Shown here: positions 1 through 64,000 of the stretch, piece after piece
How positions within the stretch are numbered: the first letter of the stretch is position 1
How the letters are laid out: each line of letters opens with the position of its first letter
Assembly (NCBI RefSeq): GCF_054482595.1
Contig: NZ_CM137008.1
Length of the DNA: 64,000 nt
Reading direction: 5' to 3' (one strand)
The notes under the pieces: generated by a model
What the model was told of the DNA's origin: nothing
Databases searched by the model: none
What the model saw: only the letters and a program-made list of their open reading frames with translations
Made by a program: the position numbers and the translations under genes

Positions 1-538
<538 letters not shown>

Positions 539-622
539 TCACTTCCTGCTGAATTGATTCAGGTCAGGCCAAATGGCGGTATTTTATACACAAAATGCGG
601 GTCTGGCTCTCTTTTATACTGA

Positions 623-1525
623 TTATGAAAGCATAGACCGTTTACCCTCCCTGGGTACGACGGAACAGGGGTCCTGATGGATAATTACATCCGATCCCGG
701 AAAACGCCGTAAAATAGCCTGCTCTACCTGATCCGCCACCATATGTGCCTGAACCAAAGGCAGAGAGTCTTCCATTTCCAAATGAATCTGAATAAAGCGG
801 GTCGGCCCTGACTGCCGCGTGCGAAGATCGTGAGCGCCGCTAACACCCGGCCAGGAAGTCACGATATCAATAATTTCTTGCCGTTCCTCATCAGGCAATG
901 CGCGATCCAGTAATGACTGTACCGCCTCATATCCCATGCGTAACGCGCTATATAAAATATAGATGCCGATTCCCAATGCAAACAGAGCATCGGCGCGATG
1001 CCAGCCGTACCAGGACAACCCCAGCGCCAGCAGAATTGCGCCGTTCATCATAACATCAGACTGGTAATGTAGCATATCAGCCCGCACCGCCTGGCTTTGC
1101 GTCCGGCGCACCACCCAACGCTGAAACGAGACAAGGATAATCGTACAAATTAGCGCCACAATTGTCACGATAACCCCGACGCCTGGATCTGTCATCGGTG
1201 TTGGAGATATCAGATGTTGAATACCCGTCAAAAACAGGAATAGTGCCGAACCGGAGATAAACATACTTTGCGCCAGCGCCGCGAGGGACTCTGCTTTACC
1301 GTGACCAAACGAGTGATTATCGTCGGCAGGTTGCAGGGAATATCGCACCACCAGTAAATTCGTCAACGACGCGCCGATATCCACCAGCGAATCCACCAGC
1401 GCGGCGAGAATACTCACCGACCCGGTATACCACCATGCAAAAATTTTAATCAGCAATAGCAACGAAGCCATCGCCGTCGCAGCAATCGCCGCCCGACTGA
1501 CCAGCCGTCCATAAGATTGATTCAT
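623..1525 (-). CDS. fieF: Cation-diffusion-facilitator Fe/Zn efflux transporter
   Basis: ORF 623..1543; internal Met giving 300 aa ([13 protein letters not shown]...) matches FieF/YiiP; multi-TM CDF signature. Confidence 0.9.
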
Positions 1526-1606
1526 AAATACTCCCGCTATCAACTGACGCTAGTATAACGGAAGCAAATCATCTGCAATGCATTAAGCAGCAGGCAAATT
1601 GAGGAT

Positions 1607-1665
1607 AAAAAAAACCCCCACATCATGTGGGGGAAGACAGGGATGGTGTCTATGGCAAGGAAAAC
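1607..1665 (-). ncRNA. cpxQ: cpxP 3'UTR with rho-independent terminator (hairpin 1615..1633 plus U-run on minus strand); position of the 3'UTR-derived sRNA CpxQ
   Basis: Immediately downstream of cpxP stop (TAG at 1676..1674): CCCCCACAT-C-ATGTGGGGG followed by T8 on the minus strand. CpxQ is known to be processed from the cpxP 3' end; exact 5' end not determinable from sequence. Confidence 0.5.
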
Positions 1666-1673
1666 AGGGTTTA

Positions 1674-2174
1674 CTACTGGGAACGTGAGTTGCTACTACT
1701 CAATAGCTTCAACGATGAACTTTTTTGCCATTGCGTCACGTCACGCAACTGCTCCATTCGTTGTTGATGTTTCTCGTTTAAAACCGCTTGCTGCTCCGGC
1801 GTTAACAGGCGATACATTTGGTTGCGGACTTTTGCCATCTCAACCTGACGAGCAATTTGCTCATTCGCCATTTTTTCTGCCTGTGCGCGCACAGCGTTTT
1901 CATCAAAATTTTCTGCGGTGACAAGGCGATGCATTGTCTCCAGTTCGCTAACATTAACAGGAGGCTGTTCGTGCCGGGCCTGTTGCATAAGATCTCGCAT
2001 CTGCTGACGCTGATGTTCGGTTAAACTTATGCCGTCGAACATATGGCTCTGCGTACTGCGCTGCGTAAGTTCTTCACCCGGATGCCAGTTATCGCCTGAA
2101 CCGACTTCAGCAGCGTGGCTTAATGAACTGACTGCCAGCGTTGAGGCCATGACGGCAGCGGTAACTATGCGCAT
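1674..2174 (-). CDS. cpxP: Periplasmic Cpx-pathway inhibitor/chaperone CpxP
   Basis: 166-aa product [15 protein letters not shown]... with signal peptide and LTXXQ-type motifs; divergent from cpxRA. Confidence 0.92.
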
Positions 2175-2252
2175 CATTTGCTCCCAAAATCTTTCTGTCG
2201 CGATTCAACGATAGAGAGTTTACGATTCAGGCTGCAAACATGCGTCAGGGGG

Positions 2253-2267
2253 TGTAAAACAACGTAA
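2253..2267. promoter_or_regulatory. CpxR~P binding box GTAAA-N5-GTAAA in cpxP/cpxRA divergent promoter region
   Basis: Exact GTAAAacaacGTAAA between cpxP start (2174) and cpxR start (2324); matches published CpxR consensus. Confidence 0.7.
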
Positions 2268-2323
2268 AGTCATGGATTAGCGACGTCTGATGACGTAATT
2301 TCTGCCTCGGAGGTATTTAAACA

Positions 2324-3022
2324 ATGAATAAAATCCTGTTAGTTGATGATGACCGAGAGCTGACTTCCCTATTAAAGGAGCTGCTCGAGATGGAAGGCTT
2401 CAACGTGATTGTTGCCCACGATGGGGAACAGGCGCTTGATCTTCTGGACGACAGCATTGATTTACTTTTGCTTGACGTAATGATGCCGAAGAAAAATGGT
2501 ATCGACACATTAAAAGCACTTCGCCAGACACACCAGACGCCTGTCATTATGTTGACGGCGCGCGGCAGTGAACTTGATCGCGTTCTCGGCCTTGAGCTGG
2601 GCGCAGATGACTATCTCCCGAAACCGTTTAATGATCGTGAGCTGGTGGCACGTATTCGCGCGATCCTGCGCCGTTCGCACTGGAGCGAGCAACAGCAAAA
2701 CAACGACAACGGTTCACCGACACTGGAAGTTGATGCCTTAGTGCTGAATCCAGGCCGTCAGGAAGCCAGCTTCGACGGACAAACGCTGGAGTTAACCGGC
2801 ACTGAGTTTACCCTGCTCTATTTGCTGGCACAGCATCTGGGTCAGGTGGTTTCCCGTGAACATTTAAGCCAGGAAGTGCTGGGCAAACGCCTGACGCCTT
2901 TCGACCGCGCTATCGATATGCACATTTCCAACCTGCGTCGTAAACTGCCGGATCGTAAAGATGGTCACCCGTGGTTTAAAACCTTGCGTGGTCGCGGCTA
3001 TCTGATGGTTTCTGCTTCATGA
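2324..3022 (+). CDS. cpxR: Envelope-stress response regulator (OmpR family)
   Basis: 232 aa, MNKILLVDDDRELTSLL...; receiver domain plus winged-helix; 4-bp overlap with cpxA. Confidence 0.95.
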   Translation: MNKILLVDDDRELTSLLKELLEMEGFNVIVAHDGEQALDLLDDSIDLLLLDVMMPKKNGIDTLKALRQTHQTPVIMLTARGSELDRVLGLELGADDYLPKPFNDRELVARIRAILRRSHWSEQQQNNDNGSPTLEVDALVLNPGRQEASFDGQTLELTGTEFTLLYLLAQHLGQVVSREHLSQEVLGKRLTPFDRAIDMHISNLRRKLPDRKDGHPWFKTLRGRGYLMVSAS

Positions 3023-4392
3023 TAGGCAGCTTAACCGCGCGCATCTTCGCCATCTTCTGGCTGACGCTGGCGCTGGTGTTGATGTTGGTTTTGATGTTAC
3101 CCAAGCTCGATTCACGCCAGATGACCGAGCTTCTGGATAGCGAACAGCGTCAGGGGCTGATGATTGAGCAGCATGTCGAAGCGGAGCTGGCGAACGATCC
3201 GCCCAACGATTTAATGTGGTGGCGGCGTCTGTTCCGGGCGATTGATAAGTGGGCACCGCCAGGACAGCGTTTGTTATTGGTGACCACCGAAGGCCGCGTG
3301 ATCGGCGCTGAACGCAGCGAAATGCAGATCATTCGTAACTTTATTGGTCAGGCCGATAACGCCGATCATCCGCAGAAGAAAAAGTATGGCCGCGTGGAAC
3401 TGGTCGGTCCGTTCTCCGTACGTGATGGCGAAGATAATTACCAACTTTATCTGATTCGTCCGGCCAGCAGTTCTCAATCCGATTTCATTAACTTACTGTT
3501 TGACCGCCCGTTATTACTGCTGATTGTCACCATGTTGGTCAGTACGCCGCTGCTGTTGTGGTTGGCCTGGAGTCTGGCAAAACCGGCGCGTAAGCTGAAA
3601 AACGCTGCCGATGAAGTTGCCCAGGGAAACTTACGCCAGCACCCGGAACTGGAAGCGGGGCCACAGGAATTCCTTGCCGCAGGTGCCAGTTTTAACCAGA
3701 TGGTCACCGCGCTGGAGCGCATGATGACCTCTCAGCAGCGTCTGCTTTCTGATATCTCTCACGAGCTGCGCACCCCGCTGACGCGTCTGCAACTGGGTAC
3801 GGCGTTACTGCGCCGTCGTAGTGGTGAGAGCAAGGAACTGGAGCGTATTGAAACCGAAGCGCAACGTCTGGACAGCATGATTAACGACCTGTTGGTGATG
3901 TCACGTAATCAGCAAAAAAACGCGCTGGTTAGCGAGACCATCAAAGCCAATCAGTTGTGGAGTGAAGTGCTGGATAACGCGGCGTTCGAAGCCGAGCAAA
4001 TGGGCAAGTCGTTGACAGTTAACTTCCCGCCTGGGCCGTGGCCGCTGTACGGCAATCCGAACGCCCTGGAAAGTGCGCTGGAAAACATTGTTCGTAATGC
4101 TCTGCGTTATTCCCATACGAAGATTGAAGTGGGCTTTGCGGTAGATAAAGACGGTATCACCATTACGGTGGACGACGATGGTCCTGGCGTTAGCCCGGAA
4201 GATCGCGAACAGATTTTCCGTCCGTTCTATCGGACCGATGAAGCACGCGATCGTGAATCTGGCGGTACAGGTTTGGGGCTGGCGATTGTTGAAACCGCCA
4301 TTCAGCAGCATCGTGGCTGGGTGAAAGCAGAAGACAGCCCGCTGGGCGGTTTACGGCTGGTGATTTGGTTGCCGCTGTATAAGCGGAGTTAA
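3019..4392 (+). CDS. cpxA: Envelope-stress sensor histidine kinase
   Basis: 457 aa; two TM segments, HAMP, H-box (SHELRTPLTRL), ATPase G-boxes. Confidence 0.95.
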   Translation: MIGSLTARIFAIFWLTLALVLMLVLMLPKLDSRQMTELLDSEQRQGLMIEQHVEAELANDPPNDLMWWRRLFRAIDKWAPPGQRLLLVTTEGRVIGAERSEMQIIRNFIGQADNADHPQKKKYGRVELVGPFSVRDGEDNYQLYLIRPASSSQSDFINLLFDRPLLLLIVTMLVSTPLLLWLAWSLAKPARKLKNAADEVAQGNLRQHPELEAGPQEFLAAGASFNQMVTALERMMTSQQRLLSDISHELRTPLTRLQLGTALLRRRSGESKELERIETEAQRLDSMINDLLVMSRNQQKNALVSETIKANQLWSEVLDNAAFEAEQMGKSLTVNFPPGPWPLYGNPNALESALENIVRNALRYSHTKIEVGFAVDKDGITITVDDDGPGVSPEDREQIFRPFYRTDEARDRESGGTGLGLAIVETAIQQHRGWVKAEDSPLGGLRLVIWLPLYKRS

Positions 4393-4402
4393 ACTCCGCA
4401 TT

Positions 4403-4488
4403 TGTAGGCAGGATAAGGCGTTTACGCCGCATCCGGCATTTGAGCAGGATGCCTGATGCGACGCTGATAGCGTCTTATCAGGCCTACA
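4403..4488. repeat. REP/BIME element pair
   Basis: Convergent GCCGGATGCGGCGTAAACGCCTTATCC / GCCTGATAAGACG...CATCAGGC palindromic units between cpxA and yiiM. Confidence 0.8.
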
Positions 4489-4497
4489 CTCCGAGGG

Positions 4498-5172
4498 TTA
4501 TTTTCCCCACAACCGGCGGGAAAAATCTTCGATCTTGCCGCTCAGTCGGCGCTTTTGCATCGTCCGCGTCCAGCTTTTCGATAACCCGGCGGCGGAGAGT
4601 AAACGGTGATACTGATCGTCATCAAACGGCATATGCCATGCGATGGCGGCAGCCTCCTGCACGGTCACATCGCTGACACGGGAAACCAACTCCAGCGGTG
4701 CGTCCGCAGACACTTTCCCTGGCGCTATCACGCTATACAACCATCCCACTTTACCCGTGTTTTGCATCAACTGCGCTATATCGCTGATATCAAAATGGTA
4801 ATTGAGTTTATAGCAAGGCGAGCGCGGCTGGCTGACCTGAATTAATGCCTCTCCCCAGCGGAAAATATCGCCCATATAAACATTACTTTCCGTCAGACCG
4901 TCGGTTGAGAGATTTTCACCAAACGCAGGCGCAACAAACAACTCCGCCTGTTCCGGAAATTCCCGCGCCCAGTAGAGATAGTGCTCACGAGGATAATGAC
5001 ACAGCGCTCTGTCTGGCCCGCCGTGAACCTTTTTCTCCGCCTGCTCGTCACCTTCCAGCCCCAGCTCCGTCAGCATCAACTCACCATCAACCTGGATTTT
5101 GGCAATTGCGCTGGGTTTGCCTTCGGGATAAGCCTGAATCTTGCCTGTGTATACATCAACCGGATATCGCAT
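4498..5172 (-). CDS. yiiM: MOSC-domain protein (6-N-hydroxylaminopurine resistance)
   Basis: ORF 4498..5202; internal Met (MRYPVDVYTGKIQ...) gives the 224-aa YiiM length. Confidence 0.85.
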   Translation of the reverse strand: MRYPVDVYTGKIQAYPEGKPSAIAKIQVDGELMLTELGLEGDEQAEKKVHGGPDRALCHYPREHYLYWAREFPEQAELFVAPAFGENLSTDGLTESNVYMGDIFRWGEALIQVSQPRSPCYKLNYHFDISDIAQLMQNTGKVGWLYSVIAPGKVSADAPLELVSRVSDVTVQEAAAIAWHMPFDDDQYHRLLSAAGLSKSWTRTMQKRRLSGKIEDFSRRLWGK

Positions 5173-5320
5173 CTGTTCCCTCTCCACGAGAAATTTCCCC
5201 ATTAGACCATATTTATTTTATGTCAGGCGTGCTGTTTTCGCGGTAAGTATCCAGGCAGGAACTCAATAGCAAACCGGACGAACGTTAGTTCATCCGGCGG
5301 TGGGGATTAAGGAAGCAGGT

Positions 5321-6304
5321 TTATTTCACCGTACCTAAAATTTCGATTTTCGCCGCTCTGGCTTTGACTTTACGTGACCAGATAGAGGTAAGAATTGGCA
5401 CCAGAATCGAAGTCACAATGACTGCCGTCGCTACCAGCGAAGTTGCTGCCGGAGCCATCGGTTTAAACGCAGGCACCATTTCTGCAATCAGCACAGGTGT
5501 CGCTACCGCGGCCCCTGCGGAACTGGAAGCGGCAATTCCGGCAGTGCCATCGCCACCGCCAATCAATTTATCGGCGATAATCAACGGAATACCGGTCACG
5601 ATAATTACTGCCACACCCAACAGGATCCCCAGCAAACCTGTCTGGGCAATTACAGTCAAATCAATGGTATTGCCCAGTGCGAAGGCAAAGAATGGAATCA
5701 GCGTCTGCACCGCTTTGCTGAAAAATTCTCGTAATTCAGGGTCAAGGTTCCCCAGGGCAAAGCCCACCAGGAACGGTAATACTGCGCCGACGAAAACATG
5801 CGGTTCAAACGAGGCAATCCCGGCAGTGCCCAGAATAATCATCGTCATGAGCGGCCCGGACTCCAACGACATCAACACAAATGCCCCAGCTTCTTCTTTT
5901 GTGCCGTACTGCTGCATGATGGAAGCGTAAAGTCCGCCGTTGGTCATATCCATCGCCGCCACCAGCGCCAGCGTTGAAAGTCCGGCAAAGAATCCAACTT
6001 CAACACCATGTTCCGGAATAATGCGCGAGGCAATTGCCGCAACCACCCACGCGACGGCAATTTTAGTTACCACCAGCGTACCGGATTTACGCAGTACCGT
6101 TCCCGTCGCGCTTAATTTTATTGACGCCCCCATGCAAAAAAACCACACCGCCAGAATGGGCACCGTACCGGTAATCATCCCGTTGGTGAATGATCCAAAA
6201 TATTTCCCCGCCCCCGGCGAGAAGGTGTGGCACAGTGCGCCAAGGAATAGCGGGACGAGCATCATCCCCCCCGGGATTTTCTCAATCGAGCGTTTTATCT
6301 GCAT
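5321..6304 (-). CDS. kdgT: 2-keto-3-deoxygluconate permease
   Basis: 327 aa from [20 protein letters not shown]...; polytopic membrane protein. Confidence 0.9.
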
Positions 6305-6426
6305 TTCCATCACCTGTCGGCATATTTTTAAGGGCTGATGCGTAATTCCTCAATGGAGCATCAGTGTTGATGGAAACGAAGATAGACATTCATTTAATCA
6401 ATAAAAGTGATCAAAACCACATCAAT

Positions 6427-6441
6427 TGAAACGCTGTTTTA
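6427..6441. promoter_or_regulatory. Candidate KdgR-type operator (near-palindrome TGAAACgctGTTTTA) upstream of kdgT
   Basis: Imperfect inverted repeat about 125 bp upstream of kdgT start in an AT-rich promoter region; assignment by analogy only. Confidence 0.3.
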
Positions 6442-6563
6442 TTTTTATCGGATCATTGTTTTTATTTTGAAATTGATCACAAAAAAACCACCGCCATTGG
6501 CGATGGTTCATTTTTTAAGCTGATATGCGGCGTAAACGCCTCATTGCAGCAGACGGCAAATGA

Positions 6564-7184
6564 TTATTTTTTCGCCGCGAAACGTGCCGCTGCTTCGTCC
6601 CAGTTCACCACGTTCCAGAACTCTTTGATGTAGTCCGGACGGCGGTTCTGGAATTTCAGGTAGTAAGCATGTTCCCACACATCCAGGCCCAGAATCGGGA
6701 AGCCGGAAGCGCCAGAAATAGCTTCACCCATCAGCGGGGAGTCCTGGTTAGCAGTAGAAACCACCGCCAGTTTATCGCCTTTCAGCACCAGCCATGCCCA
6801 GCCGGAACCAAAGCGGGAAGCTGCCGCTTTTTCAAATTCTGCTTTGAAGTTATCAACGGAGCCGAAGTCACGTTCGATAGCCGCTTTCAGGTCACCCTGC
6901 AGGGTGGTGCCTTTTTTCAGACCTTTCCAGAACAGGCTGTGGTTAGCGTGACCGCCAGCGTTGTTGCGCAGTACGGTTTTCTTGTCTGCTGGCAGCTGGT
7001 CCAGTTTGGTGATCAGCTCTTCAACCGGCAGGTTGGCAAATTCTGGCAGGCTTTCCAGCGCCGCGTTGGCGTTGTTTACGTAGGTCTGATGGTGTTTGGT
7101 GTGGTGGATTTCCATGGTCTGCTTATCGAAGTGCGGTTCCAGGGCATCGTAAGCATACGGCAGGGATGGCAGGGTATAGCTCAT
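6564..7184 (-). CDS. sodA: Manganese superoxide dismutase
   Basis: 206 aa, [36 protein letters not shown]...; Mn/Fe SOD metal ligands present. Confidence 0.95.
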
Positions 7185-7258
7185 ATTCATCTCCAGTATT
7201 GTCGGGCGGCCGATTGTTAATGCCGCGTAAGCAGTTGGTTCATTATAGTTAATTAAAT

Positions 7259-7277
7259 GATATTGAAAATGATTATC
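7259..7277. promoter_or_regulatory. Fur-box-like site in sodA promoter
   Basis: Minus-strand GATAATCATTTTCAATATC resembles Fur consensus GATAATGATAATCATTATC; sodA is a known Fur target. Confidence 0.5.
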
Positions 7278-7468
7278 AATGCCGTACTTTTCGTAAGGGT
7301 ATGGTTTTGCAGGAAAATGCCCGAGATGTGAAGCAAATCACCCACTTAATGCCGTGATTGCCAGTAAATCGACAACGGCGGCAACAGGCGAAAGGTTAAT
7401 CGACAGCACGATTTTTACACTCATCTCGTCGGAGATGTGAAGCGACGAAAAATGATGAGGATAAGAAG

Positions 7469-8503
7469 ATGAGTAACGCGATTACGATGGGGATATTTTG
7501 GCATTTGATCGGCGCGGCCAGTGCAGCCTGTTTTTACGCTCCGTTCAAAAAAGTAAAAAAATGGTCATGGGAAACCATGTGGTCAGTCGGTGGGATTGTT
7601 TCGTGGATTATTCTGCCGTGGGCCATCAGCGCCCTGTTACTACCGAATTTCTGGGCGTATTACAGCTCGTTTAGTCTCTCTACGCTGCTGCCTGTTTTTC
7701 TGTTCGGCGCTATGTGGGGGATCGGTAATATCAACTACGGCCTGACCATGCGTTATCTCGGCATGTCGATGGGAATTGGCATCGCCATTGGCATTACGTT
7801 GATTGTCGGTACGCTGATGACGCCAATTATCAACGGCAATTTCGATGTGCTGATTAACACCGAAGGCGGACGCATGACGTTGCTCGGCGTTCTGGTGGCG
7901 CTGATTGGCGTAGGGATTGTAACTCGAGCCGGGCAGTTGAAAGAGCGCAAGATGGGCATTAAAGCCGAAGAGTTCAATCTGAAAAAAGGGCTGGTGCTGG
8001 CGGTGATGTGCGGCATTTTCTCTGCCGGGATGTCCTTTGCGATGAACGCCGCAAAACCGATGCATGAAGCCGCTGCCGCACTTGGCGTCGATCCACTGTA
8101 TGTCGCTCTGCCAAGCTATGTTGTCATCATGGGCGGCGGCGCGATCATTAACCTCGGTTTCTGTTTTATTCGTCTGGCAAAAGTGAAGGATTTGTCGCTA
8201 AAAGCCGACTTCTCGCTGGCAAAACCGCTGATCATTCACAATGTGTTACTCTCGGCACTGGGCGGGTTGATGTGGTATCTGCAATTCTTTTTCTATGCCT
8301 GGGGCCACGCCCGCATTCCGGCGCAATATGACTACATCAGTTGGATGCTGCATATGAGCTTCTATGTATTGTGCGGCGGTATCGTCGGGCTGGTGCTGAA
8401 AGAGTGGAACAATGCAGGACGCCGTCCGGTAACGGTGTTGAGCCTCGGTTGTGTGGTGATTATTGTCGCCGCTAACATCGTCGGCATCGGCATGGCGAAT
8501 TAA
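7469..8503 (+). CDS. rhaT: L-rhamnose:H+ symporter
   Basis: 344 aa, [35 protein letters not shown]...; 10-TM DMT-type. Confidence 0.95.
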
Positions 8504-9348
8504 TCTTTCTGCGAATTGAGATGACGCCACTGGCTGGGCGTCATCCCGGTTTCCCGGGTAAACACCACCGAAAAATAGTTACTATCTTCAAAGCCACATT
8601 CGGTCGAAATATCACTGATTAACAGGCGGCTATGCTGGAGAAGATATTGCGCATGACACACTCTGACCTGCCGCAGATATTGATTGATGGTCATTCCAGT
8701 CTGCTGGCGAAATTGCTGACGCAAAACGCGCTCACTGCACGATGCCTCATCACAAAATTTATCCAGCGCAAAGGGACTTTTCAGGCTGGCCGCCAGCCGG
8801 GTAATCAGCTTATCCAGCAACGTTTCGCTGGATGTTGGCGGCAACGAATCACTGGTGTAACGATGGCGATTCAGCAACATCACCAACTGCCCGAACAGCA
8901 ACTCTGCCATTTCGTTAGCAAACGGCACATGCTGACTACTTTCATGCTCAAGCTGACCGATAACCTGCCGCGCCTGTGCCATCCCCATGCTACCTAAGCG
9001 CCAGTGTGGTTGCCCTGCGCTGGCGCTAAATCCCGGAATCGCCCCCTGCCAGTCAAGATTCAGCTTCAGCCGCTCCGGGCAATAAATAATATTCTGCAAA
9101 ACCAGATCGTTAACGGAAGCGTAGGAGTGTTTATCGTCAGCATGAATGTAAAAGAGATCGCCACGGGTAATGCGATAAGGGCGATCGTTGAGTACATGCA
9201 GACCATTACCGCGCCAGACAATCACCAGCTCACAAAAATCATGTGTATGTTCAGCAAAGACATCTTGCGGATAACGGTCAGCCACAGCGACTGCCTGCTG
9301 GTCGCTGGCAAAAAAATCATCTTTGAGAAGTTTTAACTGATGCGCCAC
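8500..9348 (-). CDS. rhaR: AraC-family activator of rhaSR (GTG start)
   Basis: ORF track starts at an upstream ATG (319 aa), but the product aligns to RhaR from (M)[12 protein letters not shown], initiated at GTG (plus-strand CAC 9346..9348), giving 282 aa. Confidence 0.85.
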
Positions 9349-9421
9349 CGTGGCTACCTCGGCCAGAGAACGAAGTTGATTATTCGCAATATGGCGTACA
9401 AATACGTTGAGAAGATTCGCG

Positions 9422-10258
9422 TTATTGCAGAAAACCATCCCGTCCCTGACGAATATCACGCGGTGACCAGTTAAACTCTCGGCGAAAAAGCGTCGAAAAG
9501 TGGTTACTGTCGCTGAATCCGCAGCGATAGGCGATGTCAGTAACGCTGGCCTCGCTGTGGCGTAGCAGATGTCGGGCTTTCATCAGTCGCAGGCGGTTCA
9601 GGTAACGCTGAGGCGTCAGTCCCGTTTGCTGCTTAAGCTGCCGATGTAGCGTACGCAGCGAAAGAGAAAATTGATCCGCCACGGCATCCCAATTCACCTC
9701 ATCGGCAAAATGGTCCTCCAGCCAGGCCAGAAGCAAGTTGAGACTTGATGCGCTGTTTTCCAGGTTCTCCTGCAAACTGCTTTTACGCAGCAAGAGCAAT
9801 AATTGCATAAACAAGATCTCGCGACTGGCGGTCGAGGGTAAATCATTTTCCCCTTCCTGCTGTTCCATCTGTGCAACCAGCTGTCGCACCTGCTGCAATA
9901 CGCTGTGGTTAACGCGCCAGTGAGACGGATACTGCCCATCCAGCTCTTGTGGCAGCAACTGATTCAGCCCGGCGAGAAACTGAAATCGATCCGGCGATCG
10001 ATACAGCACATTGGTCAGACACAGATTATCGGTATGTTCATACAGATGCCGATCATGATCGCGTACGAAACAGACCGTGCCACCGGTGATGGTATAGGGC
10101 TGCCCATTAAACACATGAATACCCGTGCCATGTTCGACAATCACAATTTCATGAAAATCATGATGATGTTCAGGAAAATCCGCCTGCGGGAGCCGGGGTT
10201 CTATCGCCACGGACGCGTTACCAGACGGAAAAAAATCCACACTATGTAATACGGTCAT
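9422..10258 (-). CDS. rhaS: AraC-family activator of rhaBAD and rhaT
   Basis: 278 aa from [22 protein letters not shown]...; C-terminal dual HTH; upstream ATG in track not used. Confidence 0.9.
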
Positions 10259-13271
<3,013 letters not shown>

Positions 13272-13276
13272 ACACT

Positions 13277-13600
13277 GCCGGATGCGGCGCGAGCGCCTTA
13301 TCCGGCCTACAGGTCGGCAACAGTTGTAGGCCTGATAAGACGCGACAGCGTCGCATCAGGCATTGATTGCCGGATACGGCACGAGTGCCTTATCCGGCCT
13401 ACAGGTCGGCAATAGTTGTAGGCCTGATAAGACGCGACAGCGTCGCATCAGGCATTGATTGCCGGATGCGGCACGAGCGCCTTATCCGGCCTACAGGTCG
13501 GCAATAGTTGTAGGCCTGATAAGACGCGACAGCGTCGCATCAGGCATTGATTGCCGGATGCGGCACGAGCGCCTTATCCGGCCTACGGGTCGTGCATCCG
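13277..13600. repeat. Tandem BIME array: about 3.5 copies of a 92-bp unit, each holding a convergent REP pair
   Basis: Unit starts (GCCGGAT(G/A)CGGC...) at 13277, 13369, 13461 and 13553; near-identical copies, few substitutions. Confidence 0.9.
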
Positions 13601-13629
13601 ACAACACCGAATTTACAGGAACACAGAAC

Positions 13630-14454
13630 ATGCAAAATATTACCCAGTCCTGGTTTGTCCAGGGAATGATCAAAGCCACCACCGACGCCTGGCTAAAAGG
13701 CTGGGACGAGCGCAACGGCGGCAACCTGACGCTGCGCCTGGATGACGCCGATATCGCGCTTTATCACGACAACTTCCACCCACAACCGCGCTATATTCCG
13801 CTCAGCCAGCCCATGCCTTTACTGGCAAATACGCCGTTTATTGTCACCGGCTCCGGCAAATTCTTCCGTAACGTCCAGCTTGATCCTGCAGCTAACTTAG
13901 GCGTCGTAAAAGTCGACAGCGACGGCGCGGGCTACCATATTCTCTGGGGGTTAACCAACGAAGCCGTTCCAACTTCTGAACTTCCGGCTCACTTTCTCTC
14001 CCACTGCGAGCGTATTAAAGCCACCAACGGTAAAGATCGGGTGATCATGCACTGCCATGCCACCAACCTGATCGCCCTCACCTATGTACTGGAAAACGAC
14101 ACCGCGGTCTTCACTCGCCAACTGTGGGAAGGCAGCACCGAGTGTCTGGTGGTATTCCCGGATGGCGTTGGCATTCTGCCGTGGATGGTGCCCGGCACGG
14201 ACGAAATCGGCCAGGCAACTGCCCACGAGATGCAAAAACATTCGCTGGTGTTGTGGCCCTTCCACGGTGTGTTCGGTTCCGGACCGACGCTGGATGAAAC
14301 ATTCGGTTTAATCGACACCGCAGAAAAATCAGCGGAAGTGTTAGTGAAGGTGTATTCGATGGGCGGCATGAAACAGACCATCAGCCGTGAAGAGTTGATA
14401 GCGCTCGGCAAGCGCTTCGGCGTTACACCACTAGCCAGTGCGCTGGCGCTGTAA
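13630..14454 (+). CDS. rhaD: Rhamnulose-1-phosphate aldolase
   Basis: 274 aa from [25 protein letters not shown]...; class II aldolase. The track ORF (from 13459) is an artefactual N-extension through the REP array. Confidence 0.95.
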
Positions 14455-14463
14455 GGAGCAAAC

Positions 14464-14778
14464 ATGATCCGCAAAGCCTTTGTCATGCAGGTTAACCCCG
14501 ACGCTCACGAAGAGTATCAGCGTCGGCATAACCCCATCTGGCCGGAACTGGAAGCAGTGTTGAAATCTCACGGTGCGCATAACTACGCCATTTACCTCGA
14601 CAAAGCGCGTAATCTGCTGTTTGCCACGGTAGAGATTGAATCTGAAGAGCGCTGGAATGCGGTTGCCAGTACTGATGTTTGCCAACGTTGGTGGAAATAT
14701 ATGACCGACGTCATGCCCGCGAACCCGGATAACAGCCCGGTGAGTAGCGAACTGCAAGAAGTGTTTTACCTGCCGTAA
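14464..14778 (+). CDS. rhaM: L-rhamnose mutarotase
   Basis: 104 aa, [30 protein letters not shown]... Confidence 0.92.
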
Positions 14779-14787
14779 TTGCCTAAT

Positions 14788-14818
14788 GTGCCGGAGACGC
14801 CTCCGGCACAATATTTTT
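14788..14818 (+). terminator. Rho-independent terminator after rhaM
   Basis: Perfect 9-bp stem GTGCCGGAG-acgc-CTCCGGCAC followed by a T-rich tract. Confidence 0.75.
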
Positions 14819-15090
14819 AATTTCGATTTGAAAAATAAACATATTACACCTTCAGTTAATATATCCCGGTAACTTATATTTCCCCGATGCATTGTGAGTA
14901 AATCACAAAAATAATGAATAACTCATTAATGATTCATGTGGTTTATTTAAATAACCATTATGTGCATTACTCCGCAAATCTGACCTTTCACTCTGTCTCA
15001 AATTGTCATTGTTTACCGACATATCGCCTCTCATCACTTAATCGCTCCACCATTACAATTGATTAAAATATATTTCATGGAGTCCGATTA

Positions 15091-15537
15091 ATGGCAGCTC
15101 TTACTGCAAGCTGTATTGACCTGAATATTCAGGGCAATGGCGCTTATTCCATTCTGAAGCAGTTGGCGACAATGGCGTTACAAAACGGTTTTATCACCGA
15201 CTCACACCAATTCCTGCAAACCCTGCTGCTGCGCGAAAAAATGCACTCTACTGGATTTGGTTCCGGCATCGCCGTGCCGCACGGTAAAAGCGCCTGCGTT
15301 AAACAACCGTTCGTGTTATTCGCCCGCAAAGCGCAGGCTATTGACTGGAAAGCCAGCGATGGCGAAGACGTCAATTGCTGGATCTGCCTCGGCGTGCCGC
15401 AAAGCGGCGAAGAGGATCAGGTCAAAATCATCGGTACACTGTGTCGCAAAATTATCCACCAGGATTTTATTCACCAACTGCGACGAGGCGACGCCGACCA
15501 GGTGTTTGCCTTGTTAAATCAAACCCTCAGCTCATAA
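15091..15537 (+). CDS. frvA: PTS fructose-like EIIA component
   Basis: 148 aa; PTS EIIA-2 fold with conserved His motif (GIAVPHG). Confidence 0.9.
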   Translation: MAALTASCIDLNIQGNGAYSILKQLATMALQNGFITDSHQFLQTLLLREKMHSTGFGSGIAVPHGKSACVKQPFVLFARKAQAIDWKASDGEDVNCWICLGVPQSGEEDQVKIIGTLCRKIIHQDFIHQLRRGDADQVFALLNQTLSS

Positions 15538-15547
15538 GGAAGTGGCG

Positions 15548-16999
15548 ATGGAGTCATCCTTACGTATTGTCGCGATCACCAACTGCCCCGCCGGGATCGC
15601 TCACACCTACATGGTGGCGGAAGCCCTGGAACAGAAAGCCCGTTCTCTCGGCCATACCATAAAAGTGGAAACTCAAGGGTCCAGTGGCGTTGAAAACCGC
15701 TTATCCAGCGAAGAGATTGCCGCTGCCGATTACGTCATTCTCGCTACCGGGCGTGGCCTGAGCGGCGATGACCGGGCGCGGTTTGCCGGGAAGAAGGTTT
15801 ATGAGATTGCCATCTCCCAGGCGTTGAAAAATATCGACCAGATTTTCAGTGAATTACCAACAAACTCGCAGCTTTTTGCCGCAGATAGCGGCGTGAAGCT
15901 CGGCAAACAGGAAGTACAAAGCGGCAGCGTAATGAGCCACCTGATGGCGGGCGTCTCTGCGGCGCTGCCGTTTGTTATCGGTGGCGGTATCCTGGTGGCG
16001 CTTGCCAACATGCTGGTGCAGTTCGGCCTGCCGTATACCGATATGTCGAAAGGCGCGCCGTCGTTTACCTGGGTGGTTGAATCCATCGGTTATCTCGGCT
16101 TCACCTTTATGATCCCCATCATGGGCGCTTATATTGCCTCGTCGATTGCCGATAAACCCGCTTTCGCTCCGGCGTTTCTGGTTTGCTATCTGGCGAATGA
16201 CAAAGCCCTGCTCGGCACCCAGTCAGGTGCGGGATTCCTCGGCGCGGTGGTGCTGGGGCTGGCGATTGGCTATTTCGTCTTCTGGTTCCGTAAAGTGCGC
16301 CTTGGCAAAGCATTACAACCGCTGCTCGGTTCAATGCTGATCCCGTTCGTTACTCTGCTGGTTTTCGGCGTGCTCACTTACTACGTTATCGGACCGGTAA
16401 TGTCCGACCTCATGGGCGGGTTGCTGCACTTCCTGAACACCATTCCTCCATCAATGAAATTTGCGGCAGCGTTTCTGGTCGGTGCGATGCTGGCGTTCGA
16501 TATGGGCGGCCCCATCAATAAAACCGCCTGGTTCTTCTGCTTCTCACTGCTGGAAAAACACATTTATGACTGGTACGCCATCGTCGGCGTTGTCGCGCTG
16601 ATGCCGCCCGTCGCGGCGGGTCTTGCGACGTTCATTGCGCCCAAACTGTTTACCCGACAGGAAAAAGAGGCTGCCAGTAGTGCCATTGTGGTCGGTGCCA
16701 CAGTCGCAACCGAACCTGCTATTCCTTACGCTCTGGCAGCTCCGTTACCGATGATTACCGCCAATACGCTGGCGGGCGGTATTACCGGCGTGCTGGTGAT
16801 CGCTTTCGGAATCAAACGTCTGGCACCTGGTTTGGGTATCTTTGACCCGCTGATCGGCCTGATGTCGCCGGTAGGTTCGTTTTATCTGGTGCTGGCGATT
16901 GGCCTCGCGCTAAACATTTCATTCATTATCGTCCTGAAAGGATTGTGGTTACGCCGCAAAGCGAAAGCCGCGCAACAGGAGCTTGTCCATGAACATTGA
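15548..16999 (+). CDS. frvB: PTS fructose-like EIIBC component
   Basis: N-terminal EIIB Cys motif (ITNCPAGIAHTYM) plus polytopic EIIC domain; start chosen at second Met (483 aa), ORF opens at 15542. Confidence 0.88.
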   Translation: MESSLRIVAITNCPAGIAHTYMVAEALEQKARSLGHTIKVETQGSSGVENRLSSEEIAAADYVILATGRGLSGDDRARFAGKKVYEIAISQALKNIDQIFSELPTNSQLFAADSGVKLGKQEVQSGSVMSHLMAGVSAALPFVIGGGILVALANMLVQFGLPYTDMSKGAPSFTWVVESIGYLGFTFMIPIMGAYIASSIADKPAFAPAFLVCYLANDKALLGTQSGAGFLGAVVLGLAIGYFVFWFRKVRLGKALQPLLGSMLIPFVTLLVFGVLTYYVIGPVMSDLMGGLLHFLNTIPPSMKFAAAFLVGAMLAFDMGGPINKTAWFFCFSLLEKHIYDWYAIVGVVALMPPVAAGLATFIAPKLFTRQEKEAASSAIVVGATVATEPAIPYALAAPLPMITANTLAGGITGVLVIAFGIKRLAPGLGIFDPLIGLMSPVGSFYLVLAIGLALNISFIIVLKGLWLRRKAKAAQQELVHEH

Positions 17000-18059
17000 G
17001 TTACTGCAACAGTTGTGCGAAGCCAGCGCCGTCAGCGGCGATGAACAGGAAGTTCGCGACATCCTGATAAACACGCTGGAACCTTGCGTTAATGAAATCA
17101 CCTTTGATGGTCTGGGCAGCTTTGTTGCCCGTAAGGGGAATAAAGGTCCAAAAGTTGCCGTTGTCGGGCATATGGATGAAGTCGGCTTTATGGTCACCCA
17201 CATCGACGAGAGCGGTTTTCTGCGTTTTACCACCATTGGCGGCTGGTGGAATCAGTCGATGCTCAACCACCGGGTAACCATACGCACACACAAGGGAGTG
17301 AAAATCCCTGGTGTGATTGGTTCCGTCGCGCCTCATGCGTTAACGGAAAAGCAAAAGCAACAACCGCTGTCATTTGATGAGATGTTCATTGATATTGGCG
17401 CGAACAGTCGCGATGAGGTGGAAAAACGCGGTGTGGCGATGGGCGATTTTATTAGCCCGGAAGCCAATTTTGCCTGCTGGGGCGAAGATAAAGTGGTCGG
17501 CAAGGCGCTGGATAACCGCATCGGCTGCGCAATGATGGCTGAACTATTGCAGACGGTGAATAATCCCGAAATTACGCTGTATGGCGTCGGCAGCGTGGAA
17601 GAAGAAGTTGGGCTACGCGGGGCACAAACCTCGGCGGAACACATTAAACCGGATGTGGTGATTGTGCTGGATACCGCTGTCGCAGGTGATGTTCCGGGCA
17701 TTGATAACATTAAATACCCGCTGAAACTGGGCCAGGGGCCGGGGCTGATGCTGTTTGACAAGCGCTACTTCCCCAACCAGAAACTGGTGGCGGCGTTAAA
17801 AAGCTGTGCCGCACATAACGATTTACCGCTGCAATTTTCCACCATGAAAACCGGTGCGACGGATGGCGGGCGCTACAACGTGATGGGCGGCGGGCGTCCG
17901 GTTGTTGCGCTGTGCCTGCCAACCCGCTATCTGCACGCTAACAGCGGCATGATTTCAAAAGCCGATTACGATGCTCTGCTCACGTTGATACGGGATTTTC
18001 TGACCACCTTAACCGCGGAGAAAGTCAACGCGTTTAGCCAGTTCCGTCAGGTGGATTAA
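16989..18059 (+). CDS. frvX: M42-family aminopeptidase/cellulase-like protein
   Basis: 356 aa from MNIELLQQLCEASAVSGDEQ...; overlaps frvB 3' end by 11 nt. Confidence 0.88.
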   Translation: MNIELLQQLCEASAVSGDEQEVRDILINTLEPCVNEITFDGLGSFVARKGNKGPKVAVVGHMDEVGFMVTHIDESGFLRFTTIGGWWNQSMLNHRVTIRTHKGVKIPGVIGSVAPHALTEKQKQQPLSFDEMFIDIGANSRDEVEKRGVAMGDFISPEANFACWGEDKVVGKALDNRIGCAMMAELLQTVNNPEITLYGVGSVEEEVGLRGAQTSAEHIKPDVVIVLDTAVAGDVPGIDNIKYPLKLGQGPGLMLFDKRYFPNQKLVAALKSCAAHNDLPLQFSTMKTGATDGGRYNVMGGGRPVVALCLPTRYLHANSGMISKADYDALLTLIRDFLTTLTAEKVNAFSQFRQVD

Positions 18060-19807
18060 TGCTAAACGAACGCCAGTTAAAGATTGTCGATCTGCTGGAG
18101 CAACAGCCGCGCACGCCTGGTGAGCTGGCGCAACAGACTGGCGTTTCAGGCAGGACCATCCTGCGTGATATTGACTATCTCAACTTTACCCTTAACGGCA
18201 AAGCCCGCATTTCCGCCAGTGGTAGTGCGGGCTATCAGCTGGAAATCTTCGAGCGCCGCAGCTTTTTTCAGTTGCTGCAAAAGCACGATAACGACGATCG
18301 GCTGCTGGCACTGTTATTACTGAATACCTTTACTCCCCGTGCGCAACTCGCCTCGGCGCTTAATTTGCCAGAAACGTGGGTCGCAGAGCGTCTGCCCCGG
18401 TTAAAACAGCGTTATGAACGCGCTTGTTGCCTGGCCAGCCGCCCCGGTTTGGGCCATTTCATTGATGAGACAGAAGAGAAGCGCGTTATCTTGCTGGCGA
18501 ACTTGCTGCGCAAAGATCCGTTTTTAATTCCGCTGGCGGGCGTAACACGAGACAACCTTCAGCATTTATCCACGGCCTGCGACAACCAACACCGCTGGCC
18601 GCTCATGCAGGGTGATTATCTCTCCAGCCTGATTCTGGCGATTTACGCCCTGCGTAATCAACTGACCGATGAGTGGCCGCAATATCCCGGTGACGAGATA
18701 AAACAAATCGTTGAACATAGCGGTCTGTTTCTTGGTGATAACGCTGTAAGAACCCTGACAGGTTTGATAGAGAAACAGCATCAGCAAGCGCAGATAATTT
18801 CTGCCGATAATGTGCAGCGGTTGCTGCAAAGGGTGCCGGGCATCGCGTCATTGAATATTATTGATACGCAGCTGGTTGAGAACATTACCGGGCATTTATT
18901 ACGTTGCCTTGCCGCACCGGTGTGGATTGCTGAGCACCGCCAAAGCAGCATGAATAACCTGAAAGCCGCCTGGCCTGCGGCCTTTGATATGAGTCTGCAC
19001 TTTATTACGCTACTGCGTGAACAGCTCGATATTCCCCTTTTCGACAGCGATCTGATCGGTTTGTATTTTGCCTGTGCGCTGGAGCGGCATCAAAACGAAC
19101 GCCAGCCGATCATTTTGCTCTCGGACCAGAACGCAATTGCCACTATTAATCAGCTCGCCATTGAGCGCGATGTTTTAAATTGTCGGGTAATTATTGCCCG
19201 TAGCTTAAGCGAACTTGTTGCCATTCGCGAAGAGATTGAGCCGTTATTGATCATTAACAATAGCCATTATTTACTGGAAGACGCGGTAAATAATTACATC
19301 ACCGTAAAAAATATCATTACGGCTGCCGGTATCGAACAAATAAAACATTTTCTGGCGACGGCATTTATTCGCCAGCAACCGGAGCGTTTTTTCTCTGCCC
19401 CCGGAAGTTTTCATTATTCGAATGTACGCGGTGAAAGCTGGCAACATATTACCCGGCAAATTTGTGCGCAATTAGTGGCACAACACCATATTACCGCCGA
19501 TGAAGCACAACGCATCATCGCCCGCGAAGGCGAAGGTGAAAACCTGATTGTTAATCGCCTCGCCATCCCACATTGCTGGAGCGAACAGGAGCGACGTTTT
19601 CGTGGATTTTTTATTACCCTCGCCCAATCAGTTGAGGTGAATAAAGAAGTCATTAACCATGTTTTGATCGCCTGCGCCGCCGCCGATGCGCGTCATGAGC
19701 TAAAAATATTCAGCTATCTGGCAAGCGTATTGTGTCAGCATCCGGCGGAGACTATTGTCGGACTAACGGGGTATGAAGGGTTTATGGCGTTACTTCGCCA
19801 GGGGTGA
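18059..19807 (+). CDS. frvR: frv operon regulator
   Basis: 582 aa; N-terminal HTH (GELAQQTGVSGRTILRDI), large C-terminal domain; start overlaps frvX stop. Confidence 0.88.
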   Translation: MLNERQLKIVDLLEQQPRTPGELAQQTGVSGRTILRDIDYLNFTLNGKARISASGSAGYQLEIFERRSFFQLLQKHDNDDRLLALLLLNTFTPRAQLASALNLPETWVAERLPRLKQRYERACCLASRPGLGHFIDETEEKRVILLANLLRKDPFLIPLAGVTRDNLQHLSTACDNQHRWPLMQGDYLSSLILAIYALRNQLTDEWPQYPGDEIKQIVEHSGLFLGDNAVRTLTGLIEKQHQQAQIISADNVQRLLQRVPGIASLNIIDTQLVENITGHLLRCLAAPVWIAEHRQSSMNNLKAAWPAAFDMSLHFITLLREQLDIPLFDSDLIGLYFACALERHQNERQPIILLSDQNAIATINQLAIERDVLNCRVIIARSLSELVAIREEIEPLLIINNSHYLLEDAVNNYITVKNIITAAGIEQIKHFLATAFIRQQPERFFSAPGSFHYSNVRGESWQHITRQICAQLVAQHHITADEAQRIIAREGEGENLIVNRLAIPHCWSEQERRFRGFFITLAQSVEVNKEVINHVLIACAAADARHELKIFSYLASVLCQHPAETIVGLTGYEGFMALLRQG

Positions 19808-19812
19808 ATGAT

Positions 19813-19882
19813 GTCGGATGCACCGCTAACACGGCTTAACGACGTTTAGGTCGGATAAGGCGTTTACGCCGCATCCGACCTT
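19813..19882. repeat. REP element(s)
   Basis: GGTCGGATAAGGCGTTTACGCCGCATCCGACC palindromic unit between convergent frvR and yiiG. Confidence 0.75.
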
Positions 19883-19908
19883 GTATTTCTCAGCAAAAAC
19901 AAAAACGT

Positions 19909-20964
19909 TTAACGCAGGCTATTATAGTCATCAACCATTTCGTTGTACTCGCGTAACGCTCGTGGAAATGAGTCTTCGACCATCCAGCTTGTGTTTGCAT
20001 CCTGAAGATGCTCTTTATCCCAGTCAGAGTACGGGACTTTATCTCTGACGCGGCGAACATATTTTTTAGTCTCGAGTTGATACTGGTCTGCCGAATTAAT
20101 GAACGAGAAATTCATACCGCCTTTATCCGCTTCTTTGGCCTGCGCTACCAGCGTTTCCAGTTCAGAGACTTTCTTCATTGCCGCATCAACATCAAACTTC
20201 TCTTGCGATATCAGGTTATTAATTTGTTTCGCTGAAATCATGACTGCCAGAGAGTAGTAGTGGAATGTTTTCCCTTCTCTTTCTTCAATATTTTTCAGTT
20301 CCGCAAGCTGGCGCTTATCATTAATTTCCTGAATCGCCGCATGATAAGATTCTGCTACAGGTTCAAAGGCTTCCAGATTTTTTAAGAATGTCTGGTGCAG
20401 CGTTTTCCCTTTCGCAAACGCATCGTCTTTATAATTTTCCTGGGTGTAATATTTATCCATTTCGTTAATGGTATTACCCAACGCCACGGCAGCATCGATA
20501 TAACTCACCGCCACGCCATCAATTGGTTGCAGCGCAGGCGTTAACGCCACAGCACTTTTTACGCCTTTTTCACACTCAGCGAGGCTGGATTCACTAATGC
20601 CGTAGATGCCATAAACAGTACGCTCTTCACCGGTAGGCCCCTGTTTAAAATCTTTCAGCCAGTCAGCATAACGCGCCAGACTGCTCTGTACCGGGATCTG
20701 TAACTTGTTGTAGCACTTGATATAGACATCCATTTTTTCGTCGAAAACCGCTTGTTCATCGACCACCGGTTGCGCAGGTGTTTCAGGTTTAGCATCTGCT
20801 TTTGCAACGGGAGCTTCAGTAGGTTTCGCTTCAGGAGCTGGTGCGGCAGGTTGACTATTGGCAGGCGGGGGCGTTTCTGTTTCGGCTTTTTTATCATCAC
20901 AACCCGTCAGACCGAGGGCCATGATGGCGACTATAATAGCGGAAGATAATAAATTCCTTTTCAT
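19909..20964 (-). CDS. yiiG: Lipoprotein of unknown function
   Basis: 351 aa; lipobox LTGC after signal peptide, Pro/Ala-rich linker. Confidence 0.85.
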   Translation of the reverse strand: MKRNLLSSAIIVAIMALGLTGCDDKKAETETPPPANSQPAAPAPEAKPTEAPVAKADAKPETPAQPVVDEQAVFDEKMDVYIKCYNKLQIPVQSSLARYADWLKDFKQGPTGEERTVYGIYGISESSLAECEKGVKSAVALTPALQPIDGVAVSYIDAAVALGNTINEMDKYYTQENYKDDAFAKGKTLHQTFLKNLEAFEPVAESYHAAIQEINDKRQLAELKNIEEREGKTFHYYSLAVMISAKQINNLISQEKFDVDAAMKKVSELETLVAQAKEADKGGMNFSFINSADQYQLETKKYVRRVRDKVPYSDWDKEHLQDANTSWMVEDSFPRALREYNEMVDDYNSLR

Positions 20965-21072
20965 TTAATTGCCTTATAAATATATAGATAAGAGAGTGAA
21001 CATAATAAATGAAAAAAGAAAACGCCACTACACGCATTTTGTTTATAAATAAAATAATAAAATTCACGAAAT

Positions 21073-21113
21073 GAATAAGTCCTGCAATTTAATATATATC
21101 GCAGGACTTATTT
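21073..21113. terminator. Hairpin downstream of fdhD (12-bp perfect inverted repeat)
   Basis: AATAAGTCCTGC-N15-GCAGGACTTATT just 3' of fdhD stop in AT-rich spacer; no clean U-tract, so terminator function is uncertain. Confidence 0.4.
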
Positions 21114-21116
21114 TAA

Positions 21117-21950
21117 TTAATTGCTCAAACGCTGCGGATGGGTATAAACCGTTGCCCGACCCGGTTTACAAAAACCTACCAGTGTCAAATTACAGCGCTC
21201 AGCCACTTCTACAGCAAGCGTGGTCGCGGCAGACACCGCAAACAAAATCTCTACGCCGCACATCGCCGACTTTTGCACCATTTCATAACTGGCACGACTG
21301 GAAACCAGTACCGCACCTTGCTGCCAGCTTTCCCCTTCTTGTGACCGGCGGCCTAACAGTTTGTCCAGCGCCACATGGCGACCCACGTCTTCATGCCCGC
21401 CGACCAGTTCGCCAGATGGCAACATCCAGGCAGCGGCGTGAGTACAACCAGTCAGTTGCCCCACTGGCTGAAAATCGTTGAGATGACGTAATGCATCATC
21501 CAGTTTGTTGAGATCAAACGTCTGGGTGAACGGTAGCGGCTGCACCGGTTTTCCGATGTCATTAAGTTGCTCCACGCCGCATACGCCACAGCCCGTACGT
21601 CCCGCCAGCGCCCGGCGGCGCTCCTTCAACCCCATAAAGCGGCGGCTGGAAAGCTCAATTTGTACTTCAAGACCATTACAGGAAGGAACGACATCCATGC
21701 CGAAGATATCGCGCGGACTTTCTATTATCCCCTCGGAAAGCGAAAAACCGAGCGCAAAGTACTCAAGGTCTTTGGGCGACGCCATCATCACCACATGCGA
21801 AATGCCGTTGTAGACCAGCGCAACGGGAACTTCTTCCGCGACCTCATCCAACCGTGGGTGTTGTAAATCGTCACGCCGCCATAACTCAATTTGACGAACA
21901 CCTGTGATATTCATCACATTTTTGATTTCTTTTTGCTGTGTTTTTTTCAC
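21117..21950 (-). CDS. fdhD: Formate dehydrogenase maturation sulfurtransferase
   Basis: 277 aa, [28 protein letters not shown]...; divergent from fdoG. Confidence 0.92.
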
Positions 21951-22143
21951 TTTCTCTTAACCAGATAAGAACACACACACCAACATTATGGTATTCTGTT
22001 ACAAACCCTTCCTGGATGGAGGGAAATTGAGCCAATTCTGGACCTTTGCGGCCCCTTCCGCAAAGAAAAATAACTCCCACTCCCTGCACACTCAGCAAGC
22101 GAATGTAAATGGGACGTGACAATGTCGAAACAAGGAGCAATCC

Positions 22144-25100
22144 ATGCAGGTCAGCAGAAGGCAGTTCTTTAAGATCTGCGCTGGCGGTATGGCAGGCACC
22201 ACGGCAGCGGCACTGGGTTTTGCACCCAGCGTAGCACTCGCGGAAACCCGGCAGTATAAACTGCTGCGCACCCGCGAAACCCGTAATACCTGCACCTATT
22301 GTTCCGTAGGCTGTGGGCTGTTGATGTACAGCCTCGGTGACGGAGCAAAAAACGCCAAAGCATCTATCTTCCATATCGAAGGCGATCCGGATCACCCGGT
22401 CAACCGCGGTGCACTTTGTCCGAAAGGCGCTGGCCTGGTGGATTTCATCCACTCCGAAAGCCGTCTGAAGTTCCCGGAATACCGTGCCCCTGGTTCTGAT
22501 AAATGGCAGCAAATCAGTTGGGAAGAGGCGTTTGATCGCATCGCCAAACTGATGAAAGAAGACCGCGATGCTAACTACATTGCGCAAAACGCCGAAGGCG
22601 TGACCGTTAACCGCTGGCTCTCCACCGGGATGCTGTGTGCTTCCGCGTCGAGTAACGAAACCGGCTATTTAACGCAAAAATTCTCCCGCGCGCTGGGTAT
22701 GCTCGCGGTCGACAACCAGGCGCGTGTCTGACACGGACCAACGGTAGCAAGTCTTGCTCCAACATTTGGTCGCGGTGCGATGACCAACCACTGGGTCGAC
22801 ATCAAGAACGCCAACCTCGTCGTGGTGATGGGCGGTAACGCCGCTGAAGCTCACCCGGTCGGATTCCGCTGGGCGATGGAAGCCAAAATTCACAACGGCG
22901 CGAAGCTGATTGTGCTCGATCCTCGCTTTACGCGTACGGCGGCAGTGGCTGACTACTATGCCCCTATTCGTTCCGGTACTGACATTGCTTTCCTGTCAGG
23001 CGTATTGCTGTACCTGCTGAACAATGAAAAATTCAACCGCGAATACACCGAAGCCTATACCAACGCCAGCCTGATCGTGCGTGAGGATTACGGCTTTGAA
23101 GATGGCCTGTTCACCGGCTACGACGCAGAAAAACGCAAGTACGATAAATCCTCCTGGACTTACGAACTGGACGAAAACGGCTTCGCCAAACGCGATACCA
23201 CGCTGCAACATCCGCGCTGCGTGTGGAACTTGCTGAAACAGCACGTTTCCCGCTACACGCCAGATGTGGTTGAAAACATCTGTGGTACGCCAAAAGACGC
23301 GTTCCTGAAAGTCTGCGAATACATCGCAGAAACCAGTGCTCACGATAAAACTGCCTCGTTCCTGTATGCCCTCGGCTGGACGCAACACTCCGTTGGTGCG
23401 CAAAACATTCGTACGATGGCGATGATCCAGCTGCTGCTCGGCAACATGGGGATGGCAGGCGGCGGCGTTAACGCCCTGCGCGGTCACTCCAATATTCAGG
23501 GGCTGACGGACCTGGGCCTTCTGTCGCAGAGCCTGCCAGGTTACATGACGCTGCCAAGCGAGAAGCAGACCGATCTGCAAACCTACCTTACCGCCAACAC
23601 GCCAAAACCGCTGCTGGAAGGCCAGGTAAACTACTGGGGCAACTACCCGAAATTCTTCGTCTCCATGATGAAGGCTTTCTTTGGTGATAAAGCAACGGCG
23701 GAAAATAGCTGGGGCTTTGACTGGTTGCCGAAGTGGGATAAAGGCTACGACGTCCTGCAATACTTCGAGATGATGAAAGAGGGCAAGGTCAATGGCTATA
23801 TCTGCCAGGGCTTTAACCCTGTTGCCTCATTCCCGAACAAAAACAAAGTGATCGGTTGTCTGTCGAAACTGAAGTTCCTCGTCACCATCGACCCGCTGAA
23901 CACTGAAACCTCTAACTTCTGGCAGAACCACGGTGAGCTGAACGAAGTTGACTCGTCGAAGATCCAGACCGAAGTGTTCCGTCTGCCATCGACCTGCTTC
24001 GCGGAAGAGAACGGTTCTATCGTAAACTCAGGTCGCTGGTTGCAGTGGCACTGGAAAGGTGCGGACGCCCCAGGGATTGCGCTGACTGATGGCGAGATCC
24101 TCTCCGGTATCTTCCTGCGCTTGCGCAAGATGTATGCCGAACAGGGTGGCGCGAACCCGGACCAGGTGCTGAACATGACCTGGAACTACGCCATTCCGCA
24201 TGAGCCGAAGTCGGAAGAAGTAGCGATGGAGAGCAACGGTAAGGCGCTGGCCGATATTACCGATCCGGCAACCGGTGCGGTTATCGTCAAGAAAGGCCAA
24301 CAACTTAGCTCGTTTGCCCAACTTCGCGATGACGGTACAACTTCCTGTGGTTGCTGGATTTTCGCCGGTAGCTGGACGCCGGAAGGCAACCAGATGGCAC
24401 GCCGTGATAACGCCGATCCGTCTGGCCTCGGTAACACGCTGGGCTGGGCATGGGCATGGCCGCTTAACCGCCGCATTCTGTATAACCGCGCCTCCGCAGA
24501 TCCGCAGGGTAACCCGTGGGATCCGAAGCGTCAGTTGCTGAAATGGGACGGCACTAAGTGGACCGGCTGGGATATTCCGGACTACAGCGCAGCGCCTCCG
24601 GGTAGCGGCGTCGGGCCGTTTATCATGCAGCAGGAAGGCATGGGGCGTCTGTTTGCCCTCGATAAGATGGCGGAAGGTCCGTTCCCGGAACACTACGAGC
24701 CGTTTGAAACGCCGCTGGGAACTAACCCGCTGCATCCAAACGTTATCTCGAACCCGGCTGCACGTATCTTTAAAGACGACGCCGAAGCATTGGGTAAAGC
24801 CGATAAGTTCCCGTATGTCGGAACCACCTATCGTCTGACCGAGCACTTCCACTACTGGACCAAACACGCGCTGTTGAACGCGATTTTGCAACCAGAGCAG
24901 TTTGTGGAAATCGGGGAGTCGCTGGCGAATAAACTTGGCATTGCCCAGGGCGATACCGTGAAAGTCTCCTCCAACCGTGGCTATATCAAAGCCAAAGCGG
25001 TGGTGACCAAACGTATTCGTACGCTGAAAGCGAACGGCAAAGATATCGATACCATCGGTATTCCGATTCACTGGGGTTATGAAGGCGTAGCTAAAAAAGG

Positions 25101-25194
25101 CTTTATTGCCAATACGTTAACGCCATTCGTTGGTGATGCGAACACGCAGACGCCGGAGTTTAAGTCCTTCCTTGTGAATGTGGAAAAGGTGTAA
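22144..25194 (+). CDS. fdoG: Formate dehydrogenase-O catalytic subunit, selenoprotein; in-frame TGA at 22729..22731 read as selenocysteine
   Basis: Track ORFs 22144..22731 and 22780..25194 are in the same frame; reading through TGA gives a continuous ...AVDNQARV-U-HGPTVASLAPTFGRGAMTNHW... molybdopterin-oxidoreductase protein; Tat signal RRQFFK and Cys cluster at N-terminus. Confidence 0.93.
22732..22775 (+). other. Putative SECIS stem-loop directly 3' of the UGA-Sec codon
   Basis: Immediately downstream of TGA: local inverted repeat (GCAAG-tc-CTTGC within GGTAGCAAGTCTTGCTCC), in the position required for bacterial SECIS elements. Confidence 0.55.
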
Positions 25195-25206
25195 CGGAGA
25201 CGACAT

Positions 25207-26109
25207 ATGGCTTATCAATCTCAAGATATCATTCGTCGTTCCGCGACTAACGGTCTGACCCCCGCGCCTCAGGCGCGGGACTTCCAGGAAGAAGTGGCGA
25301 AACTCATCGACGTCACCACCTGTATCGGCTGTAAAGCCTGTCAGGTGGCGTGTTCAGAGTGGAACGACATTCGCGATACCGTCGGCAATAACATTGGGGT
25401 GTACGACAACCCCAATGATTTAAGCGCCAAATCGTGGACGGTAATGCGCTTCTCGGAAGTGGAGCAGAACGACAAACTGGAATGGCTGATCCGCAAAGAC
25501 GGCTGTATGCACTGTTCCGATCCAGGCTGCCTGAAAGCGTGCCCGGCGGAAGGTGCAATTATTCAGTATGCCAACGGTATCGTCGACTTCCAGTCCGAGC
25601 AGTGCATTGGCTGCGGTTATTGCATTGCGGGCTGTCCGTTCGACATTCCGCGCCTCAACCCGGAAGACAACCGCGTCTACAAATGTACGCTGTGCGTTGA
25701 CCGCGTGGTGGTTGGGCAAGAACCAGCCTGCGTGAAGACCTGCCCAACGGGCGCGATTCACTTCGGTACGAAAGAGTCGATGAAAACGCTGGCGAGCGAG
25801 CGCGTTGCTGAGCTGAAAACCCGCGGTTACGACAATGCGGGTCTGTACGATCCGGCAGGCGTCGGTGGTACACACGTCATGTACGTGCTGCACCATGCTG
25901 ACAAGCCAAATCTGTATCATGGCTTGCCGGAGAACCCGGAAATCAGCGAAACCGTGAAATTCTGGAAAGGCATCTGGAAACCGCTCGCGGCTGTTGGCTT
26001 TGCGGCTACCTTTGCGGCCAGTATCTTCCACTACGTGGGTGTCGGTCCGAACCGTGCGGATGAGGAAGAGAATAATCTGCACGAAGAGAAAGACGAGGAG
26101 CGCAAATGA
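25207..26109 (+). CDS. fdoH: Formate dehydrogenase-O iron-sulfur subunit
   Basis: 300 aa; four CxxCxxCxxxCP ferredoxin motifs, C-terminal TM anchor. Confidence 0.95.
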
Positions 26110-26741
26110 AACGACGTGACACCATCGTGCGCTACACCGCGCCGGAACGTATCAACCACTGGATCACCGCCTTCTGCTTCATCCTGGCGGCGGTGAGCGG
26201 GCTGGGCTTTTTGTTCCCGTCCTTCAACTGGTTGATGCAAATCATGGGCACACCGCAGCTGGCGCGAATTCTGCACCCGTTTGTCGGCGTGGTTATGTTT
26301 GCCTCGTTCATCATCATGTTTTTCCGTTACTGGCATCACAACCTAATCAATCGGGATGATATCTTTTGGGCGAAGAATATTCGTAAGATCGTCGTCAACG
26401 AGGAAGTAGGTGACACCGGGCGTTATAACTTCGGTCAGAAATGCGTTTTCTGGGCGGCGATTATTTTCCTGGTTCTGCTGCTGGTGAGCGGCGTGATTAT
26501 CTGGCGTCCTTATTTTGCGCCTGCTTTCTCAATCCCGGTGATCCGATTCGCGTTAATGCTGCATTCATTTGCCGCAGTGGCGTTAATTGTGGTTATCATG
26601 GTGCATATCTACGCCGCCCTTTGGGTGAAAGGCACGATTACCGCCATGGTGGAAGGATGGGTTACCAGCGCCTGGGCGAAGAAACATCACCCGCGCTGGT
26701 ACCGTGAGGTCCGCAAGACAACGGAAAAGAAAGCTGAATGA
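26106..26741 (+). CDS. fdoI: Formate dehydrogenase-O cytochrome b556 subunit
   Basis: 211 aa; four TM helices with heme-ligand His; 4-bp overlaps on both sides. Confidence 0.95.
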
Positions 26742-27667
26742 GTATTCGCATAATCCCGCAAGATGAGCTGGGTTCGAGCGAGAAACGTACGGCGGATATG
26801 ATTCCGCCGTTATTGTTCCCTCGGCTCAAGAATTTATACAACCGCCGCGCCGAGCGTCTGCGCGAGCTGGCAGAAAATAATCCGCTGGGTGATTACCTGC
26901 GCTTTGCTGCGCTTATCGCCCACGCCCAGGAAGTGGTGCTGTACGACCATCCGCTGGAGATGGATCTGACCGCGCGCATTAAAGAAGCCAGCGCACAGGG
27001 CAAGCCCCCGCTGGATATTCACGTTCTGCCGCGTGATAAGCACTGGCAAAAGCTGCTGATGGCGCTGATTGCTGAGCTGAAACCTGAAATGAGCGGCCCG
27101 GCGCTGGCAGTGATTGAGAATCTGGAGAAGGCATCAACTCAGGAGCTGGAAGATATGGCCAGCGCACTGTTTGCCTCTGATTTCTCATCCGTCAGCAGCG
27201 ATAAAGCGCCGTTTATCTGGGCTGCACTGTCGCTCTACTGGGCGCAGATGGCCAATCTGATCCCCGGCAAAGCCCGCGCTGAATACGGCGAGCAACGTCA
27301 ATATTGCCCGGTTTGTGGTTCTATGCCGGTGTCCAGCATGGTGCAAATTGGCACCACTCAGGGTCTGCGTTACCTGCACTGCAACCTGTGTGAAACCGAA
27401 TGGCACGTAGTGCGCGTAAAATGCAGCAACTGCGAGCAGAGCGGCAAACTGCATTACTGGTCGCTGGATGACGAACAGGCCGCGATTAAAGCCGAAAGCT
27501 GCGATGACTGTGGCACTTACCTGAAGATTCTTTATCAGGAAAAAGAACCGAAAGTTGAAGCCGTGGCAGATGACCTCGCTTCTCTGGTACTGGACGCGCG
27601 AATGGAGCAAGAAGGCTATGCCCGCAGTTCCATCAACCCGTTCCTGTTTCCGGGTGAAGGGGAGTAA
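26738..27667 (+). CDS. fdhE: Formate dehydrogenase accessory protein
   Basis: 309 aa; paired CxxC motifs ([27 protein letters not shown]). Confidence 0.93.
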
Positions 27668-27848
27668 TCTCTGACGTTTTCCGGGTGGCGCTGGTCGCCC
27701 GGATTACAGCTCATAGGGTGTGACGACACCATCTCTCGTATTCCGCGTTACCCATTCAAGATCATGCCGCAATTGTCTGTTTGCCTCGTTCTTCCCTCCA
27801 ACACATCGATAAGGTTATGGGTATGTCACTGATGACAAGCGTATGATT

Positions 27849-27947
27849 GCCTGATGCGCTGCGCTTATCAGCCCTACCAATAAACTTCAATATATTGAAT
27901 TTGCATGACTTTGTAGGCCGGATAAGGCGTTCACGCCGCATCCGGCA
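27849..27947. repeat. REP/BIME pair
   Basis: GCCTGATGCGCTGCGCTTATCAGCCCTAC and TGTAGGCCGGATAAGGCGTTCACGCCGCATCCGGCA after fdhE. Confidence 0.8.
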
Positions 27948-27996
27948 TGAACAACGCGCACGTTGTCAGCAATCTGATTGACATCATTTTTTCCCA

Positions 27997-28215
27997 TTAC
28001 CATTCCTCGCGCAGCTTACGCTGATATTCGACACCATCTTCCTCACACCCTTGCCAGATGCCAGGAACACTGGTTCTTGCTGTTTGCGATTGATTTATCA
28101 GGTATTGATCTACCGCTTCCCTTAATAGGTCCGCACGAGGAAGATTACGCTGCACCTCGAGATCATCAAGTTGCTTAATCACCTCATTCGATAAATCGAG
28201 TAAAATTCTGCCCAT
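27997..28215 (-). CDS. yiiF: Small ribbon-helix-helix (CopG/Arc-like) protein
   Basis: 72 aa from [39 protein letters not shown]...; RHH signature; paralogous to yiiE. Confidence 0.8.
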
Positions 28216-28332
28216 ATCTATACCTACCAGAGAGTTCATAAATATCTCGCCAATATCATTTTTGAATCTATGGAGAGAAAAGTACCCTTGTCGAATCTTT
28301 AAAGAAAGCTCATTTACGAATCATTTTTTATT

Positions 28333-28352
28333 TTTGCGAGGCGTTTTCCAGA
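28333..28352 (-). promoter_or_regulatory. Copy 1 of conserved 20-bp motif TTTGCGAGG(C/T)G(T/C)TTTCCAGA, about 120-135 bp upstream of yiiF
   Basis: tttgcgaggcgttttccaga; extended similarity to copy 2 continues through ...GTTGCAGTT. Confidence 0.5.
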
Positions 28353-28458
28353 TATGATGTAACAGTTGCAGTTATTATAAGTTCAAGTAAAACAACCTTG
28401 TATTAATACCAGAATAAGGGCATCTGGTTTTTTATATTCAAGAATAAAAAAATTTTTG

Positions 28459-28677
28459 TCATTCCTTATGATCCTTACACTGATCATAAACACCTACTGT
28501 CTCACCCCTTTGCCTGCCTCTCTTTGCTTTACGCACCGGAAATTGCTGCCGCTCCAGATATTGCTCAACCGCTTCGCGTAAAATTGCAGATCGTGAAACC
28601 TTACGCCAGCCCCGAAGCTTGTTCAGCCGTTTAATTGCCTCTTCTGATAAATGAAGAAAAACCGTATTCATCGCCAT
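28459..28677 (-). CDS. yiiE: Small ribbon-helix-helix (CopG-like) protein
   Basis: 72 aa from MAMNTVFLHLSEEAIKRLNKLRGWRKVSRSAILREAVEQYL...; GGTGG RBS; shares L.LS.E.IK.L...R..LREAV.QYL with yiiF. Confidence 0.8.
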   Translation of the reverse strand: MAMNTVFLHLSEEAIKRLNKLRGWRKVSRSAILREAVEQYLERQQFPVRKAKRGRQRGETVGVYDQCKDHKE

Positions 28678-28772
28678 TACCACCACCTTACATATATTAC
28701 TCATTAATGTATGTGCGAAAATTACGCCGGAAAATCATTTAAAAAAAGCGGATTTTTGCATGTTGTTTTGTT

Positions 28773-28792
28773 TTTGCGAGGTGTTTTCCAGA
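28773..28792 (-). promoter_or_regulatory. Copy 2 of conserved 20-bp motif, about 100-115 bp upstream of yiiE
   Basis: tttgcgaggtgttttccaga followed by ...GTGTTGCAGTTG as in copy 1. Confidence 0.5.
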
Positions 28793-29084
28793 AATAATAA
28801 GAGTGTTGCAGTTGTTTCATTTATTACTCAAAAATGGTTTAGTTATCGCCCAGGATGAGTTATGGATGCTATGAATATATTATATTCAGAGATATTTATT
28901 TGCATAATCTGAATGGTGTAGCCGAAAAACGTCAGCATCCTAACAGCACCAGGATTTAAGGTGAAATTAATCATCCATCACAGACCGGTCAGTACTGCCA
29001 CCAACCGGTCTTTACTTGTTCATCGTTATAATTTTGTTGGTAACAGTTCGGGAAACAAGGAATTCCTTCCGGAACCCCCCGGTA

Positions 29085-29177
29085 TCATCCGATAGCATTG
29101 ACGTCAATCATCAGCGCGACGATGAGTTTTTTTAATCGCATCATAGGGTGGCGACGTTCAGCACGATTACGGGTCAT
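29085..29177 (-). CDS. Candidate 30-codon small ORF downstream of the antitoxin gene
   Basis: AGGAG 7 nt upstream of ATG; product MTRNRAERRHPMMRLKKLIVALMIDVNAIG (basic N-terminus, hydrophobic C-terminus); below the size cutoff of the ORF track; no homolog recognised. Confidence 0.3.
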   Translation of the reverse strand: MTRNRAERRHPMMRLKKLIVALMIDVNAIG

Positions 29178-29262
29178 AGCAAAACTCCTGGGCAGGCGAC
29201 CACTATGCCGCTTTCACAGGAGTTCTGAATGCTAGTGCTTTCTGTATGGCATAACCATGCCT

Positions 29263-29553
29263 CTAACGGTTAAGTGCTTGCAGCACATGTTGCGGATCAT
29301 TGGCAATCGCTCGCAGCAAAGCCTTTGCAGGCCCGGTCGGTGAACGTCGCCCCTGCTCCCAGTTACGCAACGTGTCTACGCTTACAGAAATAAGATCGGC
29401 AAATTTAGATTGTGACAACCCTGAAGCGCGGCGTATTTCTTTGATTTTCATAGCATCAACTTCAAAAGTCCGCGAAGGCTGTCGCGTTCCTTCAATAATT
29501 TCATTCATCTGGGCCATGCTGTGAGTCAACCGCTCAAAAAGTGCCTTATCCAT
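29263..29553 (-). CDS. HTH-XRE family DNA-binding protein, putative HigA-like antitoxin
   Basis: 96 aa; C-terminal HTH (IKEIRRASGLSQSKFADLISVSVDTLRNWEQGRR); GAGGTGG RBS inside the upstream toxin gene; ATG directly abuts the toxin stop (TGG-TAA-ATG). Confidence 0.7.
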   Translation of the reverse strand: MDKALFERLTHSMAQMNEIIEGTRQPSRTFEVDAMKIKEIRRASGLSQSKFADLISVSVDTLRNWEQGRRSPTGPAKALLRAIANDPQHVLQALNR

Positions 29554-29865
29554 TTACCACCTCGTATTTAACAACCGGAGCATTGCTTTTTCCTGGGGAG
29601 ACAGATCATCTTTAATACCCTTACGATAAATAAGCAGTAATCTGATCTCATAATGTTTAACCTGATGAAAGTAAATAACCCTGACACCAGCACGTTTCCC
29701 CTTTCCTCCTGAAACCCATCGAACCTTTCTTAACCCACCAGTTTCAGGTATTACCTCACCATAGTCAGGATTCAAGGCCAGGAAAAACTGAAAACGACTG
29801 AATTCATCGTCGGTCAGCAGTTTTTGAACATCTTCAGTAAAAATTTCCGTTTCGATGAAGAGCAT
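29554..29865 (-). CDS. RelE/ParE-superfamily toxin, HigB-like (toxin encoded upstream of its antitoxin)
   Basis: 103 aa; pattern ...GGLRKVRW...GKGKRAGVRVIYF.....IRLLLIYRKGIKDDLSPQE... typical of HigB-type addiction-module killer proteins; gene order toxin then HTH antitoxin with zero spacing. Confidence 0.65.
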   Translation of the reverse strand: MLFIETEIFTEDVQKLLTDDEFSRFQFFLALNPDYGEVIPETGGLRKVRWVSGGKGKRAGVRVIYFHQVKHYEIRLLLIYRKGIKDDLSPQEKAMLRLLNTRW

Positions 29866-29902
29866 AATTATACGCCATTGGCTTAGAGTAACAATCCTTT
29901 TT

Positions 29903-29919
29903 GTACGTCATTGACGTAC
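29903..29919. promoter_or_regulatory. Perfect 17-bp palindrome GTACGTCA-t-TGACGTAC upstream of the toxin gene: candidate operator
   Basis: Located about 40-55 bp upstream of the toxin ATG, adjacent to TTGTTA-N16-TATAAT-like hexamers on the minus strand. Confidence 0.4.
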
Positions 29920-29986
29920 CCTTGAAACCACTAGCTTACTGATAGTGCTCCAGCAAAACCACGTCTCTGCCGGGTTTGTCTTTAGA

Positions 29987-30006
29987 TTTGCGAGGCGCTT
30001 TCCAGA
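29987..30006 (-). promoter_or_regulatory. Copy 3 of conserved 20-bp motif, about 120-140 bp upstream of the toxin-antitoxin operon
   Basis: tttgcgaggcgctttccaga; 18-19/20 identity to copies 1 and 2. Confidence 0.5.
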
Positions 30007-30093
30007 TTTTTCACGCCCGTGAATTTCCCTGTATCCATCCAGCAAAAACGGGTGTATAAGACTGTGCATTCATACAGCAAAATAAGTTCTACT

Positions 30094-31002
30094 ATGGCAC
30101 TGGAAAAAGGAATTGCAGAGTTAGTCGAAAAGTTTATCGCTGCGGGTCGCCCCTCATCGCGTCAACAAAGTATTGCGCAGCGCAGGGAGGGCTATATCGC
30201 CAGCGCTGTCCTTGCGGGTGAGACAGAAACGCGGGTAGATATTCAGACTATCGAACTTGAAGGGATGACCTTACGAATAGTGTCGCCGCTGAATGCCCCG
30301 ACATTACTCCCGACGATAATTTATTACTACGGTGGCTGTTTTGTTAGCGGCGGGTTCGCAACTCACGACAACCAGCTGCGCCAGTTAGCCTATTACGGGC
30401 AATGTCGGGTTATTGCCGTCCAGTATCGGCTGGCACCGGAACATACTTTCCCCGCCGCCCATGATGATGCGCAACGAGGTGCAGAAATAGTCTGGCAACA
30501 CGCCGAACGACTCGGCGTTGATAAACAACGTATAACTCTTGCCGGTGACAGTGCGGGCGGACATCTGGCGCTGGTAACTGCTTTGCGATTAAAGCGTGCT
30601 GGCGAGTGGCAACCGGCACAACTCATCTTAATTTATCCTATGCTTGATGCGACTGCGCATTTCGAAAGCTACATACGCAATGGTCACGATTACATCATCA
30701 CACGCGACACTTTACTGAGCGGCTTTGAGATGTATCTGCCAGGCATTGAACGCAGGCATCCTGAAGCCAGCCCTCTTTGGCGCGATGATTTCAATGGCTT
30801 GCCACCTGTACATATCATTACCGCTGAATACGACCCACTTTGCGATGAAGGTGAAGCGTTGTATCACCGCATGACAGGGCAAGGAGTGCAATGCACCTGC
30901 CAACGCTACCTTGGCGTTATCCACGGATTTTTTCAGTTAGGTGGTATCAGCGAGGCCGCGCGATCGGCACTACGGGATGTTGCCTGGAGAGCGGGAAGGT
31001 AA
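30094..31002 (+). CDS. Alpha/beta-hydrolase esterase/lipase, hormone-sensitive-lipase family
   Basis: Oxyanion-hole motif YYYGGCFVSGG, nucleophile elbow GDSAGG, downstream Asp/His (VIHGFF); start uncertain (ATG 30094 chosen; ORF opens at GTG 30019). Confidence 0.75.
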   Translation: MALEKGIAELVEKFIAAGRPSSRQQSIAQRREGYIASAVLAGETETRVDIQTIELEGMTLRIVSPLNAPTLLPTIIYYYGGCFVSGGFATHDNQLRQLAYYGQCRVIAVQYRLAPEHTFPAAHDDAQRGAEIVWQHAERLGVDKQRITLAGDSAGGHLALVTALRLKRAGEWQPAQLILIYPMLDATAHFESYIRNGHDYIITRDTLLSGFEMYLPGIERRHPEASPLWRDDFNGLPPVHIITAEYDPLCDEGEALYHRMTGQGVQCTCQRYLGVIHGFFQLGGISEAARSALRDVAWRAGR

Positions 31003-31019
31003 CTTCGGACCTGGGCCCT

Positions 31020-31048
31020 GAAAAGGTTTTCAGATTGAAAACCTTTTC
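31020..31048. terminator. Hairpin between convergent esterase and yiiD genes
   Basis: Perfect 13-bp stem GAAAAGGTTTTCA-gat-TGAAAACCTTTTC; symmetric, could terminate both converging transcripts. Confidence 0.6.
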
Positions 31049-31065
31049 AGTCAAGTAAAACGCCC

Positions 31066-32055
31066 CTACTCTTCTTCGTTCCCGCCCTCTTCATACGGGC
31101 CAAATGGCTTCGCGGGCAGAACGATATACGTGCCTTCAAACACTGCACCCGGCGTCTCGTCGCCAAAGATTTCAACTTGCATCTGCACCCGTGCTTTTCG
31201 TCCGCGCGCCAGACGGTCGAGATCGCCGCTTAAGGCACCAAGGTCGGCTACCGCATGAGGTTTACCGCTAATCGGCTTGCTGTAGCGGATATGCGCATCC
31301 GCCAGAATAATCGTTCCGCCGAGATGGCGTTCGCGCAGCATCAGCCAGATAAGCCCCCAACCGGTGAGCGTCGCCAGCGAGAATAAACTCCCGGCAAACA
31401 GCGTATGGTGCGGATTCTGATTGCCGGTTTCCGGCATGGTGGTGATAAATTTTTGCCCGGTATATTGTTGAATACGCACGCCCATTTTTTCACTAAGCGG
31501 GATATGTTCGTACCACGCCTGTTGCAGCTGCGCGCACCAGTCGCCGCGATGCAAAATATCATCCAGAGTGGCGACGGGCTTAATCATCAAAAAATGGCGA
31601 ATCGGCGTGGTGGTTGGCGTGGTGATTTCTCCCTGATTAACAAACCCCAGCTTGGCGAAAAACTCCACCGCGTCTTCACGGGCGCTACAGGTCACGCGCT
31701 TAACGCCTTCCTGACGCGCCACCGACTCCAGGGTCATCGCCATCAGCGTTCCTAACCCTTTGTCCTGCACGTCCGGGTGAACGGCCATAAAGCGAATGGA
31801 CGCTTCATTGTCGGCATTAATATACAGTCGGCCTACCGCCACCAGATTACCCTGCTCGTCGACGACCATCTGGTGATGCGCCATCGCATCCCACGCGTCG
31901 CGTTCCGAACCTTTTGGTTGATGCAGGGGCTTACGCAACATTTCCCAGCGAAACTGATAGTAACGCTCTAATTCTTCTTCTGTTTGTGGAACCCGAAGGT
32001 GATACATAGCGATACTCTCTCTTGTTTCCCGTGACAACCCTGGAAGCTGGCTCAT
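31066..32055 (-). CDS. yiiD: GNAT acetyltransferase fused to hotdog-fold thioesterase domain
   Basis: 329 aa, [44 protein letters not shown]...; I recall this gene having been renamed fabY, but that is from memory. Confidence 0.85.
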
Positions 32056-32489
32056 ACCTGCAACCAGAATGTCACGGGGCCATCATTGACCAGCGATACC
32101 TGCATATCGGCAGCGAAGCGTCCTGTTTGCGTGTTCATCTCTTGCTGGCGGCAGCGTTCGACGAAATAGTCATATAACGCCTCTGCGCGATCCGGTGATG
32201 CACCTTTGGAGAAACTTGGGCGCATCCCCCGTTCGGTATCTGCGGCGAGGGTAAACTGGGAAACCACCAGCACACTGCCGCCCGCCTGTTGCACGTTGAG
32301 GTTCATCTTGCCTTCGGCATCGCTAAAGATGCGGTAGCCGAGCACACGCTCGCACAGACGGTTTGCTTTCTGTTCGTCGTCATCCTTTTCGACACCCAAT
32401 AACACCAAAAGTCCCGCGCCAATTTCGCCCGTCACTTCTCCCTCCACGGTGACGCTGGCACGGGTTACGCGTTGAATTAATGCAATCAT
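32052..32489 (-). CDS. dtd: D-aminoacyl-tRNA deacylase
   Basis: 145 aa, [37 protein letters not shown]...; 4-bp overlaps with both neighbours. Confidence 0.95.
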
Positions 32490-33358
32490 GGTTCGTCGTC
32501 TTCTTCTTGTTCAGCTGCTTGTTTTAGTTTGCGGTATTCCCCGAGAGTGACAGTAATTTCCGCGCCAAGCAAGACGATACACCATGTCCAGTAGACCCAA
32601 ACAAAGAGAATGGGGATCACCGCCAACACGCCGTAAATGAGCTGATATGACGGAAACATGGTGATATAAAGCGCGAAACCTTTCTTTCCTGCTTCGAACA
32701 GGAGCGCGGCGACAAACGCGCCGACAATCGCGTCGCGGTTAGGTACGCGGATGGTAGGAACAATGCTGTACAGCAACCAGAAGGAGATCCACGACAACAG
32801 CAGCGGAAAAATACGCAGCACGTTATCGATGACAGTATTGAGATCGCTCGCCCAGCGCAGGGAGAGCAAATAGGAACTGATCGCCAGACTGGCCCCTGCC
32901 AGCAGCGGCCCCAGCGTTAAAATCATCCAGTACACGGCGAACGAGTAAATTTTTGGTCGCGCTCGTTTACTGCGCCAGATGGTATTCAACGCGCTATCGA
33001 TGGAGTACATCAGCAATAACGCGGTGACGATCAGCCCGCACGCCCCAACGGCGGTCATCTTGTTGGAATTGGCAACAAATTGTTCGATATACCGCTGAAT
33101 AACATCGCCAGTAGCAGGCAGAAAGTTGGCAAAAATAAAGTGACGTAACTGAATGCTGACGTCGGAAAACATGGGAAAAGCGGCGAAAAGCGCAAAAACA
33201 ACGGCAACCAGCGGCACTAATGAGAGCAACGACACATAGGCAAGGTTACCTGCCAGGGTTGTCATGTTGTCCTCATCAATGCGTTGCCAGAGTAGTTTTA
33301 GCCAGGCCCATAGTGGACGGGTACGGTGCCTGGCTTTGTCCTGAATGGTTTTTAGCAT
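32486..33358 (-). CDS. yihY: YihY/BrkB-family inner membrane protein
   Basis: 290 aa, six predicted TM helices. Confidence 0.88.
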
Positions 33359-33951
33359 AACACCTTCGCGAAATAGTCCGGGATGGTGGTTTTATCTTTC
33401 ACCAGAATACTGGTAATGCCCAGCTGATTGGCTCCTTCTATATTATCGGCGTTATCGTCGAAAAAGACCGTATCGCTGGGTGAAAAACCTTCCGCCTGCA
33501 AAACATGCTGGTAAATTCGTGCTTCAGGTTTGCGCATCCCCAGATCTTGCGACAGATAGATATGGTCAGCAGCATCACGAATTTCCGGGTATTCTTCCGG
33601 CCAGAAGGTGGTATGCAGGCGGTTGGTATTGGAAAGCACCACCACGCGATGCCCCTGCTCACGCAGTTTATGCATGATGGCGATCACTTCCGGGCGCAGC
33701 GCAACAAACACCGCCTGCCAGCCGTGAGAGAACTGCTCGTAGCTTAGCGGTAGAGCCATCTCATGACACAGCGCCTCTGCGAACGCTTCGTCGCTAATTT
33801 CCCCACGCTCATGCTGATGAAACGCCTCCCCCATATGAAAACTCTTCTTAAGCGATGCCAGCGGAATACGCGTTAAATCGCTCCAGGCTCCCAGCACACG
33901 GTTAAAGTCGATATCGACAATCACATTACCTAAATCAAAGATATAGAGCAT
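33352..33951 (-). CDS. yihX: HAD-family alpha-D-glucose-1-phosphate phosphatase
   Basis: 199 aa from [16 protein letters not shown]... (HAD motif I DxGxV); ORF opens 7 codons upstream. Confidence 0.88.
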
Positions 33952-34049
33952 TTTTGCCTCCTTTCGCGCCACAAGAAATTAACTGTAGCGGGAAAGGATG
34001 GGTTTGGCTATGTGGCAAGGTATGAAGCCAGGTTAACGGTCACAAAAAT

Positions 34050-34835
34050 CTACGCGTCTTCCTGGGGAAGAATGATTTCAATTTGGCTGTCTTGTAAGCG
34101 TGATTTTAGCGCAGCGGGCGGCAGCTCGTCGGTAAAGAGCGCAGTGACCTGTGCCACGTTACCAATTTCAACCGCCGCCGAAGCATGATACTTAGTGTGA
34201 TCGGCGACCAGCAGAATATTTCTCGCGTGCGCCATCATCGTTTTCACCACGTTAGCTTCGTTTACATCAAACTCCATCAACGCGCCATCGCTCTCAATCG
34301 CCCCAACGCTTGTTACCAGATAATCAGCACGAAAATCAGCCACAAAGGACGCCGCTGAAGGGCCAATGATCCCGCTATTATGAGAGCGCAACGTACCGCC
34401 GGGCACCATCACTTCAAAGCGCGGGTTGTGGTAAAGAATATGCGCCACACGCAGGCTGTTGGTGATTATCCGCAAATGATTATGGTTAAGTAACGCCCGG
34501 GCAACATGCTCAACAGTCGTACCAATGGTGATAAATATTGTTGAACCATCAGGAATATAGTCTGCCACCGCTTCGGCAATCGCTTTTTTTTCCTCGGTTT
34601 GCGAAACCTCACGCTGCTCGAACGCCGTATTAACGACGCTGGAAGCCCGACCCGCGCCACCGTGATGGCGCGTAATCAGGCCTTGCTCGCTTAATTTACG
34701 AATATCCCGGCGGACCGTCTGCGTGGAGACATCCAGCAGATTTGCCAGCTCATCAATATTCATATACCCACGCTCGGCGATCAGCATGAGGAGTTGGTCG
34801 TGCCGCGGGTTACCGGTTAGTTCGGTAAGGCTCAT
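34050..34835 (-). CDS. yihW: DeoR-family repressor of sulfoquinovose catabolism
   Basis: 261 aa from MSLTELTGNPRHDQLLMLIAERGYMNIDELANLLDVSTQTVRRDIRKL...; HTH plus sugar-phosphate-binding domain. Confidence 0.88.
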   Translation of the reverse strand: MSLTELTGNPRHDQLLMLIAERGYMNIDELANLLDVSTQTVRRDIRKLSEQGLITRHHGGAGRASSVVNTAFEQREVSQTEEKKAIAEAVADYIPDGSTIFITIGTTVEHVARALLNHNHLRIITNSLRVAHILYHNPRFEVMVPGGTLRSHNSGIIGPSAASFVADFRADYLVTSVGAIESDGALMEFDVNEANVVKTMMAHARNILLVADHTKYHASAAVEIGNVAQVTALFTDELPPAALKSRLQDSQIEIILPQEDA

Positions 34836-34868
34836 GAAAATTCCTCGAAAAACCATCACCCTGGCATT

Positions 34869-35765
34869 TTATACAAAAAGTGACAAAAAAGATCGGGTTT
34901 GATCACAGTCAGGGATCCCGGCTCGTCCACCGGGACGTGTGCATTTTAACGCCGCTACACCGCTGGCGAAGCGGACTGACTCCGCTAAATCCCCACTTGT
35001 TGCCAGCGCCACCGCCAAAGCGCCGTGAAAAACATCACCCGCACCTGTGGTATCTACCACATCAACTTTGAAGGCCGGTTGATGCTGACGCCCACCATTT
35101 TCCAGCCAGTCGCAGCCTGCGCTACCCTGGGTCACATAGACATGACCATTTGTGAGCGTTTGTGCCTGTTTTAGCGCACTGGCCATCTCTTTCACGCCCG
35201 TTAAGCGCGCCAGACCCGGTTCTGAAAAGGCCGCGTGATCGCTTAATGCCACCAGCTCACTGATATCCTGCGGCGTAATGTCCCCGTCCAGAACGGTCAT
35301 CACACCCGCCTGACGGGCCAGGGTGAAGGCTTTTTTAGCGCCGTCGTGCCAGCGTACATCTGCCAGCACAACATCCCACTGAGAGAAATCAATTTCCTCC
35401 AACCACTCTGCGTCAGGCAGCAGATCCGGGCTGGGGTAGTTAATGATTATCCGCTCGCCTTTGGTATCCACCATGATGGCGGATTGCGAAGATTTCGCCT
35501 GGTTATACCGTTTGGTGTAACGGGTGTTAACGCCCCAGGATTCCAGCTCTGCCAGCAGGCTGTTGCCCGTGTCGTCATCACCTACGCGACCAATAAAATC
35601 GACCTGCGCCCCCAGCCTTGCCGCCGCAACCGCTGCCGTCGCCGCTGGCCCGCCACCAACTTCCGTATAATTTCTCGCCACGTATTTACCGCTCTCCGTC
35701 GGTAACCCTTCCACGTAATAGATGCGATCCATCACGGTTATACCTACACAAGCAACACGAATCAT
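34869..35765 (-). CDS. yihV: Sulfofructose kinase (PfkB/ribokinase family)
   Basis: 298 aa from MIRVACVGITVMDRIYYVEGLP...; GAGD anion-hole motif. Confidence 0.9.
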   Translation of the reverse strand: MIRVACVGITVMDRIYYVEGLPTESGKYVARNYTEVGGGPAATAAVAAARLGAQVDFIGRVGDDDTGNSLLAELESWGVNTRYTKRYNQAKSSQSAIMVDTKGERIIINYPSPDLLPDAEWLEEIDFSQWDVVLADVRWHDGAKKAFTLARQAGVMTVLDGDITPQDISELVALSDHAAFSEPGLARLTGVKEMASALKQAQTLTNGHVYVTQGSAGCDWLENGGRQHQPAFKVDVVDTTGAGDVFHGALAVALATSGDLAESVRFASGVAALKCTRPGGRAGIPDCDQTRSFLSLFV

Positions 35766-35932
35766 GGTCATTCCTTAAACATTTTGGGATGCGTTCATTT
35801 TAATTTCACCAATTGTTTAAAAAGTGACGGCTGTCAATTTTTTGACGATAAATTACAAATACGATCAAAAACAGACAAGCAAAGCATGTCATAAATGACA
35901 AAAAGTGACATCACTGTATTCAGGAGAGGGTT
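35766..35932. promoter_or_regulatory. Divergent yihV / yihUTS promoter region with repeated AAAAGTGAC motifs
   Basis: AAAAGTGAC at 35820..35830 and 35901..35910 (third copy at 34876..34884 upstream of yihW); consistent with operators of the DeoR-type regulator. Confidence 0.5.
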
Positions 35933-36829
35933 ATGGCAGCAATCGCGTTTATCGGTTTAGGACAAATGGGTTCGCCAATGGCGAGCAATTTATTGCAGCA
36001 AGGGCATCAACTTCGCGTCTTTGATGTGAACGCCGAAGCTGTGCGGCATCTGGTAGACAAAGGTGCGACTCCCGCCGCCAACCCGGCGCAGGCCGCTAAA
36101 GATGCCGAATTTATCATTACCATGTTGCCGAATGGCGATCTGGTGCGCAACGTGTTGTTCGGTGAAAACGGCGTTTGCGAAGGCTTATCTACCGATGCGC
36201 TGGTCATTGATATGTCCACCATCCATCCGCTGCAAACCGATAAATTGATTGCCGATATGCAAGCCAAAGGCTTCAGCATGATGGATGTTCCGGTAGGCCG
36301 TACTTCTGCAAATGCCATTACCGGTACTCTGTTACTGCTGGCTGGCGGCACCGCTGAACAAGTTGAACGTGCCACACCGATCCTGATGGCGATGGGCAGT
36401 GAGTTGATCAACTCTGGCGGTCCGGGCATGGGGATCCGCGTTAAGCTCATCAACAACTACATGAGCATCGCGCTCAATGCGCTTTCGGCAGAAGCCGCCG
36501 TTTTGTGCGAAGCCCTGAATCTTCCCTTCGATGTTGCCGTCAAAGTGATGAGCGGTACCGCCGCCGGTAAAGGTCACTTCACCACTTCCTGGCCAAACAA
36601 AGTCCTCAGCGGAGATCTTTCTCCCGCCTTCATGATCGATCTTGCCCATAAGGATCTTGGCATCGCCCTTGATGTCGCCAACCAGCTGCATGTGCCAATG
36701 CCGCTGGGGGCCGCCTCACGGGAGGTTTATAGCCAGGCGCGCGCAGCGGGTCGCGGTCGCCAGGACTGGTCCGCCATTCTGGAACAGGTCCGTGTCAGTG
36801 CCGGGATGACTGCCAAAGTAAAAATGTAA
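35933..36829 (+). CDS. yihU: 3-sulfolactaldehyde reductase (beta-hydroxyacid dehydrogenase family)
   Basis: 298 aa; N-terminal Rossmann motif [14 protein letters not shown]. Confidence 0.92.
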
Positions 36830-36852
36830 CGACTGGATAAAGGAATAAATGA

Positions 36853-37731
36853 ATGAATAAGTACACCATCAACGACATTACGCGCGCATCGGGCGGTTTT
36901 GCCATGCTGGCGGTCGATCAGCGCGAAGCCATGCGCATGATGTTTGCCGCGGCTGGGGCACCCGCTCCGGTAGCCGATAGCGTTTTAACTGATTTCAAAG
37001 TTAACGCTGCAAAGGCCCTCTCGCCTTATGCCTCGGCGATTCTGGTAGATCAACAATTCTGCTACCGCCAGGTGGTTGAGCAAAACGCGATTGCCAAAAG
37101 TTGCGCCATGATTGTCGCCGCCGATGAGTTCATTCCTGGCAACGGTATTCCGGTCGATAGCGTGGTTATTGACCGCAAAATCAATCCGCTACAGATCAAA
37201 CAAGACGGTGGCAAAGCCTTAAAACTGCTGGTGCTGTGGCGTAGTGATGAAGATGCGCAGCAACGTCTGGATATGGTGAAAGAGTTCAACGAACTGTGCC
37301 ACTCACACGGTCTGGTAAGCATCATTGAGCCAGTCGTCCGCCCACCGCGTCGTGGCGATAAATTCGATCGCGAACAAGCGATCATCGATGCCGCCAAAGA
37401 GCTGGGCGACAGTGGCGCTGACCTCTACAAAGTTGAAATGCCGCTTTATGGCAAAGGTCCGCAACAAGAGCTTCTCTGTGCTTCACAACGTCTGAATGAC
37501 CATATCAATATGCCATGGGTGATCCTCTCTTCCGGTGTCGACGAAAAACTGTTCCCGCGTGCCGTACGCGTGGCAATGACGGCGGGCGCATCGGGATTCC
37601 TGGCAGGCCGTGCAGTCTGGGCATCGGTCGTCGGTTTACCAGACAACGAGCTGATGCTGCGTGACGTTTGCGCACCGAAATTACAACAACTTGGCGATAT
37701 CGTCGACGAAATGATGGCTAAACGCCGCTAA
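36853..37731 (+). CDS. yihT: 6-deoxy-6-sulfofructose-1-phosphate aldolase
   Basis: 292 aa; class I aldolase family. Confidence 0.9.
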
Positions 37732-37747
37732 GATGAGGATAAAAGGA

Positions 37748-38989
37748 ATGAAATGGTTTAACACCCTAAGCCACAACCGTTGGCTGGAACAGGAAACCGA
37801 CCGCATCTTTGATTTTGGTAAAAATTCAGTAGTGCCGACTGGTTTTGGCTGGTTAGGCAATAAAGGGCAAATCAAAGAAGAGATGGGCACCCATCTGTGG
37901 ATCACCGCTCGTATGTTACACGTTTATTCCGTTGCTGCGGCGATGGGTCGACCTGGCGCTTACTCGTTGGTTGATCACGGTATCAAAGCCATGAACGGCG
38001 CACTGCGTGATAAAAAATATGGCGGCTGGTATGCCTGCGTGAATGACGAGGGCGTGGTGGATGCCTCCAAACAGGGCTATCAACACTTCTTTGCTCTGCT
38101 GGGTGCCGCCAGCGCCGTCACAACGGGTCACCCGGAAGCGCGCAAGCTGCTCGATTACACCATTGAAATTATCGAGAAATATTTCTGGAGCGAAGAAGAG
38201 CAGATGTGCCTGGAATCCTGGGACGAAGCCTTCAGCAAAACCGAAGAGTACCGCGGCGGCAATGCCAATATGCACGCGGTGGAAGCTTTCTTGATTGTTT
38301 ATGACGTCACTCACGACAAAAAATGGCTGGATCGCGCGATTCGCGTGGCTTCCGTGATTATCCACGACGTCGCCAGAAATAATCATTATCGCGTTAACGA
38401 ACACTTCGATACCCAGTGGAATCCGCTGCCGGATTACAACAAAGATAACCCGGCGCATCGCTTCCGCGCGTTCGGAGGTACACCAGGCCACTGGATCGAA
38501 TGGGGCCGTTTAATGCTGCACATCCATGCTGCCCTGGAAGCCCGTTGCGAACAACCACCAGCATGGCTGCTAGAAGATGCCAAAGGTCTGTTTAACGCCA
38601 CCGTGCGCGATGCCTGGGCACCCGATGGCGCGGACGGGATTGTTTATACCGTTGACTGGGAAGGAAAACCGGTGGTCCGCGAACGTGTACGTTGGCCTAT
38701 CGTCGAAGCAATGGGTACGGCCTACGCGCTCTACACCGTCACTGGCGATCGCCAGTATGAAACCTGGTATCAAACATGGTGGGAGTACTGCATTAAGTAC
38801 CTGATGGACTATGAAAATGGTTCCTGGTGGCAGGAGCTGGATGCGGACAATAAGGTCACCACCAAAGTCTGGGACGGCAAACAGGATATTTATCACCTGC
38901 TGCATTGCCTGGTGATCCCGCGTATCCCGTTAGCGCCCGGCATGGCTCCAGCGGTTGCAGCGGGTCTGCTGGATATTAATGCGAAATAA
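37748..38989 (+). CDS. yihS: Sulfoquinovose isomerase (AGE family)
   Basis: 413 aa from [24 protein letters not shown]... Confidence 0.9.
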
Positions 38990-39003
38990 CTGATCTGAAA
39001 ATA

Positions 39004-39070
39004 GGGTGCGGGTTTTCCCCTCACCCTAACCCTCTCCCCAAAGGGGCGAGGGGACCGTCCGGTGCAGTTT
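39004..39070. repeat. GC-rich imperfect-palindrome intergenic repeat
   Basis: TGCGGGTTTTCCCCTCACCCTAACCCTCTCCCCAAAGGGGCGAGGGGACCGTCCGGTGCA; resembles a short E. coli intergenic repeat family; exact family not verifiable here. Confidence 0.4.
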
Positions 39071-39102
39071 TTGGGTTTGACATCAGCCTCACGGGAGGCT
39101 GT

Positions 39103-40029
39103 ATGTCGTTAATTAAGGTGCCTTGTATGCAAATCACCAATATGCATTGCAGTGGACAGACCGTTTCACTTGCCGCGGGGGATTATCACGCGACCATTGT
39201 GACCGTCGGTGCTGGTCTGGCTGAATTAACCTTTCAGGGTTGTCATTTAGTCATCCCGCACAAACCCGAAGAGATGCCGCTGGCGCATCTGGGTAAAGTG
39301 CTTATTCCGTGGCCGAACCGGATCGCCAACGGCTGTTACCGCTATCAGGGGCAGGAATATCAGTTACCCATTAATGAACATAGTTCAAAAGCCGCTATTC
39401 ACGGGCTGCTTGCCTGGCGAGACTGGCAAATTAGTGAATTAACCGCCACCAGCGTTACCCTGACAGCTTTTCTGCCGCCCAGTTACGGCTATCCGTTTAT
39501 GCTGGCTTCACAAGTTGTTTATTCGCTCAACGCACACACGGGTCTTTCCGTTGAGATCGCAAGCCAGAATATCGGCACTGTCGCAGCGCCTTATGGCGTG
39601 GGTATTCATCCTTATTTAACCTGCAACTTAACATCTGTTGATGAATATCTGTTCCAGCTTCCGGCAAACCAGGTTTATGCCGTTGATGAACACGTAAATC
39701 CGACAACGCTTCACCACGTTGATGAGCTGGATTTAAATTTCACGCAGGCGAAAACAATAGCCGCGACAAAAATCGACCACACCTTTAAAACCGCTAATGA
39801 TCTGTGGGAAATAACCATTACCCATCCACAACAGGCGCTTTCGGTTAGCCTTTGTTGCGATCAACCCTGGGTACAAATTTATAGCGGTGAAAAATTACAG
39901 CGTCAGGGACTGGCAGTTGAACCTATGAGTTGCCCGCCTAACGCCTTTAATTCAGGTATCGACTTATTATTACTGGAACCAGGAAAACCGCACCGCCTGT
40001 TTTTTAACATTTACGGACAGAGAAAATAA
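39103..40029 (+). CDS. yihR: Aldose-1-epimerase family protein (sulfoquinovose mutarotase)
   Basis: 308 aa; GGGAGG RBS 5 nt upstream of ATG. Confidence 0.88.
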   Translation: MSLIKVPCMQITNMHCSGQTVSLAAGDYHATIVTVGAGLAELTFQGCHLVIPHKPEEMPLAHLGKVLIPWPNRIANGCYRYQGQEYQLPINEHSSKAAIHGLLAWRDWQISELTATSVTLTAFLPPSYGYPFMLASQVVYSLNAHTGLSVEIASQNIGTVAAPYGVGIHPYLTCNLTSVDEYLFQLPANQVYAVDEHVNPTTLHHVDELDLNFTQAKTIAATKIDHTFKTANDLWEITITHPQQALSVSLCCDQPWVQIYSGEKLQRQGLAVEPMSCPPNAFNSGIDLLLLEPGKPHRLFFNIYGQRK

Positions 40030-40227
40030 CTTGTATTGATTAGCAGTCAAAATCATTGAAGAACATTTCACTCGCTAAAGGCAACATTATGTATCTTCAA
40101 TTTATTAAGTTAAAAACAGCTCAGCTTCTGTAAAGTTTTTATATATCAGTTTTATGAGAATCATTTTACATAAGCCTGTAATAACAGGAAGGCAACAATC
40201 TCGTTCTCAACTCTATGGAGATTAGTT

Positions 40228-42264
40228 ATGGATACGCCACGTCCACAGTTATTAGATTTTCAATTTCATCAGAATAACGACAGTTTTACCCTACATTTTC
40301 AACAACGTCTTATTTTAACCCATAGCAAAGATAATCCTTGTTTATGGATTGGCTCAGGTATAGCGGATATCGATATGTTCCGCGGTAATTTCAGCATTAA
40401 AGATAAACTACAGGAGAAAATTGCGCTTACCGACGCCATCGTCAGCCAGTCACCGGATGGTTGGTTAATTCATTTCAGCCGTGGTTCTGACATTAGCGCC
40501 ACGCTGAATATCTCTGCCGACGATCAGGGCCGTTTATTGCTGGAACTACAAAACGACAACCTTAACCACAACCGTATCTGGCTGCGCCTTGCCGCTCAAC
40601 CAGAGGACCATATCTACGGCTGCGGCGAACAGTTTTCCTACTTCGATCTGCGTGGCAAACCGTTCCCGCTATGGACCAGTGAACAAGGCGTTGGTCGCAA
40701 CAAACAAACCTATGTCACCTGGCAGGCCGACTGCAAAGAAAATGCGGGCGGCGACTATTACTGGACTTTCTTCCCACAGCCTACGTTTGTCAGCACGCAG
40801 AAGTATTACTGCCATGTTGATAACAGTTGCTATATGAACTTCGACTTTAGTGCCCCGGAATACCATGAACTGGCGCTGTGGGAAGACAAAGCAACGCTGC
40901 GTTTTGAATGTGCTGACACATACATTTCCCTGCTGGAAAAATTAACCGCCCTGCTGGGACGCCAGCCAGAACTGCCCGACTGGATTTATGACGGAGTAAC
41001 GCTCGGCATTCAGGGCGGGACGGAAGTGTGCCAGAAGAAACTGGACACCATGCGTAACGCGGGCGTGAAGGTCAACGGCATCTGGGCGCAGGACTGGTCC
41101 GGTATTCGTATGACCTCTTTTGGCAAACGCGTGATGTGGAACTGGAAGTGGAACAGCGAAAACTACCCGCAACTGGATTCACGCATTAAGCAGTGGAATC
41201 AGGAGGGCGTGCAGTTCCTGGCCTATATCAACCCGTATGTTGCCAGCGATAAAGATCTCTGCGAAGAAGCGGCACAACACGGCTATCTGGCAAAAGATGC
41301 CTCTGGCGGTGACTATCTGGTGGAGTTTGGCGAGTTTTACGGCGGCGTTGTCGATCTCACTAATCCAGAAGCCTACGCCTGGTTCAAGGAAGTGATCAAA
41401 AAGAACATGATTGAACTCGGCTGCGGCGGCTGGATGGCTGACTTCGGCGAGTATCTGCCCACCGACACGTACCTGCATAACGGCGTCAGTGCCGAAATTA
41501 TGCATAACGCCTGGCCTGCGCTGTGGGCGAAGTGTAACTACGAAGCCCTTGAAGAAACGGGCAAGCTCGGCGAGATCCTTTTCTTTATGCGCGCCGGTTC
41601 TACCGGTAGCCAGAAATACTCCACCATGATGTGGGCGGGCGACCAGAACGTCGACTGGAGTCTCGACGATGGCCTGGCGTCGGTTGTCCCGGCGGCGCTG
41701 TCGCTGGCAATGACCGGACATGGCCTGCACCACAGCGACATTGGCGGTTACACCACCCTGTTTGAGATGAAGCGCAGCAAAGAGCTGCTGCTGCGCTGGT
41801 GCGATTTCAGCGCCTTCACGCCGATGATGCGCACCCACGAAGGTAACCGTCCTGGCGACAACTGGCAGTTTGACGGCGACGCAGAAACTATCGCCCATTT
41901 TGCCCGTATGACCTCCGTCTTCACCACCCTGAAACCTTACCTGAAAGAGGCTGTCGCGCTGAATGCGAAGTCCGGCCTGCCGGTTATGCGCCCGCTGTTC
42001 CTGCATTACGAAGACGATGCGCACACTTACACCCTGAAATATCAGTACCTGTTAGGTCGCGACATTCTGGTCGCTCCGGTGCATGAAGAAGGCCGTAGCG
42101 ACTGGACGCTCTATCTGCCGGAGGATAACTGGGTCCACGCCTGGACGGGTGAAGCGTTCCGGGGCGGGGAAGTTACCGTTAATGCGCCCATCGGCAAGCC
42201 GCCGGTCTTTTATCGCGCCGATAGCGAATGGGCGGCACTGTTCGCGTCGTTAAAAAGCATCTAA
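40228..42264 (+). CDS. yihQ: Sulfoquinovosidase (GH31 alpha-glucosidase family)
   Basis: 678 aa; GH31 catalytic region (WADFGEY, GGYTT). Confidence 0.92.
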   Translation: MDTPRPQLLDFQFHQNNDSFTLHFQQRLILTHSKDNPCLWIGSGIADIDMFRGNFSIKDKLQEKIALTDAIVSQSPDGWLIHFSRGSDISATLNISADDQGRLLLELQNDNLNHNRIWLRLAAQPEDHIYGCGEQFSYFDLRGKPFPLWTSEQGVGRNKQTYVTWQADCKENAGGDYYWTFFPQPTFVSTQKYYCHVDNSCYMNFDFSAPEYHELALWEDKATLRFECADTYISLLEKLTALLGRQPELPDWIYDGVTLGIQGGTEVCQKKLDTMRNAGVKVNGIWAQDWSGIRMTSFGKRVMWNWKWNSENYPQLDSRIKQWNQEGVQFLAYINPYVASDKDLCEEAAQHGYLAKDASGGDYLVEFGEFYGGVVDLTNPEAYAWFKEVIKKNMIELGCGGWMADFGEYLPTDTYLHNGVSAEIMHNAWPALWAKCNYEALEETGKLGEILFFMRAGSTGSQKYSTMMWAGDQNVDWSLDDGLASVVPAALSLAMTGHGLHHSDIGGYTTLFEMKRSKELLLRWCDFSAFTPMMRTHEGNRPGDNWQFDGDAETIAHFARMTSVFTTLKPYLKEAVALNAKSGLPVMRPLFLHYEDDAHTYTLKYQYLLGRDILVAPVHEEGRSDWTLYLPEDNWVHAWTGEAFRGGEVTVNAPIGKPPVFYRADSEWAALFASLKSI

Positions 42265-42309
42265 TCACATCCGCCCGTGGGGAAACTCATGGGCAAAGGG
42301 AGAACATCG

Positions 42310-43695
42310 ATGAGTCACATCACAACGGAAGATCCAGCAACTTTACGCCTGCCCTTTAAAGAGAAACTCTCTTACGGTATTGGCGACCTGGCCTCTAACA
42401 TCCTGCTGGATATCGGTACGCTTTATCTTTTGAAGTTTTATACCGACGTTCTGGGGCTGCCAGGCACCTATGGCGGCATTATCTTTTTGATTTCAAAATT
42501 CTTTACTGCGTTTACCGATATGGGTACCGGCATTATGTTGGATTCCCGACGCAAGATCGGTCCAAAAGGTAAGTTCCGTCCTTTTATTCTGTATGCGTCA
42601 TTCCCGGTCACCTTACTGGCGATCGCCAACTTTGTCGGCACACCGTTTGATGTCACCGGTAAAACGGTGATGGCCACTATTCTGTTTATGCTTTACGGAC
42701 TGTTTTTCAGCATGATGAACTGCTCCTACGGCGCAATGGTTCCCGCTATCACCAAAAACCCCAACGAACGCGCCTCACTGGCGGCATGGCGTCAGGGCGG
42801 CGCTACGCTGGGCCTGCTGCTGTGCACGGTGGGATTCGTGCCAGTGATGAATCTTATCGAGGGTAATCAGCAACTTGGCTATATCTTCGCCGCCACGCTG
42901 TTTTCACTGTTCGGCCTGCTGTTTATGTGGATCTGCTACTCAGGCGTGAAAGAGCGTTATGTCGAAACCCAACCAACCAATCCGGCGCAAAAGCCTGGCC
43001 TATTGCAATCTTTCCGCGCAATTGCCGGTAACCGCCCACTGTTCATTCTGTGTATTGCCAACCTCTGCACCTTAGGGGCGTTTAACGTCAAGCTCGCCAT
43101 TCAGGTCTATTACACCCAGTACGTACTTAACGATCCCATCCTGTTGTCGTATATGGGATTTTTCAGCATGGGCTGTATTTTCATCGGCGTGTTCCTGATG
43201 CCTGGCGCAGTCAGACGTTTTGGTAAGAAGAAGGTCTATATCGGCGGCCTGCTGATTTGGGTGCTGGGCGATCTGCTCAACTATTTCTTCGGCGGCGGCT
43301 CGGTCAGCTTTGTGGCGTTCTCCTGCCTGGCGTTCTTCGGCTCAGCGTTTGTTAACAGCCTGAACTGGGCGCTGGTTTCCGACACCGTCGAGTACGGCGA
43401 GTGGCGCACCGGCGTGCGTTCGGAAGGCACGGTCTACACCGGCTTCACCTTCTTTCGCAAAGTGTCTCAGGCGCTGGCTGGTTTCTTCCCCGGCTGGATG
43501 CTGACGCAAATTGGCTATGTGCCGAACGTCGCACAGGCTGACCACACCATTGAAGGGTTACGCCAGTTGATCTTCATCTACCCAAGCGCACTGGCGGTAG
43601 TCACCATTGTGGCGATGGGTTGCTTCTACAGCCTGAACGAGAAGATGTATGTCCGCATTGTGGAAGAGATAGAAGCCCGTAAACGCACGGCGTAA
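42310..43695 (+). CDS. yihP: GPH-family sugar:cation symporter
   Basis: Start set at MSHITTEDPATLRL... (ORF opens at 42277); about 45 percent identical to adjacent yihO, so tandem paralogs. Confidence 0.85.
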   Translation: MSHITTEDPATLRLPFKEKLSYGIGDLASNILLDIGTLYLLKFYTDVLGLPGTYGGIIFLISKFFTAFTDMGTGIMLDSRRKIGPKGKFRPFILYASFPVTLLAIANFVGTPFDVTGKTVMATILFMLYGLFFSMMNCSYGAMVPAITKNPNERASLAAWRQGGATLGLLLCTVGFVPVMNLIEGNQQLGYIFAATLFSLFGLLFMWICYSGVKERYVETQPTNPAQKPGLLQSFRAIAGNRPLFILCIANLCTLGAFNVKLAIQVYYTQYVLNDPILLSYMGFFSMGCIFIGVFLMPGAVRRFGKKKVYIGGLLIWVLGDLLNYFFGGGSVSFVAFSCLAFFGSAFVNSLNWALVSDTVEYGEWRTGVRSEGTVYTGFTFFRKVSQALAGFFPGWMLTQIGYVPNVAQADHTIEGLRQLIFIYPSALAVVTIVAMGCFYSLNEKMYVRIVEEIEARKRTA

Positions 43696-43737
43696 TAATA
43701 ATAAACGACGCCCTGCGGGGCGTTATAAGGAGTGATT

Positions 43738-45141
43738 ATGTCTGACCATAATCCACTGACATTAAAACTGAATCTGCGGGAAAAAATCGCCTATGGTATG
43801 GGCGACGTCGGTTCGAATTTAATGCTCTGCATCGGTACTCTGTATCTCCTCAAATTTTATACCGATGAATTAGGGATGCCTGCTTACTATGGCGGGATTA
43901 TCTTTCTGGTGGCGAAGTTTTTTACCGCGTTTACCGATATGCTCACCGGATTTTTACTCGACTCGCGGAAAAATATTGGGCCTAAAGGCAAATTTCGTCC
44001 CTTTATTTTATATGCAGCAGTTCCGGCGGCGTTAATTGCAACGCTCCAGTTTATCGCCACCACCTTTTGTTTGCCGGTTAAAACGACGATTGCCACCGCG
44101 CTGTTTATGATGTTTGGACTTTCATACAGTCTGATGAACTGCTCGTATGGTGCGATGATCCCGGCAATTATCAAAAACCCGAATGAGCGCGCGCAGCTCG
44201 CGGCTTACCGCCAGGGTGGTGCAACCATAGGGCTATTGATTTGTACCGTGGCGTTTATTCCGTTGCAGTCGCTTTTTTCTGACTCAACCGTCGGTTATGC
44301 CTGTGCGGCACTTATGTTCTCCATTGGCGGCTTTATTTTTATGATGCTGTGCTACAGAGGCGTCAAAGAGCATTATGTGGACACAGCGCCAACCGGACAT
44401 AAAGCCAGTATTCTCAAATCTTTTTGCGCGATATTTCGTAATCCACCATTGCTGGTTTTATGCATTGCTAACCTGTGTACTCTGGCGGCATTTAATATCA
44501 AACTGGCGATTCAGGTCTATTACACCCAGTATGTGCTGAATGATATTAATTTATTGTCGTGGATGGGATTCTTCAGTATGGGATGCATCCTCGTCGGCGT
44601 ATTACTGGTGCCAGTAACTGTAAAATGTTTTGGTAAAAAACAGGTTTATTTAGCTGGCATGGTGCTGTGGGCGGTGGGTGATATACTGAATTATTTCTGG
44701 GGAAGTAACTCTTTCACTTTCGTCATGTTCTCTTGTGTCGCCTTTTTTGGCACGGCCTTTGTAAACAGCCTGAACTGGGCACTGGTACCAGATACCGTAG
44801 ATTACGGTGAATGGAAAACCGGTATTCGTGCCGAAGGTTCTGTTTATACCGGTTATACCTTCTTTCGTAAAATTTCTGCCGCACTTGCTGGCTTCTTGCC
44901 AGGCATTATGCTGACGCAAATTGGTTATGTTCCCAACATCGCGCAAAGCGATGCGACATTACAGGGTTTGCGTCAGCTCATTTTTATCTGGCCTTGTGCA
45001 CTGGCAATTATTGCTGCATTGACGATGGGATTCTTTTACACACTCAATGAAAAACGGTTTGCATTGATTATTGAGGAAATCAACCAACGCAAAAATAAAG
45101 AGATGGCGACAGAGGAAAAAACGGCTTCCGTAACGTTATAA
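43738..45141 (+). CDS. yihO: GPH-family sulfoquinovose transporter
   Basis: 467 aa from MSDHNPLTLKLNLREKIAYGMGDVGSN... Confidence 0.88.
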   Translation: MSDHNPLTLKLNLREKIAYGMGDVGSNLMLCIGTLYLLKFYTDELGMPAYYGGIIFLVAKFFTAFTDMLTGFLLDSRKNIGPKGKFRPFILYAAVPAALIATLQFIATTFCLPVKTTIATALFMMFGLSYSLMNCSYGAMIPAIIKNPNERAQLAAYRQGGATIGLLICTVAFIPLQSLFSDSTVGYACAALMFSIGGFIFMMLCYRGVKEHYVDTAPTGHKASILKSFCAIFRNPPLLVLCIANLCTLAAFNIKLAIQVYYTQYVLNDINLLSWMGFFSMGCILVGVLLVPVTVKCFGKKQVYLAGMVLWAVGDILNYFWGSNSFTFVMFSCVAFFGTAFVNSLNWALVPDTVDYGEWKTGIRAEGSVYTGYTFFRKISAALAGFLPGIMLTQIGYVPNIAQSDATLQGLRQLIFIWPCALAIIAALTMGFFYTLNEKRFALIIEEINQRKNKEMATEEKTASVTL

Positions 45142-45208
45142 ATGTCAATAGCCGCTATTTCCATCCTGGTGGGTGGCGGCCTCCCTACGTTTAAAAAATG
45201 GACTTATT

Positions 45209-45901
45209 ATGAAAAAGATTAATGCAATAATTTTATTATCTTCTCTGACCTCTGCCTCGGTATTTGCTGGCGCATACGTCGAAAACAGGGAGGCATATAA
45301 TCTTGCCTCCGATCAGGGCGAGGTTATGCTACGTGTGGGTTATAACTTCGATATGGGCGCGGGTATTATGTTAACCAATACCTACACCTTTCAGCGAGAA
45401 GATGAACTAAAACATGGCTATAATGAAATTGAAGGTTGGTATCCTTTATTCAAACCAACCGATAAATTAACCATCCAGCCCGGTGGCTTAATTAATGATA
45501 AGAGTATCGGTTCGGGTGGTGCAGTGTATCTGGACGTCAACTATAAATTTGTACCATGGTTTAATCTGACAGTACGAAATCGCTATAACCATAATAACTA
45601 TAGTTCAACAGATTTGAGCGGGGAACTGGATAATAATGACACCTATGAAATTGGCACCTACTGGAATTTTAAAATCACCGATAAATTTTCCTATACATTT
45701 GAGCCACATTATTTCATACGCGTAAATGACTTTAATAGCAGCAATGGAAAAGATCATCACTGGGAAATCACTAATACCTTCCGTTATCGCATTAATGAAC
45801 ACTGGCTGCCTTATTTCGAATTACGTTGGTTAGATCGTAATGTCGAACCGTACCACCGCGAGCAAAACCAGATTCGTATCGGGACGAAGTATTTCTTCTG
45901 A
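45209..45901 (+). CDS. ompL: Outer membrane porin L
   Basis: 230 aa from MKKINAIILLSSLTSASVFA (signal peptide); beta-barrel with terminal YFF. Confidence 0.88.
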   Translation: MKKINAIILLSSLTSASVFAGAYVENREAYNLASDQGEVMLRVGYNFDMGAGIMLTNTYTFQREDELKHGYNEIEGWYPLFKPTDKLTIQPGGLINDKSIGSGGAVYLDVNYKFVPWFNLTVRNRYNHNNYSSTDLSGELDNNDTYEIGTYWNFKITDKFSYTFEPHYFIRVNDFNSSNGKDHHWEITNTFRYRINEHWLPYFELRWLDRNVEPYHREQNQIRIGTKYFF

Positions 45902-45910
45902 TGTGAAACT

Positions 45911-45986
<76 letters not shown>

Positions 45987-45991
45987 ATTAA

Positions 45992-47257
45992 TCAAGCTTC
46001 AGCCGCCAGCATCTCTTTCTTACGTTGGCTAATTCGCTTAACCAGCATTACGGAAACCACCGCACCACAGAATGCGAAGCAGGCCATAATGCCAAACACG
46101 ATTTTGTAGCCAATAATCCCCGGATTTAAATCCAGAATGTAGCCATACAGACTGAAGCAGAACATCGCCGGAGCGTAACCAATAAAGCTACCCAACGCCA
46201 TCGCCGCGCCTGTTTTATTTTCAGCAATTTTTGCTTCGCCGATAGGTGCAAAAAATACGGCTCGCTGTGTAAAGACTATCGCGCCAAAGCCCAGCGTACA
46301 TGCCATCCCTAAATAGACCGGCATACTTTCGTGCGGCAGCATAATCAACAGTACGAGCGCAGCGGTACTGATGATAAAGGTGTAGCATAGATATTTACTC
46401 GGCGATTTCAGGATCTTATCTGAAATCATGCCACCAATCGGTCCACCAATCATTTTCAGACAGTATTGGTTAATGATGCCGTAAGCCCCCACCAGCGCAA
46501 CGGGCAATAGATAGATGTTTTTCAGGAATGGAATGAAGAATGTCAGGCCACAGTAAACCGCGTAAACGAAGAAGACGTTAAAAGCGATAAGCCAGATGGT
46601 TTTGTCTCTCAGCACCGAGGTCATACTGGTGTTTTGCGATGCTCCGTCTTCTTTTTTCACCTCAACGGACGGTGCCTCTTCTTTGTCATTCAGGACAAAG
46701 AAAATAATAATGCCTACGGCAATCACAATAAGGGAATAGAACCAGATGCCTGCTTTAAAACCCAATAAGCCACTGCCAAACCAGGTAAATACTGCCAACG
46801 CAGAAAATGCCACCACGGTATCGACAATGCCACGCCCTGTTTCGAAGAAGCCAAACAACCGACCTTGTTGTTCGCTATTGCCCAATCGACTTACCGACTT
46901 GAGCAAGACCGGCCAGTTCATCATGTCGCAAGTAACGCCAAATAGCGCCCAGACAAAGAGGATGCCCCAATACCCCGGCATTGTCGTCAAATAAACACCC
47001 AGTAATCCTGTCGCAATGAGTGAGAATGACATGGTGTATCTGCGCGGTAGTTTATCGGCAAAATAAATAGACAGAAAAAAACCCACTGTCGTGACAAATG
47101 AGTTTACCGACATAGCATTACCAATTTGACCATTGGTCAAATGGAAATATTCCTGCATCGGGATATAAAACGCATCTTTCAGCGACGGTAATTTATAAAT
47201 TGTACCGCCACACAATGTTAATAGACTAAATAACGCCCATTTCTTTTTCGTGAGCAT
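45992..47257 (-). CDS. yihN: MFS transporter
   Basis: 421 aa, 12 TM pattern. Confidence 0.88.
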   Translation of the reverse strand: MLTKKKWALFSLLTLCGGTIYKLPSLKDAFYIPMQEYFHLTNGQIGNAMSVNSFVTTVGFFLSIYFADKLPRRYTMSFSLIATGLLGVYLTTMPGYWGILFVWALFGVTCDMMNWPVLLKSVSRLGNSEQQGRLFGFFETGRGIVDTVVAFSALAVFTWFGSGLLGFKAGIWFYSLIVIAVGIIIFFVLNDKEEAPSVEVKKEDGASQNTSMTSVLRDKTIWLIAFNVFFVYAVYCGLTFFIPFLKNIYLLPVALVGAYGIINQYCLKMIGGPIGGMISDKILKSPSKYLCYTFIISTAALVLLIMLPHESMPVYLGMACTLGFGAIVFTQRAVFFAPIGEAKIAENKTGAAMALGSFIGYAPAMFCFSLYGYILDLNPGIIGYKIVFGIMACFAFCGAVVSVMLVKRISQRKKEMLAAEA

Positions 47258-47358
47258 AACATCCCCTAAGCGATTTTTAAAATCACTGTTTTAAAGGCAA
47301 TAAGATACCGACCATTCATATGGAATGGTTTTATTAACTGCGTATGAGTTAAAACTTA

Positions 47359-48339
47359 TTAGTGGTTCAGAAGATGGTTTGCCTCTTGTTTGATTTGTTG
47401 TAGTACGTTACGCACATGATTTATCTGATTAATTGCATCTTCTTTTTCTTTACGTAACCGCGCATCCAGTAAATGATTTTCTGGCAATGGTGTTTCACTC
47501 ATCTGGCGATAAGGGATCCACGGATTATCATCTTCGTCTTCAAAGCGGAACGCCGGCGCATAGTAATCAACCTCTTCTTCCAGGCCATATGCCGTCACCT
47601 GCGGCTCATCATCACCCAGGCATATAAGGTGCGTTAATAACGCTTTGAACGGCATATCACCCTGACCTGAAATACAGGCTTTATGACCCAGGCCACCCGG
47701 TTCTTTAACGATCAAGGCATCTTTGATATGGACCTGGGTAATATGCGGCGCCATCGTTTTTAAAGCGTCGATGGGATGCTCATTTGCATTGATCATGTTC
47801 GCAAAATCAAACAGTAAGGAAAGAGATTCCATCTCACTTTCTTTGACCAGCGACACCAGCTCATGGCTTTTTAAATCTTCATGCTGTTCGATCGTAAAAG
47901 TCAGGCCGCTGTCCTGATACGTTTCCCGTACATAGGCAATGTCGTTAGAGATGATCGATAATACGTCGCGCAAATTACCTTCATAACGTGGATAAAAACG
48001 TACGGACGATGCCCCAGTTTTCAACGCAATGGCGACGGCTTCGTCAATAGATGCCTTATCTGAGGCGCTGGTTTCAATATGAATATCAAGGTTCAGACGG
48101 CGGGCTTTATCCCCAAAGGCAGAGAGTTCTTTATCGTCCATATTACCAAGAGAAAAACGCTCGCCATCCAGAACATGGATTTTGACGCCACGTAGATTAT
48201 TTTCACTTGCGATATCAAGTAAATCAGCAGGCAACACTCTTTCCAGCCGCATATTTAAATGAAAGGCATAAGCATGTAAATAAAGAGGAAGAGTGTCGAC
48301 ACGTTGTAGAATCTTTCTTGCGTTATTTATTGTCACCAT
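47359..48339 (-). CDS. yihM: Sugar-phosphate isomerase/epimerase (TIM-barrel, xylose-isomerase-like)
   Basis: 326 aa. Confidence 0.85.
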   Translation of the reverse strand: MVTINNARKILQRVDTLPLYLHAYAFHLNMRLERVLPADLLDIASENNLRGVKIHVLDGERFSLGNMDDKELSAFGDKARRLNLDIHIETSASDKASIDEAVAIALKTGASSVRFYPRYEGNLRDVLSIISNDIAYVRETYQDSGLTFTIEQHEDLKSHELVSLVKESEMESLSLLFDFANMINANEHPIDALKTMAPHITQVHIKDALIVKEPGGLGHKACISGQGDMPFKALLTHLICLGDDEPQVTAYGLEEEVDYYAPAFRFEDEDDNPWIPYRQMSETPLPENHLLDARLRKEKEDAINQINHVRNVLQQIKQEANHLLNH

Positions 48340-48346
48340 AAAACAC

Positions 48347-49057
48347 CTACAGATTAATGATGAGGTCTACGGCCTCAAATCGCCAATATTCAATATCTAT
48401 CTGGACAATATTGCCTTGCTGGTCGGCGCGATGCTTTTCAATTAAGATCGCTGGCATACCCGCAGAACCGCCAAGATACTTGCTGATATCGCCCGGCATT
48501 CTGACGGGTTTGAAAATCAATTTTTTTACTACCGTCTCTTTTTGGTAGCACTTTTCCCAGACTGCAGAAAATGAGTGGTTTTCAAGTTGTTCAATAAAAC
48601 CTGGGGCAACTTCAGGATTAATATATGTTTCATGATAGAAAACTTTATGTCCTTCCAGCGCCCCCCAGCCGGTAATACGATAGAGTTCGGTTGATGGCGT
48701 CACTGCAATCAGTGGCGCAAGCGTCTGGGGAATGTCGCTGGTACGGCTTTTCTCGGTAAACCCCCAGGAAGGTTCCCGCCCTTGCTCAATTGCGGCCCGC
48801 TGAAAGCTCGCCGACAGCTCCGGGCTGTAATTAAATCGCGGCTGAGTCACGAACCACCCTTTACGATCCTTACGGAAGATTTTGGATTCTGCCTCGAGGT
48901 TCAGCAACGCCTGGCGCAGCGTCATACGTTTAATGCCCAGCAGCTCTCCCAGCTCTCTTTCTGAAGGGAGTTTTCCACCCGGCGTGGTGATGCCATCTTT
49001 CAACCACCGATCCAGTTTCTCTTTTGCATTTTCTACGGTGGATTGATTCTCCGCCAT
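48347..49057 (-). CDS. yihL: GntR-family transcriptional regulator (UTRA effector domain)
   Basis: 236 aa; N-terminal winged HTH (PSERELGELLGIKRMTLRQAL). Confidence 0.85.
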   Translation of the reverse strand: MAENQSTVENAKEKLDRWLKDGITTPGGKLPSERELGELLGIKRMTLRQALLNLEAESKIFRKDRKGWFVTQPRFNYSPELSASFQRAAIEQGREPSWGFTEKSRTSDIPQTLAPLIAVTPSTELYRITGWGALEGHKVFYHETYINPEVAPGFIEQLENHSFSAVWEKCYQKETVVKKLIFKPVRMPGDISKYLGGSAGMPAILIEKHRADQQGNIVQIDIEYWRFEAVDLIINL

Positions 49058-49273
49058 TGTTTAATCCTTTTGGTTTAAACCAGATGAAGCATCTTACGCT
49101 TACGCCAAAAAAGAAAGCAATTAACGGCGTATGACTTTGCAGATAATTGTGACAAAGCTCTCTATTGACGTAATCCCAGACTTATAAGGGAGATACTCGC
49201 ATTGGTGTGCGCTCACGACAGGTAAAAAAAAACCTGCCAGCGCTGGCAGGTTTTTTATGACTAAAAAACGAAA

Positions 49274-51097
49274 TTAATCGTCTTTCGGTGCGCGGTTGGC
49301 GCGACGACGATCGTTTTCCGTCAGGTGACGTTTACGAATACGGATAGAGGTCGGGGTCACTTCTACCAGTTCGTCATCATCGATGAACTCCAGAGCTTGT
49401 TCCAGAGTCATGCGGATAGGCGGAACCAGAACAACGGCTTCGTCAGTACCGGAAGCACGCATGTTGGTCAGTTTCTTACCGGTCAGGCAGTTTACAGTCA
49501 GGTCGTTAGAGCGGCTATGAATACCGATAATCTGACCTTCGTAAACTTCTGCACCGTGACCGAGGAACAGCTTACCGCGATCCTGCAGACCGAACAGCGC
49601 GAACGCGACCGCTTTACCCTGACCGTTAGAGATCAGTACGCCGTTCTGACGCTGACCCACTTCACCCGGACGTACGTCGTCGTAGTGGCTGAAGGTGGAG
49701 TACAGCAGACCCGTACCGGAAGTCATGGTCATGAACTCAGAACGGAAGCCAATCAGACCACGGCTTGGGATCACGTAGTCGAGACGTACGCGGCCTTTAC
49801 CGTCTGGATTCATGTTTTTCAGGTCGCCTTTACGTTCGCCCAGCGCCTGCATCACAGAACCCTGATGCTGTTCTTCAACGTCCAGCGTCACGTTTTCATA
49901 CGGCTCTTGTTTACGACCGTCGATTTCACGGAAGATAACTTTCGGACGGGATACCGCCAGTTCGAAACCTTCACGACGCATGTTTTCGATCAGAACAGAC
50001 AGGTGCAGTTCGCCACGACCAGAAACGCGGAACGCATCGGCGTCTTCGGTTTCTTCTACGCGCAGCGCAACGTTGTGTACCAGTTCTTTGTTCAGACGAT
50101 CCAGGATCTGACGAGACGTTACGAACTTACCTTCTTTACCGCAGAACGGCGAGGTGTTAACGCAGAAGAACATAGAAACGGTCGGCTCATCAACGGAGAG
50201 TGCCGGCAGCGCTTCAACGTTTTGCGTGTCGCAAACGGTGTCAGAAATGTTCAGTTCGCCAAGGCCCGTGATCGCAACGATATCGCCAGCTTCCGCCAGA
50301 TCGGTTTCGATACGTTCCAGACCGAGGTGGCCCAGCACTTTACCGACTTTCGCGTTGCGGGTTTTGCCTTCGCTATCGATGATAGTGACCTGCTGGTTCG
50401 GCTTCACTTTACCGCGCTTGATGCGGCCAATGCCGATAACGCCAACATAGCTGTTGTAATCGAGCTGAGAAATCTGCATCTGGAACGGACCGTCAAGGTC
50501 AACGTCCGGCGCAGGAACGTGATCAACAATCGCCTGATACAGCGGGGTCATGTCTTCCGCCATATCTTCGTGGTCCAGACCCGCGATACCGTTCAGCGCA
50601 GAAGCGTAAACGATCGGGAAGTCCAGCTGCTCGTCGGTCGCGTCGAGGTTAACGAACAGATCGAATACCTGATCCACAACCCAATCAGGACGCGCGCCAG
50701 GGCGGTCAACTTTGTTGATAACAACAATCGGCTTCAGGCCGTAAGCAAACGCTTTTTTGGTTACGAAGCGCGTTTGCGGCATCGGGCCGTCAAATGCGTC
50801 AACCACCAGCAGCACTGAGTCTACCATGGACATTACACGTTCAACTTCACCACCGAAGTCGGCGTGCCCCGGGGTATCAACGATGTTGATACGGTAATCA
50901 TTCCATTTGATAGCGGTGTTTTTCGCGAGGATGGTAATCCCACGCTCTTTCTCCAAATCGTTGGAGTCCATCACGCGCTCTTGGGTTTCGGCACGAGAGT
51001 CGAACGTACCGGATTGTTGGAGCAGCTTGTCTACCAGGGTGGTTTTACCATGGTCTACGTGCGCGATGATGGCGATATTACGCAATTTTTCGATCAC
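49274..51097 (-). CDS. typA: Ribosome-associated translational GTPase BipA/TypA
   Basis: 607 aa, [26 protein letters not shown]...; EF-G-like G-domain. Confidence 0.95.
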
Positions 51098-51248
51098 AAC
51101 TTTGCCTCAGGCATTAGAAATAGCGCGTTATTGTACACGGATTAATCGCACTACAAAACAGGATCACAAACATCCTCCGCAAACAAGTATTGCAGAGTCC
51201 CTTTGTGATCGCTTTCACGGAGCATAAAAAGGGTTATCCAAAGGTCAT

Positions 51249-51297
51249 TGCACCAATATGGTGCTTAATGTTTCCATTGAAGCACTATATTGGTGCA
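51249..51297. promoter_or_regulatory. Tandem NtrC-binding sites (TGCACC-N5-GGTGCA type) upstream of glnA
   Basis: TGCACCAATATGGTGCT (51249..51265) and GCACTATATTGGTGCA (51282..51297). Confidence 0.75.
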
Positions 51298-51370
51298 ACA
51301 TTCACATCATGGTGCAGCCCTTTTGCACGATGTTAAGCATGATAACGCCTTTTAGGGGCAATTTAAAAGT

Positions 51371-51386
51371 TGGCACAGATTTCGCT
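51371..51386 (+). promoter_or_regulatory. Sigma-54 promoter glnAp2 (-24 TGGCAC / -12 TCGC)
   Basis: TGGCACagattTCGCT with canonical GG-N10-GC spacing, about 85 bp upstream of glnA ATG. Confidence 0.8.
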
Positions 51387-51469
51387 TTATCTTTTTTACG
51401 GCGACACGGCCAAAATAATTGCAGATTTCGTTACCACGACGACAATGACCAATCCAGGAGAGTTAAAGT

Positions 51470-52879
51470 ATGTCCGCTGAACACGTACTGACGATGCTGA
51501 ACGAGCACGAAGTGAAGTTTGTTGATTTGCGCTTCACCGATACCAAAGGTAAAGAACAGCACGTCACTATCCCTGCTCATCAGGTGAATGCTGAATTCTT
51601 CGAAGAAGGCAAAATGTTTGACGGCTCCTCGATTGGCGGCTGGAAAGGCATTAACGAATCCGACATGGTGCTGATGCCAGACGCATCCACCGCAGTGATT
51701 GACCCGTTCTTCGCCGACTCCACCCTGATTATCCGTTGCGACATCCTTGAACCTGGCACCCTGCAAGGCTATGACCGTGACCCGCGCTCTATTGCGAAGC
51801 GCGCCGAAGATTACCTGCGTTCCACTGGCATTGCCGACACCGTACTGTTCGGGCCAGAACCTGAATTCTTCCTGTTCGATGACATCCGTTTCGGATCATC
51901 TATCTCTGGTTCCCACGTTGCTATCGACGATATCGAAGGCGCATGGAACTCCTCCACCCAATACGAAGGTGGTAACAAAGGTCACCGTCCGGCAGTGAAA
52001 GGCGGTTACTTCCCGGTTCCGCCGGTAGACTCTGCTCAGGATATTCGTTCTGAAATGTGTCTGGTGATGGAACAGATGGGTCTGGTGGTTGAAGCCCATC
52101 ACCACGAAGTAGCGACTGCTGGTCAGAACGAAGTGGCTACCCGCTTCAATACCATGACCAAAAAAGCTGACGAAATTCAGATCTACAAATATGTTGTGCA
52201 CAACGTAGCGCACCGCTTCGGTAAAACCGCGACCTTTATGCCAAAACCGATGTTCGGTGATAACGGCTCCGGTATGCACTGCCACATGTCTCTGTCTAAA
52301 AACGGCGTTAACCTGTTCGCAGGCGACAAATACGCAGGTCTGTCTGAGCAGGCGCTGTACTACATTGGCGGCGTAATCAAACACGCTAAAGCGATTAACG
52401 CCCTGGCAAACCCGACCACCAACTCTTATAAGCGTCTGGTCCCGGGCTACGAAGCACCGGTAATGCTGGCTTACTCTGCGCGTAACCGTTCTGCGTCTAT
52501 CCGTATTCCGGTGGTTTCTTCTCCGAAAGCACGTCGTATCGAAGTACGTTTCCCGGACCCGGCGGCTAACCCGTACCTGTGCTTTGCTGCCCTGCTGATG
52601 GCCGGTCTTGATGGTATCAAGAACAAGATCCATCCGGGCGAAGCCATGGACAAAAACCTGTATGACCTGCCGCCAGAAGAAGCGAAAGAGATCCCACAGG
52701 TTGCAGGCTCTCTGGAAGAAGCACTGAACGAACTGGATCTGGACCGCGAGTTCCTGAAAGCCGGTGGCGTGTTCACTGACGAAGCAATTGATGCGTACAT
52801 CGCTCTGCGTCGCGAAGAAGATGACCGCGTGCGTATGACTCCGCATCCGGTAGAGTTTGAGCTGTACTACAGCGTCTAA
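51470..52879 (+). CDS. glnA: Glutamine synthetase
   Basis: 469 aa, [31 protein letters not shown]...; adenylylation-site Tyr region present. Confidence 0.97.
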
Positions 52880-52939
52880 TAGTTGAAGTTGTACTACCCG
52901 GCGCAACAACGCCGGGATTTAGTTGCCGTGGAAACTTTC

Positions 52940-52966
52940 AGCCCATCTCTGCATGGGCTTTTTTCT
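52940..52966 (+). terminator. Rho-independent terminator after glnA
   Basis: AGCCCAT-ctctgc-ATGGGCT followed by TTTTTTCT; a second weaker hairpin (CCCGGCG-caacaa-CGCCGGG) lies at about 52898..52917. Confidence 0.75.
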
Positions 52967-53014
52967 CCGTCAATTCTCTGATGCTTCGCGCTTTTTATCC
53001 GTAAAAAGCTATAA

Positions 53015-53031
53015 TGCACTAAAATGGTGCA
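53015..53031. promoter_or_regulatory. NtrC-type palindrome at the glnL promoter
   Basis: TGCACTAAAATGGTGCA overlapping a TATAAT-like hexamer (GCTATAATGCAC). Confidence 0.65.
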
Positions 53032-53052
53032 ACCTGTTCAGGAGACTGCTTT

Positions 53053-54102
53053 ATGGCAACAGGCACGCAGCCCGATGCTGGGCAGATCCTCAACTCGCTG
53101 ATTAACAGTATTTTGTTAATCGATGACAACCTGGCGATCCATTACGCCAACCCCGCCGCGCAACAACTGCTCGCCCAAAGCTCCCGCAAATTGTTTGGTA
53201 CACCGTTACCGGAACTGTTGAGCTACTTCTCATTAAATATCGAGCTGATGCAAGAAAGTCTGGAGGCGGGGCAAGGTTTTACCGATAACGAAGTGACGCT
53301 GGTCATCGACGGGCGCTCGCATATCCTTTCTGTGACGGCCCAGCGTATGCCGGACGGCATGATCCTGCTGGAGATGGCTCCGATGGATAACCAGCGCCGC
53401 TTAAGTCAGGAACAGCTACAGCACGCCCAGCAGGTTGCTGCCCGTGATTTAGTGCGCGGCCTGGCACATGAGATTAAAAATCCGCTTGGCGGTTTACGTG
53501 GCGCGGCGCAGCTGCTCAGCAAAGCGTTACCTGACCCATCACTACTCGAATATACCAAAGTGATTATCGAACAGGCGGACCGGCTGCGAAATCTGGTCGA
53601 CCGTCTGTTGGGGCCGCAGCTGCCCGGTACGCGCGTTACCGAAAGTATTCACAAAGTAGCTGAACGCGTGGTAACGCTGGTGTCGATGGAACTGCCGGAC
53701 AACGTGCGGTTGATTCGTGATTACGATCCCAGCCTGCCGGAACTGGCGCACGACCCGGATCAAATTGAACAGGTCTTGCTGAATATTGTGCGCAATGCGC
53801 TACAGGCGCTGGGGCCGGAAGGCGGTGAAATCATTCTGCGTACCCGCACCGCGTTTCAACTGACCTTACACGGCGAACGCTACCGGCTGGCGGCGCGGAT
53901 TGATGTGGAAGATAACGGGCCAGGCATTCCGCCTCATTTGCAGGATACGCTGTTTTACCCGATGGTCAGCGGCCGCGAAGGTGGCACCGGGCTTGGCTTA
54001 TCCATCGCTCGTAATTTGATTGATCAGCATTCAGGCAAAATTGAATTTACCAGTTGGCCAGGGCATACCGAGTTCTCGGTTTACCTGCCTATCAGGAAAT
54101 AA
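53053..54102 (+). CDS. glnL: Nitrogen sensor histidine kinase NtrB
   Basis: 349 aa; PAS domain, H-box ([14 protein letters not shown]), ATPase domain. Confidence 0.95.
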
Positions 54103-54113
54103 AGGTGACGTTT

Positions 54114-55523
54114 ATGCAACGAGGGATAGTCTGGGTAGTCGATGACGATAGTTCCATCCGTTGGGTGCTTGAACGTGCGCTCGCTGGAGCGGGTTTAACC
54201 TGTACGACATTTGAGAACGGCGCGGAGGTACTGGAGGCGCTGGCGAGCAAAACGCCGGATGTGCTGCTTTCAGATATCCGTATGCCGGGAATGGACGGGC
54301 TGGCACTGCTCAAGCAGATTAAACAGCGCCATCCGATGCTTCCGGTCATCATTATGACCGCACATTCCGATCTGGATGCTGCCGTCAGCGCCTATCAACA
54401 AGGGGCGTTTGATTATCTGCCCAAACCGTTTGATATCGACGAAGCCGTGGCGCTGGTTGAGCGCGCCATCAGCCATTATCAGGAACAGCAGCAGCCGCGT
54501 AATATTCAGCTTAACGGCCCAACGACCGATATCATCGGCGAAGCGCCAGCCATGCAGGACGTGTTCCGTATTATCGGTCGGCTTTCGCGTTCTTCTATTA
54601 GCGTGCTGATTAACGGCGAATCCGGCACCGGTAAAGAACTGGTCGCTCATGCCCTGCATCGCCACAGTCCGCGCGCCAAAGCGCCGTTTATCGCGCTGAA
54701 TATGGCAGCTATCCCAAAAGATTTGATCGAATCAGAACTGTTTGGCCACGAGAAAGGCGCGTTTACTGGCGCGAATACCATTCGTCAGGGGCGTTTTGAA
54801 CAGGCCGATGGCGGTACATTATTCCTCGACGAAATTGGTGATATGCCGCTGGATGTGCAGACGCGTTTGCTGCGCGTGCTGGCAGACGGTCAGTTTTACC
54901 GCGTTGGCGGCTATGCGCCGGTGAAAGTGGATGTGCGGATTATCGCTGCCACTCACCAGAATCTCGAACAGCGAGTGCAGGAAGGTAAGTTCCGTGAGGA
55001 TCTGTTCCACCGCCTGAACGTTATCCGCGTTCATCTGCCGCCGCTGCGCGAACGTCGGGAAGATATTCCCCGTCTGGCGCGCCATTTTTTACAGGTTGCC
55101 GCGCGCGAACTGGGCGTAGAAGCGAAGTTACTGCATCCGGAAACCGAAGCTGCTCTGACGCGTCTGGCGTGGCCAGGCAACGTGCGCCAGCTGGAAAACA
55201 CCTGCCGCTGGCTAACGGTGATGGCCGCCGGGCAGGAAGTGTTGATTCAGGATTTGCCCGGCGAACTGTTTGAATCAACGGTTGCGGAGAGTACTTCGCA
55301 AATGCAACCGGACAGTTGGGCGACGCTTCTTGCGCAGTGGGCAGACAGAGCGCTGCGTTCCGGTCATCAAAATCTGCTTTCCGAAGCGCAGCCAGAGCTG
55401 GAGCGGACGTTACTGACGACCGCGTTGCGACATACGCAGGGGCATAAACAGGAAGCGGCGCGGCTACTCGGCTGGGGCCGCAACACTCTGACGCGTAAGT
55501 TAAAAGAGCTGGGGATGGAGTGA
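54114..55523 (+). CDS. glnG: Nitrogen regulator NtrC (sigma-54 enhancer-binding protein)
   Basis: 469 aa from [19 protein letters not shown]...; receiver, AAA+ ([14 protein letters not shown]) and C-terminal HTH; ORF opens 20 codons upstream. Confidence 0.95.
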
Positions 55524-55634
55524 TTCACGGCGTGTGTGTAAAGATTGATTATTGAGCGCAAATTGCTGGTATTTTGCGCTTTACTGTTCCGATAAGTTCA
55601 GTATGATCTTGCCCGGAAAACGGGGAGAGTCATT

Positions 55635-55745
55635 ATGCTGGAATCAATAATTAATCTGGTATCGAGTGGCGCAGTTGACAGCCACACACCGCAAACTGCC
55701 GTTGCTGCCGTGCTGTGTGCCGCAATGATTGGGCTGTTTAGTTGA
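55635..55745 (+). CDS. yshB: Small membrane protein (36 aa)
   Basis: GGGGAGAG RBS then ATG; product MLESIINLVSSGAVDSHTPQTAVAAVLCAAMIGLFS; below ORF-track size cutoff. Confidence 0.7.
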   Translation: MLESIINLVSSGAVDSHTPQTAVAAVLCAAMIGLFS

Positions 55746-55779
55746 GTTTCAGATTGCTGATGAAGTGCTCTTTGTTCAT

Positions 55780-55868
55780 GCCGGATGCGGCGTGAACGCC
55801 TTATCCGGCCTACAAAAGCAATATTTTCAACAGGTTTTGTAGGCCTGATAAGCGTAGCGCATCAGGCA
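55780..55868. repeat. REP/BIME pair
   Basis: GCCGGATGCGGCGTGAACGCCTTATCCGGCCTACA and TGTAGGCCTGATAAGCGTAGCGCATCAGGCA. Confidence 0.8.
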
Positions 55869-55934
55869 ATCTTGTTCTCAGCACATTGATGGCGCTTTCG
55901 TTTTCTACTTTGTAAACGAAGCGCCATTCACTAT

Positions 55935-57308
55935 TTAAATCACCCGTGAGAACTGCTGCATCCGCGCTTTCTGGCGCAGATAGGTATCAAAGCACATGCA
56001 AATGTTGCGGATCAGCAAGCGACCTTTCGCCGTCACCTGTATTCCCTTCTCATCCACATCCACCAGCCCATCTTTTGCTAACGGGGCGAGCAGCTTGAGA
56101 TCTTCCGCAAAGTAATCAGCGAAGTGCAAATCCCACTGTTTCTCAATAGGGGCGTAATCCAGACGGAAGTTGCAGATGAGCGACTTAATCACATCGCGGC
56201 GAATACAGTCATCACGCGTTAGCGCAATACCACGCCACAGCGCATTGCCTTGTTCATCCACTTGCTGATAGTACTGCTTCAACTCTTTCTGGTTCTGCGC
56301 GTAGCAGTCGCCAATCATGCTGATGGCGGAAACGCCCATCCCCAGCAGATCGGTATCGCCCTGAGTGGTGTAGCCCTGGAAGTTACGATGCAGCACGCCT
56401 TCACGCTGGGCCACCGCCAGCTCGTCATCCGGACGGGCAAAGTGATCCATACCGATAAACTGATAGCCCGATTGCGTCAGGAAGGCGATGGTTTCCTGCA
56501 GGATATCGAGTTTTTGCTGCGGACTCGGCAGGTCAGCATCTTTGATTTTGCGCTGAGCAGCAAAAATGGTCGGCAGATGCGCGTAGTTAAAGACACTCAG
56601 ACGATCGGGGTTCAGCTCCGCCACACGTTTCAGGGTAAAGGCGAAACTCTCCGGCGTCTGTTTCGGCAGGCCGTAAATCAGGTCGATGTTGGTGGAGGTA
56701 AAACCAATCTCACGCGCATGGTTAAGCAGTGCAAAGATGAACTCTTCATCCTGCTCGCGGTTAACCAGACGTTGCACTTCTTTGTTGAAGTCCTGCACGC
56801 CCATGCTCAGGCGATTAAAGCCTTCGGCGCGTAAATGATCGAGTACATCCAGTTCGATTTCCCGCGGATCGACTTCGATCGAAATCTCCGCATCGGCATT
56901 GAACTGGAAGTTTTCGCGCAGCAGCTTCATCAGGCGGCTGATTTGCGCTTTATTCAGATACGTCGGCGTTCCGCCGCCCCAGTGCAATTGGCTGACGTGA
57001 CGCCCGGCGAACAGCGGTGCACGATGGACGATTTCTTGCTCCAGCGCGTCCAGATACTGATCGGCCTTGTGCTGCTGGCGAGTAACAATCTTATTGCAAC
57101 CGCAGAAGTAACAAAGCTTATGGCAGAACGGGATATGTACGTAGAGAGATAATGGACGCTCAGGATAGCGCGCCACGGCTTGTAAAAACGCCTGTTCGCC
57201 GAAGTCTTCTGAAAACTCCAGCGCGGTCGGGTACGAGGTGTATCGTGGCCCGGAATAGTTATATTTCTGGATCAGGGCCAGATCCCAGTCGATTTGCTGT
57301 ACAGACAT
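55935..57308 (-). CDS. hemN: Oxygen-independent coproporphyrinogen III oxidase (radical SAM)
   Basis: 457 aa from MSVQQIDWDLALIQKYNYSGPRYTSYPTA...; CxxxCxxC motif (CHKLCYFCGC). Confidence 0.95.
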   Translation of the reverse strand: MSVQQIDWDLALIQKYNYSGPRYTSYPTALEFSEDFGEQAFLQAVARYPERPLSLYVHIPFCHKLCYFCGCNKIVTRQQHKADQYLDALEQEIVHRAPLFAGRHVSQLHWGGGTPTYLNKAQISRLMKLLRENFQFNADAEISIEVDPREIELDVLDHLRAEGFNRLSMGVQDFNKEVQRLVNREQDEEFIFALLNHAREIGFTSTNIDLIYGLPKQTPESFAFTLKRVAELNPDRLSVFNYAHLPTIFAAQRKIKDADLPSPQQKLDILQETIAFLTQSGYQFIGMDHFARPDDELAVAQREGVLHRNFQGYTTQGDTDLLGMGVSAISMIGDCYAQNQKELKQYYQQVDEQGNALWRGIALTRDDCIRRDVIKSLICNFRLDYAPIEKQWDLHFADYFAEDLKLLAPLAKDGLVDVDEKGIQVTAKGRLLIRNICMCFDTYLRQKARMQQFSRVI

Positions 57309-57496
57309 GCTCACTCCTTCCGATGGCGTCTCTGGCGGCTACGGCGTACCGGCGGATGCCCGTTTCGGGTCATCAGCCGGTTGCGCAGCCACTTTTGTCG
57401 CCGCGACAACCGCTGTAGTTTAACGAATAACCACACCAGATAACATATAACCGGAAGGGTTATCAGCAGAACGGGAAGGCCCACGGCGGCAATCCG

Positions 57497-58006
57497 TTAG
57501 TTGCCCCGCAGCAGACGCATCATGTCTTCTTGCTTCTCGTCTTCTTCCTCTTCTTCGTCATCGTCATAAGAGAGGCCGAGTTTCTGCATCAACTCATCAA
57601 TACGATCCAGTTTAGCATCCACCCAGGATTGCTCTTCGGCGCTCAGGGTTTCGCCTGCTTCCAGACGTTCCAGCAGCGCATCCAGACGCTCATCCGTTTC
57701 CAGTAATTCCAACTCCGCCTGCGGTGAAAGCATAGGTTTCTCACTCTTCGGTTTGTGCTGTTTGGTGACTTTTTCAGTCACGCCCAATGGAATAGGGGTT
57801 TTACTGCCAATACGTGGATCTTTTGGTGCGTTCTGGCCTTTGCTGCCTGACGTGGTGTTTCCGCCCGCTGCGCGGCTGCCCGGCGCATGACCACGACGTT
57901 TTTTCTGACGCTTGCGATCACGAGCTTCCTGATCCAGCTCCTCGCGTGTTTTTCGACGCGCTTTTGCATGACCTTTGCTGCGTGAGTTTGAAGATGATGG
58001 TTTCAT
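57497..58006 (-). CDS. yihI: Der GTPase-activating protein
   Basis: 169 aa from [26 protein letters not shown]...; highly basic N-terminus, acidic C-terminus; ORF opens 21 codons upstream. Confidence 0.88.
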
Positions 58007-58075
58007 AATGGTTCGTCTTTTAGCCGTTTTATTCAGTATAGATTTGCGGCGGAATCTAACAGAAAGCAAGCAAAG

Positions 58076-58320
58076 AAAAAAGGCGACAGATTACTCTGTC
58101 GCCTTTTTTCCTGACTCATAACCCTTAACGGGTCTTACAATCCTTGCAGGCCGCCAACACACCCTGTTTTTCCTTTAGCCGGAACAATCCGTGTTGATTC
58201 CATTTCCGTTTAATTACGTCTCCGGACGTTTGTCTTCCTGACAATCCTCTGTCTTCGCCTCCTGGCGCTCCTGACCCTCATCCTGAGTCATTGTTCCTGT
58301 TAGCGTCCTCGCTCTATGGG
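58076..58320 (-). ncRNA. csrC: CsrC small RNA (CsrA-sequestering)
   Basis: Minus strand reads AUAGAGCGAGGACGCUAACAGGAACAAUGACUCAGGAUGAGGGUCAGGAGCGCCAGGAGG...; more than ten GGA motifs; ends in hairpin AAGGCGACAGAGUAAUCUGUCGCCUUUUUU; no ORF. Confidence 0.85.
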
Positions 58321-58587
58321 TGCTACTTTACGCCTTTGCTTTAAACAAACAATCAACCGCCATCAGTATTTGCACATTTTCAGAGTTTTATATAAAAGCA
58401 ATTCACTGATTTATATAGCTTATTTGACATGCATCGCAGAATTTTCTCTGCTATTTCGCATAAAGACTATCGGCAATGTCTCACAAAGCGTATGGCTTTT
58501 ACTTACAACGCTCACGCCGAAAAATCCGCCTTTTATTATGGTTCAGGTATAATCGCCACAAAGCTTTGACTGACGGAGACGACCGCT

Positions 58588-59220
58588 TTGACTAATTTGA
58601 ATTATCAACAGACGCATTTTGTGATGAGTGCGCCTGATATTCGCCACCTACCTTCCGATACCGGAATTGAAGTGGCTTTTGCAGGCCGTTCCAACGCAGG
58701 TAAATCCAGCGCGCTGAACACGCTGACTAACCAGAAAAGCCTGGCTCGTACCTCAAAAACCCCAGGGCGCACCCAGCTTATCAACCTGTTTGAAGTGGCT
58801 GACGGCAAGCGTCTGGTTGACTTGCCTGGGTACGGTTATGCGGAAGTCCCGGAAGAGATGAAGCGCAAATGGCAGCGTGCGCTCGGCGAATACCTCGAAA
58901 AACGTCAGAGCCTGCAAGGTCTGGTGGTGCTAATGGATATTCGCCATCCGCTGAAAGATTTGGATCAGCAGATGATTGAGTGGGCGGTAGACAGCAATAT
59001 CGCCGTTCTGGTGCTGCTGACCAAAGCGGACAAACTGGCAAGCGGCGCACGTAAAGCGCAATTGAATATGGTGCGTGAAGCTGTACTGGCGTTTAACGGT
59101 GATGTGCAGGTTGAAACGTTTTCTTCGTTGAAGAAACAAGGCGTGGACAAGCTGCGGCAGAAACTGGATACCTGGTTTAGCGAGATGCAGCCTGTAGAAG
59201 AAACGCAGGACGGCGAATAA
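58588..59220 (+). CDS. engB: Ribosome-biogenesis GTPase EngB/YsxC (TTG start)
   Basis: 210 aa (M)[21 protein letters not shown]...; G1 motif GRSNAGKSS; ORF initiates at TTG with GGAG RBS; TATAAT-like -10 (GGTATAATCG) about 40 bp upstream. Confidence 0.9.
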
Positions 59221-59239
59221 TTTTCTTGCCTTAATGCTT

Positions 59240-59321
59240 GTGCCGGATGTGGCGTATCCGGCCCGTAAATTCAATAGATTACAATTCTACCGTTGGCCTG
59301 ATAAACATAGCGCATCAGGCA
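59240..59321. repeat. REP/BIME pair
   Basis: GTGCCGGATGTGGCGTATCCGGCCC and TTGGCCTGATAAACATAGCGCATCAGGCA. Confidence 0.75.
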
Positions 59322-59345
59322 TTACGGATCTTTTCTTTCGCCCAA

Positions 59346-59454
59346 TAAAAAACGCCCCAGTCATTACTGACTGGGGCGGCTAAAATATTCAGCCAAATCC
59401 GATTACGTGAAGTAAAAGGTCTGAAAGATAGAACATCTTACCTCTGTACCCTAC
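59346..59454 (-). ncRNA. spf: Spot 42 small RNA
   Basis: Minus strand reads GUAGGGUACAGAGGUAAGAUGUUCUAUCUUUCAGACCUUUUACUUCACGUAAUCGGAUUUGGCUGAAUAUUUUAGCCGCCCCAGUCAGUAAUGACUGGGGCGUUUUUUA with terminal hairpin plus U-tract. Confidence 0.9.
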
Positions 59455-59601
59455 GCGACTAACTTTACTCTTTTTTGTTCAGTTCAGAAAGCACTTTTTG
59501 TAATTTTTTTTCAGTTGTTGCATAGGAATTTCTAATAGCCATCACAAAACGTGACAGCTTATGTTGCTTACTTACGAAAAAAGGGCATGTTCAGGCGAAT
59601 C

Positions 59602-62388
59602 TTAGTGCGCCTGATCCCAGTTTTCGCCACTCCCCACTTCCACCAGCAACGGCACATCCAGACGGGTACAGTTTTCCATCAGTTGATGAATCTGCTTCGC
59701 GACGGCATCAACATCATCTTTATGAACTTCAAATACCAGTTCATCGTGTACCTGCATGATCATACGTACACGCGGTTGCTCAGCCTGTAACCACGCATCA
59801 ACGGCAATCATCGCCCGTTTGATAATGTCGGCGGCGGTTCCCTGCATTGGCGCGTTAATGGCTGCACGTTCAGCCGCTGCACGACGAGCACCATTGCTGG
59901 ATTTGATATCCGGCAGATACAGACGGCGTCCGTCCAGCGTTTCAACGTAGCCCTGCTCTTTCGCCTGAGCACGGGTGCGTTCCATATACTCCAGCACGCC
60001 AGGGTAGCGTTCGAAGTAAAGGTCCATGTACTTCTGCGCTTCTTTACGTGGAATGTTCAATTGCCGCGCCAGACCGAAAGCACTCATGCCATAAATCAGA
60101 CCAAAGTTGATCGCTTTCGCGCTACGGCGTTGCTCGCTGGTGACGGTTTCCAGTGGCAAACCAAACACTTCTGCCGCCGTTGCCCGGTGGATATCTTTTC
60201 CTTCCGCGAATGCGGTCAGCAAGCCTTTGTCACGCGAAAGATGCGCCATAATGCGCAGTTCAATCTGCGAGTAGTCCGCTGAGACAATCACATAATCCTC
60301 TGGCGCAATAAACGCCTGGCGGATACGACGACCTTCTTCGTTACGCACCGGAATGTTTTGCAGGTTAGGATCGGTTGACGATAAACGTCCCGTTGCAGTT
60401 ACTGCCTGGTGATAAGAGGTATGCACACGCCCGGTTTTCGGGTTGATCATCAGCGGCAGCTTGTCGGTGTAGGTCGATTTCAGCTTCGCCAGACCACGAT
60501 ACTCCAGAATCACTTTTGGCAACGGATAGTCCAGCGCCAGTTCTTCCAGTACCTCTTCCGACGTTGACGGCGCGCCACCCGGCGTTTTCTTCAGCGGTTT
60601 AATACCCTGTTTTTCAAAGAGAATGGTTTGTAACTGCTTGGTGGAAGAAAGGTTAAATTCTTCACCTGCAATTTCATGCGCTTTCTTTTCCAGCTCAGCC
60701 AGACGCAAGGTGAGCTCTTCAGAATGATTGTGCAGCACTTTCGGATCGATCTTCACACCGTTACGTTCAATGCGTGAAAGCACCGGCACCAGCGGCATTT
60801 CGATATTCTCGAAGACGTTCAACGGCCCTTTGTGTTTTTGCAGATCTGGCCACATTTTCAGATGCAACTGCAAGGTGACATCAGCATCTTCGGCGGCGTA
60901 ACGTCCGGCCTCTTCGAGGGCAATCTGGTTAAAGGTCAGTTGATTTTTGCCTTTACCCGCAATCTCTTCAAAAGTGATGGTTTTGTGCTTCAACCAACGT
61001 TCCGCGAGGCTGTCCATATCGTGACGCCCGGCAACGCTATTGAGAATGTAGGACTCCAGCATGGTATCAAACGCAATCCCACGCAGCTCAATGCCGTAAT
61101 TCGCCAGAATACCGCGATCGTATTTCAGGTTTTGCCCGACCTTCAGCGCCTTTTCATCTTCCAGCAGCGGTTTTAGCAACTCGAGTGCACGCTCGCGAGA
61201 GATTTGATCGGGCGCATCAAGATAATCATGAGCAACCGGAATATATGCCGCTACACCTGGCTCGATAGCAAAAGAAAGCCCGACCAGGTTAGCAGAGATG
61301 TTATCAAGGCTGTCGGTTTCGGTATCAAATGCAAATACCGGCGCTTTTTCCAGCTTCGCAATCCACGCTTTCAGTGTTTCTTCATCAAGGATGGTGACGT
61401 AGTTGTCATAAGAAATCACCGTTGCCGTCACTTCTGGCGCTTCGTCTGCAACACTGGTTTCCTGTGGCTTCGCGGCTGGTTTTGCCCCTTTGGCCTGTAA
61501 CCATTTGCCCGCTTCGACATCAGCAGTCCAGCGTTTGAACTCATACTTTTTGAACAGCCCCAACAACTCTTCCGCTGCCGGTTGCTGCACTTCCAGTTGT
61601 TCACAGGTCAGCTCCAGTTCAACGTCGGTTTTAATCGTCGCCAGCTGGTATGAGAGATAAGCAACTTCTTTGTTTTGCTCGAGCTTCGCTGCCATTGTTT
61701 TCGCGCCACGGAAGCTCAACCCAGCAATTTTTTCTGGCTCGGCATACAGCGTATCCAGTCCGCCAAGACCTTGCAGCAATGCCTGCGCGGTTTTTTCACC
61801 GACGCCCGGTACGCCAGGAATGTTATCAGAGGAGTCACCCATCAGCGCCAGGAAATCGATGATCAGTTCTGGCGGCACGCCGTACTTATTCACCACCTCT
61901 TCCGGTCCGAGGATGGTATTCGTCATGGTATTGATAAGCGTAATATTTGGCGTCACCAGCTGCGCCATATCTTTATCGCCAGTGCTGATCAGCACCGGAC
62001 GCCCGGCTTTTTCGGCTTCGCGCGCCAGAGTACCGATAACGTCGTCCGCTTCTACGCCAGAAACCGCCAGCAGCGGCAGTCCCATCGCTTTAACCATCGC
62101 GTGCAAGGGTTCGATTTGTGCACGCAGATCGTCCGGCATTGGCGGGCGATGTGATTTGTAATGTTCAAACAGTTCATCACGAAAGGTTTTTCCCTTGGCG
62201 TCAAAGACCACCGCTGCATGCGTCGGTTTATATTGCATGATCAGACTGCGCAGCATGTTGAGGACACCATACATCGCACCGGTCGGCTCGCCTGCGCTGT
62301 TAGTCAGCGGGGGAAACGCGTGATATGCGCGATAAAGATAAGATGAACCATCTACAAGGATAAGTGGATTTTGGGGGATCTGAACCAT
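59602..62388 (-). CDS. polA: DNA polymerase I
   Basis: 928 aa, [28 protein letters not shown]...; 5'-3' exonuclease, 3'-5' exonuclease and polymerase domains. Confidence 0.97.
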
Positions 62389-62511
62389 AATGTCCGTGCC
62401 TGTTTATCAGATTATGGGTAAAGGATGCCACAGACAGGATGAAAACATGAGTTTTTCACCGCTTTTCGTGAAAATCTTTTGTAGATCTTCTGGATCGCTC
62501 GCAAATCGTCA

Positions 62512-62520
62512 TGTGGATAA
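62512..62520. promoter_or_regulatory. DnaA box (TGTGGATAA) in polA upstream region
   Basis: Exact consensus 9-mer about 125 bp upstream of polA ATG; a second near-consensus TGTGGATAG at 62653..62661. Confidence 0.6.
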
Positions 62521-62751
62521 CTTTGTGCATAAATTATTTACATCGCTTTTAATTTATTATCATGCTTTTTACAGCATGATGTTTGTCTTTGTTTTTCATG
62601 CAGTTAAAAATAAATCCATCCCTAATAATTGAGATAATGGGATTTTTTCTAATGTGGATAGATATGAATTATTTTTCTCCTTAAGGATCATCCGTTATTT
62701 GGGTCGTTTTCTGCTAAAATCTGCGCCTTGCGCTTCTTTAGCGCACTGTCT

Positions 62752-63684
62752 ATGGCTAACCTTTTGAATCAATTCATTATGACGAGAATACTCGCTGCGA
62801 TAACCCTTTTGCTGAGTATCGTATTGACCATTTTGGTCACTATTTTTTGTTCCGTCCCGATCATCATTGCCGGGATTGTAAAACTATTGCTACCTGTGCC
62901 AGTCATTTGGCGAAAGGTTTCGCGTTTTTGTGATTTTATGATGTATTGCTGGTGTGAAGGTCTGGCGGTATTACTGCATCTGAACCCACACCTGCAATGG
63001 GAAGTTCACGGGCTGGAAGGGTTAAGTAAGAAGAACTGGTATCTGCTTATTTGTAACCACCGTAGTTGGGCAGATATTGTCGTACTGTGCGTGCTGTTTC
63101 GTAAGCACATTCCGATGAATAAATATTTCCTCAAGCAACAGCTGGCCTGGGTGCCATTTCTTGGCCTGGCGTGCTGGTCGCTGGATATGCCGTTTATGAA
63201 GCGTTATTCCCGCGCTTATTTATTACGTCATCCGGAGCGACGTGGTAAAGATGTTGAAACCACTCGGCGTTCTTGTGAAAAGTTTCGCCTGCATCCCACC
63301 ACCATTGTCAATTTCGTTGAAGGCTCCCGTTTCACGCAAGAAAAACATCAGCAAACCCACTCCACTTTTCAAAACTTGTTGCCACCAAAGGCGGCAGGCA
63401 TTGCGATGGCGCTAAATGTACTGGGTAAACAATTCGATAAACTGCTTAATGTTACGCTGTGTTATCCGGACAATAACCGTCAGCCGTTCTTCGATATGTT
63501 AAGCGGTAAACTGACGCGGATTGTCGTACATGTGGATTTACAGCCTATTGCCGATGAGTTACATGGCGACTACATCAATGACAAAAGCTTTAAGCGCCAT
63601 TTTCAGCAATGGCTGAACTCATTGTGGCAGGAAAAAGACCGGCTTCTGACGTCTCTCATGTCATCACAGCGTCAGAATAAGTAA
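62752..63684 (+). CDS. yihG: PlsC-family acyltransferase
   Basis: 310 aa from [21 protein letters not shown]...; acyltransferase HX4D-like motif (CNHRSWAD). Confidence 0.88.
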
Positions 63685-63724
63685 GTTTTACTCGCCTCTG
63701 AATGAGCAGAGGCGAGTGAGTATT

Positions 63725-64000
63725 TTAATGAACAAAACGTCCGGCACGAGACATAAATTCTTCTTCGCTCATCTCCTGTCCGTTAAAAACAACTTTACCC
63801 GGTGTATAACGCAGCTGCAGCGAGGCGGTATTGTTGTCAATCGTGATTAACTGAAACATCTGACCTAATGTCATCATCCCGCTGATTTGTTTATCAGCCT
63901 GCTTTTGCGCTTTTTCCGCATCCATTCCTTCAGATAAATTAAGCTGTTTTGCGGTTTCTGTGACGACATTAAGCGGTAACTTCACATCAAAATTGAGCGA
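63725..64000 (-). CDS. yihF: C-terminal fragment of a larger minus-strand gene running off the window; probably yihF by gene order
   Basis: Reading frame open to window edge; the track Met at 63985 is most likely internal; identity inferred from K-12 gene order, not from recognised sequence. Confidence 0.45.
   Translation of the reverse strand, partial: SLNFDVKLPLNVVTETAKQLNLSEGMDAEKAQKQADKQISGMMTLGQMFQLITIDNNTASLQLRYTPGKVVFNGQEMSEEEFMSRAGRFVH

Follow-up and report, generated by a model that had tools for sequence, protein, structure and literature searches.

Orphaned vapB antitoxin gene yiiF and its probable domesticated tandem duplicate yiiE in Escherichia coli

Introduction

Two short genes of Escherichia coli K-12, yiiF and yiiE, stand in tandem near a toxin-antitoxin pair, and the question is whether they are what remains of toxin-antitoxin modules or regulators in their own right. 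In E. coli, chromosomal toxin-antitoxin modules in decay, e.g., ccdO157, are known, as are antitoxins left without their toxin, and the idea that an orphan antitoxin may act in anti-addiction stems from the ccd system of Erwinia. We analysed a stretch of 64,000 nucleotides (contig NZ_CM137008.1), hereafter the window, which is 100% identical to E. coli XH990. A preliminary description made from the sequence alone had seen in yiiF and yiiE a pair of paralogous ribbon-helix-helix (RHH) genes with the layout of CopG/ParD-type antitoxins and no toxin ORF behind either of them, and had proposed, from the neighbouring toxin-antitoxin pair and a shared upstream motif, that they are module remnants or dedicated regulators of the islet.

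Two tandem paralogs with an RHH fold

Both 72-aa ORFs are present in tandem (Table 1), and their products align with 23/56 identities (41%; BLASTP E 4e-12), which bears out their paralogy. The approximately 100 nt located 5' of yiiE and of yiiF also give a 71% alignment, with a period of 440 nt. As to the start of YiiF, distant homologs begin where the 72-aa form does, and a conserved GGAGG would serve the 80-aa form.

Table 1. Coordinates of the features discussed, in window positions
Feature	Position	Strand	Basis or remark
yiiF, orphaned vapB (RHH antitoxin gene)	27997..28239 (80-aa PGAP form)	-	ORF and annotation
yiiF, K-12 72-aa form	27997-28215, start at 28215 (MGRILL...)	-	ORF
yiiE, tandem vapB paralog	28459..28677	-	72-aa ORF
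yiiE parts	aa 1-45; aa 46-72		conserved RHH domain; degenerate C-terminal tail
RelE-like toxin gene (103 aa)	29554..29865	-	Pfam PF06296 RelE, weak, E 0.0062; PGAP: hypothetical
NadS-family HTH antitoxin gene (96 aa)	29263..29553	-	NCBIfam NF041265 NadS, 60.7 bits vs cut-off 60
Predicted CRP-S site TGCGAGGCGTTTTCCA 5' of yiiF	28335..28350	+	centre ~103 nt before 80-aa ATG
Predicted CRP-S site TGCGAGGTGTTTTCCA 5' of yiiE	28775..28790	+	centre ~105 nt before ATG
Predicted CRP-S site TGCGAGGCGCTTTCCA 5' of RelE-like/NadS operon	29989..30004	+	intergenic, common to divergent hydrolase gene
Degenerate form of the 23-nt block ATGATATACTGGAGGTATATRTG, at yiiF start	28237..28259	-	inverted repeat ATATAC/GTATAT around Shine-Dalgarno GGAGG
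vapC pseudogene, 3' relic	27707..27766	-	VapC residues 100-124, 5-codon deletion, original stop codon at end
vapC pseudogene, 5'-proximal relic	27763..27824	-	~codons 9-30
Former vapC start codon	27995..27997	-	overlaps yiiF stop (TAATG); window aligned to intact E. coli vapBC locus L010
REP/BIME-type repeat in former vapC space	27845..27955	unspecified	sub-threshold Rfam matches

The Pfam RHH_1 profile matched YiiE at E 1.6e-11 and YiiF weakly (E 0.0072). The PDB entry 2K5J is YiiF itself, and the best PDB sequence matches of YiiE were 7BY2_A, annotated as 'CopG family', and 2K5J. Structure prediction, which the preliminary description had proposed as a check, gave for YiiE as a monomer an AlphaFold (AF2) model with an extended N-terminus followed by helices 12-25 and 29-43 (pLDDT ~90), for which Foldseek placed 2K5J at the top and also retrieved CopG, VapB26, NikR, Arc, and ParD, with an rmsd of 1.5 A over 43 columns against CopG 1B01. 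By profile and structure comparison both proteins belong to the RHH (CopG/Arc/MetJ) superfamily, with its strand-helix-helix topology of ~45 residues. The 2K5J entry is given with two chains in the PDB table.

NCBIfam yielded sub-threshold matches only for the two proteins (LexA-regulated protein YbfE, RelB-like), and in profile searches ParD matched neither YiiE nor YiiF. Beside the yiiF orthologs, the gene of the partner codes for a PIN protein and not for ParE. The earlier assignment therefore stands for the RHH fold and the antitoxin-like layout and has to be given up for ParD, the family being VapB with a PIN/VapC partner.

yiiF as the antitoxin half of a VapBC module

Orthologs of yiiF occupy the same position between fabY and fdhE in Salmonella (S. 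diarizonae), Citrobacter (C. freundii), Klebsiella (Klebsiella sp.), and Pseudocitrobacter and on a contig labelled Serratia, and at each of these loci the stop codon of vapB is overlapped by a PIN (VapC) gene. Word-indexed homolog searches with YiiE and YiiF returned enterobacterial sequences only; a profile search of representatives was able to reach the wider family, 781 clusters of which scored E <= 0.001, and in the distant members inspected a PIN gene comes next in three out of three. Within the species, an intact vapBC annotated 'VapC family toxin' is found at the yiiF locus of 57 of the 5,426 complete E. coli genomes (1%), e.g., in strain 2016C-3878 (VapC WP_001129490.1), and a divergent class of yiiF with 80-90% identity likewise comprises exactly 57 genomes. 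YiiF aligns end-to-end, tail included, with the Klebsiella VapB 7BY2_A (E 8e-44) and keeps the family tail signature FG(L/I)W...DG(V/L)xYQxxLRxEW, while the E. coli VapC matches the Klebsiella VapC of 7BY2 at E 9e-63.

The ORF list of the window holds no intact PIN ORF 3' of yiiF, where only relics of vapC were detected. With the E. coli VapC as tblastn query the 3' relic reads HDLEWVTRNTRD-----GVVTPYEL (E 5.5e-7); it also matches the Salmonella VapC (E 1e-5) and, in blastn, the intact locus L010 at 88%. The 5'-proximal relic matches L010 3759-3822 with 75% over 64 nt (blastn E 1.1e-5) and is weakly recognised in tblastn as THNLIDVLEGR versus TNILIDLFSGR. Approximately 215 nt of vapC are gone between the two relics. 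Nothing in the intact vapBC locus corresponds to the REP/BIME segment, whose sub-threshold Rfam matches, at 27870-27952, are to the REP-derived families naRNA4 and ES036.

That no toxin ORF stands behind yiiF or yiiE is thus right as far as ORFs go, but yiiF does have a decayed vapC behind it. For yiiF the evidence of a toxin-antitoxin remnant is decisive: the vapBC found in synteny both in other genera and in 1% of E. coli, together with the vapC relics in the window, identify it as the antitoxin half of VapBC whose toxin gene decayed in most E. coli. For yiiE the same proposal holds by descent, as a tandem vapB duplicate, and the vapC relics lie 3' of yiiF.

yiiE as a tandem duplicate

For yiiE, sequence comparison gave 0-1 nonsynonymous versus 1-7 synonymous differences in the RHH domain and a dN/dS of 0.25-0.9 in the tail, from which the VapB signature residues W, DG, and LRxEW are missing; the YiiE of E. 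fergusonii has a VapB-like tail end. No PIN gene was found 3' of yiiE in any locus examined, and the vapB/yiiF promoter comes next instead. The RHH domain thus appears to be under strong purifying selection, and the toxin-binding tail has decayed. With the RHH domain strongly constrained and the tail drifting and devoid of the VapC-binding signature, YiiE most likely acts as a small DNA-binding protein only. We regard yiiE as an older tandem copy of vapB and its promoter that seems to have kept only the DNA-binding part, i.e., a VapB homolog by descent and apparently not a functional VapB member. The beta-strand residues are T/F/H in YiiE and R/L/D in YiiF, which suggests that their DNA specificities differ.

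Fate of the orphaned vapB

Selection estimates, based on 4-15 substitutions per comparison, gave a dN/dS of ~0.04 for partnered vapB and 0.2-0.7 for the orphan alleles. At the vapB start, a 23-nt block (ATATAC-N5-GTATAT) is invariant in 7 partnered vapBC loci from 6 genera and mutated in 5/5 orphan alleles; the block is a candidate VapB operator, a role that we infer, and translation-initiation region.

The orphan YiiF could have been kept as an anti-addiction (immunity) factor against VapC arriving by recombination or with mobile DNA out of strains and genera in which the module is still intact, and although we hold this to be somewhat improbable, it finds backing in the tail of the orphan YiiF, which is identical to the tail of the E. 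coli VapB still paired with VapC, in the co-existence of intact and orphan states within the species, and in the nature of the locus as a recombination-prone hotspot with chimeras. However, the translation-initiation region of the orphans is degraded, and the rarity of the intact module (1%) means that selection for such a function would be weak.

We judge it unlikely that yiiF, perhaps together with yiiE, has no function left and has been decaying neutrally since the toxin was lost. The raised dN/dS of the orphans, the loss of the Shine-Dalgarno/inverted-repeat block in all of them, the absence of yiiF from ~13% of genomes, and the truncated and chimeric yiiE/yiiF variants present in databases would all agree with decay, but the yiiF ORF is intact in 4,734 E. 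coli genomes, the orphan tail has 0-2 nonsynonymous changes although synonymous ones are present, and the CRP-S site described below is perfectly conserved. Moreover, yiiE, with its RHH domain clearly under purifying selection, is present in 5387/5426 E. coli genomes (99.3%).

The shared upstream motif

The motif shared by the upstream regions is real, with three copies in 64 kb versus 0.05 expected by chance; the pattern TGCGA-N6-TTCCA alone likewise occurs three times versus 0.2 expected, and all three copies are exact. It coincides with the asymmetric core that the CRP-S site has in E. coli, T4G5C6G7A8-N6-T15T16C17C18A19 (PMC6728893), and a site in the K-12 sxy promoter, 127 nt before the ATG, is identical to the motif at 17/19 positions in the same orientation. 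The centres of the three sites are 103-132 nt before the start codons, and the one at yiiF is ~84 nt 5' of the start to which the single sigma-70-like hexamer pair would point. The site is kept 5' of vapB in every genus examined, and the arrangement at the RelE-like/NadS pair recurs in Pseudocitrobacter, Siccibacter, and Leclercia. In a wider set of loci, the motif lies 5' of vapBC, RelE-like/NadS, gp49-HigB, and ccdAB operons, adjoins relBE, where the instance beside cybC is inverted, precedes prlF-yhaV as a degenerate copy, and is also found 5' of dfp and, in Pantoea, 5' of tfoX. Its carriers thus include AbrB-, HTH-, and RHH-type antitoxin families in loci or genomes without yiiE or yiiF. 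Toxin-antitoxin genes are enriched beside it, with ~37 of 70 instances.

Induction of toxin-antitoxin operons by Sxy has been reported (PMC11951105; PMC6957337); a literature search found no mention of yiiE or yiiF together with Sxy, nor the literal motif sequence. Since the motif matches CRP-S and has unrelated toxin-antitoxin families, dfp, and sxy/tfoX downstream, we read it as a site of the CRP-S (Sxy-dependent CRP) type and not as an operator of YiiE and YiiF. From the three sites at ~100-130 nt 5' of the starts, co-induction of yiiE, yiiF, and RelE-like/NadS by cAMP-CRP with Sxy is predicted, by analogy with what was reported for hicAB, higBA, and chpSB.

The preliminary description had offered, as one option, that the pair serve to regulate the islet. 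In such a reading YiiE and YiiF would be repressors with the shared 19-nt motif as their common operator, controlling themselves and the RelE-like/NadS pair. RHH antitoxins of type II toxin-antitoxin systems are normally autorepressors, and three motif copies do stand before three transcription units. Nevertheless, such a role has become very unlikely, because the motif is asymmetric, fits CRP-S exactly, is nearly the same as the site characterised in the sxy promoter, and precedes non-homologous toxin-antitoxin families, dfp, and tfoX where yiiE and yiiF are absent. It also lies ~100-130 nt from the start codon, with another conserved inverted repeat at the vapB start, and the differing beta-strand residues of the two proteins would make a shared operator improbable. 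The RelE-like toxin has its own NadS/HTH antitoxin, and nothing ties it to YiiE or YiiF.

A sigma-54 promoter (GG-N10-GC: TGGAAAACGCCTCGCA), whose spacing and GG/GC dinucleotides fit the -24/-12 layout, was rejected as hardly credible, as the tables and supplements examined from Bonocora et al. 2015 give a ChIP-seq site 2 kb away in fdoI and none at yiiE, yiiF, or dfp despite perfect K-12 copies, and the orientation of the motif to the genes varies (relBE beside cybC), which fits CRP-S and not a promoter.

A point against the CRP-S assignment is that the motif spacer (GSCGYT) is more conserved than the known CRP-S function demands; the promoter modules may share an origin, or some further constraint may act on them, and the spacer might carry a determinant for Sxy. 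We tentatively propose, with more doubt than confidence, that chromosomal type II toxin-antitoxin modules of Enterobacteriaceae generally have CRP-S sites as a portable front end, a near-invariant 19-nt version, spacer included, being located ~95-135 nt upstream of vapBC, RelE-like/NadS, gp49-HigB, and ccdAB and moving with the inserting module. If this were true, Sxy would set off a single response, linked to DNA uptake, in which much of the toxin-antitoxin complement takes part along with orphaned or domesticated antitoxins like YiiF and YiiE, and which could, e.g., protect against incoming addiction modules.

Other identities of the motif were considered and discarded. An att-like insertion target was rejected at the one locus tested, cybC-nrdG, where the empty site does not contain it and the copy is found ~100 nt into the 707-nt insert. 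Compared by eye with consensus sequences, the motif fits no sigma-70, sigma-E, or sigma-32 promoter, marbox, or PurR, FadR, or LexA site, and as a known RNA it gave only REP-derived sub-threshold matches in Rfam.

Discussion

A single explanation, which we hold with high confidence, joins an orphaned vapB (yiiF), its tandem duplicate encoding a DNA-binding protein (yiiE), and CRP-S sites at three units. In the course of events that it implies, yiiF is vapB, the gene that, in a chromosomal VapBC module residing in the fabY-fdhE islet across Enterobacteriaceae, encodes the RHH antitoxin, which would also be the autorepressor. The N-terminal RHH dimer would bind DNA and the C-terminal tail would wrap VapC, as shown for relatives. 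A tandem duplication of the ~440-nt unit made of promoter and vapB probably gave rise to yiiE. In the window, like in ~86% of the complete E. coli genomes, vapC was destroyed when part of its interior was deleted and a REP element inserted, and vapB was left orphaned.

The case is well explained by already known kinds of system. The closest is the VapBC of Klebsiella pneumoniae (PDB 7BY2/7BY3; Kang et al. 2020, J Med Chem 63:13669, PMID 33146528, as cited in PMC11117207), whose VapB is an 82-aa CopG/RHH protein with the same tail motif, alignable with YiiF from end to end, and whose VapC is orthologous to the one that E. coli keeps in the 57 genomes. The Klebsiella genome examined has the order fabY-hydrolase-vapBC-fdhE, as at the yiiF locus; unlike it, the window is without a functional vapC, the block 5' of vapB is mutated, and E. 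coli has the extra paralog yiiE. The solution structure 2K5J of Shigella flexneri YiiF (Northeast Structural Genomics) is of the same protein in its 80-aa form, deposited as an 'uncharacterized protein', and the entry name makes no link to VapC or toxin loss.

As with ccdO157, the module is polymorphic within the species, the toxin is inactivated in many strains, and the antitoxin is kept. The difference from the ccd cases lies in the VapBC family and in the antitoxin having also been duplicated, with one copy apparently domesticated.

Two long-standing 'y-genes' of E. coli K-12 thus gain an origin, yiiF as VapB minus VapC and yiiE, in all probability, as a domesticated duplicate. E. coli, usually called vapBC-less from K-12, varies from strain to strain in whether it has an intact module at the yiiF locus, and the natural series of intact, orphaned, and duplicated states can serve for studying the fate of an antitoxin after toxin loss. 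The predicted membership in the Sxy/CRP-S regulon would bear further on how competence regulation is connected with toxin-antitoxin systems, a matter as yet poorly understood.

In this respect, E. coli hicAB and Haemophilus influenzae toxTA are comparable, being CRP-S/Sxy-induced with an upstream CRP-S site and a near-gene element controlled by the antitoxin (PMC6957337; PMC11951105), and yiiF/vapB would resemble them in its putative CRP-S site and the conserved inverted repeat at its start. However, their toxin and antitoxin families are others, the toxin is missing in the window, and Sxy induction is here a prediction. The CRP-S site in the sxy promoter of E. coli (Jaskolska & Gerdes 2015; Sondberg et al. 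2019, PMC6728893) has the form TGCGA-N6-TTCC(G/A) in the orientation of the window motif and at the same distance from the gene, and its weak half-site is TTCCG versus TTCCA in the window.

Orphaning of the VapB-type antitoxin gene yiiF

YiiE and YiiF share 23 of 56 residues over their N-terminal two thirds (BLASTP, E 4e-12), and the ~100 nt 5' of each gene are 71% alignable with a 440-nt period; promoter and gene were therefore duplicated in tandem, chance resemblance being excluded, and the genes are the tandem paralogs that the preliminary description had named. The ribbon-helix-helix (RHH) fold that it assigned to both proteins was likewise recovered. YiiE scores 1.6e-11 against Pfam RHH_1 and YiiF a weak 0.0072, and a sequence search of the PDB identified 2K5J, titled 'uncharacterized protein yiiF', as YiiF itself. 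In the AlphaFold model of YiiE the N-terminus is extended, residues 12-25 and 29-43 form helices (pLDDT ~90) and the tail is disordered; the structures ranking closest to it are 2K5J, the CopG-DNA complex (rmsd 1.5 A, 43 columns), M. tuberculosis VapB26, NikR, Arc and ParD. The non-RHH fold that would have contradicted the preliminary description thus did not appear. The window is E. coli DNA, and the 3.5-kb stretch around both genes is 100% identical to E. coli XH990.

Features of the yiiF/yiiE region and its surroundings in the window
Feature	Position	Strand	Remark
yiiF	27997-28215	-	72-aa form, as used for K-12
yiiF, PGAP form	27997-28239	-	80 aa
yiiE	28459-28677	-	ORF and annotation
vapC 3' relic, VapC residues 100-124 minus five codons	27707-27766		tblastn E 5.5e-7
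vapC relic, codons 9-30	27763-27824		weak: 75% identity, E 1e-5
REP/BIME-type repeat	27845-27955		fills gap left by vapC
Motif copy	28335-28350		upstream of yiiF
Motif copy	28775-28790		upstream of yiiE
Motif copy	29989-30004		upstream of RelE-like/NadS operon
Sigma-70-like hexamer pair	29863-29894	-	TTGTTA-16-TATAAT, 10/12, best of region
Alpha/beta hydrolase gene	30019-31002	+	hormone-sensitive-lipase type, conserved neighbour
Sigma-54 site IS47 copy in fdoI	26259-26275	+	exact, CTGGCGCGAATTCTGCA

YiiF orthologs were traced to contigs of five taxa, i.e., Salmonella enterica subsp. diarizonae (L008, L009), Citrobacter freundii (L012, L013), Klebsiella sp. (L014, L015), Pseudocitrobacter (L016, L017) and a Serratia-labelled contig (L006). 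On all of them the gene lies between fabY (yiiD) and fdhE, and its stop codon is overlapped by a PIN-domain gene of 122-126 aa. Searched by profile, 1.84 billion representative proteins yielded 781 clusters of the YiiF family (E <= 0.001), whose full-length members share the tail signature FG(L/I)W...DG(V/L)xYQxxLRxEW, and an overlapping PIN gene also follows the distant members (3/3 checked). Given this partner in orthologs and distant members alike, the family is the RHH type of VapB. YiiF aligns end to end with 7BY2 chain A, named 'CopG family transcriptional regulator' and co-crystallised with 'Ribonuclease VapC' according to the PDB entry. This Klebsiella pneumoniae VapBC pair is structurally characterised (7BY2/7BY3; Kang et al. 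2020, PMID 33146528, as cited in PMC11117207), and its VapC matches E. coli VapC at E 9e-63.

The vapBC module is polymorphic within E. coli. A full-length match to the Salmonella vapBC DNA is present in 57 of 5,426 complete genomes, where RefSeq labels the genes 'CopG family transcriptional regulator' and 'type II toxin-antitoxin system VapC family toxin', and two of these genomes showed the order fabY ... yiiE - vapB - vapC - fdhE. yiiF/vapB itself occurs in 4,744 of the 5,426, and exactly 57 of them fall in the class with 80-90% identity to the allele of the window. Alignment of the window with an intact E. coli locus revealed how vapC decayed: homology extends across yiiE and yiiF as far as the start codon of vapC, in overlap with the yiiF stop (TAATG), and then breaks at a REP-type repeat. 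Two relics of vapC follow, with ~215 nt absent between them, and the 3' one, HDLEWVTRNTRD-----GVVTPYEL, keeps the original stop codon. The repeat gave sub-threshold matches to the REP-derived Rfam families naRNA4 and ES036 (27870-27952), and the first match line of a nucleotide search, with tens of matching places per genome, is consistent with a dispersed repeat. The preliminary statement that no toxin ORF follows the genes thus holds for an intact ORF, but a vapC pseudogene is present 3' of yiiF, so yiiF is an orphaned antitoxin gene; together with the synteny to vapBC orthologs, the relics uphold the suggestion of a toxin-antitoxin remnant.

The later course of yiiF is reflected in Nei-Gojobori dN/dS values, which rest on small counts of 4-15 substitutions per class: ~0.04 for partnered vapB (E. 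coli vs Pseudocitrobacter), 0.16-0.31 for orphan vs partnered E. coli alleles, and 0.2-0.7 among orphan yiiF alleles. The additional changes in the orphans hit RHH domain residues that do not otherwise vary between genera and, most of all, the linker. Only 0-2 replacements affect the 20-residue tail in the allele comparison, and that of the window is identical to the tail of E. coli VapB still partnered with VapC. Around the vapB start, seven partnered loci of six genera share an unchanged 23-nt block, ATGATATACTGGAGGTATATRTG, whereas each of the five orphan alleles examined has mutations in it. Within the block, a 6-bp inverted repeat without mismatches, ATATAC/GTATAT, flanks the Shine-Dalgarno sequence GGAGG, which makes it a candidate VapB operator and translation-initiation region whose constraint appears to have ended with the loss of the toxin. 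This pattern fits selection that is relaxed, not absent. Two starts compete for yiiF/vapB, 28215 and 28239; distant relatives start at the 72-aa position, and the GGAGG conserved at partnered loci, which serves the 80-aa start, is gone from orphan alleles.

Probable domestication of yiiE

Homologs of YiiE were found only in Escherichia and Shigella, and yiiE is present in 5,387 of 5,426 complete E. coli genomes. It lies 5' of vapB in strains retaining vapBC, so the duplication is older than the loss of vapC. Of the proteins with solved structures, Klebsiella VapB (E 1.6e-7) and YiiF (E 3.6e-6) are nearest to it in sequence. When six alleles are compared, 0-1 nonsynonymous and 1-7 synonymous differences fall in the RHH domain (aa 1-45), and the tail (aa 46-72) has a dN/dS of 0.25-0.9; in the family alignment the tail lacks the conserved W, DG and LRxEW. 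The DNA-facing residues of the beta-strand are R, L and D in YiiF (MGRILLDL) vs T, F and H in YiiE (MNTVFLHL), and the two proteins probably differ in DNA specificity. Because its RHH domain is constrained, its tail is without the family signature and its strand residues differ, YiiE is best described as a domesticated RHH protein, predicted to bind DNA, that descends from an antitoxin and no longer acts as one.

Reciprocal chimeras in E. coli and E. albertii, with either a YiiE N-terminus and YiiF tail (database proteins P0100, P0103, P0106, P0209, P0211, P0216, P0218) or the converse (P0197), show homologous exchange between the copies, as expected from unequal crossing-over of tandem paralogs. 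E. fergusonii YiiE (P0156, listed with the chimeras) retains a VapB-like tail end of 15 residues. SlyA overexpression raises yiiE 2.5-fold, in a set with many H-NS-repressed genes (PMC5797941), and yiiF was among the Ag-resistant hits of a silver screen (PMC6071238).

The shared upstream motif as a probable CRP-S site

The motif shared by both genes is real: CTGGAAARCRCCTCGCAAA (gene strand) has three copies in the 64 kb of the window vs 0.05 expected, and it is kept 5' of vapB in every genus examined, its flanks not being kept. On the other strand it reads TTTGCGAGGCG(C/T)TTTCCAG, i.e., TGCGA-N6-TTCCA, found in the window at these three sites only (0.2 expected). This fits exactly the asymmetric Sxy-dependent CRP (CRP-S) site of E. 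coli, T4G5C6G7A8-N6-T15T16C17C18A19 (Sondberg et al. 2019, PMC6728893, quoting Sinha et al. 2009), which is described as acting in either orientation from a class-I-like position (PMC6728893; Cameron & Redfield 2006, PMC1635313). The experimentally dissected site of the K-12 sxy promoter, TCGGAAAGAGCCTCGCAAA, differs from the islet motif at 2 of 19 positions and has the same orientation, 127 nt before the sxy ATG.

The motif is not specific to the islet. A scan of genomes of 100,044 species, with ~35 chance matches expected in the whole collection, which account for the scattered non-enteric ones, listed matches at several loci per genome in Enterobacterales, where ~37 of ~70 listed instances adjoin type II toxin-antitoxin modules. 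Among the matches listed, it precedes vapBC (+117/118 nt to the MGRILL codon), RelE-like/NadS (+122-125), gp49-type HigB (+95-111), ccdAB (~+134) and a prlF relic in one divergent Escherichia genome (L055), lies inverted beside a relBE pair next to cybC, and also precedes dfp/coaBC and, in Pantoea, tfoX. prlF-yhaV of typical E. coli has a degenerate upstream copy with 3 mismatches. The exact match, the likeness to the sxy site and the recurrence elsewhere therefore identify, by sequence, a CRP-S site and not an RHH operator, and the idea, built on this motif, that yiiE and yiiF are regulators of the islet is not supported. The yiiF, yiiE and RelE-like/NadS units are predicted from their sites to respond to cAMP-CRP and Sxy. 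Such control is known for E. coli hicAB P1, higBA, chpSB and hokD and for H. influenzae toxTA (PMC11951105; PMC6957337); a link of yiiE or yiiF to Sxy was not found in the searchable literature.

All components are of known kinds: a VapB antitoxin whose structure is solved, chromosomal toxin-antitoxin modules that are orphaned or decaying, and CRP-S sites at the promoters of such modules. Apparently unreported in the searchable literature are that yiiF is explicitly an orphaned vapB followed by relics of vapC, that yiiE is its domesticated duplicate, that CRP-S sites precede both, and how broadly this site is associated with toxin-antitoxin modules.

In the window and at loci L024-L143 the 19-mer is almost unchanged ~95-135 nt 5' of vapBC, RelE-like/NadS, gp49-HigB and ccdAB, including its GSCGYT spacer, a conservation exceeding the known need of CRP-S function. 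A 707-nt relBE module replaces 39 nt of the empty cybC-nrdG site (L078 4621-5327 vs L145 422-460) in 391 of 5,426 E. coli genomes; the inverted motif lies inside this insert, directly 5' of the relBE operator/promoter, therefore the site travels with the module. L055-L057, recorded as E. coli SCPM-O-B-8794, share only ~88-89% identity with typical E. coli at garD and are probably another Escherichia lineage.

Islet context and neighbours

The fabY-fdhE interval is a toxin-antitoxin hotspot with genome-dependent cargo, i.e., a conserved alpha/beta hydrolase, vapBC, RelE-like/NadS, HigBA, ParDE and others. The toxin previously called HigB-like has 103 aa and a weak PF06296 (RelE) match, and it comes with a NadS-family HTH antitoxin of its own; there is no sign of a pairing with YiiE or YiiF. 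The sigma-70-like hexamer pair ends right before the RelE-like ATG, which would imply a leaderless transcript or another true start. The hydrolase scores 239 bits against NCBIfam LipP1 (cut-off 350). In most of the examined genera its gene diverges from the first toxin-antitoxin unit; in Salmonella (one locus examined, L008) a broken frame makes it a pseudogene, and K-12 lacks it. In urinary isolate E05 (L002 1782-3395) the two RHH genes are separated by inserted genes for a DUF6708 protein and a hypothetical protein, and in O157:H7 (L003 4269-6083) two genes for ~300-aa hypothetical proteins lie 5' of yiiE. Within fdoI lies an exact copy of the intragenic sigma-54 binding site IS47, which Bonocora et al. 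2015 reported in that gene.

Follow-up and report, generated by a model that had tools for sequence, protein, structure and literature searches.

The 64,000-nt stretch of DNA analysed here (hereafter the window) carries three copies of a 20-bp motif. Each copy is probably a CRP-S site of the E. coli type, and together they would drive shared control by Sxy and CRP of four units, i.e. yiiF, yiiE, a toxin-antitoxin operon and a divergent esterase gene. The locus would extend a known regulon, and the element is not of a new kind. The initial annotation had considered either a shared operator or promoter element, possibly used for autoregulation by ribbon-helix-helix (RHH) proteins, or the duplication of whole promoter-plus-gene modules; CRP acting with Sxy, the likely regulator judging from the sequence, was absent from these options. 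[quoted passage not shown] (2009) and Sondberg et al. (2019), the second of which is said to hold a list of Sxy-induced genes.

The motif, TTTGCGAGG(C/T)G(T/C)TTTCCAGA, was retrieved in exact form where it had been claimed, each time as a + strand match: copy 1 at 28333-28352 (TTTGCGAGGCGTTTTCCAGA, upstream of yiiF), copy 2 at 28773-28792 (TTTGCGAGGTGTTTTCCAGA, upstream of yiiE) and copy 3 at 29987-30006 (TTTGCGAGGCGCTTTCCAGA, between the divergent toxin-antitoxin operon and hydrolase gene). The spacer is the sole difference between copies 1 and 2. No further match was found in the window with up to three mismatches allowed, and a shuffle control gave a mean of 0.06 matches, three being reached in 0 of 100 shuffles. 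The proposed distance of 100-140 bp to minus-strand starts fits, the motif centre lying 103.5 nt from the yiiF ATG (28239), 105.5 nt from the annotated yiiE ATG (28677) and 131.5 nt from the toxin ATG (29865). The stretch GTTGCAGTT, described as common to copies 1 and 2, is indeed present at 28365-28373 and 28805-28813, 12 nt past the motif in both cases. Regarding gene identities, yiiF and yiiE stand as genes of RHH proteins, and the third unit, previously described as HigB-like, was refined to a RelE-like toxin with a NadS/MqsA-type HTH antitoxin. A divergent hydrolase gene on the + strand, 87 nt from copy 3, had been overlooked. The comparisons below support the earlier suggestion of a shared cis-regulatory element, which makes co-regulation of the three units plausible.

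[quoted passage not shown] The 20-mer reads TT-TGCGA-N6-TTCCA-GA and so contains the two half-sites of that motif at the published distance. The strong half-site T4G5C6G7A8, with C for the canonical T at position 6, is present in 3/3 copies (28335-28339, 28775-28779 and 29989-29993), as is, beyond a 6-bp spacer, the second and different half-site T15T16C17C18A19 (28346-28350, 28786-28790 and 30000-30004), the whole being asymmetric and non-palindromic. Agreement thus covers 10/10 core positions and the spacing of a motif defined independently by experiment (PMC6728893). A low affinity for CRP alone is predicted because of C6 and the poor second half-site (PMC6728893). Both orientations are represented, as far as occurrence goes: relative to yiiF, yiiE, the toxin gene and yhcG the motif points one way, and relative to the hydrolase gene, radC, relB, yfhM and a Gp49 toxin gene the opposite way. 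The copies therefore resemble E. coli CRP-S sites in their TGCGA and TTCCA halves, 6-bp spacing, asymmetry, occurrence in either orientation and location upstream of predicted core promoters. They differ in the genes concerned, which are accessory (toxin-antitoxin, esterase) and not DNA-uptake genes, and in being unusually uniform, over 16 arm bases instead of ten core bases.

This uniformity spans unrelated loci and 14 species of Enterobacteriaceae, among which conservation amounts to 99% in the two 8-bp arms, 75% in the centre and 47-56% (near background) in the flanks. The 8+4+8 pattern TTTGCGAG-N4-TTTCCAGA is strictly conserved while the flanking DNA is randomised across the same 14 species, and the weak arm and the bases outside the CRP core pentamers (positions 2-3, 9, 14, 20-21) are as strict as the TGCGA arm. 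All 16 arm bases are more strictly conserved than CRP contacts alone would lead one to expect, and the half-site composition of known sites differs from that of the 20-mer: in the sbmC site both halves are of the TGCGA type, and in the best candidate found upstream of K-12 higBA both are of the TTCCA type. Some other transcription factor might bind the 20-mer, its resemblance to CRP-S being coincidental, and the conservation of arm positions weakly read by CRP speaks for this. We nevertheless find it quite improbable, because 10/10 core positions and the spacing fit an experimentally defined motif, the site is present at radC, a competence-regulon gene, and asymmetry and independence of orientation, both of which agree with the occurrences found, are specific predictions for CRP-S. 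Under the CRP-S interpretation, the strict 8+4+8 conservation offers concrete positions to mutate when studying how Sxy sites are recognised.

The genomic contexts of the motif are diverse. The full locus is carried by 2,213 complete genomes, XH990 being one of them. Copy 3 has orthologues in 14 species, 85-89 nt from the hydrolase ATG, and in C. freundii, Atlantibacter, Phytobacter, E. hormaechei and Leclercia the orthologous 20-mer is present although the locus lacks any toxin-antitoxin gene. The 20-mer also adjoins HTH-type modules, radC, yhcG and yfhM; in 5,424 E. coli genomes, a copy matching at 19-20 of 20 positions is located between coaBC and radC, upstream of radC, which is listed among competence-regulon orthologues (PMC1635313). 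At the cybC-nrdG site, the motif is missing from the empty site and comes in with a RelBE cassette. The RelE-like toxin and antitoxin genes of the window also adjoin the motif as a pair in Salmonella and C. amalonaticus, and a Gp49-family pair does so in E. albertii and E. whittamii. No NCBIfam family was found for two O157 genes of ~300 aa or for a 92-aa gene of UTI89. A literature search with the motif sequence string returned eukaryotic primers only, and searches for yiiE (b3889), yiiF (b3890), yicR (b3638) and yhcG together, or for any of them with Sxy, yielded nothing relevant.

These contexts also bear on the suggestion that the motif is an operator for self-repression by the RHH antitoxins YiiE and YiiF or by the HTH antitoxin. 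The motif does lie upstream of all three antitoxin-encoding units, and a bipartite site of 20 bp has the right size for an RHH tetramer. However, the same 20-mer occurs in five genera where the locus has no antitoxin gene, as well as beside unrelated genes; the predicted -10 elements are ~60-115 nt downstream of it, with no overlap; and separate palindromes, which are better operator candidates, are found at the start-codon-proximal promoters. Autoregulation by RHH proteins through the motif is thus not supported and seems to us highly improbable, and the motif should not be annotated as an antitoxin operator.

In the yiiF module, yiiF itself (27997..28239, - strand) is annotated as YiiF and gives a weak RHH match; it is better read as encoding an orphan VapB-type antitoxin. 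A relic of the vapC 3' end was detected at 27731..27759 (- strand; 89.7% identity to a stretch of the L003 vapC coding sequence), and vapC is intact directly downstream of the yiiF homologue in CDE6306, C. koseri and Lelliottia. The distance between vapB and the motif is 92-98 nt across genera; in E. coli, Superficieibacter and Enterobacter sp. kpr-6, 94 nt separate the vapB/yiiF start codon from the edge of the motif. A sigma-70-like yiiF promoter is predicted at 28265..28294 (- strand; TCGACA, 18-nt spacer, TAGATT; 9/12 matches in the scan), which would set the centre of copy 1 near -84.5 relative to the predicted start. In other contexts, the predicted distances from site to promoter range from ~-47 to ~-85, not all in helical phase. 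Genes of the yiiE/yiiF locus are not listed in two TSS-mapping supplements, and no experimental start sites were found for them.

The adjacent yiiE gene (28459..28677, - strand), annotated as encoding a CopG family protein, encodes an RHH protein paralogous to YiiF (40% identity, E=3e-12). Upstream, a segment at 28277..28376 holding copy 1 and GTTGCAGTT has its partner at 28717-28816 over 100 nt (71% identity; no strand assigned). The sequences indicate that copies 1 and 2 arose when an RHH-antitoxin module was duplicated in tandem, so that the proposed duplication of promoter and gene holds for these two copies. It does not extend to copy 3, which has only ~27 nt in common with them; its position upstream of the hydrolase gene is ancestral, and on this comparative basis copy 3 is taken as the ancestral copy at the locus. 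Such a history raises the possibility that copies 1 and 2, although derived from CRP-S sites, are passive passengers of the module duplication with little or no effect on yiiF and yiiE. Their location inside the duplicated segment, the loss of the toxin partner of yiiF and the degenerate state of copy 2 in the B2-type strains UTI89 and AVS0223, where its TTCCA arm has decayed to TTTGCGAGACGGCATCCAAAGA, are in line with this. On the other hand, the five diverse E. coli loci with a retained yiiF module all carry an identical copy 1 despite variable flanks, the vapB-to-motif distance is held across genera, and both copies are exact in K-12-type strains, which have no hydrolase gene. We thus regard passive carriage as unlikely and favour functional CRP-S sites at yiiF and yiiE.

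The third minus-strand unit is a toxin-first operon composed of a RelE-like toxin gene (29554..29865, an ORF with a weak Pfam RelE match, E=0.0062) and a NadS/MqsA-type HTH antitoxin gene (29263..29553; NCBIfam NadS 60.7 bits for a cut-off of 60, and an MqsA-family HTH match). A proximal sigma-70-like promoter is predicted within 29867..29919 (- strand), with TTGTTA at 29894-29889 and a TATAAT that ends at 29867, directly before the toxin ATG (10/12 matches in the scan). Just upstream of it lies the palindrome GTACGTCA-T-TGACGTAC (29903-29919), a similar one being found in Salmonella. Promoter and palindrome form a candidate antitoxin-repressed promoter (P2), in a layout that parallels P2 of hicAB (PMC11594946).

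Control by Sxy through CRP-S sites is documented for several toxin-antitoxin operons, i.e. hicAB, higBA, chpSB, hokD and H. influenzae toxTA (for the latter, PMC6957337). The toxin-first hicAB operon has a distal promoter activated through CRP-S and Sxy, and a proximal antitoxin-repressed promoter by the toxin start (Turnbull & Gerdes 2017; PMC11594946). The RelE-like/NadS unit likewise combines a distal CRP-S-type site, a palindrome and a TATAAT abutting the toxin ATG, but it encodes RelE-like and HTH proteins instead of HicA and HicB, and both of its promoters are predicted. The toxTA operon (HI0660/HI0659) is competence-regulated, with a CRP-S site in its promoter, and is also toxin-first, pairing a ParE/RelE-superfamily toxin with an HTH-XRE antitoxin (PMC6957337); H. 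influenzae CRP-S sites are, however, palindromic. The Gp49-family pair of E. albertii and E. whittamii looks like a closer relative of toxTA than the pair in the window.

On the other side of copy 3, the gene at 30094..31002 (+ strand) is annotated as an alpha/beta hydrolase of the hormone-sensitive-lipase family; its NCBIfam LipP1 score of 239 bits falls short of the 350-bit cut-off, and it has homologues at 74-83% identity in many Enterobacteriaceae. Its core promoter (30055..30077, + strand) consists of a -10-like TATAAG (30055-30060) directly followed by a predicted LexA box, CTGTGCATTCATACAG (30062-30077), of the form CTGT-N8-ACAG. A CTG-N10-CAG box occupies the same position in 14/14 species and in Trabulsiella, and the offset from motif to LexA box measures 55 nt in 12 of the species and 54 nt in the remaining two. 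This fixed offset puts the site centre at about -69.5 relative to the predicted start of a promoter whose -35 is weak, i.e. at a class I-like distance. In Trabulsiella, a relocated esterase gene retains the LexA-box promoter without the site, which indicates that the site is not essential for the esterase promoter. As judged by comparing the two sequences, the same order of CRP-S site, sigma-70 promoter and LexA box over -10/+1 is known from the sbmC (gyrI) promoter, whose Sxy dependence has been validated and which is under both Sxy/CRP and SOS control (PMC1635313). The sbmC site differs in being near-palindromic (TGCGA-N6-TCGCA) and in its centre, at ~-58.5 versus ~-69.5 here (both predicted), i.e. 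about one helical turn closer.

In the mechanism that we propose, cAMP-CRP would bind the CRP-S sites and activate solely together with its co-activator Sxy (TfoX), CRP making a class I-like contact with RNA polymerase from upstream of the core promoter. We infer that Sxy and cAMP-CRP would in this way switch on yiiF, yiiE, the toxin/antitoxin operon and the esterase gene together, copy 3 serving both the operon and the divergent gene. The esterase would additionally need SOS derepression, given the LexA box over its core promoter. The antitoxins would autoregulate separately via the palindromes near the start codons, resulting in a hicAB-like combination of a distal CRP-S promoter with a proximal antitoxin-repressed one. 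The locus would then offer three adjacent toxin-antitoxin units linked to predicted CRP-S sites which, with the neighbouring esterase gene, are probably under one shared signal, and the esterase gene appears to combine Sxy/CRP with SOS control. More speculatively, the 20-mer, with its extra conserved bases outside the CRP core, may be a portable 'Sxy switch' riding mobile toxin-antitoxin cassettes, a joint reading that we consider possible but rather doubtful. If true, at least five toxin-antitoxin families and an SOS-controlled esterase would be wired into the competence regulon across Enterobacteriaceae.

Read on the gene strand, the motif might also represent a sigma-54 -24/-12 promoter (GG-N10-GC), since GG and GC are correctly spaced in TCTGGAAAACGCCTCGCAAA. 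With a matrix built from 50 ChIP-seq sites, which recovers glnAp2 and the fdoI site, the copies nonetheless scored 3.7-5.2 bits, whereas the training sites have a minimum of 7.9 and a median of 15.8, and ranked 195-339 among window positions; moreover, the K-12 ChIP-seq and gSELEX tables contain no yiiE/yiiF site (PMC4591121, PMC8743547). Given the scores and the absent ChIP occupancy, this promoter type was rejected and its probability is negligible.

Other candidates were discarded as well. A coding relic or small ORF is at odds with ORFs across the motif that vary in frame and length between contexts, and with arms lacking synonymous-type variation in the 14 species, though the first few variants were three bases apart. 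An inter-arm hairpin, examined by hand, could form only with three G-U pairs plus a mismatch, and the two arm substitutions observed are uncompensated. No Rfam family was found at the motif. Of many other binding-site consensuses considered as leads only (LexA, PurR, Ada, MarA/SoxS, IclR, BaeR, MetJ, dif/Xer, hix and others), none fitted the 20-mer. A plasmid origin was rejected on the grounds that good matches in a plasmid collection were confined to four E. coli records of multi-megabase size, which are evidently chromosomal, and a phage origin on the basis of 3 matches in 2.9 million viral contigs.

Finally, the motif could serve in recombination or attachment, or mark the boundary of a cassette, with toxin-antitoxin cassettes accumulating at the fdhE-fabY hot spot. 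The locus is highly variable, conservation breaks off precisely at the motif's left edge, the yiiE and toxin-antitoxin modules of the window are bordered by direct repeats of the motif, and the homology of UTI89 to the window starts at the motif edge. The UTI89 junction is, however, a microhomology deletion (TTCGCG inside vapC x TTTGCG of the motif), and the motif is 25, 61 and ~105 nt away from the boundaries of other insertions, no insertion junction having been found inside the 20-mer. Furthermore, genomes with a single toxin-antitoxin module have one motif only, the annotated loci contain no recombinase gene, plasmids and phages contain hardly any copies of the motif, and it is long-lived in 'empty' loci. 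A role in recombination is therefore very unlikely, and the CRP-S interpretation is retained. The states of the locus among strains (empty, vapBC, RelE-like/NadS pair, with or without the esterase gene) make thousands of sequenced strains natural knock-outs of the locus.

The 20-mer lies exactly where the initial annotation had placed it, i.e. on the plus strand at 28333-28352 (copy 1, upstream of yiiF), 28773-28792 (copy 2, upstream of yiiE) and 29987-30006 (copy 3, upstream of the RelE-like toxin gene). All three copies are exact matches, no further match with up to three mismatches occurs in the 64-kb window, and three matches were obtained in 0 of 100 dinucleotide-preserving shuffles of the window (mean 0.06). 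The 20-mer is laid out as TT-TGCGA-GGCGCT-TTCCA-GA. The downstream sequence GTTGCAGTT, also reported as common to copies 1 and 2, was confirmed inside a 100-nt repeat (28277-28376 vs 28717-28816, 71 % identity), and copy 3 resembles the other two over ~27 nt only. The stretch is an E. coli one (fdoI-fdhE, yiiF, yiiE, toxin-antitoxin operon, hydrolase gene, fabY), identical to that of strain XH990.

Other genera have a single copy at the fdhE locus, immediately 5' of the gene for the hydrolase (hormone-sensitive-lipase family), which in the window (30094-31002, plus strand) is divergent from copy 3; the space left of that single copy holds nothing, vapBC or a RelE-like/NadS pair. To guard against the bias of exact-match searches, hydrolase contigs were also picked by protein similarity alone; these showed the element at the same position in five more genera, with mostly central substitutions. 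Across 14 species, the majority-base frequency was 0.99 at positions 1-8, 0.75 at positions 9-12 and 0.99 at positions 13-20, against 0.47 and 0.56 in the flanks. The offset from the 20-mer to a conserved LexA box of the hydrolase promoter was 55 nt in 12 of the species (54 nt in the other two), with a diverged spacer sequence. Judged from these alignments, conserved arms and a constant offset mark the element as a bipartite protein-binding site whose distance to the promoter is kept constant, and the element is, by its conservation, functional. A coding relic was rejected as its origin (context comparison, 14-species alignment), as were a hairpin between the arms (14-species alignment) and an RNA family (Rfam). 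A sigma-54 promoter failed on score and on ChIP data; two sigma-54 matrix matches, CTGGCGCGAATTCTGCA in fdoI (26259) and TTGGCACAGATTTCGCT (51370), are the sequences of the intragenic ChIP-seq site IS47 and of the glnA site OS37, respectively, from the same published table.

The 20-mer is also core in E. coli in the coaBC-radC intergenic region (20/20 in Ec1120, 19/20 in K-12). As radC is among the competence-regulon orthologues (Cameron & Redfield, PMC1635313), this context pointed to the Sxy-dependent CRP regulon. The E. coli CRP-S motif of Sinha et al. 2009 is 5'-T4G5C6G7A8-6N-T15T16C17C18A19-3' (Sondberg et al., PMC6728893), and the 20-mer matches both pentamers and their spacing exactly. 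By sequence, the 20-mer is thus a CRP-S site, a known kind of element. E. coli CRP-S sites have two dissimilar half-sites, both required, are indifferent to orientation and activate in a class I-like manner (PMC6728893). This identity would explain why the 20-mer is asymmetric, why its centre (the CRP spacer) varies between two conserved arms, why it is found in either orientation, why it sits at around -70 relative to a promoter whose -35 is weak, and why radC has a copy. The shared regulatory element of the initial annotation was upheld by conservation and the CRP-S match; autoregulation by the RHH proteins (YiiF, YiiE) through the motif was not, since the motif also occurs at loci devoid of any antitoxin gene and the proximal promoters have palindromes of their own.

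The hydrolase core promoter (30055-30077) comprises a -10-like TATAAG directly followed by the LexA box CTGTGCATTCATACAG, a box that 14 Enterobacteriaceae species and Trabulsiella share at this place. In the latter, the hydrolase gene is relocated, with the LexA-box promoter retained and the 20-mer absent; in T. odontotermitis (locus L077) it lies 3' of a TonB-dependent receptor gene, near minC. The E. coli CRP-S promoters tested, including that of the SOS gene sbmC, all need CRP, cAMP and Sxy (PMC1635313), and the sbmC promoter, as read from an E. coli chromosome, resembles the hydrolase promoter in combining a CRP-S site, a sigma-70 promoter and a LexA box. Given this conserved LexA box directly after TATAAG, the hydrolase gene looks like an undescribed SOS-regulated esterase gene with an upstream CRP-S site, laid out as sbmC.

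Validated CRP-S sites are heterogeneous. Upstream of the K-12-type higB (ygjN), reported as Sxy-induced, the best candidate site, TCTGGAATCGCGTTTCCATA (133-152 of locus L083), is TGGAA-N6-TTCCA, i.e. both halves are TTCCA-type, and starts ~170 nt before the ATG. At the sequence level, the uniformity of the 20-mer across unrelated loci is greater than CRP contacts account for by themselves, and may stem from an Sxy-specific determinant or from spread of the site with mobile cassettes.

Sxy control of toxin-antitoxin operons is already established: chpSB, higBA and hokD are induced by Sxy overexpression, H. influenzae toxTA is toxin-first with an HTH antitoxin and CRP-S regulated (PMC6957337), and hicAB has a CRP-S site in P1 and a second, antitoxin-repressed promoter beside the toxin start codon (PMC11594946). 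The third unit of the window is likewise toxin-first, with a RelE-like toxin (weak Pfam match) followed by a NadS/MqsA-type HTH antitoxin, and shares the hicAB arrangement, with a predicted second promoter at the start of the toxin gene. This strong sigma-70-like promoter (TTGTTA/TATAAT, within 29867-29919) has its TATAAT ending directly before the toxin ATG, with a 17-nt palindrome, GTACGTCA-T-TGACGTAC (29903-29919), just upstream; Salmonella has a comparable palindrome. The operon would thus combine a distal Sxy/CRP promoter with a proximal autoregulated one, whose transcripts probably could not translate the toxin.

Other E. coli strains, and other genera too, have an intact vapBC pair at the yiiF position, and vapC lies directly 3' of the yiiF homologue in strain CDE6306, C. 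koseri and Lelliottia. In the window, all that is left of vapC is a 29-nt 3'-end relic (27731-27759) downstream of the VapB-type antitoxin gene yiiF (27997-28239), which is therefore an orphan VapB antitoxin. Copy 1 is part of the vapB module, the start codon of which lies 92-98 nt from the motif across genera. YiiF and YiiE are paralogues (40 % identity, E=3e-12), and copy 2, decayed in B2-type strains, arose with the tandem duplication that made yiiE. The 100-nt repeat and this paralogy support the module duplication formerly proposed for copies 1 and 2; for copy 3, the ancestral hydrolase-linked site, the short shared stretch does not bear it out. In UTI89, homology to the window starts at the motif edge, the junction being a microhomology deletion between TTCGCG (vapC) and TTTGCG (motif), and where a genome has a single toxin-antitoxin module, it has one motif only; a dedicated recombination role is consequently unsupported.

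The content of the fdhE-fabY hot spot varies among E. coli strains, and only 2,213/5,426 genomes have the window arrangement. Other contents are DUF6708 with a hypothetical gene, ClbS with ISEc53, two ~300-aa genes of no assigned function (O157:H7) and a 92-aa hypothetical gene (UTI89); K-12 and BL21 have neither toxin-antitoxin pair nor hydrolase gene. A REP-like sequence 3' of fdhE (27870-27952) gave sub-threshold Rfam matches to naRNA4 (CssrE) and ES036 (CssrF). A perfect 15-bp inverted repeat, CTGAAAAGGTTTTCA / TGAAAACCTTTTCAG (31018-31050), between the convergent hydrolase gene and fabY is probably a bidirectional terminator. Plus-strand hairpins with T-rich runs downstream of copies 1 and 2 (28409-28437 and 28983-29020; seen by eye, absent from the terminator scan) may mark short plus-strand transcripts or terminators that act in both directions.

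The genome-wide pattern search suggested by the initial annotation placed the 20-mer also beyond the window. A scan of one genome per species detected it in ~30 Enterobacteriaceae genomes and at least six unrelated flanking contexts. Sporadic matches in unrelated phyla seem due to chance. Three further matches come from assemblies assigned to other organisms (L010, L034 and L036; Clostridiales, Robinsoniella and Bacillus coahuilensis by label), but the contigs are E. coli-like, correspond to the fdhE-yiiF locus of E. coli and are probably assembly contamination. Among complete E. coli genomes, 5,422/5,426 carry the 20-mer, at 1-6 places each (median 3) and almost never on plasmids; genuine plasmids (plasmid collection) and phage contigs (viral contigs) had essentially none. 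Four PLSDB "plasmids" (NZ_OL790696.1, NZ_CP141089.1, NZ_CP134663.1 and CP061233.1), E. coli records of 1.0-4.9 Mb, look like chromosomal sequence and can distort "plasmid-borne" counts.

A 19/20 copy lies upstream of yhcG. At the cybC-nrdG interval, the 20-mer is 5' of a RelBE pair, as part of a ~710-bp cassette present in 391 genomes, and is absent from the empty K-12-type site. In E. albertii and E. whittamii it is 5' of a Gp49-family toxin/HTH pair. Kosakonia and related genera have a copy upstream of yfhM (alpha-2-macroglobulin lipoprotein); an exact copy stops 86 nt short of this gene in Kosakonia, Enterobacter soli, Leclercia and Silvania (loci L041, 20-mer at 1123-1142, L017, L033, L043, L050, L052, L056 and L059), with a canonical CRP-like TGTGATC...TAACA on its far side, beside a PTS EIIC gene. 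In the clpA-infA interval of Enterobacter and Lelliottia (loci L011, 694-1451, L014, L015 and L024), the LexA-like box CTGGATAAAATTACAG comes 18 nt after the 20-mer, then a C4 antisense RNA (Rfam RF01695, 55 bits) and a ~145-aa ORF; the ensemble looks like a prophage-derived SOS module; in L015, a HigB-like/HTH pair is inserted left of the 20-mer.

Follow-up and report, generated by a model that had tools for sequence, protein, structure and literature searches.

Gene organization at the locus

Do two short open reading frames (ORFs) that abut on the E. coli chromosome encode a toxin-antitoxin (TA) module and, if so, to which of the known families does it belong? The pair lies at 29263-29865 of the window, the stretch of 64,000 nucleotides of contig NZ_CM137008.1 (assembly GCF_054482595.1) that was analysed here. 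An earlier note on this DNA had read it as a toxin-first module of the HigBA type, encoding proteins of 103 and 96 aa. The coordinates and the sizes given there stood, whereas the orientation had to be corrected, since both genes are on the minus strand (Table 1). The local gene order is fdoI, fdhE, yiiF, yiiE, the TA pair, a gene for an alpha/beta hydrolase (esterase), fabY (yiiD), dtd and yihY.

Read on the minus strand, the junction of the two genes is ACG AGG TGG TAA ATG GAT, in which the toxin stop codon (29554-29556) and the antitoxin start codon (29551-29553) abut with 0 nt between them, just as the zero-spacing TGG-TAA-ATG of the earlier note described it. The ribosome-binding site (RBS) of the antitoxin had been placed inside the 3' end of the toxin gene, and the sequence GAGGTG at 29563..29558, a six-base match to the Shine-Dalgarno core, is indeed found within the last toxin codons. 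The junction GAGAGGTGG-TA(A/G)-ATG is common to E. coli, Enterobacter and Salmonella, and the Shine-Dalgarno sequence of the antitoxin is likewise kept among them. The two ORFs are not a chance pair: both proteins have many relatives in the databases (1711 for the toxin, with 3888 cluster representatives at E<=0.001, and 3016 for the antitoxin), and their order is conserved.

Table 1. Features of the toxin-antitoxin locus, in positions of the window.
Feature	Position	Strand	Description
Toxin gene	29554..29865	(-)	103 aa, ATG start; RefSeq WP_000897305.1; HigB-2/SehC-type RelE-fold protein
Antitoxin gene	29263..29553	(-)	96 aa, ATG start; WP_000356397.1; HigA-2/SehD/NadS-type
Antitoxin Shine-Dalgarno sequence	29558..29563	(-)	GAGGTG; within toxin codons 101-103; 4 nt 5' of antitoxin ATG
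O2, proximal operator-like palindrome	29871..29885	.	TAAGCCAATGGCGTA (minus-strand reading); 5 nt upstream of toxin ATG; 1 mismatch to TACGC-N5-GCGTA
O1, distal operator-like palindrome	29904..29918	.	TACGTCAATGACGTA; two mismatches to consensus, symmetric
Candidate promoter, by homology	29885..29911	(-)	ATGACG-15-TACTCT; -35 at 29911..29906, inside O1; -10 at 29890..29885; 7/12
Best sigma-70 consensus match	29867..29894	(-)	TTGTTA-16-TATAAT; 10/12; O2 in spacer; -10 ends 1 nt before toxin ATG
Hairpin, putative operon terminator	29180..29227	(-)	inverted repeat, 36 nt past antitoxin stop

The RNA of the hairpin downstream of the antitoxin gene folds with about -27 to -31 kcal/mol (z = -2.1); the terminator scan made no call at this hairpin, and an Rfam search of 28400-30300 returned no RNA family at E<=1. 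An ORF of 30 aa at 29085-29177 was considered as a third gene of the module and rejected, for it is the truncated remnant of a 70-aa gene that is found in other strains.

The toxin protein

The 103-aa protein aligns without gaps to the HigB-2 chains of the PDB across residues 2-99 (phmmer, E about 1e-19), and its identity to V. cholerae HigB-2 is ~42% over the whole length. It also matches phrog_5869 with an E-value of 6e-27. Substitution of HigB-2 residues R51, R64, Y82 or K84 by alanine cuts the activity 170- to 3000-fold (PMC5416850), and their counterparts in the ungapped alignment are R49, R62, Y80 and K82 in the E. coli toxin. Among 60 diverse relatives of the toxin, R49 and K82 never vary, and conservation of R62 and Y80 is at least 90%.

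The Pfam search that the earlier note had proposed gave a divided answer. The E. coli toxin alone matches the RelE family PF06296 (formerly DUF1044) only marginally (E 0.0062, 17.2 bits, residues 43-101), whereas 56 of the 60 aligned relatives match it at E<=0.001 and all 60 at E<=0.1, and the antitoxin matches HTH_3 at 3e-9. The full-length homology to HigB-2 and the PF06296 matches across the family corroborate the assignment of the toxin to the RelE/ParE superfamily. An NCBIfam search with the toxin gave no match; the PADLOC defence-system models did not match the toxin either, and matched the antitoxin by generic HTH models only.

We also compared the pair with the HigBA proteins of K-12. 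BLASTP yielded E=10 for the toxin against HigB (ygjN) and E=1.1 for the antitoxin against HigA (ygjM), that is, no detectable similarity, and no PF09907 (HigB_toxin) match to the toxin was found in the Pfam search. The suggestion that the toxin differs from K-12 HigB was therefore correct, and the pair represents a different subfamily.

The antitoxin protein

Besides HTH_3, the 96-aa protein matches the NCBIfam model NF041265 NadS with 60.7 bits (curated cut-off 60; residues 5-89 against positions 3-87 of 94), phrog_2104 (E 8e-26, residues 1-93) and, in the PDB, HigA-2 (E 2e-8, residues 31-89) and Atu1735 (1e-10). These matches agree with its previous description as an XRE-HTH partner of the toxin. 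The protein consists of an N-terminal segment (about residues 3-31) predicted to bind the toxin and a C-terminal XRE helix-turn-helix (about residues 35-90). At the N terminus the motif LF..L..S..QM.EI..GE..PSR.F persists in relatives with toxins of only 40-60% identity. Of the four HigA-2 residues that contact bases, two are kept, N72 and R77 aligning to N64 and R69 of the antitoxin, and the other two are changed, R68 and E71 aligning to D60 and R63. As for the name under which RefSeq lists the gene (nadS, NadS family protein), our literature search found no paper defining 'NadS'; one paper reports that a nadS-annotated gene of K-12 is expressed, and this gene is another paralog.

Predicted structure of the complex

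Toxin and antitoxin were modelled with AlphaFold as one fused chain (toxin-linker-antitoxin) on 40 paired sequences from E. coli, Enterobacter, Salmonella and phage-borne loci. The mean pLDDT of the model is 84, and it is low only in the artificial linker. The modelled toxin has the order strand-helix-helix-three-strand-helix, and the antitoxin forms a helix at residues 3-21 (pLDDT 89-98) and a short strand at 28-31, followed by the helix-turn-helix bundle. Foldseek searches against the PDB placed HigB-2 chains at the top (TM 0.81-0.85, rmsd 1.9-2.7 A) and the C-terminal domain of HigA-2 next (TM 0.82), and mycobacterial and E. coli RelE scored far lower (E about 0.05 vs 1e-8 for HigB-2). The disordered N terminus of HigA-2 folds to a helix and then a strand on HigB-2 (PMC5416850), and the predicted complex agrees with this published mode of neutralisation.

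The superfamily label 'RelE/ParE family' of the annotations would also be compatible with a ParE-like gyrase poison in place of an RNase, and is the only point in favour of one. We give this reading almost no credence, since the best matches in sequence and in structure are to HigB-2 and then to RelE, the top 50 structural matches of Foldseek include no ParE, and the catalytic residues of the RelE type are present.

Operator-like palindromes upstream of the toxin

Upstream of the toxin gene we found two palindromes of 15 bp, O1 and O2, with a centre-to-centre distance of 33 bp, of which O1 is part of a perfect 8+8 inverted repeat (GTACGTCA/TGACGTAC, 29903-29919). The operator of V. cholerae HigA-2, TGTACGC-N5-GCGTACA, is known from footprinting and a crystal structure (PMC11006873). 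The half-sites and the spacing of O1 and O2 (GTACG-N7-CGTAC) equal those of the footprinted site with 1-2 mismatches, and from this identity we infer that both are candidate operators for the antitoxin.

A survey of the region within 130 nt upstream of the toxin, which allowed up to two mismatches, detected the motif in 52 of 65 distinct related loci, vs 2.4 expected from shuffles. Across the 64-kb window the relaxed motif was found 30 times vs 29 expected by chance, so that the case for O1 and O2 rests on their position and on their conservation across species. Both are nearly unchanged in Enterobacter and Salmonella while the surrounding bases are variable, and O2 shows at most one substitution across the three genera.

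Family assignment and proposed mechanism

Sequence, fold, operator and gene order allow us to refine the previous reading of the locus as a HigBA-type type II module. The pair very probably belongs to the family of V. cholerae HigBA-2, and not to the HigBA family of K-12 and Proteus, and we hold this assignment and the overall scheme that comes with it with high confidence.

According to this scheme, the toxin would enter the ribosomal A site and, by homology, most likely cleave translating mRNA with a RelE-like site formed by R49, R62, Y80 and K82. The antitoxin would be translated from its own strong RBS in the 3' end of the toxin gene, right after the toxin stop. Its segment of about residues 3-31 is predicted, from the precedent of HigA-2 and from the model, to fold to a helix and a strand on the toxin and to neutralise it. 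Finally, a dimer of the antitoxin may use the C-terminal XRE-HTH to bind the two palindromes, O1 and O2, that cover the promoter and start region, and the identity of the operators suggests that autorepression would result.

Our confidence in mRNA cleavage as the chemistry is somewhat below that in the family and the scheme, because the case of the neighbouring Salmonella toxin SehA indicates that assigning a mechanism from the fold can fail: this protein has a RelE/HigB-like fold and is reported to be a non-ribonuclease that acts through, or blocks, RNase III (PMC12817084). By the same token the toxin studied here could inhibit growth without mRNA cleavage by binding a cellular protein, as SehA does with RNase III. 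However, SehA comes from a different family (PF09907) and is stated to have no canonical active site (PMC12817084), whereas the toxin keeps the complete active site of HigB-2 and has no significant similarity to K-12 HigB, a member of the family of SehA. We consider this reading very unlikely and keep ribosome-dependent mRNA cleavage as the most likely activity.

Promoter and translation of the toxin

The TTGTTA-16-TATAAT sequence, the best consensus match before the toxin gene, would start transcripts inside the toxin ORF, near 29860, given that only 1 nt separates its -10 from the ATG. Its spacer contains O2, an arrangement also seen at the higBA-2 promoter of V. cholerae and in many relatives carried by phages, except that the site is 5 nt closer to the ATG in E. 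coli; this spacing to the toxin ATG was seen in no other of the 45 loci compared. It is probably a chance match made of the end of O2 and A/T-rich bases. The site at 29885..29911 would be the likelier promoter, with a start expected near 29878, though its match to the consensus is weak. The same positions hold TTGACG-16-TACTAT in Salmonella sehCD, which is closer to the consensus than the E. coli sequence, and TTGACT-16/17-TATTAT (10/12) in the closest phage-borne relatives. If the TTGTTA-16-TATAAT site were used instead, the chromosomal copy may have been rewired, its main output being a NadS-type regulator made from antitoxin-only transcripts, with the toxin coming only from the weak upstream promoter; we assign a low probability to this possibility.

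Two promoter layouts were recognized among the relatives. In the first (16 loci, phage-borne), the -10 ends 4-7 nt before the ATG and the operator lies between -35 and -10, a -10 position that predicts a leaderless toxin mRNA. In the second (14 loci), the -10 ends 29-34 nt before the ATG, and operators lie over the -35 and between the start site and the ATG; the promoter of Salmonella sehCD, 19-20 nt before the ATG, resembles this layout. A leaderless toxin mRNA was rejected for the E. coli copy, which has no -10-like hexamer 6-8 nt before the ATG.

A Shine-Dalgarno-like sequence precedes the toxin start in only 7 of the 65 related loci and is absent from the other 58, including that of E. coli, so that the output of the toxin is probably kept well below that of the antitoxin. 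If the first gene of a toxin-first operon has no RBS and the antitoxin gene right after its stop has a strong one, an excess of antitoxin could plausibly be maintained.

Distribution and conservation of the module

The 603-bp module was found in 2636 of 5426 complete E. coli genomes (about 49%), with one copy each; the identity is never below 95%, and the location is nearly always chromosomal. ATCC 11775 is among the strains that carry it. The module is missing from K-12, in which an unrelated segment of 474 bp replaces positions 29056-31065 of the window and no remnant of the module is seen. Enterobacter and Salmonella carry the module at the corresponding site, with fabY/esterase on one side and fdhE on the other, which indicates that it is an old resident there; a recent mobile insertion was rejected on the same grounds. 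In all of the 79 informative phage or prophage loci, the relative of the antitoxin lies directly 3' of the relative of the toxin on the same strand, and the toxin-first order remarked on earlier is therefore conserved in these loci as well as in Enterobacter and Salmonella.

Between E. coli and Enterobacter/Salmonella, identity reaches 91-97% for the flanking core proteins, compared with 83-85% for the antitoxin, 75% for the esterase and 69-71% for the toxin; judged by these identities between genera, the toxin is evolving faster than the antitoxin.

Several natural variants were detected. One E. coli genome has lost the antitoxin by an IS1-associated deletion and has a frameshifted toxin, a second has a frameshifted toxin with an intact antitoxin, and a third carries IS1 within the toxin. 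A Salmonella lineage and one Enterobacter genome have an intact toxin, a frameshifted antitoxin and no esterase, which they have lost. These last variants, together with a retracted report of a viable sehD deletion, suggest that native levels of the toxin do not kill the cell, or else that fragments of the antitoxin still protect. For V. cholerae HigA-2, an N-terminal peptide of 20 residues suffices to neutralise the toxin (PMC5416850).

These data bear on the possibility that the module is decaying or domesticated, with a toxin that is barely made or barely active and a conserved antitoxin that works mainly as a transcription factor and may control the divergent esterase gene. Such a reading could account for the lack of a Shine-Dalgarno sequence before the toxin ATG, the weak match (7/12) of the promoter proposed by homology, the better conservation of the antitoxin, the sporadic toxin pseudogenes beside an intact antitoxin, the viable Salmonella and Enterobacter variants with an intact toxin and a broken antitoxin, and the report, in a retracted study, that sehCD has no phenotype (PMC3868539). 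It would also fit the position of O1 and O2 in a 228-bp region shared with the divergent esterase gene, whose linkage to the TA pair is common to E. coli, Enterobacter and Salmonella. Nevertheless, the copies sampled from E. coli, Enterobacter and Salmonella have an intact toxin ORF that keeps the four catalytic residues, and the codon changes of the toxin within the E. coli sample are mostly synonymous. Moreover, the Salmonella toxin SehC was toxic on overexpression, and a peptide of it was detected, in an independent study (PMC4366850), and the sole genome that has lost the antitoxin also has a broken toxin. The missing Shine-Dalgarno sequence is family-wide (58/65 loci) and is therefore no sign of decay in E. 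coli. We regard decay or domestication as unlikely.

Significance of the assignment

The pair is already known, and RefSeq has names for both proteins. For the toxin, many E. coli records still give 'hypothetical protein', and others 'type II toxin-antitoxin system RelE/ParE family toxin'; the antitoxin is listed as 'NadS family protein'. Our literature search found no paper or experiment on the E. coli pair itself. The assignment matters little beyond correct annotation, and once the pair is linked to HigBA-2 and Salmonella sehCD, a clear and testable function can be given to both genes. Being present in about half of the complete E. coli genomes and absent from K-12, the module belongs in the inventories of E. 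coli TA systems, which serve work on persistence, phage defence and genome stability. An operator common to V. cholerae, Enterobacteriaceae and phage-borne copies, combined with a toxin gene that lacks a Shine-Dalgarno sequence throughout the family, could interest those who study toxin-first operons and the excess of antitoxin.

Comparison with known systems

The HigB/HigA pair of K-12, HigBA of Proteus Rts1 and SehAB share with the E. coli pair the toxin-first order, a toxin of the RelE superfamily, an HTH antitoxin and autoregulation, the last being a prediction for the pair studied here. Antitoxins of the K-12 HigA type have 138-148 aa and an N-terminal dimerisation domain, unlike the antitoxin of 96 aa found here, and Proteus HigB has a His-Tyr catalytic pair and no C-terminal helix (PMC5416850, PMC12817084). 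The closest active-site chemistry, according to the structural study of HigB-2, is that of RelE (PMC5416850). RelE carries out ribosome-dependent mRNA cleavage, and the same activity would be expected of the toxin by analogy; the gene order of E. coli relBE is opposite to that of the toxin-first pair. RelB is a ribbon-helix-helix protein and binds its toxin through the C terminus.

Most Salmonella enterica genomes have the order fabY, a 148-aa HTH gene, a PF09907 HigB-like gene, the esterase gene, a divergent pair encoding 103 and 96 aa, and fdhE. The PF09907 protein carries the residues studied in SehA (Y53, R54, K56, D61, H88, Y91, K93, T95, Y97 and Y98; PMC12817084), which identifies it as SehA and, consequently, the other pair as sehCD. 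This is consistent with the published separation of sehCD from sehAB by the single gene STM4032 (PMC3868539, retracted; PMC4366850). We also considered the E. coli pair as a counterpart of Salmonella SehAB and rejected it, because SehB has 142 aa, SehA is a PF09907 relative of K-12 HigB, and in Salmonella sehAB is found beyond the esterase gene, on its fabY side.

SehC/SehD (STM4032.2N-STM4033; SL3979-SL3980) have the position and orientation of the E. coli pair, between esterase and fdhE, and share with it the zero-spacing junction and both operators. SehC is 71% and SehD 85% identical to the E. coli proteins, and the former value agrees with the 72% identity reported between STM4032.2N and an E. 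coli 'HigB' (PMC3868539, retracted). Judged by locus, identities and published gene identifiers, the pair is the E. coli ortholog of sehCD. The two species differ in that Salmonella has sehAB between fabY and esterase, where E. coli lacks it, and in that E. coli, unlike Salmonella, has yiiE and yiiF between the antitoxin gene and fdhE. The paper that named sehCD claimed repression by SehD, binding of SehD to the promoter and two promoter palindromes, as well as weak toxicity and deletions of sehC, sehD or both without a growth or virulence phenotype (PMC3868539); since it was retracted, we take its claims on sehCD as leads only. In the independent study, the toxicity of overexpressed SehC in S. 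Typhimurium was neutralised by its partner, and the SehC peptide was detected by proteomics (PMC4366850).

HigB-2/HigA-2 of V. cholerae (VCA0468/VCA0469; PDB 5JAA, 5JA8, 8A0X) have been characterised biochemically, and the E. coli pair is described here from its sequence and a predicted structure. The higBA-2 genes are part of the superintegron, while the E. coli pair occupies a conserved site of the core genome, and only one operator, placed between -35 and -10, is present in V. cholerae, in contrast to the two copies, 33 bp apart, of E. coli. The two systems have in common the toxin-first operon, the four active-site residues and the predicted fold of the toxin, and an antitoxin that combines an N-terminal helix-plus-strand segment with a C-terminal XRE-HTH.

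The locus in K-12

Comparison with E. coli K-12 MG1655 revealed that window positions 29056-31065, which hold the toxin-antitoxin pair together with the esterase gene, are exactly replaced by an unrelated AT-rich segment of 474 bp (positions 4440-4913 of the K-12 locus, L002). No remnant of the pair or of the esterase gene was detectable in this K-12 segment, so the two sequences differ by a replacement and not just by a deletion. Expression of RS26030 of K-12 BW25113, a gene annotated as nadS by PGAP, has been reported for the first time (PMC12350097). Since K-12 lacks the module and has a gene annotated with the family name of its antitoxin, a NadS-family paralog distinct from the antitoxin of the module must be present there.

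Sequence divergence and toxin translation

The toxin evolves faster than the antitoxin: identity between genera is 69-71% for the toxin versus 83-85% for the antitoxin (window 29263-29865 against the Enterobacter locus L005 and the Salmonella locus L008), and the core genes flanking the module reach 91-97% against the same loci. The conservation of the antitoxin goes together with a near-invariant operator sequence.

A Shine-Dalgarno sequence is absent before the toxin gene in 58 of the 65 related loci. In 16 related loci the toxin ATG lies 4-7 nt after the -10 element of a good sigma-70 promoter, which suggests leaderless toxin mRNAs there. The 1-nt spacing between TATAAT and ATG seen in E. 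coli was found in none of the other related loci compared.

Features of the window around the toxin-antitoxin module
Feature	Window position	Strand	Description
yiiF	27997-28239	-	small CopG/ribbon-helix-helix protein near the module
yiiE	28459-28704	-	small CopG/ribbon-helix-helix protein near the module
30-aa ORF	29085-29177	-	AGGAG ribosome-binding site; downstream of the antitoxin, past the hairpin at 29180-29227
Candidate promoter	29867-29894	-	contains TATAAT, with just 1 nt between it and the E. coli toxin ATG

Decay of the module

Within E. coli the decay of the module is sporadic. Strain EC5931 (L091) lost the antitoxin and yiiE to IS1, and the toxin left behind is frameshifted; 2016C04-116 (L093) has an intact antitoxin and a frameshifted toxin, and in CH4797 (match H16) the toxin gene is interrupted by IS1. 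Two lineages outside E. coli, Salmonella L003/L004 (4313-4600) and Enterobacter L007 (4313-4622), have a frameshifted antitoxin beside a toxin that is intact and retains every catalytic residue. The antitoxin is split near codon 10 in the former and after about codon 30 in the latter, and the esterase gene has likewise been lost from both lineages. The toxin allele of Salmonella L003/L004 is recorded on 641 contigs.

Neighbouring genes and related loci

The 30-aa ORF downstream of the antitoxin is a truncated copy, reduced to its 5' end, of a Cys/Arg-rich 70-aa gene (WP_000197769.1) that matches phrog_4499 (E 8e-14). E. coli strain 405 has this gene intact, followed by a 92-aa gene, and about 395 bp of that stretch are missing from the window. 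Small CopG/ribbon-helix-helix proteins often serve as antitoxins; the gene content of the window places no toxin gene beside either yiiF or yiiE. Both genes are absent from the locus in Enterobacter and Salmonella, where fdhE directly follows the antitoxin.

The esterase gene of Salmonella enterica is flanked by two unrelated toxin-first modules (L008-L010, 1702-4291; compare window 29263-31002). The one facing fabY, sehAB, belongs to the K-12-HigBA type (PF09907), and the one facing fdhE, sehCD, to the HigBA-2 type. Of the two, only the HigBA-2-type module is present in E. coli and Enterobacter, which lack a sehAB counterpart beside the esterase gene.

Follow-up and report, generated by a model that had tools for sequence, protein, structure and literature searches.

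The window analysed here, the whole 64,000-nt stretch of an E. coli chromosome, carries in order fdhE, yiiF, yiiE, an antitoxin gene, a toxin gene, an alpha/beta-hydrolase gene, fabY, and dtd. The toxin gene (29554–29865, minus strand) encodes 103 aa and stands first; the antitoxin gene (29263–29553, minus strand), encoding 96 aa, follows directly. This order is the same in all homologous loci that we fetched. The alpha/beta-hydrolase (esterase) gene (30094–31002, plus strand) is divergent from the toxin gene. Of 5,426 complete E. coli genomes, about 2,636 carry the toxin–antitoxin module together with the promoter region described below; EPEC E2348/69, for one, has a promoter region identical to that of the window. 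K-12 lacks the module; 474 bp of A/T-rich DNA stands there in place of window positions 29056–31065. All E. coli alleles of the locus are at least 90% identical, a diversity too small for footprinting.

Both proteins resemble the V. cholerae HigB-2/HigA-2 pair. The toxin is a homologue of the RelE-fold toxin HigB-2, whose PDB sequence it matches over residues 2–99 (phmmer, E = 1.5e-19); its score against Pfam PF06296 is 17.6, under the gathering cut-off of 27. The antitoxin is a HigA-2 homologue with a C-terminal HTH-XRE domain. This domain accounts for its alignment with PDB HigA-2 (residues 31–89, E = 1.8e-8), and the protein also matches HTH_3 (E = 7.5e-10). Residues 1–30, where a counterpart of the disordered, toxin-neutralising N-terminus of HigA-2 would be expected, give no alignment with HigA-2. 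The antitoxin gene carries the PGAP label nadS (‘NadS family’), and its product scores 60.7 bits against the NCBIfam model NadS (NF041265), on the borderline of the cut-off of 60. A literature search for the origin of the name ‘NadS’ found no paper that explains it, and the K-12 ‘nadS’ of PMC12350097 sits at a different locus. Judged by homology and gene order, the operon is a HigB2/HigA2-type type II toxin–antitoxin pair, syntenic with Salmonella sehCD.

The start codon of the toxin is secure, because homologues are overwhelmingly 103 aa long with a conserved N-terminus (MLFIETEIF) and because an in-frame TGA lies upstream (29910–29908). Earlier in-frame starts are ruled out, as no ATG, GTG, or TTG follows this TGA before the annotated ATG. 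The toxin lacks a Shine-Dalgarno sequence. The antitoxin has one of its own, read from the sequence as GAGGTGG (29557–29563, minus strand), within the 3′ end of the toxin gene.

Upstream of the toxin lies a perfect 17-bp palindrome, O1 (29903–29919), in which two 8-nt arms flank a single centre base (GTACGTCA-T-TGACGTAC; plus strand, GTACGTCATTGACGTAC). In minus-strand order, the palindrome is followed by AAAAAGGA, the hexamer TTGTTA, a 16-nt spacer, the hexamer TATAAT, a single T (29866), and the toxin ATG (29865–29863). An earlier sequence-only reading of this DNA had reported the palindrome and proposed that a dimeric HTH antitoxin binds it. The 8-1-8 palindrome is present as that reading described, and its proposed role is backed by three lines of evidence developed below: the half-site and spacing of the HigA2 operator, conservation across genera, and two conserved antitoxin residues (N64 and R69). 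The 64-kb window holds six perfect 8-1-8 palindromes, against 1.13 expected in Markov-1 sequences, and the probability that one falls by chance within the 228-bp intergenic region is ∼0.004. We also considered a plus-strand promoter that would use TTGACG of the palindrome as its −35. This candidate was rejected: no acceptable −10 lies at 16–18 nt, and the plus-strand scan was empty.

To place O1 in its family, we fetched 80 loci with toxin homologues, one genome per species, of which 77 were usable. The 17-bp motif RTACGYCAWTGRCGTAY occurs upstream of the toxin in every one of these 77 loci, which represent many gammaproteobacterial genera; the motif is present twice in 46 of them and once in 31. 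We then derived a weight matrix, leaving E. coli out, from 61 unique sites that precede homologous toxin genes in other genera. The matrix was seeded with the window’s own consensus, a mild circularity, though independent genomes supplied the sites themselves and the negative control was clean. Every one of the 77 loci has at least one site that reaches 12 bits; there are 123 such sites in 11,454 nt (the 150 nt upstream of the 77 toxins) and none in the remaining 230,854 nt of these loci.

When the same matrix was run over the 64-kb window, O1 scored 27.1 bits, a second site, O2, scored 22.2 bits, and the third-best match reached 6.4 bits. O2 (29870–29886) is an imperfect palindrome in which six of the eight arm pairs match (CTAAGCCA-A-TGGCGTAT in the minus reading; minus-strand sequence, CTAAGCCAATGGCGTAT). 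Four nucleotides separate it from the toxin ATG, and its centre lies 33 bp from that of O1. The sequence-only reading was thus right about O1 as the operator-like element and overlooked O2. Among E. coli alleles, substitutions in O1 and O2 are confined to positions at which the matrix is degenerate, and O2 is unchanged except at its degenerate centre base.

It is very improbable that the palindrome is a product of chance, the site of an unrelated factor such as LexA or YiiE/YiiF, the ribbon-helix-helix proteins encoded nearby, or a hairpin in DNA or RNA. Palindromes are enriched across the window, as counted above, and a LexA box (30062–30077) lies ∼150 bp from O1; both facts lend such readings some credit. 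However, the motif moves with the module into unrelated genomic contexts, among them Legionella, Pseudomonas, Xenorhabdus, and metagenome-assembled genomes, and is missing from the remainder of those loci. Because the motif tracks the module in this way, a factor belonging to the host locus is excluded. Moreover, the palindrome is unlike the LexA consensus (CTGT-N8-ACAG), and a hairpin is impossible with a 1-nt loop. A search of positions 27600–31200 against Rfam likewise matched no RNA family and returned only sub-threshold REP-like matches.

The V. cholerae HigA2 operator, which has been footprinted and crystallised, reads TGTACGC-N5-GCGTACA and extends from after the −35 across the −10 (Hadzi et al. 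2024, PMC11006873). V. cholerae HigBA2 is toxin-first like the E. coli operon and pairs a homologous RelE-fold toxin with an HTH-XRE antitoxin. O1, read as TGTACG-TCATTGA-CGTAC (TGTACG-N7-CGTAC), contains the V. cholerae HigA2 half-site in the same 17-bp frame, and we therefore regard it as the distal, putative HigA2-type antitoxin site. The two systems differ at half-site position 6, which is T or C followed by CA in E. coli and C in V. cholerae. They also differ in operator number, with a single operator in V. cholerae and two, 33 bp apart, in E. coli. In both, a −10-like hexamer is formed from the last bases of the operator and the toxin lacks a Shine-Dalgarno sequence.

Alignment of the two antitoxins extends this comparison to the residues that contact DNA. 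The HigA2 base contacts R68, E71, N72, and R77 align with D60, R63, N64, and R69 of the E. coli protein. The N72/R77 pair is kept as N64/R69, and both residues occur in 76 of the 77 homologous antitoxins, with a recognition helix that reads TL(R/K)NWEQGRR. At the other two contacts, R68 and E71, the E. coli antitoxin has D60 and R63 instead, and its DNA specificity is therefore expected to be related to that of HigA2 but not identical.

The number and spacing of the sites vary by lineage. The distance between the centres of O1 and O2 is 17, 33–34, or 45–47 bp, depending on the clade. These distances keep no constant helical phasing, and cooperativity between O1 and O2 is therefore not implied. 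In 46 of the 77 homologous loci a proximal site stops 3–6 nt short of the start codon, and the layout O1, 16–17 nt, O2, 4–5 nt, ATG is common to 20 enterobacterial loci. Read toward the toxin gene, the upstream operator contains …CATTGAC… in 64 of 79 loci and thereby provides TTGAC as a −35, with TAnnnT (TAnTAT) 16–17 nt downstream. The centre bases of the two sites are also distinct. Of 48 loci with two sites, a set that includes the window and a locus from Salmonella, 41 have T as the central base of the distal site and 36 have A as that of the proximal site. The proximal A is consistent with a CA start site in the middle of O2.

The closest parallel in gene neighbourhood is Salmonella Typhimurium sehCD (STM4032.2N–STM4033; ‘higB-2’, STM14_4847), which adjoins fdhE and is divergent from the esterase gene STM4032/nlhH, as in E. 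coli. The E. coli toxin is the counterpart of SehC (STM4032.2N) and the antitoxin that of SehD; a Salmonella enterica toxin homologue (P0110) has 68% identity to the E. coli toxin. The sehCD locus also has the layout O1, 17 nt, O2, ATG and an esterase LexA box as in E. coli, where the box at 30062–30077 is the counterpart of the Salmonella esterase SOS box. In Salmonella, nalidixic acid induces both higB-2 and nlhH, and the SOS box is common to the two. Unlike E. coli, Salmonella has an intact TTGACG-16-TACTAT promoter, no TATAAT by the ATG, and a leader that ends in GGGAA. The only paper on this direct orthologue, since retracted (PMC3868539), described two palindromes over the putative −35 and −10, bound by SehD in EMSA, with ∼10-fold derepression without SehD; the same retracted paper reported SehC to be non-toxic. 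We searched the supplements of Salmonella transcriptome papers for a start site of sehC and found only the esterase start there.

Taken together, the sequence comparisons make it very probable that O1 and O2 are antitoxin operators through which the operon represses itself. A dimer of the 96-aa HTH-XRE antitoxin would bind each 17-bp site, with one recognition helix per GTACG half-site, and binding would turn off transcription of the toxin and antitoxin genes. In the Rts1 hig operon, repression acts via two inverted repeats over the promoter. The Rts1/Proteus vulgaris toxin belongs to another Pfam family, PF05015, and the operator sequences are not known to be related. The Rts1/Proteus vulgaris HigB–HigA operon is toxin-first, like that of E. 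coli, and is repressed by its HTH antitoxin (PMC12266136).

Which promoter these operators would control is a separate matter. A promoter scan of the minus strand identifies TTGTTA (29889–29894) as a −35-like hexamer and TATAAT (29867–29872) as a −10-like hexamer; together they match the consensus at 10 of 12 positions and constitute the sole promoter-like match in 28900–30400. We refer to this pair as P_down. Promoter-like sites with at least 10 of 12 matches number four on the two strands of the window, compared with 9.3 ± 3.3 in random sequence. The a priori chance that such hexamers adjoin a given start codon is ∼0.003, and here both overlap independently constrained elements. By consensus alone TTGTTA-16-TATAAT should dominate; O1 would then lie upstream of its −35, an unusual position for a repressor.

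The hexamers, their 16-nt spacing, and the 1-nt gap between TATAAT and the ATG are as the sequence-only reading had them. That reading also suggested that the hexamers might be coincidental. They are real matches to the consensus, yet they appear to be mostly by-products, because O2, the A/T-rich leader, and the TGn-TA of an ancestral extended −10 between them build both hexamers. TATAAT begins with the three bases that close the O2 half-site CGTAT and continues with AAT from the A/T-rich leader; relatives have TATATT, TATGAT, TACATT, or TATTAT at its position. The bases of TTGTTA can also be read as T-TG-T-TA, in which TG belongs to a TGn extension and TA opens the ancestral −10. TTGTTA itself varies among E. 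coli alleles, which have TTGTTG or TTTATT.

The proximity of TATAAT to the ATG had raised the possibility of a leaderless transcript. Sigma-70 holoenzyme initiates 6–10 nt after the −10. The A of the toxin ATG is only the second base past TATAAT, a geometry that excludes initiation there by this rule, and a leaderless toxin mRNA, which would have to begin at that A, is accordingly a very unlikely outcome. Nor is another −10 suitably spaced for such a start: the sequences there, TGGCGT and GGCGTA, do not have the essential A at position 2. What speaks for the leaderless reading is that the toxin has no Shine-Dalgarno sequence and that relatives have suitable geometry: the V. cholerae promoter, read from sequence, is TTGCCA, 17 nt, TACACT, 6 nt, ATG, and several distant homologues have a gap of 4–8 nt; distant loci whose operators adjoin, in which a half-site again supplies the −10, read TTGACG, 17 nt, TATTAT, 8 nt, ATG. 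The V. cholerae higB2 mRNA is accordingly predicted to be leaderless, though our literature search for a statement to that effect found none. The −10 thus stands 6 nt from the ATG in V. cholerae, as opposed to 1 nt in E. coli.

Family comparison points instead to an ancestral promoter, P_up, with a predicted extended −10, TGtTACTCT (29885–29893, minus strand), that abuts O2. Its −35 would be ATGACG (29906–29911), the proximal half of O1 read toward the toxin and a degraded form of the ancestral −35. With a 15-nt spacer, P_up matches the consensus at 7 of 12 positions and has the TGn extension. A TGnTAnnnT element stands at the equivalent position in five Enterobacter and Leclercia loci (TGcTACTAT and TGtTATTAT). 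Relative to its counterparts in related loci P_up is weakened in E. coli at three points: the first base of the −35 has changed from T to A, the spacer from 16 to 15 nt, and the −10 from TACTAT to TACTCT. The first T of the −35 was lost because the centre base of O1, at 29911, flipped, which left the palindrome perfect.

The predicted start of P_up is A29879 or A29878. Transcripts from either position would have a 13–14-nt leader without a Shine-Dalgarno sequence and would keep the toxin AUG. The suggestion in the sequence-only reading that the transcript starts elsewhere is thus the one that we favour, with the start at about 29878–29879. A start far upstream, near the third copy of a repeated motif, which that reading had named as evidence against itself, is unsupported, as that repeat belongs to the divergent esterase promoter/LexA box. 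O2 would cover P_up from its −10 to +9, and it also covers the spacer and −10 of P_down; the only overlap of O1 with either predicted promoter is the degraded −35. On balance, and with modest confidence, we favour P_up as the source of the toxin-encoding mRNA.

A competing possibility, to which we give appreciably less weight, is that P_down is the main promoter and is repressed through O2. Its start, predicted 6–10 nt past the −10, would fall at 29862–29858, within the toxin ORF. Because the −10 ends 1 nt before the ATG, such a transcript would lack the toxin AUG and encode only the antitoxin, and the toxin would come from rare upstream starts. The antitoxin has its own ribosome-binding site, GAGGTGG, so an antitoxin-only transcript would be translatable. 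No other sequence in the region comes closer to the consensus; P_down has a perfect −10 and is one of only four such matches in the window. The main argument for it, however, comes from three Pseudocitrobacter loci, which have TTGTCA or TTGTCT, 16 nt, TATTAT, 1 nt, and ATG and have lost the ancestral −35. More broadly, every enterobacterial locus that has lost TTGAC from O1 has a downstream alternative. The placement of O2, between the −35 and the −10 and over the −10 of P_down, is also that of the V. cholerae operator.

The E. coli hicAB operon provides a precedent for a promoter of this kind. The hicAB operon is likewise toxin-first, and a second promoter near the toxin start yields a shorter mRNA from which the antitoxin is made and the toxin little or not at all (Turnbull & Gerdes 2017, summarised in PMC5535158). 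The two cases differ in that the hicAB proteins belong to unrelated families and in that start sites were mapped there, whereas those given here are predicted from sequence. In addition, a downstream start would remove the AUG itself from the E. coli transcript described here, whereas in hicAB only the ribosome-binding site is lost.

Several observations weigh against P_down as the main promoter. Its hexamers are accounted for by the O2 half-site and by the TGn-TA of the ancestral extended −10, as set out above, and its −35 differs among E. coli alleles. The bases 5–10 nt past TATAAT are all pyrimidines (CTCTT at the predicted start positions), which is poor for initiation. Finally, most of the ∼2,600 genomes retain an undisrupted toxin ORF of 103 aa, and the toxin is therefore presumably expressed. 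We tentatively raise the related conjecture, which we hold to be doubtful, that in E. coli and Pseudocitrobacter the promoter has shifted 18 bp downstream, so that the dominant, O2-repressed start lies within the toxin ORF and yields an antitoxin-only mRNA. The shift would have proceeded through the flip of the O1 centre base, one-base deletions, and drift of the leader to TATAAT; the toxin would then rely on the weak, overlapping extended −10 promoter.

The reading that we prefer, and consider likely, is that of a two-operator, autorepressed HigB2/HigA2-type operon that is the E. coli counterpart of sehCD and retains a weakened ancestral promoter. In such an operon, O2 would cover the core promoter and start region, and O1, 33 bp upstream, would cover the stretch that serves almost every relative as its −35. 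The toxin mRNA would most probably begin at ∼29878–29879, from the weakened ATGACG-15-TGtTACTCT promoter. Any use of TTGTTA/TATAAT by RNA polymerase would produce a transcript that starts within the toxin ORF and encodes the antitoxin only.

These results provide a sequence-level regulatory map for an operon that about half of complete E. coli genomes carry and that K-12 lacks. The map comprises two putative operators, two candidate promoters that overlap, and a toxin that has no ribosome-binding site, and it ties the E. coli operon to the structurally characterised HigA2 operator. The consensus RTACGYCAWTGRCGTAY could serve to annotate HigBA2-type modules, in which a single operator design has been rearranged by lineage around the promoter, with sites either adjacent at 17 bp or split by 33–34 or 45–47 bp. 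The choice of start site also bears on how toxin-first modules achieve an excess of antitoxin. If the antitoxin-only promoter is real, it would constitute an overlapping-promoter device that sets the antitoxin:toxin ratio through start-site choice, and it may represent a step toward domestication of the antitoxin as a stand-alone regulator.

The divergent α/β-hydrolase (esterase) gene carries a canonical LexA box on the plus strand at 30062-30077 (CTGTGCATTCATACAG), which is the single match to CTGT-N8-ACAG in the whole window; the esterase ATG (30094) follows 17 nt downstream. The Salmonella orthologue of this esterase, nlhH/STM4032, is SOS-induced, and its mapped transcription start lies immediately upstream of the equivalent box. 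The toxin-esterase intergenic region also contains three plus-strand copies of the short repeat TCCAGCAAAA / TACAGCAAAA (29949-29958, 30038-30047, and 30073-30082), which are probably the motif copies mentioned in the sequence-only reading. Copy 1 is 30 nt upstream of the perfect palindrome O1, a predicted antitoxin operator, while the other two belong to an 18-nt repeat (TGTATCCATCCAGCAAAA / TGCATTCATACAGCAAAA), and copy 3 shares bases with the right arm of the LexA box.

On the toxin side, initiation at A29878, one of two adjacent predicted start positions, would place an AUG (29878-29876) at the very 5′ end of the mRNA. This AUG would open a 14-codon minus-strand ORF (29878-29834, MAYNYALHRNGNFY) that overlaps the toxin AUG out of frame, and could compete with toxin initiation. 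The spacing between this AUG and the toxin ATG differs between E. coli (13 nt) and Enterobacter (14 nt), so the peptide itself is not conserved. The V. cholerae higBA2 promoter (positions 566-603 of the compared locus) reads, in order, TTGCCA, tc, TGTACGCTTGGTGCGTACA, cttcctat, and ATG. The −10 element implied by this sequence, TACACT, is 6 nt from the ATG, and a leaderless higB2 mRNA is therefore predicted. We found no published statement of a leaderless V. cholerae higB2 mRNA in the literature.

A second perfect 8-1-8 palindrome (TGAATATATTATATTCA, 28872-28888), besides O1, lies upstream of yiiE, which encodes a CopG/ribbon-helix-helix protein. It is found in K-12 too, and is a possible binding site (operator) of YiiE or YiiF. 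The fdhE-yiiF interval (27870-27952) gave sub-threshold Rfam matches to naRNA4 (CssrE) and ES036 (CssrF).

The toxin-antitoxin module and esterase together make up a variable segment (29056-31065), replaced in K-12 BW25113 by 474 bp of A/T-rich DNA with an annotated pseudogene fragment; the module occurs in ∼49% of complete E. coli genomes. The part of this segment that separates yiiE from the antitoxin gene contains a minus-strand ORF of 30 codons with a short hydrophobic tail (29085-29177, MTRNRAERRHPMMRLKKLIVALMIDVNAIG), near which Rfam returned no match. Imperfect repeats flank the toxin-antitoxin cassette (29224-29242 vs 29924-29949), one inverted (19 nt, 79%) and one direct (15 nt, 80%; CTGAATGCTAGTGCT / CTTACTGATAGTGCT). 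These repeats could be scars left by insertion, or could match by chance. The two most divergent E. coli promoter alleles are those of AVS0971, where the O2 centre base is changed, and HS-02, where the TTGTTA region is altered. In both, the annotation marks the toxin gene as frameshifted, which hints that the module is decaying in some E. coli lineages.

Follow-up and report, generated by a model that had tools for sequence, protein, structure and literature searches.

In the trpE-trpD and trpB-trpA gene pairs of E. coli, consecutive genes meet in UGAUG or AUGA overlaps, translational coupling has been shown experimentally, and each pair encodes subunits of a single enzyme. The cluster described here lies on the minus strand at positions 31066 to 33951 of the 64-kb stretch of DNA that we analyzed (the window). 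Like the trp pairs, it has AUGA or AUGnnUAA overlaps and weak downstream Shine-Dalgarno (SD) sequences; unlike them, it encodes unrelated proteins, whose translational coupling is deduced from sequence features. The cluster is yihX-yihY-dtd-fabY (yiiD) of E. coli, which matches E. coli chromosomes with 100% identity over 3.2 kb and occurs in 5421 of 5426 complete genomes. Gene content, order and junction sequences are the same as in the K-12 yihXY-dtd-fabY unit of RegulonDB/EcoCyc, with no differences across the cluster, and the K-12 (b3885-b3888) and PGAP annotation tables agree on gene identity and order. RegulonDB lists a single four-gene transcription unit, yihXY-dtd-yiiD (used in PMC4421995), and the plausible co-transcription of yihX, yihY, dtd and fabY rests on this listing. 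The cluster is an ordinary, already catalogued housekeeping operon, and how often 4-nt overlaps occur in E. coli is likewise known. In the reading that we consider likely, the products of this E. coli housekeeping operon are unrelated, translation is coupled from yihX to yihY to dtd, and the main start of FabY is separate.

All of the cluster's proteins clear the Pfam gathering cut-offs in a profile search (Table 1). The original prediction had named a sugar phosphatase, a membrane protein, a D-aminoacyl-tRNA deacylase and a GNAT-thioesterase fusion, encoded in a tight same-strand operon with no obvious shared pathway. Pfam and RefSeq annotation confirm the four identities, and the description of the operon agrees with the single RegulonDB unit and with our finding no published link among the four activities. 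For the fusion, the GNAT part holds, while "thioesterase" is an older Pfam name for what is a hot-dog domain with malonyl-ACP decarboxylase function (MadA/FabY; Whaley et al. 2021, PMC8666670). Among the described MadA/MadB malonyl-ACP decarboxylases, the last gene of the cluster encodes E. coli MadA/FabY itself, with a GNAT and a PF09500 hot-dog domain and without differences. Its Pfam matches are Acetyltransf_1 (59.3 bits) and YiiD_C (170.6 bits), and the C-terminal domain matches PDB 1T82. On identical sequence, fabY is annotated as 329 aa by the K-12 model and as 313 aa by PGAP; the GNAT fold starts at about residue 19 in the 329-aa numbering (PMC8666670).

Table 1. Features of the yihX-yihY-dtd-fabY cluster and its flanks (positions in the window)
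Feature	Position	Strand	Description
Candidate operon promoter	33982..34010	minus	-35 TAGCCA (34010..34005), 17-nt spacer, -10 TACAGT (33987..33982); phylogenetic footprint
SD of yihX, AGGAGG	33957..33962	minus	anti-SD duplex -11.6 kcal/mol, spacing 4
yihX	33352..33951	minus	199 aa; HAD-family alpha-D-glucose-1-phosphate phosphatase; Pfam Hydrolase/HAD_2, 65.6 bits; b3885 / WP_001295269.1
yihX stop / yihY start overlap, ATGCTAA	33352..33358	minus	7 nt; TAA 33354..33352, yihY ATG 33358..33356
yihY	32486..33358	minus	290 aa; BrkB/UPF0761-family inner-membrane protein, uncharacterised; Pfam Virul_fac_BrkB, E 4e-60, 204.1 bits; b3886
yihY stop / dtd start overlap, ATGA	32486..32489	minus	4 nt; direct sequence reading
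dtd	32052..32489	minus	145 aa; D-aminoacyl-tRNA deacylase; Pfam Tyr_Deacylase, E 2e-58, 197.1 bits; b3887
Predicted RNA hairpin enclosing dtd stop and overlapping ATG	32033..32081	minus	predicted in E. coli (z -2.0)
dtd stop / in-frame ATG of fabY ORF, ATGA	32052..32055	minus	direct sequence reading and ORF list
N-terminal extension of K-12 fabY model	32008..32055	minus	16 codons; K-12 annotation; TetRP signal low (7.2/0/0)
Purine-rich motif AAGAGAGAG	32015..32023	minus	anti-SD duplex -5.1 kcal/mol, spacing 5
fabY (yiiD/madA), short model, main start	31066..32007	minus	313 aa from MYHLRVP; PGAP; TetRP +48
Hairpin 3' of fabY	31020..31048	minus	13 bp, perfect; 18 nt past fabY stop; between convergent genes; without U tract

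The stop/start overlaps at yihX/yihY and yihY/dtd are real and of a very common kind, and the starts involved are well supported. Within the window, 8 of 40 same-strand neighbors overlap under the PGAP annotation (9 of 40 with the K-12 model), including the runs fdoH-fdoI-fdhE and frvB-frvX-frvR, and approximately 40-45% of same-strand pairs lying less than 50 nt apart do so. Among relatives, the yihX/yihY junction takes the -7 geometry in 20 of 50 loci and overlaps in any form in 32 of 50; the geometries seen are -7, -4, -1 and +3 to +174, with spacers of up to 174 nt in Yersiniaceae, Hafniaceae and Budviciaceae. The -4 overlap at yihY/dtd is present in 45 of 66 related loci from five orders, including those of Photobacterium, Vibrio (as GTGA), Aggregatibacter and Zophobihabitans, and the gap is at most 30 nt in 62 of the 66. 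Judged by this comparison, the yihY/dtd ATGA is an old and widely kept junction.

The neighborhoods of these genes in relatives indicate that the cluster was built piecemeal, with yihY-dtd as its old coupled core. Downstream of this pair, fabY is found in Enterobacterales and Vibrionaceae. The dtd-fabY spacer measures 70-150 nt in other genera, and Aeromonas has an inserted gene there. As a head gene, yihX occurs only in Enterobacterales and is absent from the cluster in Vibrionales, Aeromonadales, Pasteurellales and Orbales. The yihY gene has been lost from the cluster in Pectobacteriaceae and Morganellaceae, and distant dtd genes have other neighbors (typA, an alpha/beta hydrolase, tyrS).

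Ribosome-binding signals differ sharply along the cluster. The only strong SD is that of yihX, with an anti-SD duplex of -11.6 kcal/mol compared to -3.9 for yihY and -1.9 for dtd, both at the level of the background (-2.9 +/- 2.6). An AAGGAG upstream of yihX is kept in all aligned relatives, and the annotated yihX start at 33951 is right, as AGGAGG lies 4 nt upstream while a longer GTG start at 33972 has no SD. Efficient ribosome loading would therefore be expected only at yihX. Because the yihY and dtd starts overlap the preceding stops and their SDs are at background, their translation most likely depends in large part on ribosomes that terminate on the upstream gene and then reinitiate. Two hallmarks of termination-reinitiation, a downstream start at or near the upstream stop and a weak SD of its own, occur at both yihX/yihY and yihY/dtd. 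A third, sequestration of the start in structure, is marginal at yihX/yihY (folding z -1.4), absent at yihY/dtd, where the region upstream of the dtd start is A-rich and unstructured (z +1.8), and present at dtd/fabY. We consider translational coupling from yihX to yihY and from yihY to dtd plausible on these features.

The overlaps might instead be neutral by-products of genome compaction, with each gene initiating independently and zero functional coupling. Overlaps are frequent genome-wide, the yihX/yihY geometry drifts among relatives, FabY has a start and a ribosome-binding motif of its own (see below), and the A-rich, unstructured region before dtd can equally support SD-independent initiation. 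Against this, the exact yihY/dtd ATGA has been retained over large distances while its flanks changed, yihY and dtd have only background-level SDs next to the near-perfect one of the head gene, and a conserved hairpin and reading frame at dtd/fabY suggest selection on translation through that junction. Weighing both sides, we find it unlikely that the overlaps are without function.

The third junction differs from the other two. The original prediction had linked all four genes by three overlaps into one coupled chain; all three motifs exist, but the third is an overlap only under the 329-aa K-12 model of fabY, and the dtd to fabY step is not the main route to FabY, whose start lies downstream of the dtd stop. 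PGAP places this start at 32007 (MYHLRVP), 44 nt past the stop. Tetracycline-inhibited ribosome profiling (TetRP) in K-12 (Nakahigashi et al. 2016, PMC4909307) lists yiiD among genes with the main signal at an internal in-frame ATG: initiation signals were 30.1/22.0/6.1 at the +48 ATG and 7.2/0/0 at the annotated ATGA (Table S2 of that study), and the gene was classed as "new site" and not "both sites". Conservation of the MYHLRVP ATG is universal, and upstream in-frame stops make it the sole possible start in many genera. An AGAGAG motif precedes it by 5-9 nt in nearly every Enterobacterales locus, regardless of spacer length, and the corresponding AAGAGAGAG motif is presumably the ribosome-binding site of the main fabY start. 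At the overlapping ATGA, the anti-SD duplex is -3.4 kcal/mol with a spacing of 0. We conclude that FabY translation begins mainly at the ATG 44 nt past the dtd stop, as supported by PGAP and the published profiling, and that the dtd/fabY overlap is mostly an artefact of the annotated fabY start. The disagreement of the K-12 model with both PGAP and TetRP illustrates that coupling deduced from annotation can reflect no more than the start codon chosen.

That the upstream start retains some use is argued from our comparative analysis and not from the TetRP classification (PMC4909307). Between the NTGA and MYHL starts, the reading frame is uninterrupted in 33 of 35 loci with NTGA compared to 7 of 32 without it. 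These 67 loci are phylogenetically related, and a crude collapse to distinct states leaves 12/14 versus 6/29 (Fisher p = 1.3e-4). Amino-acid constraint on the 16-codon extension is weak, with an entropy per codon position of 0.43/0.64/0.67 versus 0.06/0.00/0.75 in the dtd tail. Additionally, the hairpin predicted around the dtd stop and the overlapping ATG has a consensus of 15 pairs in 18 Enterobacteriaceae, in which 93% of cells are paired compared to 29-43% with the partners slid. It includes one covarying pair (CG/UG/UA, never CA), and 0 of 500 shuffles match the observed score. Across the E. coli population the junction is nearly invariant and has no discriminating power. The hairpin pairs every base of the UGA and the last two of the AUG, and a ribosome terminating on dtd would open it. 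In this respect, the junction can be likened to the classical coupled trp pairs, with a start buried in structure that an upstream ribosome must open. Because the frame from NTGA is kept and the hairpin is conserved, the overlapping ATGA is probably a minor, coupled second start that yields an N-terminally extended FabY isoform. Hardly any of this long isoform may be made under laboratory conditions, because the TetRP signal at the ATGA is near zero. Frame conservation and the conserved hairpin make FabY a candidate dual-start protein.

An alignment of relatives shows a single conserved non-coding block, located before yihX. This TAGyCA-N17-TACAGT block, with an invariant CTTTCCCGCTACAGT, is kept in at least 24 Enterobacteriaceae loci regardless of the upstream neighbor, and in many genera it directly follows the intrinsic terminator of an unrelated gene. 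We infer that it works as a weak sigma-70-like promoter, and the invariance of its spacer may point to a function beyond that of a simple promoter. Transcription would begin at this site, about 30-60 nt upstream of yihX, with read-through from csqR as another possible source. In E. coli, the sequence before yihX is predicted to fold into a strong hairpin that sequesters the SD (z -3.4), but this structure is not conserved among relatives, so we read the block as a putative DNA-level promoter signal and not as an RNA element. The candidate promoter was missed by our default scan because its match to the consensus extends to only 8 of 12 positions.

If internal promoters, chiefly ahead of fabY or dtd, drove independent expression, the cluster would not be one expression unit and its operon listing would be nominal. 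The long dtd-fabY spacers of other genera and the gene inserted in Aeromonas leave room for promoters, and the main start of fabY translation is independent. However, the E. coli cluster has no intergenic gaps for a promoter, RegulonDB gives one four-gene unit, and the only conserved non-coding block precedes the head gene. On the coding strand between 30700 and 34300, zero sigma-70-like sites reached the scan threshold, compared to 2.7 expected on both strands, although a scan that misses the weak conserved promoter says little on internal ones. The promoter and terminator scan of the coding strand inside the cluster gave one weak terminator-like match and no others. No known RNA families or tRNAs were found in the region, and the SMRT-Cappable-seq supplements contained no match for the cluster genes. 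We regard separate expression from internal promoters as doubtful and continue to favor transcription from upstream of yihX.

It is most improbable that unbroken coupling of the four genes fixes near-equal protein amounts and so betrays a hidden functional or physical partnership: the three overlap motifs, the weak downstream SDs, the retention of the yihY/dtd overlap across five orders and the maintained frame from the ATGA into fabY are in its favor, but the main FabY start lies well past the dtd stop, whole families have no yihY or yihX in the cluster, spacers reach 174 nt at yihX/yihY and 150 nt at dtd/fabY, overlaps are common in operons whose products form no complex, and we found neither a published link among the four activities nor a fusion of Dtd with the other three proteins. 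The suggestion of stoichiometric co-expression is likewise without support, given that relatives lose yihY or yihX, that junction spacers vary so widely and that no shared pathway is known. Coupling links expression levels and fixes a ratio, without making it 1:1. With regard to shared function, we found only incidental mentions in the literature linking the four activities, a variable membership of the cluster and no Dtd fusions. The best 120 Dtd homologues are all single-domain, and the longer Dtd cluster representatives either are fused to Maf or have extensions without annotation, none with BrkB, HAD or YiiD_C. The supplements of Esquerre 2015 contained no match for the cluster genes, and the listing of Burkhardt 2017 includes only dtd among the four.

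A further idea, which we consider very unlikely, is that YihY cooperates with Dtd or, in a smaller variant, that E. coli makes two FabY isoforms, a coupled long one and an independent short one, that differ in regulation or in roles of the GNAT domain. If true, the first might involve handling or exporting the D-amino acids released by Dtd, and would explain why the exact yihY/dtd ATGA has persisted in Enterobacterales, Vibrionales, Pasteurellales, Aeromonadales and Orbales. The long-kept coupling of yihY with dtd is one of the few clues to YihY function.

Acid-shift induction lists include dtd and yihY. At the other end of the cluster, the perfect hairpin 3' of fabY was not called by the terminator scan, and may be the 3' end or a stabilizer. 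Further downstream of fabY lie an alpha/beta-hydrolase gene and a toxin-antitoxin-like pair, both additional to the gene content of K-12.

The four open reading frames of the cluster are correctly named. RefSeq lists them as yihX, yihY, dtd and fabY (old name yiiD; b3885-b3888), and all four Pfam scores far exceed the gathering cut-offs. Only the label "thioesterase" in the original prediction is outdated, as the C-terminal domain of YiiD is a malonyl-ACP decarboxylase (MadA/FabY) that permits FabH-independent initiation of fatty-acid synthesis (PMC8666670). Several E. coli chromosomes match a 3.2-kb query over the cluster at 100% identity, and the query was found in 5421 of 5426 complete E. 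coli genomes. Against strain XH990, only 2 positions differ over the window's first 32 kb. This is a known, ordinary operon: "yihXY-dtd-yiiD" is one of 47 four-gene operons in a 2015 study with transcription units from RegulonDB (PMC4421995).

Features of the cluster and its surroundings (window coordinates)
Feature	Coordinates	Strand	Basis or remark
ORF 1, yihX	33951..33352	minus	ORF list and sequence; Pfam HAD hydrolase
ORF 2, yihY	33358..32486	minus	ORF list and sequence; Pfam Virul_fac_BrkB
ORF 3, dtd	32489..32052	minus	ORF list and sequence; Pfam Tyr_Deacylase
ORF 4, fabY	32055..31066	minus	ORF list and sequence; Pfam Acetyltransf_1 + YiiD_C
Candidate promoter hexamers	34010..34005 and 33987..33982	minus	TAGyCA/TACAGT conserved block
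Abhydrolase_3 esterase/lipase-like gene	30094..31002	plus	Convergent with fabY; absent from K-12
103-aa protein gene	29554..29865	minus	No Pfam match; absent from K-12
96-aa HTH_3/MqsA-like "NadS family" protein gene	29263..29553	minus	Zero spacing after 103-aa gene; absent from K-12

Read from the sequence, the three overlap motifs lie exactly where they had been placed: ATGCTAA joins the yihY start to the yihX stop (33358..33352), and ATGA joins both the dtd start to the yihY stop (32489..32486) and an in-frame ATG of the fabY ORF to the dtd stop (32055..32052). By themselves, these motifs are unremarkable. The annotation of the 64-kb window has 40 pairs of adjacent genes on the same strand, of which 8 overlap (9 under the K-12 fabY model), and consecutive overlaps also occur in fdoH-fdoI-fdhE and frvB-frvX-frvR. 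The convergent genes rhaT (+) and rhaR (-) share a 4-nt overlap of their 3' ends at 8500..8503.

Classical translational coupling is recognised by a single strong site for ribosome entry at the first gene, with Shine-Dalgarno (SD)-poor overlapping starts after it. We estimated SD strength as the energy of the duplex that the 22 nt before each start form with the 16S rRNA tail; the background over every operon position was -2.9 +/- 2.6 kcal/mol. The values were -11.6 kcal/mol for yihX, -3.9 for yihY and -1.9 for dtd; the ATGA start of fabY scored -3.4 with a spacing of zero, and its main start -5.1. The yihX-yihY-dtd layout is the classical anatomy, from which we infer coupling, and in alignments with relatives the annotated yihY and dtd starts coincide at residue 1. 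Upstream of dtd, the sequence is A-rich and unstructured (z +1.8), which could be compatible with independent initiation too. Across a comparative set of 80 loci around dtd in other species, with the four genes mapped in each, 45 of 66 loci keep the -4 overlap of yihY and dtd, among them those of Photobacterium, Vibrio (as GTGA), Aggregatibacter and Zophobihabitans. This deep conservation is a mildly interesting hint at YihY function. The yihX/yihY overlap occurs in 32 of 50 loci, and a spacer of 48-174 nt separates these genes in Yersiniaceae, Hafniaceae and Budviciaceae. Of the proposed four-gene coupled chain, two links, from yihX to yihY and from yihY to dtd, are plausible, and fabY is mostly independent, with its main start off the overlap.

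At this third junction, the question is one of annotation. K-12 RefSeq begins fabY at the ATGA (329 aa), but PGAP, on identical sequence, begins it at 32007 (MYHLRVP..., 313 aa), 44 nt past the dtd stop. The MYHLRVP methionine is found in every mapped locus, preceded by a purine-rich AGAGAG motif that is conserved at any spacer length, and in many genera it is the sole possible start because in-frame stops separate it from dtd. The GNAT fold begins at residue 19 in the 329-aa numbering (Whaley et al., PMC8666670). Decisive evidence comes from tetracycline-inhibited ribosome profiling of K-12, which reported the +48 ATG (MYHLRVP) as a "new site" for yiiD, with read depths of 30.1/22.0/6.1 there and 7.2/0/0 at the annotated start (PMC4909307). 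Since most of the signal lies at +48, the main FabY start is not the dtd overlap.

The ATG overlapping the dtd stop is nevertheless probably not meaningless, as frame, indels, synonymous signatures and a predicted hairpin agree. The dtd stop creates an NTGA start in 35 of 67 loci; in 33 of these the NTG and the MYHL start share a reading frame (31 open), compared with 7 of the 32 loci that lack such a start, near the chance one-third. Collapsed to distinct start/spacer states, the contrast is 12/14 versus 6/29 (Fisher p = 1.3e-4). Within the clade that carries the ATGA, indel lengths are divisible by three (+3, -12), unlike those in lineages that lost the ATG. The 16 extension codons are only weakly constrained at the protein level: entropies by codon position are 0.43/0.64/0.67, versus 0.06/0.00/0.75 in the dtd tail. 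Some synonymous signatures are nonetheless present, with all four CTN codons occurring at Leu4 and Arg9 alternating between CGG and AGA. The dtd end and the first extension codons are predicted to form a hairpin (32081..32033) whose apical stem contains the ATGA. Across 18 Enterobacteriaceae, its 15 pairs are 93% paired, against 29-43% with partners slid, and 0 of 500 shuffles reached its score, although relatedness of the loci inflates both numbers; one pair covaries and C-A is never formed. We consider these figures moderate support for a functional overlapping ATG. Ribosomes terminating at the dtd UGA might open the hairpin, and a minority might restart at the overlapping AUG; selection would then keep this AUG in one frame with fabY. 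Of mild interest is the disagreement over where fabY starts, together with this evidence for a minor coupled start.

Upstream of yihX, an alignment of 24-27 Enterobacteriaceae is sharply conserved over one block, TAGyCA-N17-TACAGT, in which CTTTCCCGCTACAGT is invariant and after which comes an AAGGAG SD; farther upstream the genera have unrelated sequence, which often finishes with a clear intrinsic terminator. We interpret this block as a candidate weak promoter of the operon's own, matching 8 of 12 consensus positions and falling under the default scan threshold. That scan, whose threshold also misses the conserved block, reported no promoter-like coding-strand sites within the cluster. In E. 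coli, csqR and yihX lie only 98 nt apart with no terminator between them, so read-through is possible. There, the block can also pair with the yihX SD region (33959..33998, minus; z -3.4) through UCCUUUC/GAAAGGA plus CGCUACAG/UUGUGGCG, which would hide the SD in csqR read-through transcripts. This pairing is perhaps incidental, because it is not conserved in other Enterobacteriaceae. The adjoining csqR (yihW; 34050..34859, minus) has an ambiguous start: its longest ORF, from GTG at 34859, encodes 269 aa, and the RefSeq gene is 786 nt from 34835. A 2024 paper considers alternative starts for CsqR and a conserved Met25 (PMC10991401). After the fabY stop, where fabY and the alpha/beta-hydrolase gene converge, lies a perfect 13-bp AT-rich palindromic hairpin (31020..31048) with no U tract on either strand and no terminator call in the scan. 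No Rfam families or tRNAs were found in the region.

The cluster is a mosaic built around an old yihY-dtd core rather than a fixed four-part module. Among the mapped dtd loci, the full order occurs in Enterobacteriaceae, Erwiniaceae, Yersiniaceae, Hafniaceae and Budviciaceae. Lacking yihY, the cluster reads yihX-dtd-fabY in Pectobacteriaceae and Morganellaceae. In Vibrionaceae, Aeromonas, Pasteurellaceae and Orbales, yihY-dtd stands without yihX and with or without fabY; Aeromonas carries an extra gene ahead of fabY. In more distant bacteria, with dtd genes at 56-60% identity, the gene immediately before dtd is instead typA, an alpha/beta hydrolase or tyrS (loci L085, L087 and L088); in the window, typA (49274..51097) is only ~17 kb from dtd. 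The Dtd homologues examined included no fusions to BrkB, HAD or YiiD_C domains. Some organisms have a Dtd-Maf fusion of Tyr_Deacylase with a Maf-like nucleotide pyrophosphatase domain (proteins P0239 and P0230).

Stoichiometric co-expression of the four proteins, which the tight overlaps had suggested, is unsupported, and three points speak against it: FabY has an independent main start, cluster membership differs among families, and overlapping genes are frequent in operons that do not encode complexes. Our literature search yielded no paper that ties the four activities together; in a 2026 study of Salmonella YiiD, the GNAT domain is linked to cAMP levels and the neighbouring genes go unmentioned.

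The fabY-yiiE interval (29263..31002) holds genes that K-12 lacks, and the abutting 103-aa/96-aa pair looks like a toxin-antitoxin module. Finally, PGAP labels the first gene of the fdo cluster (22144..25194) "fdnG" (formate dehydrogenase-N alpha); as its neighbours are fdoH, fdoI and fdhE, the label is probably inconsistent and fdoG is meant.
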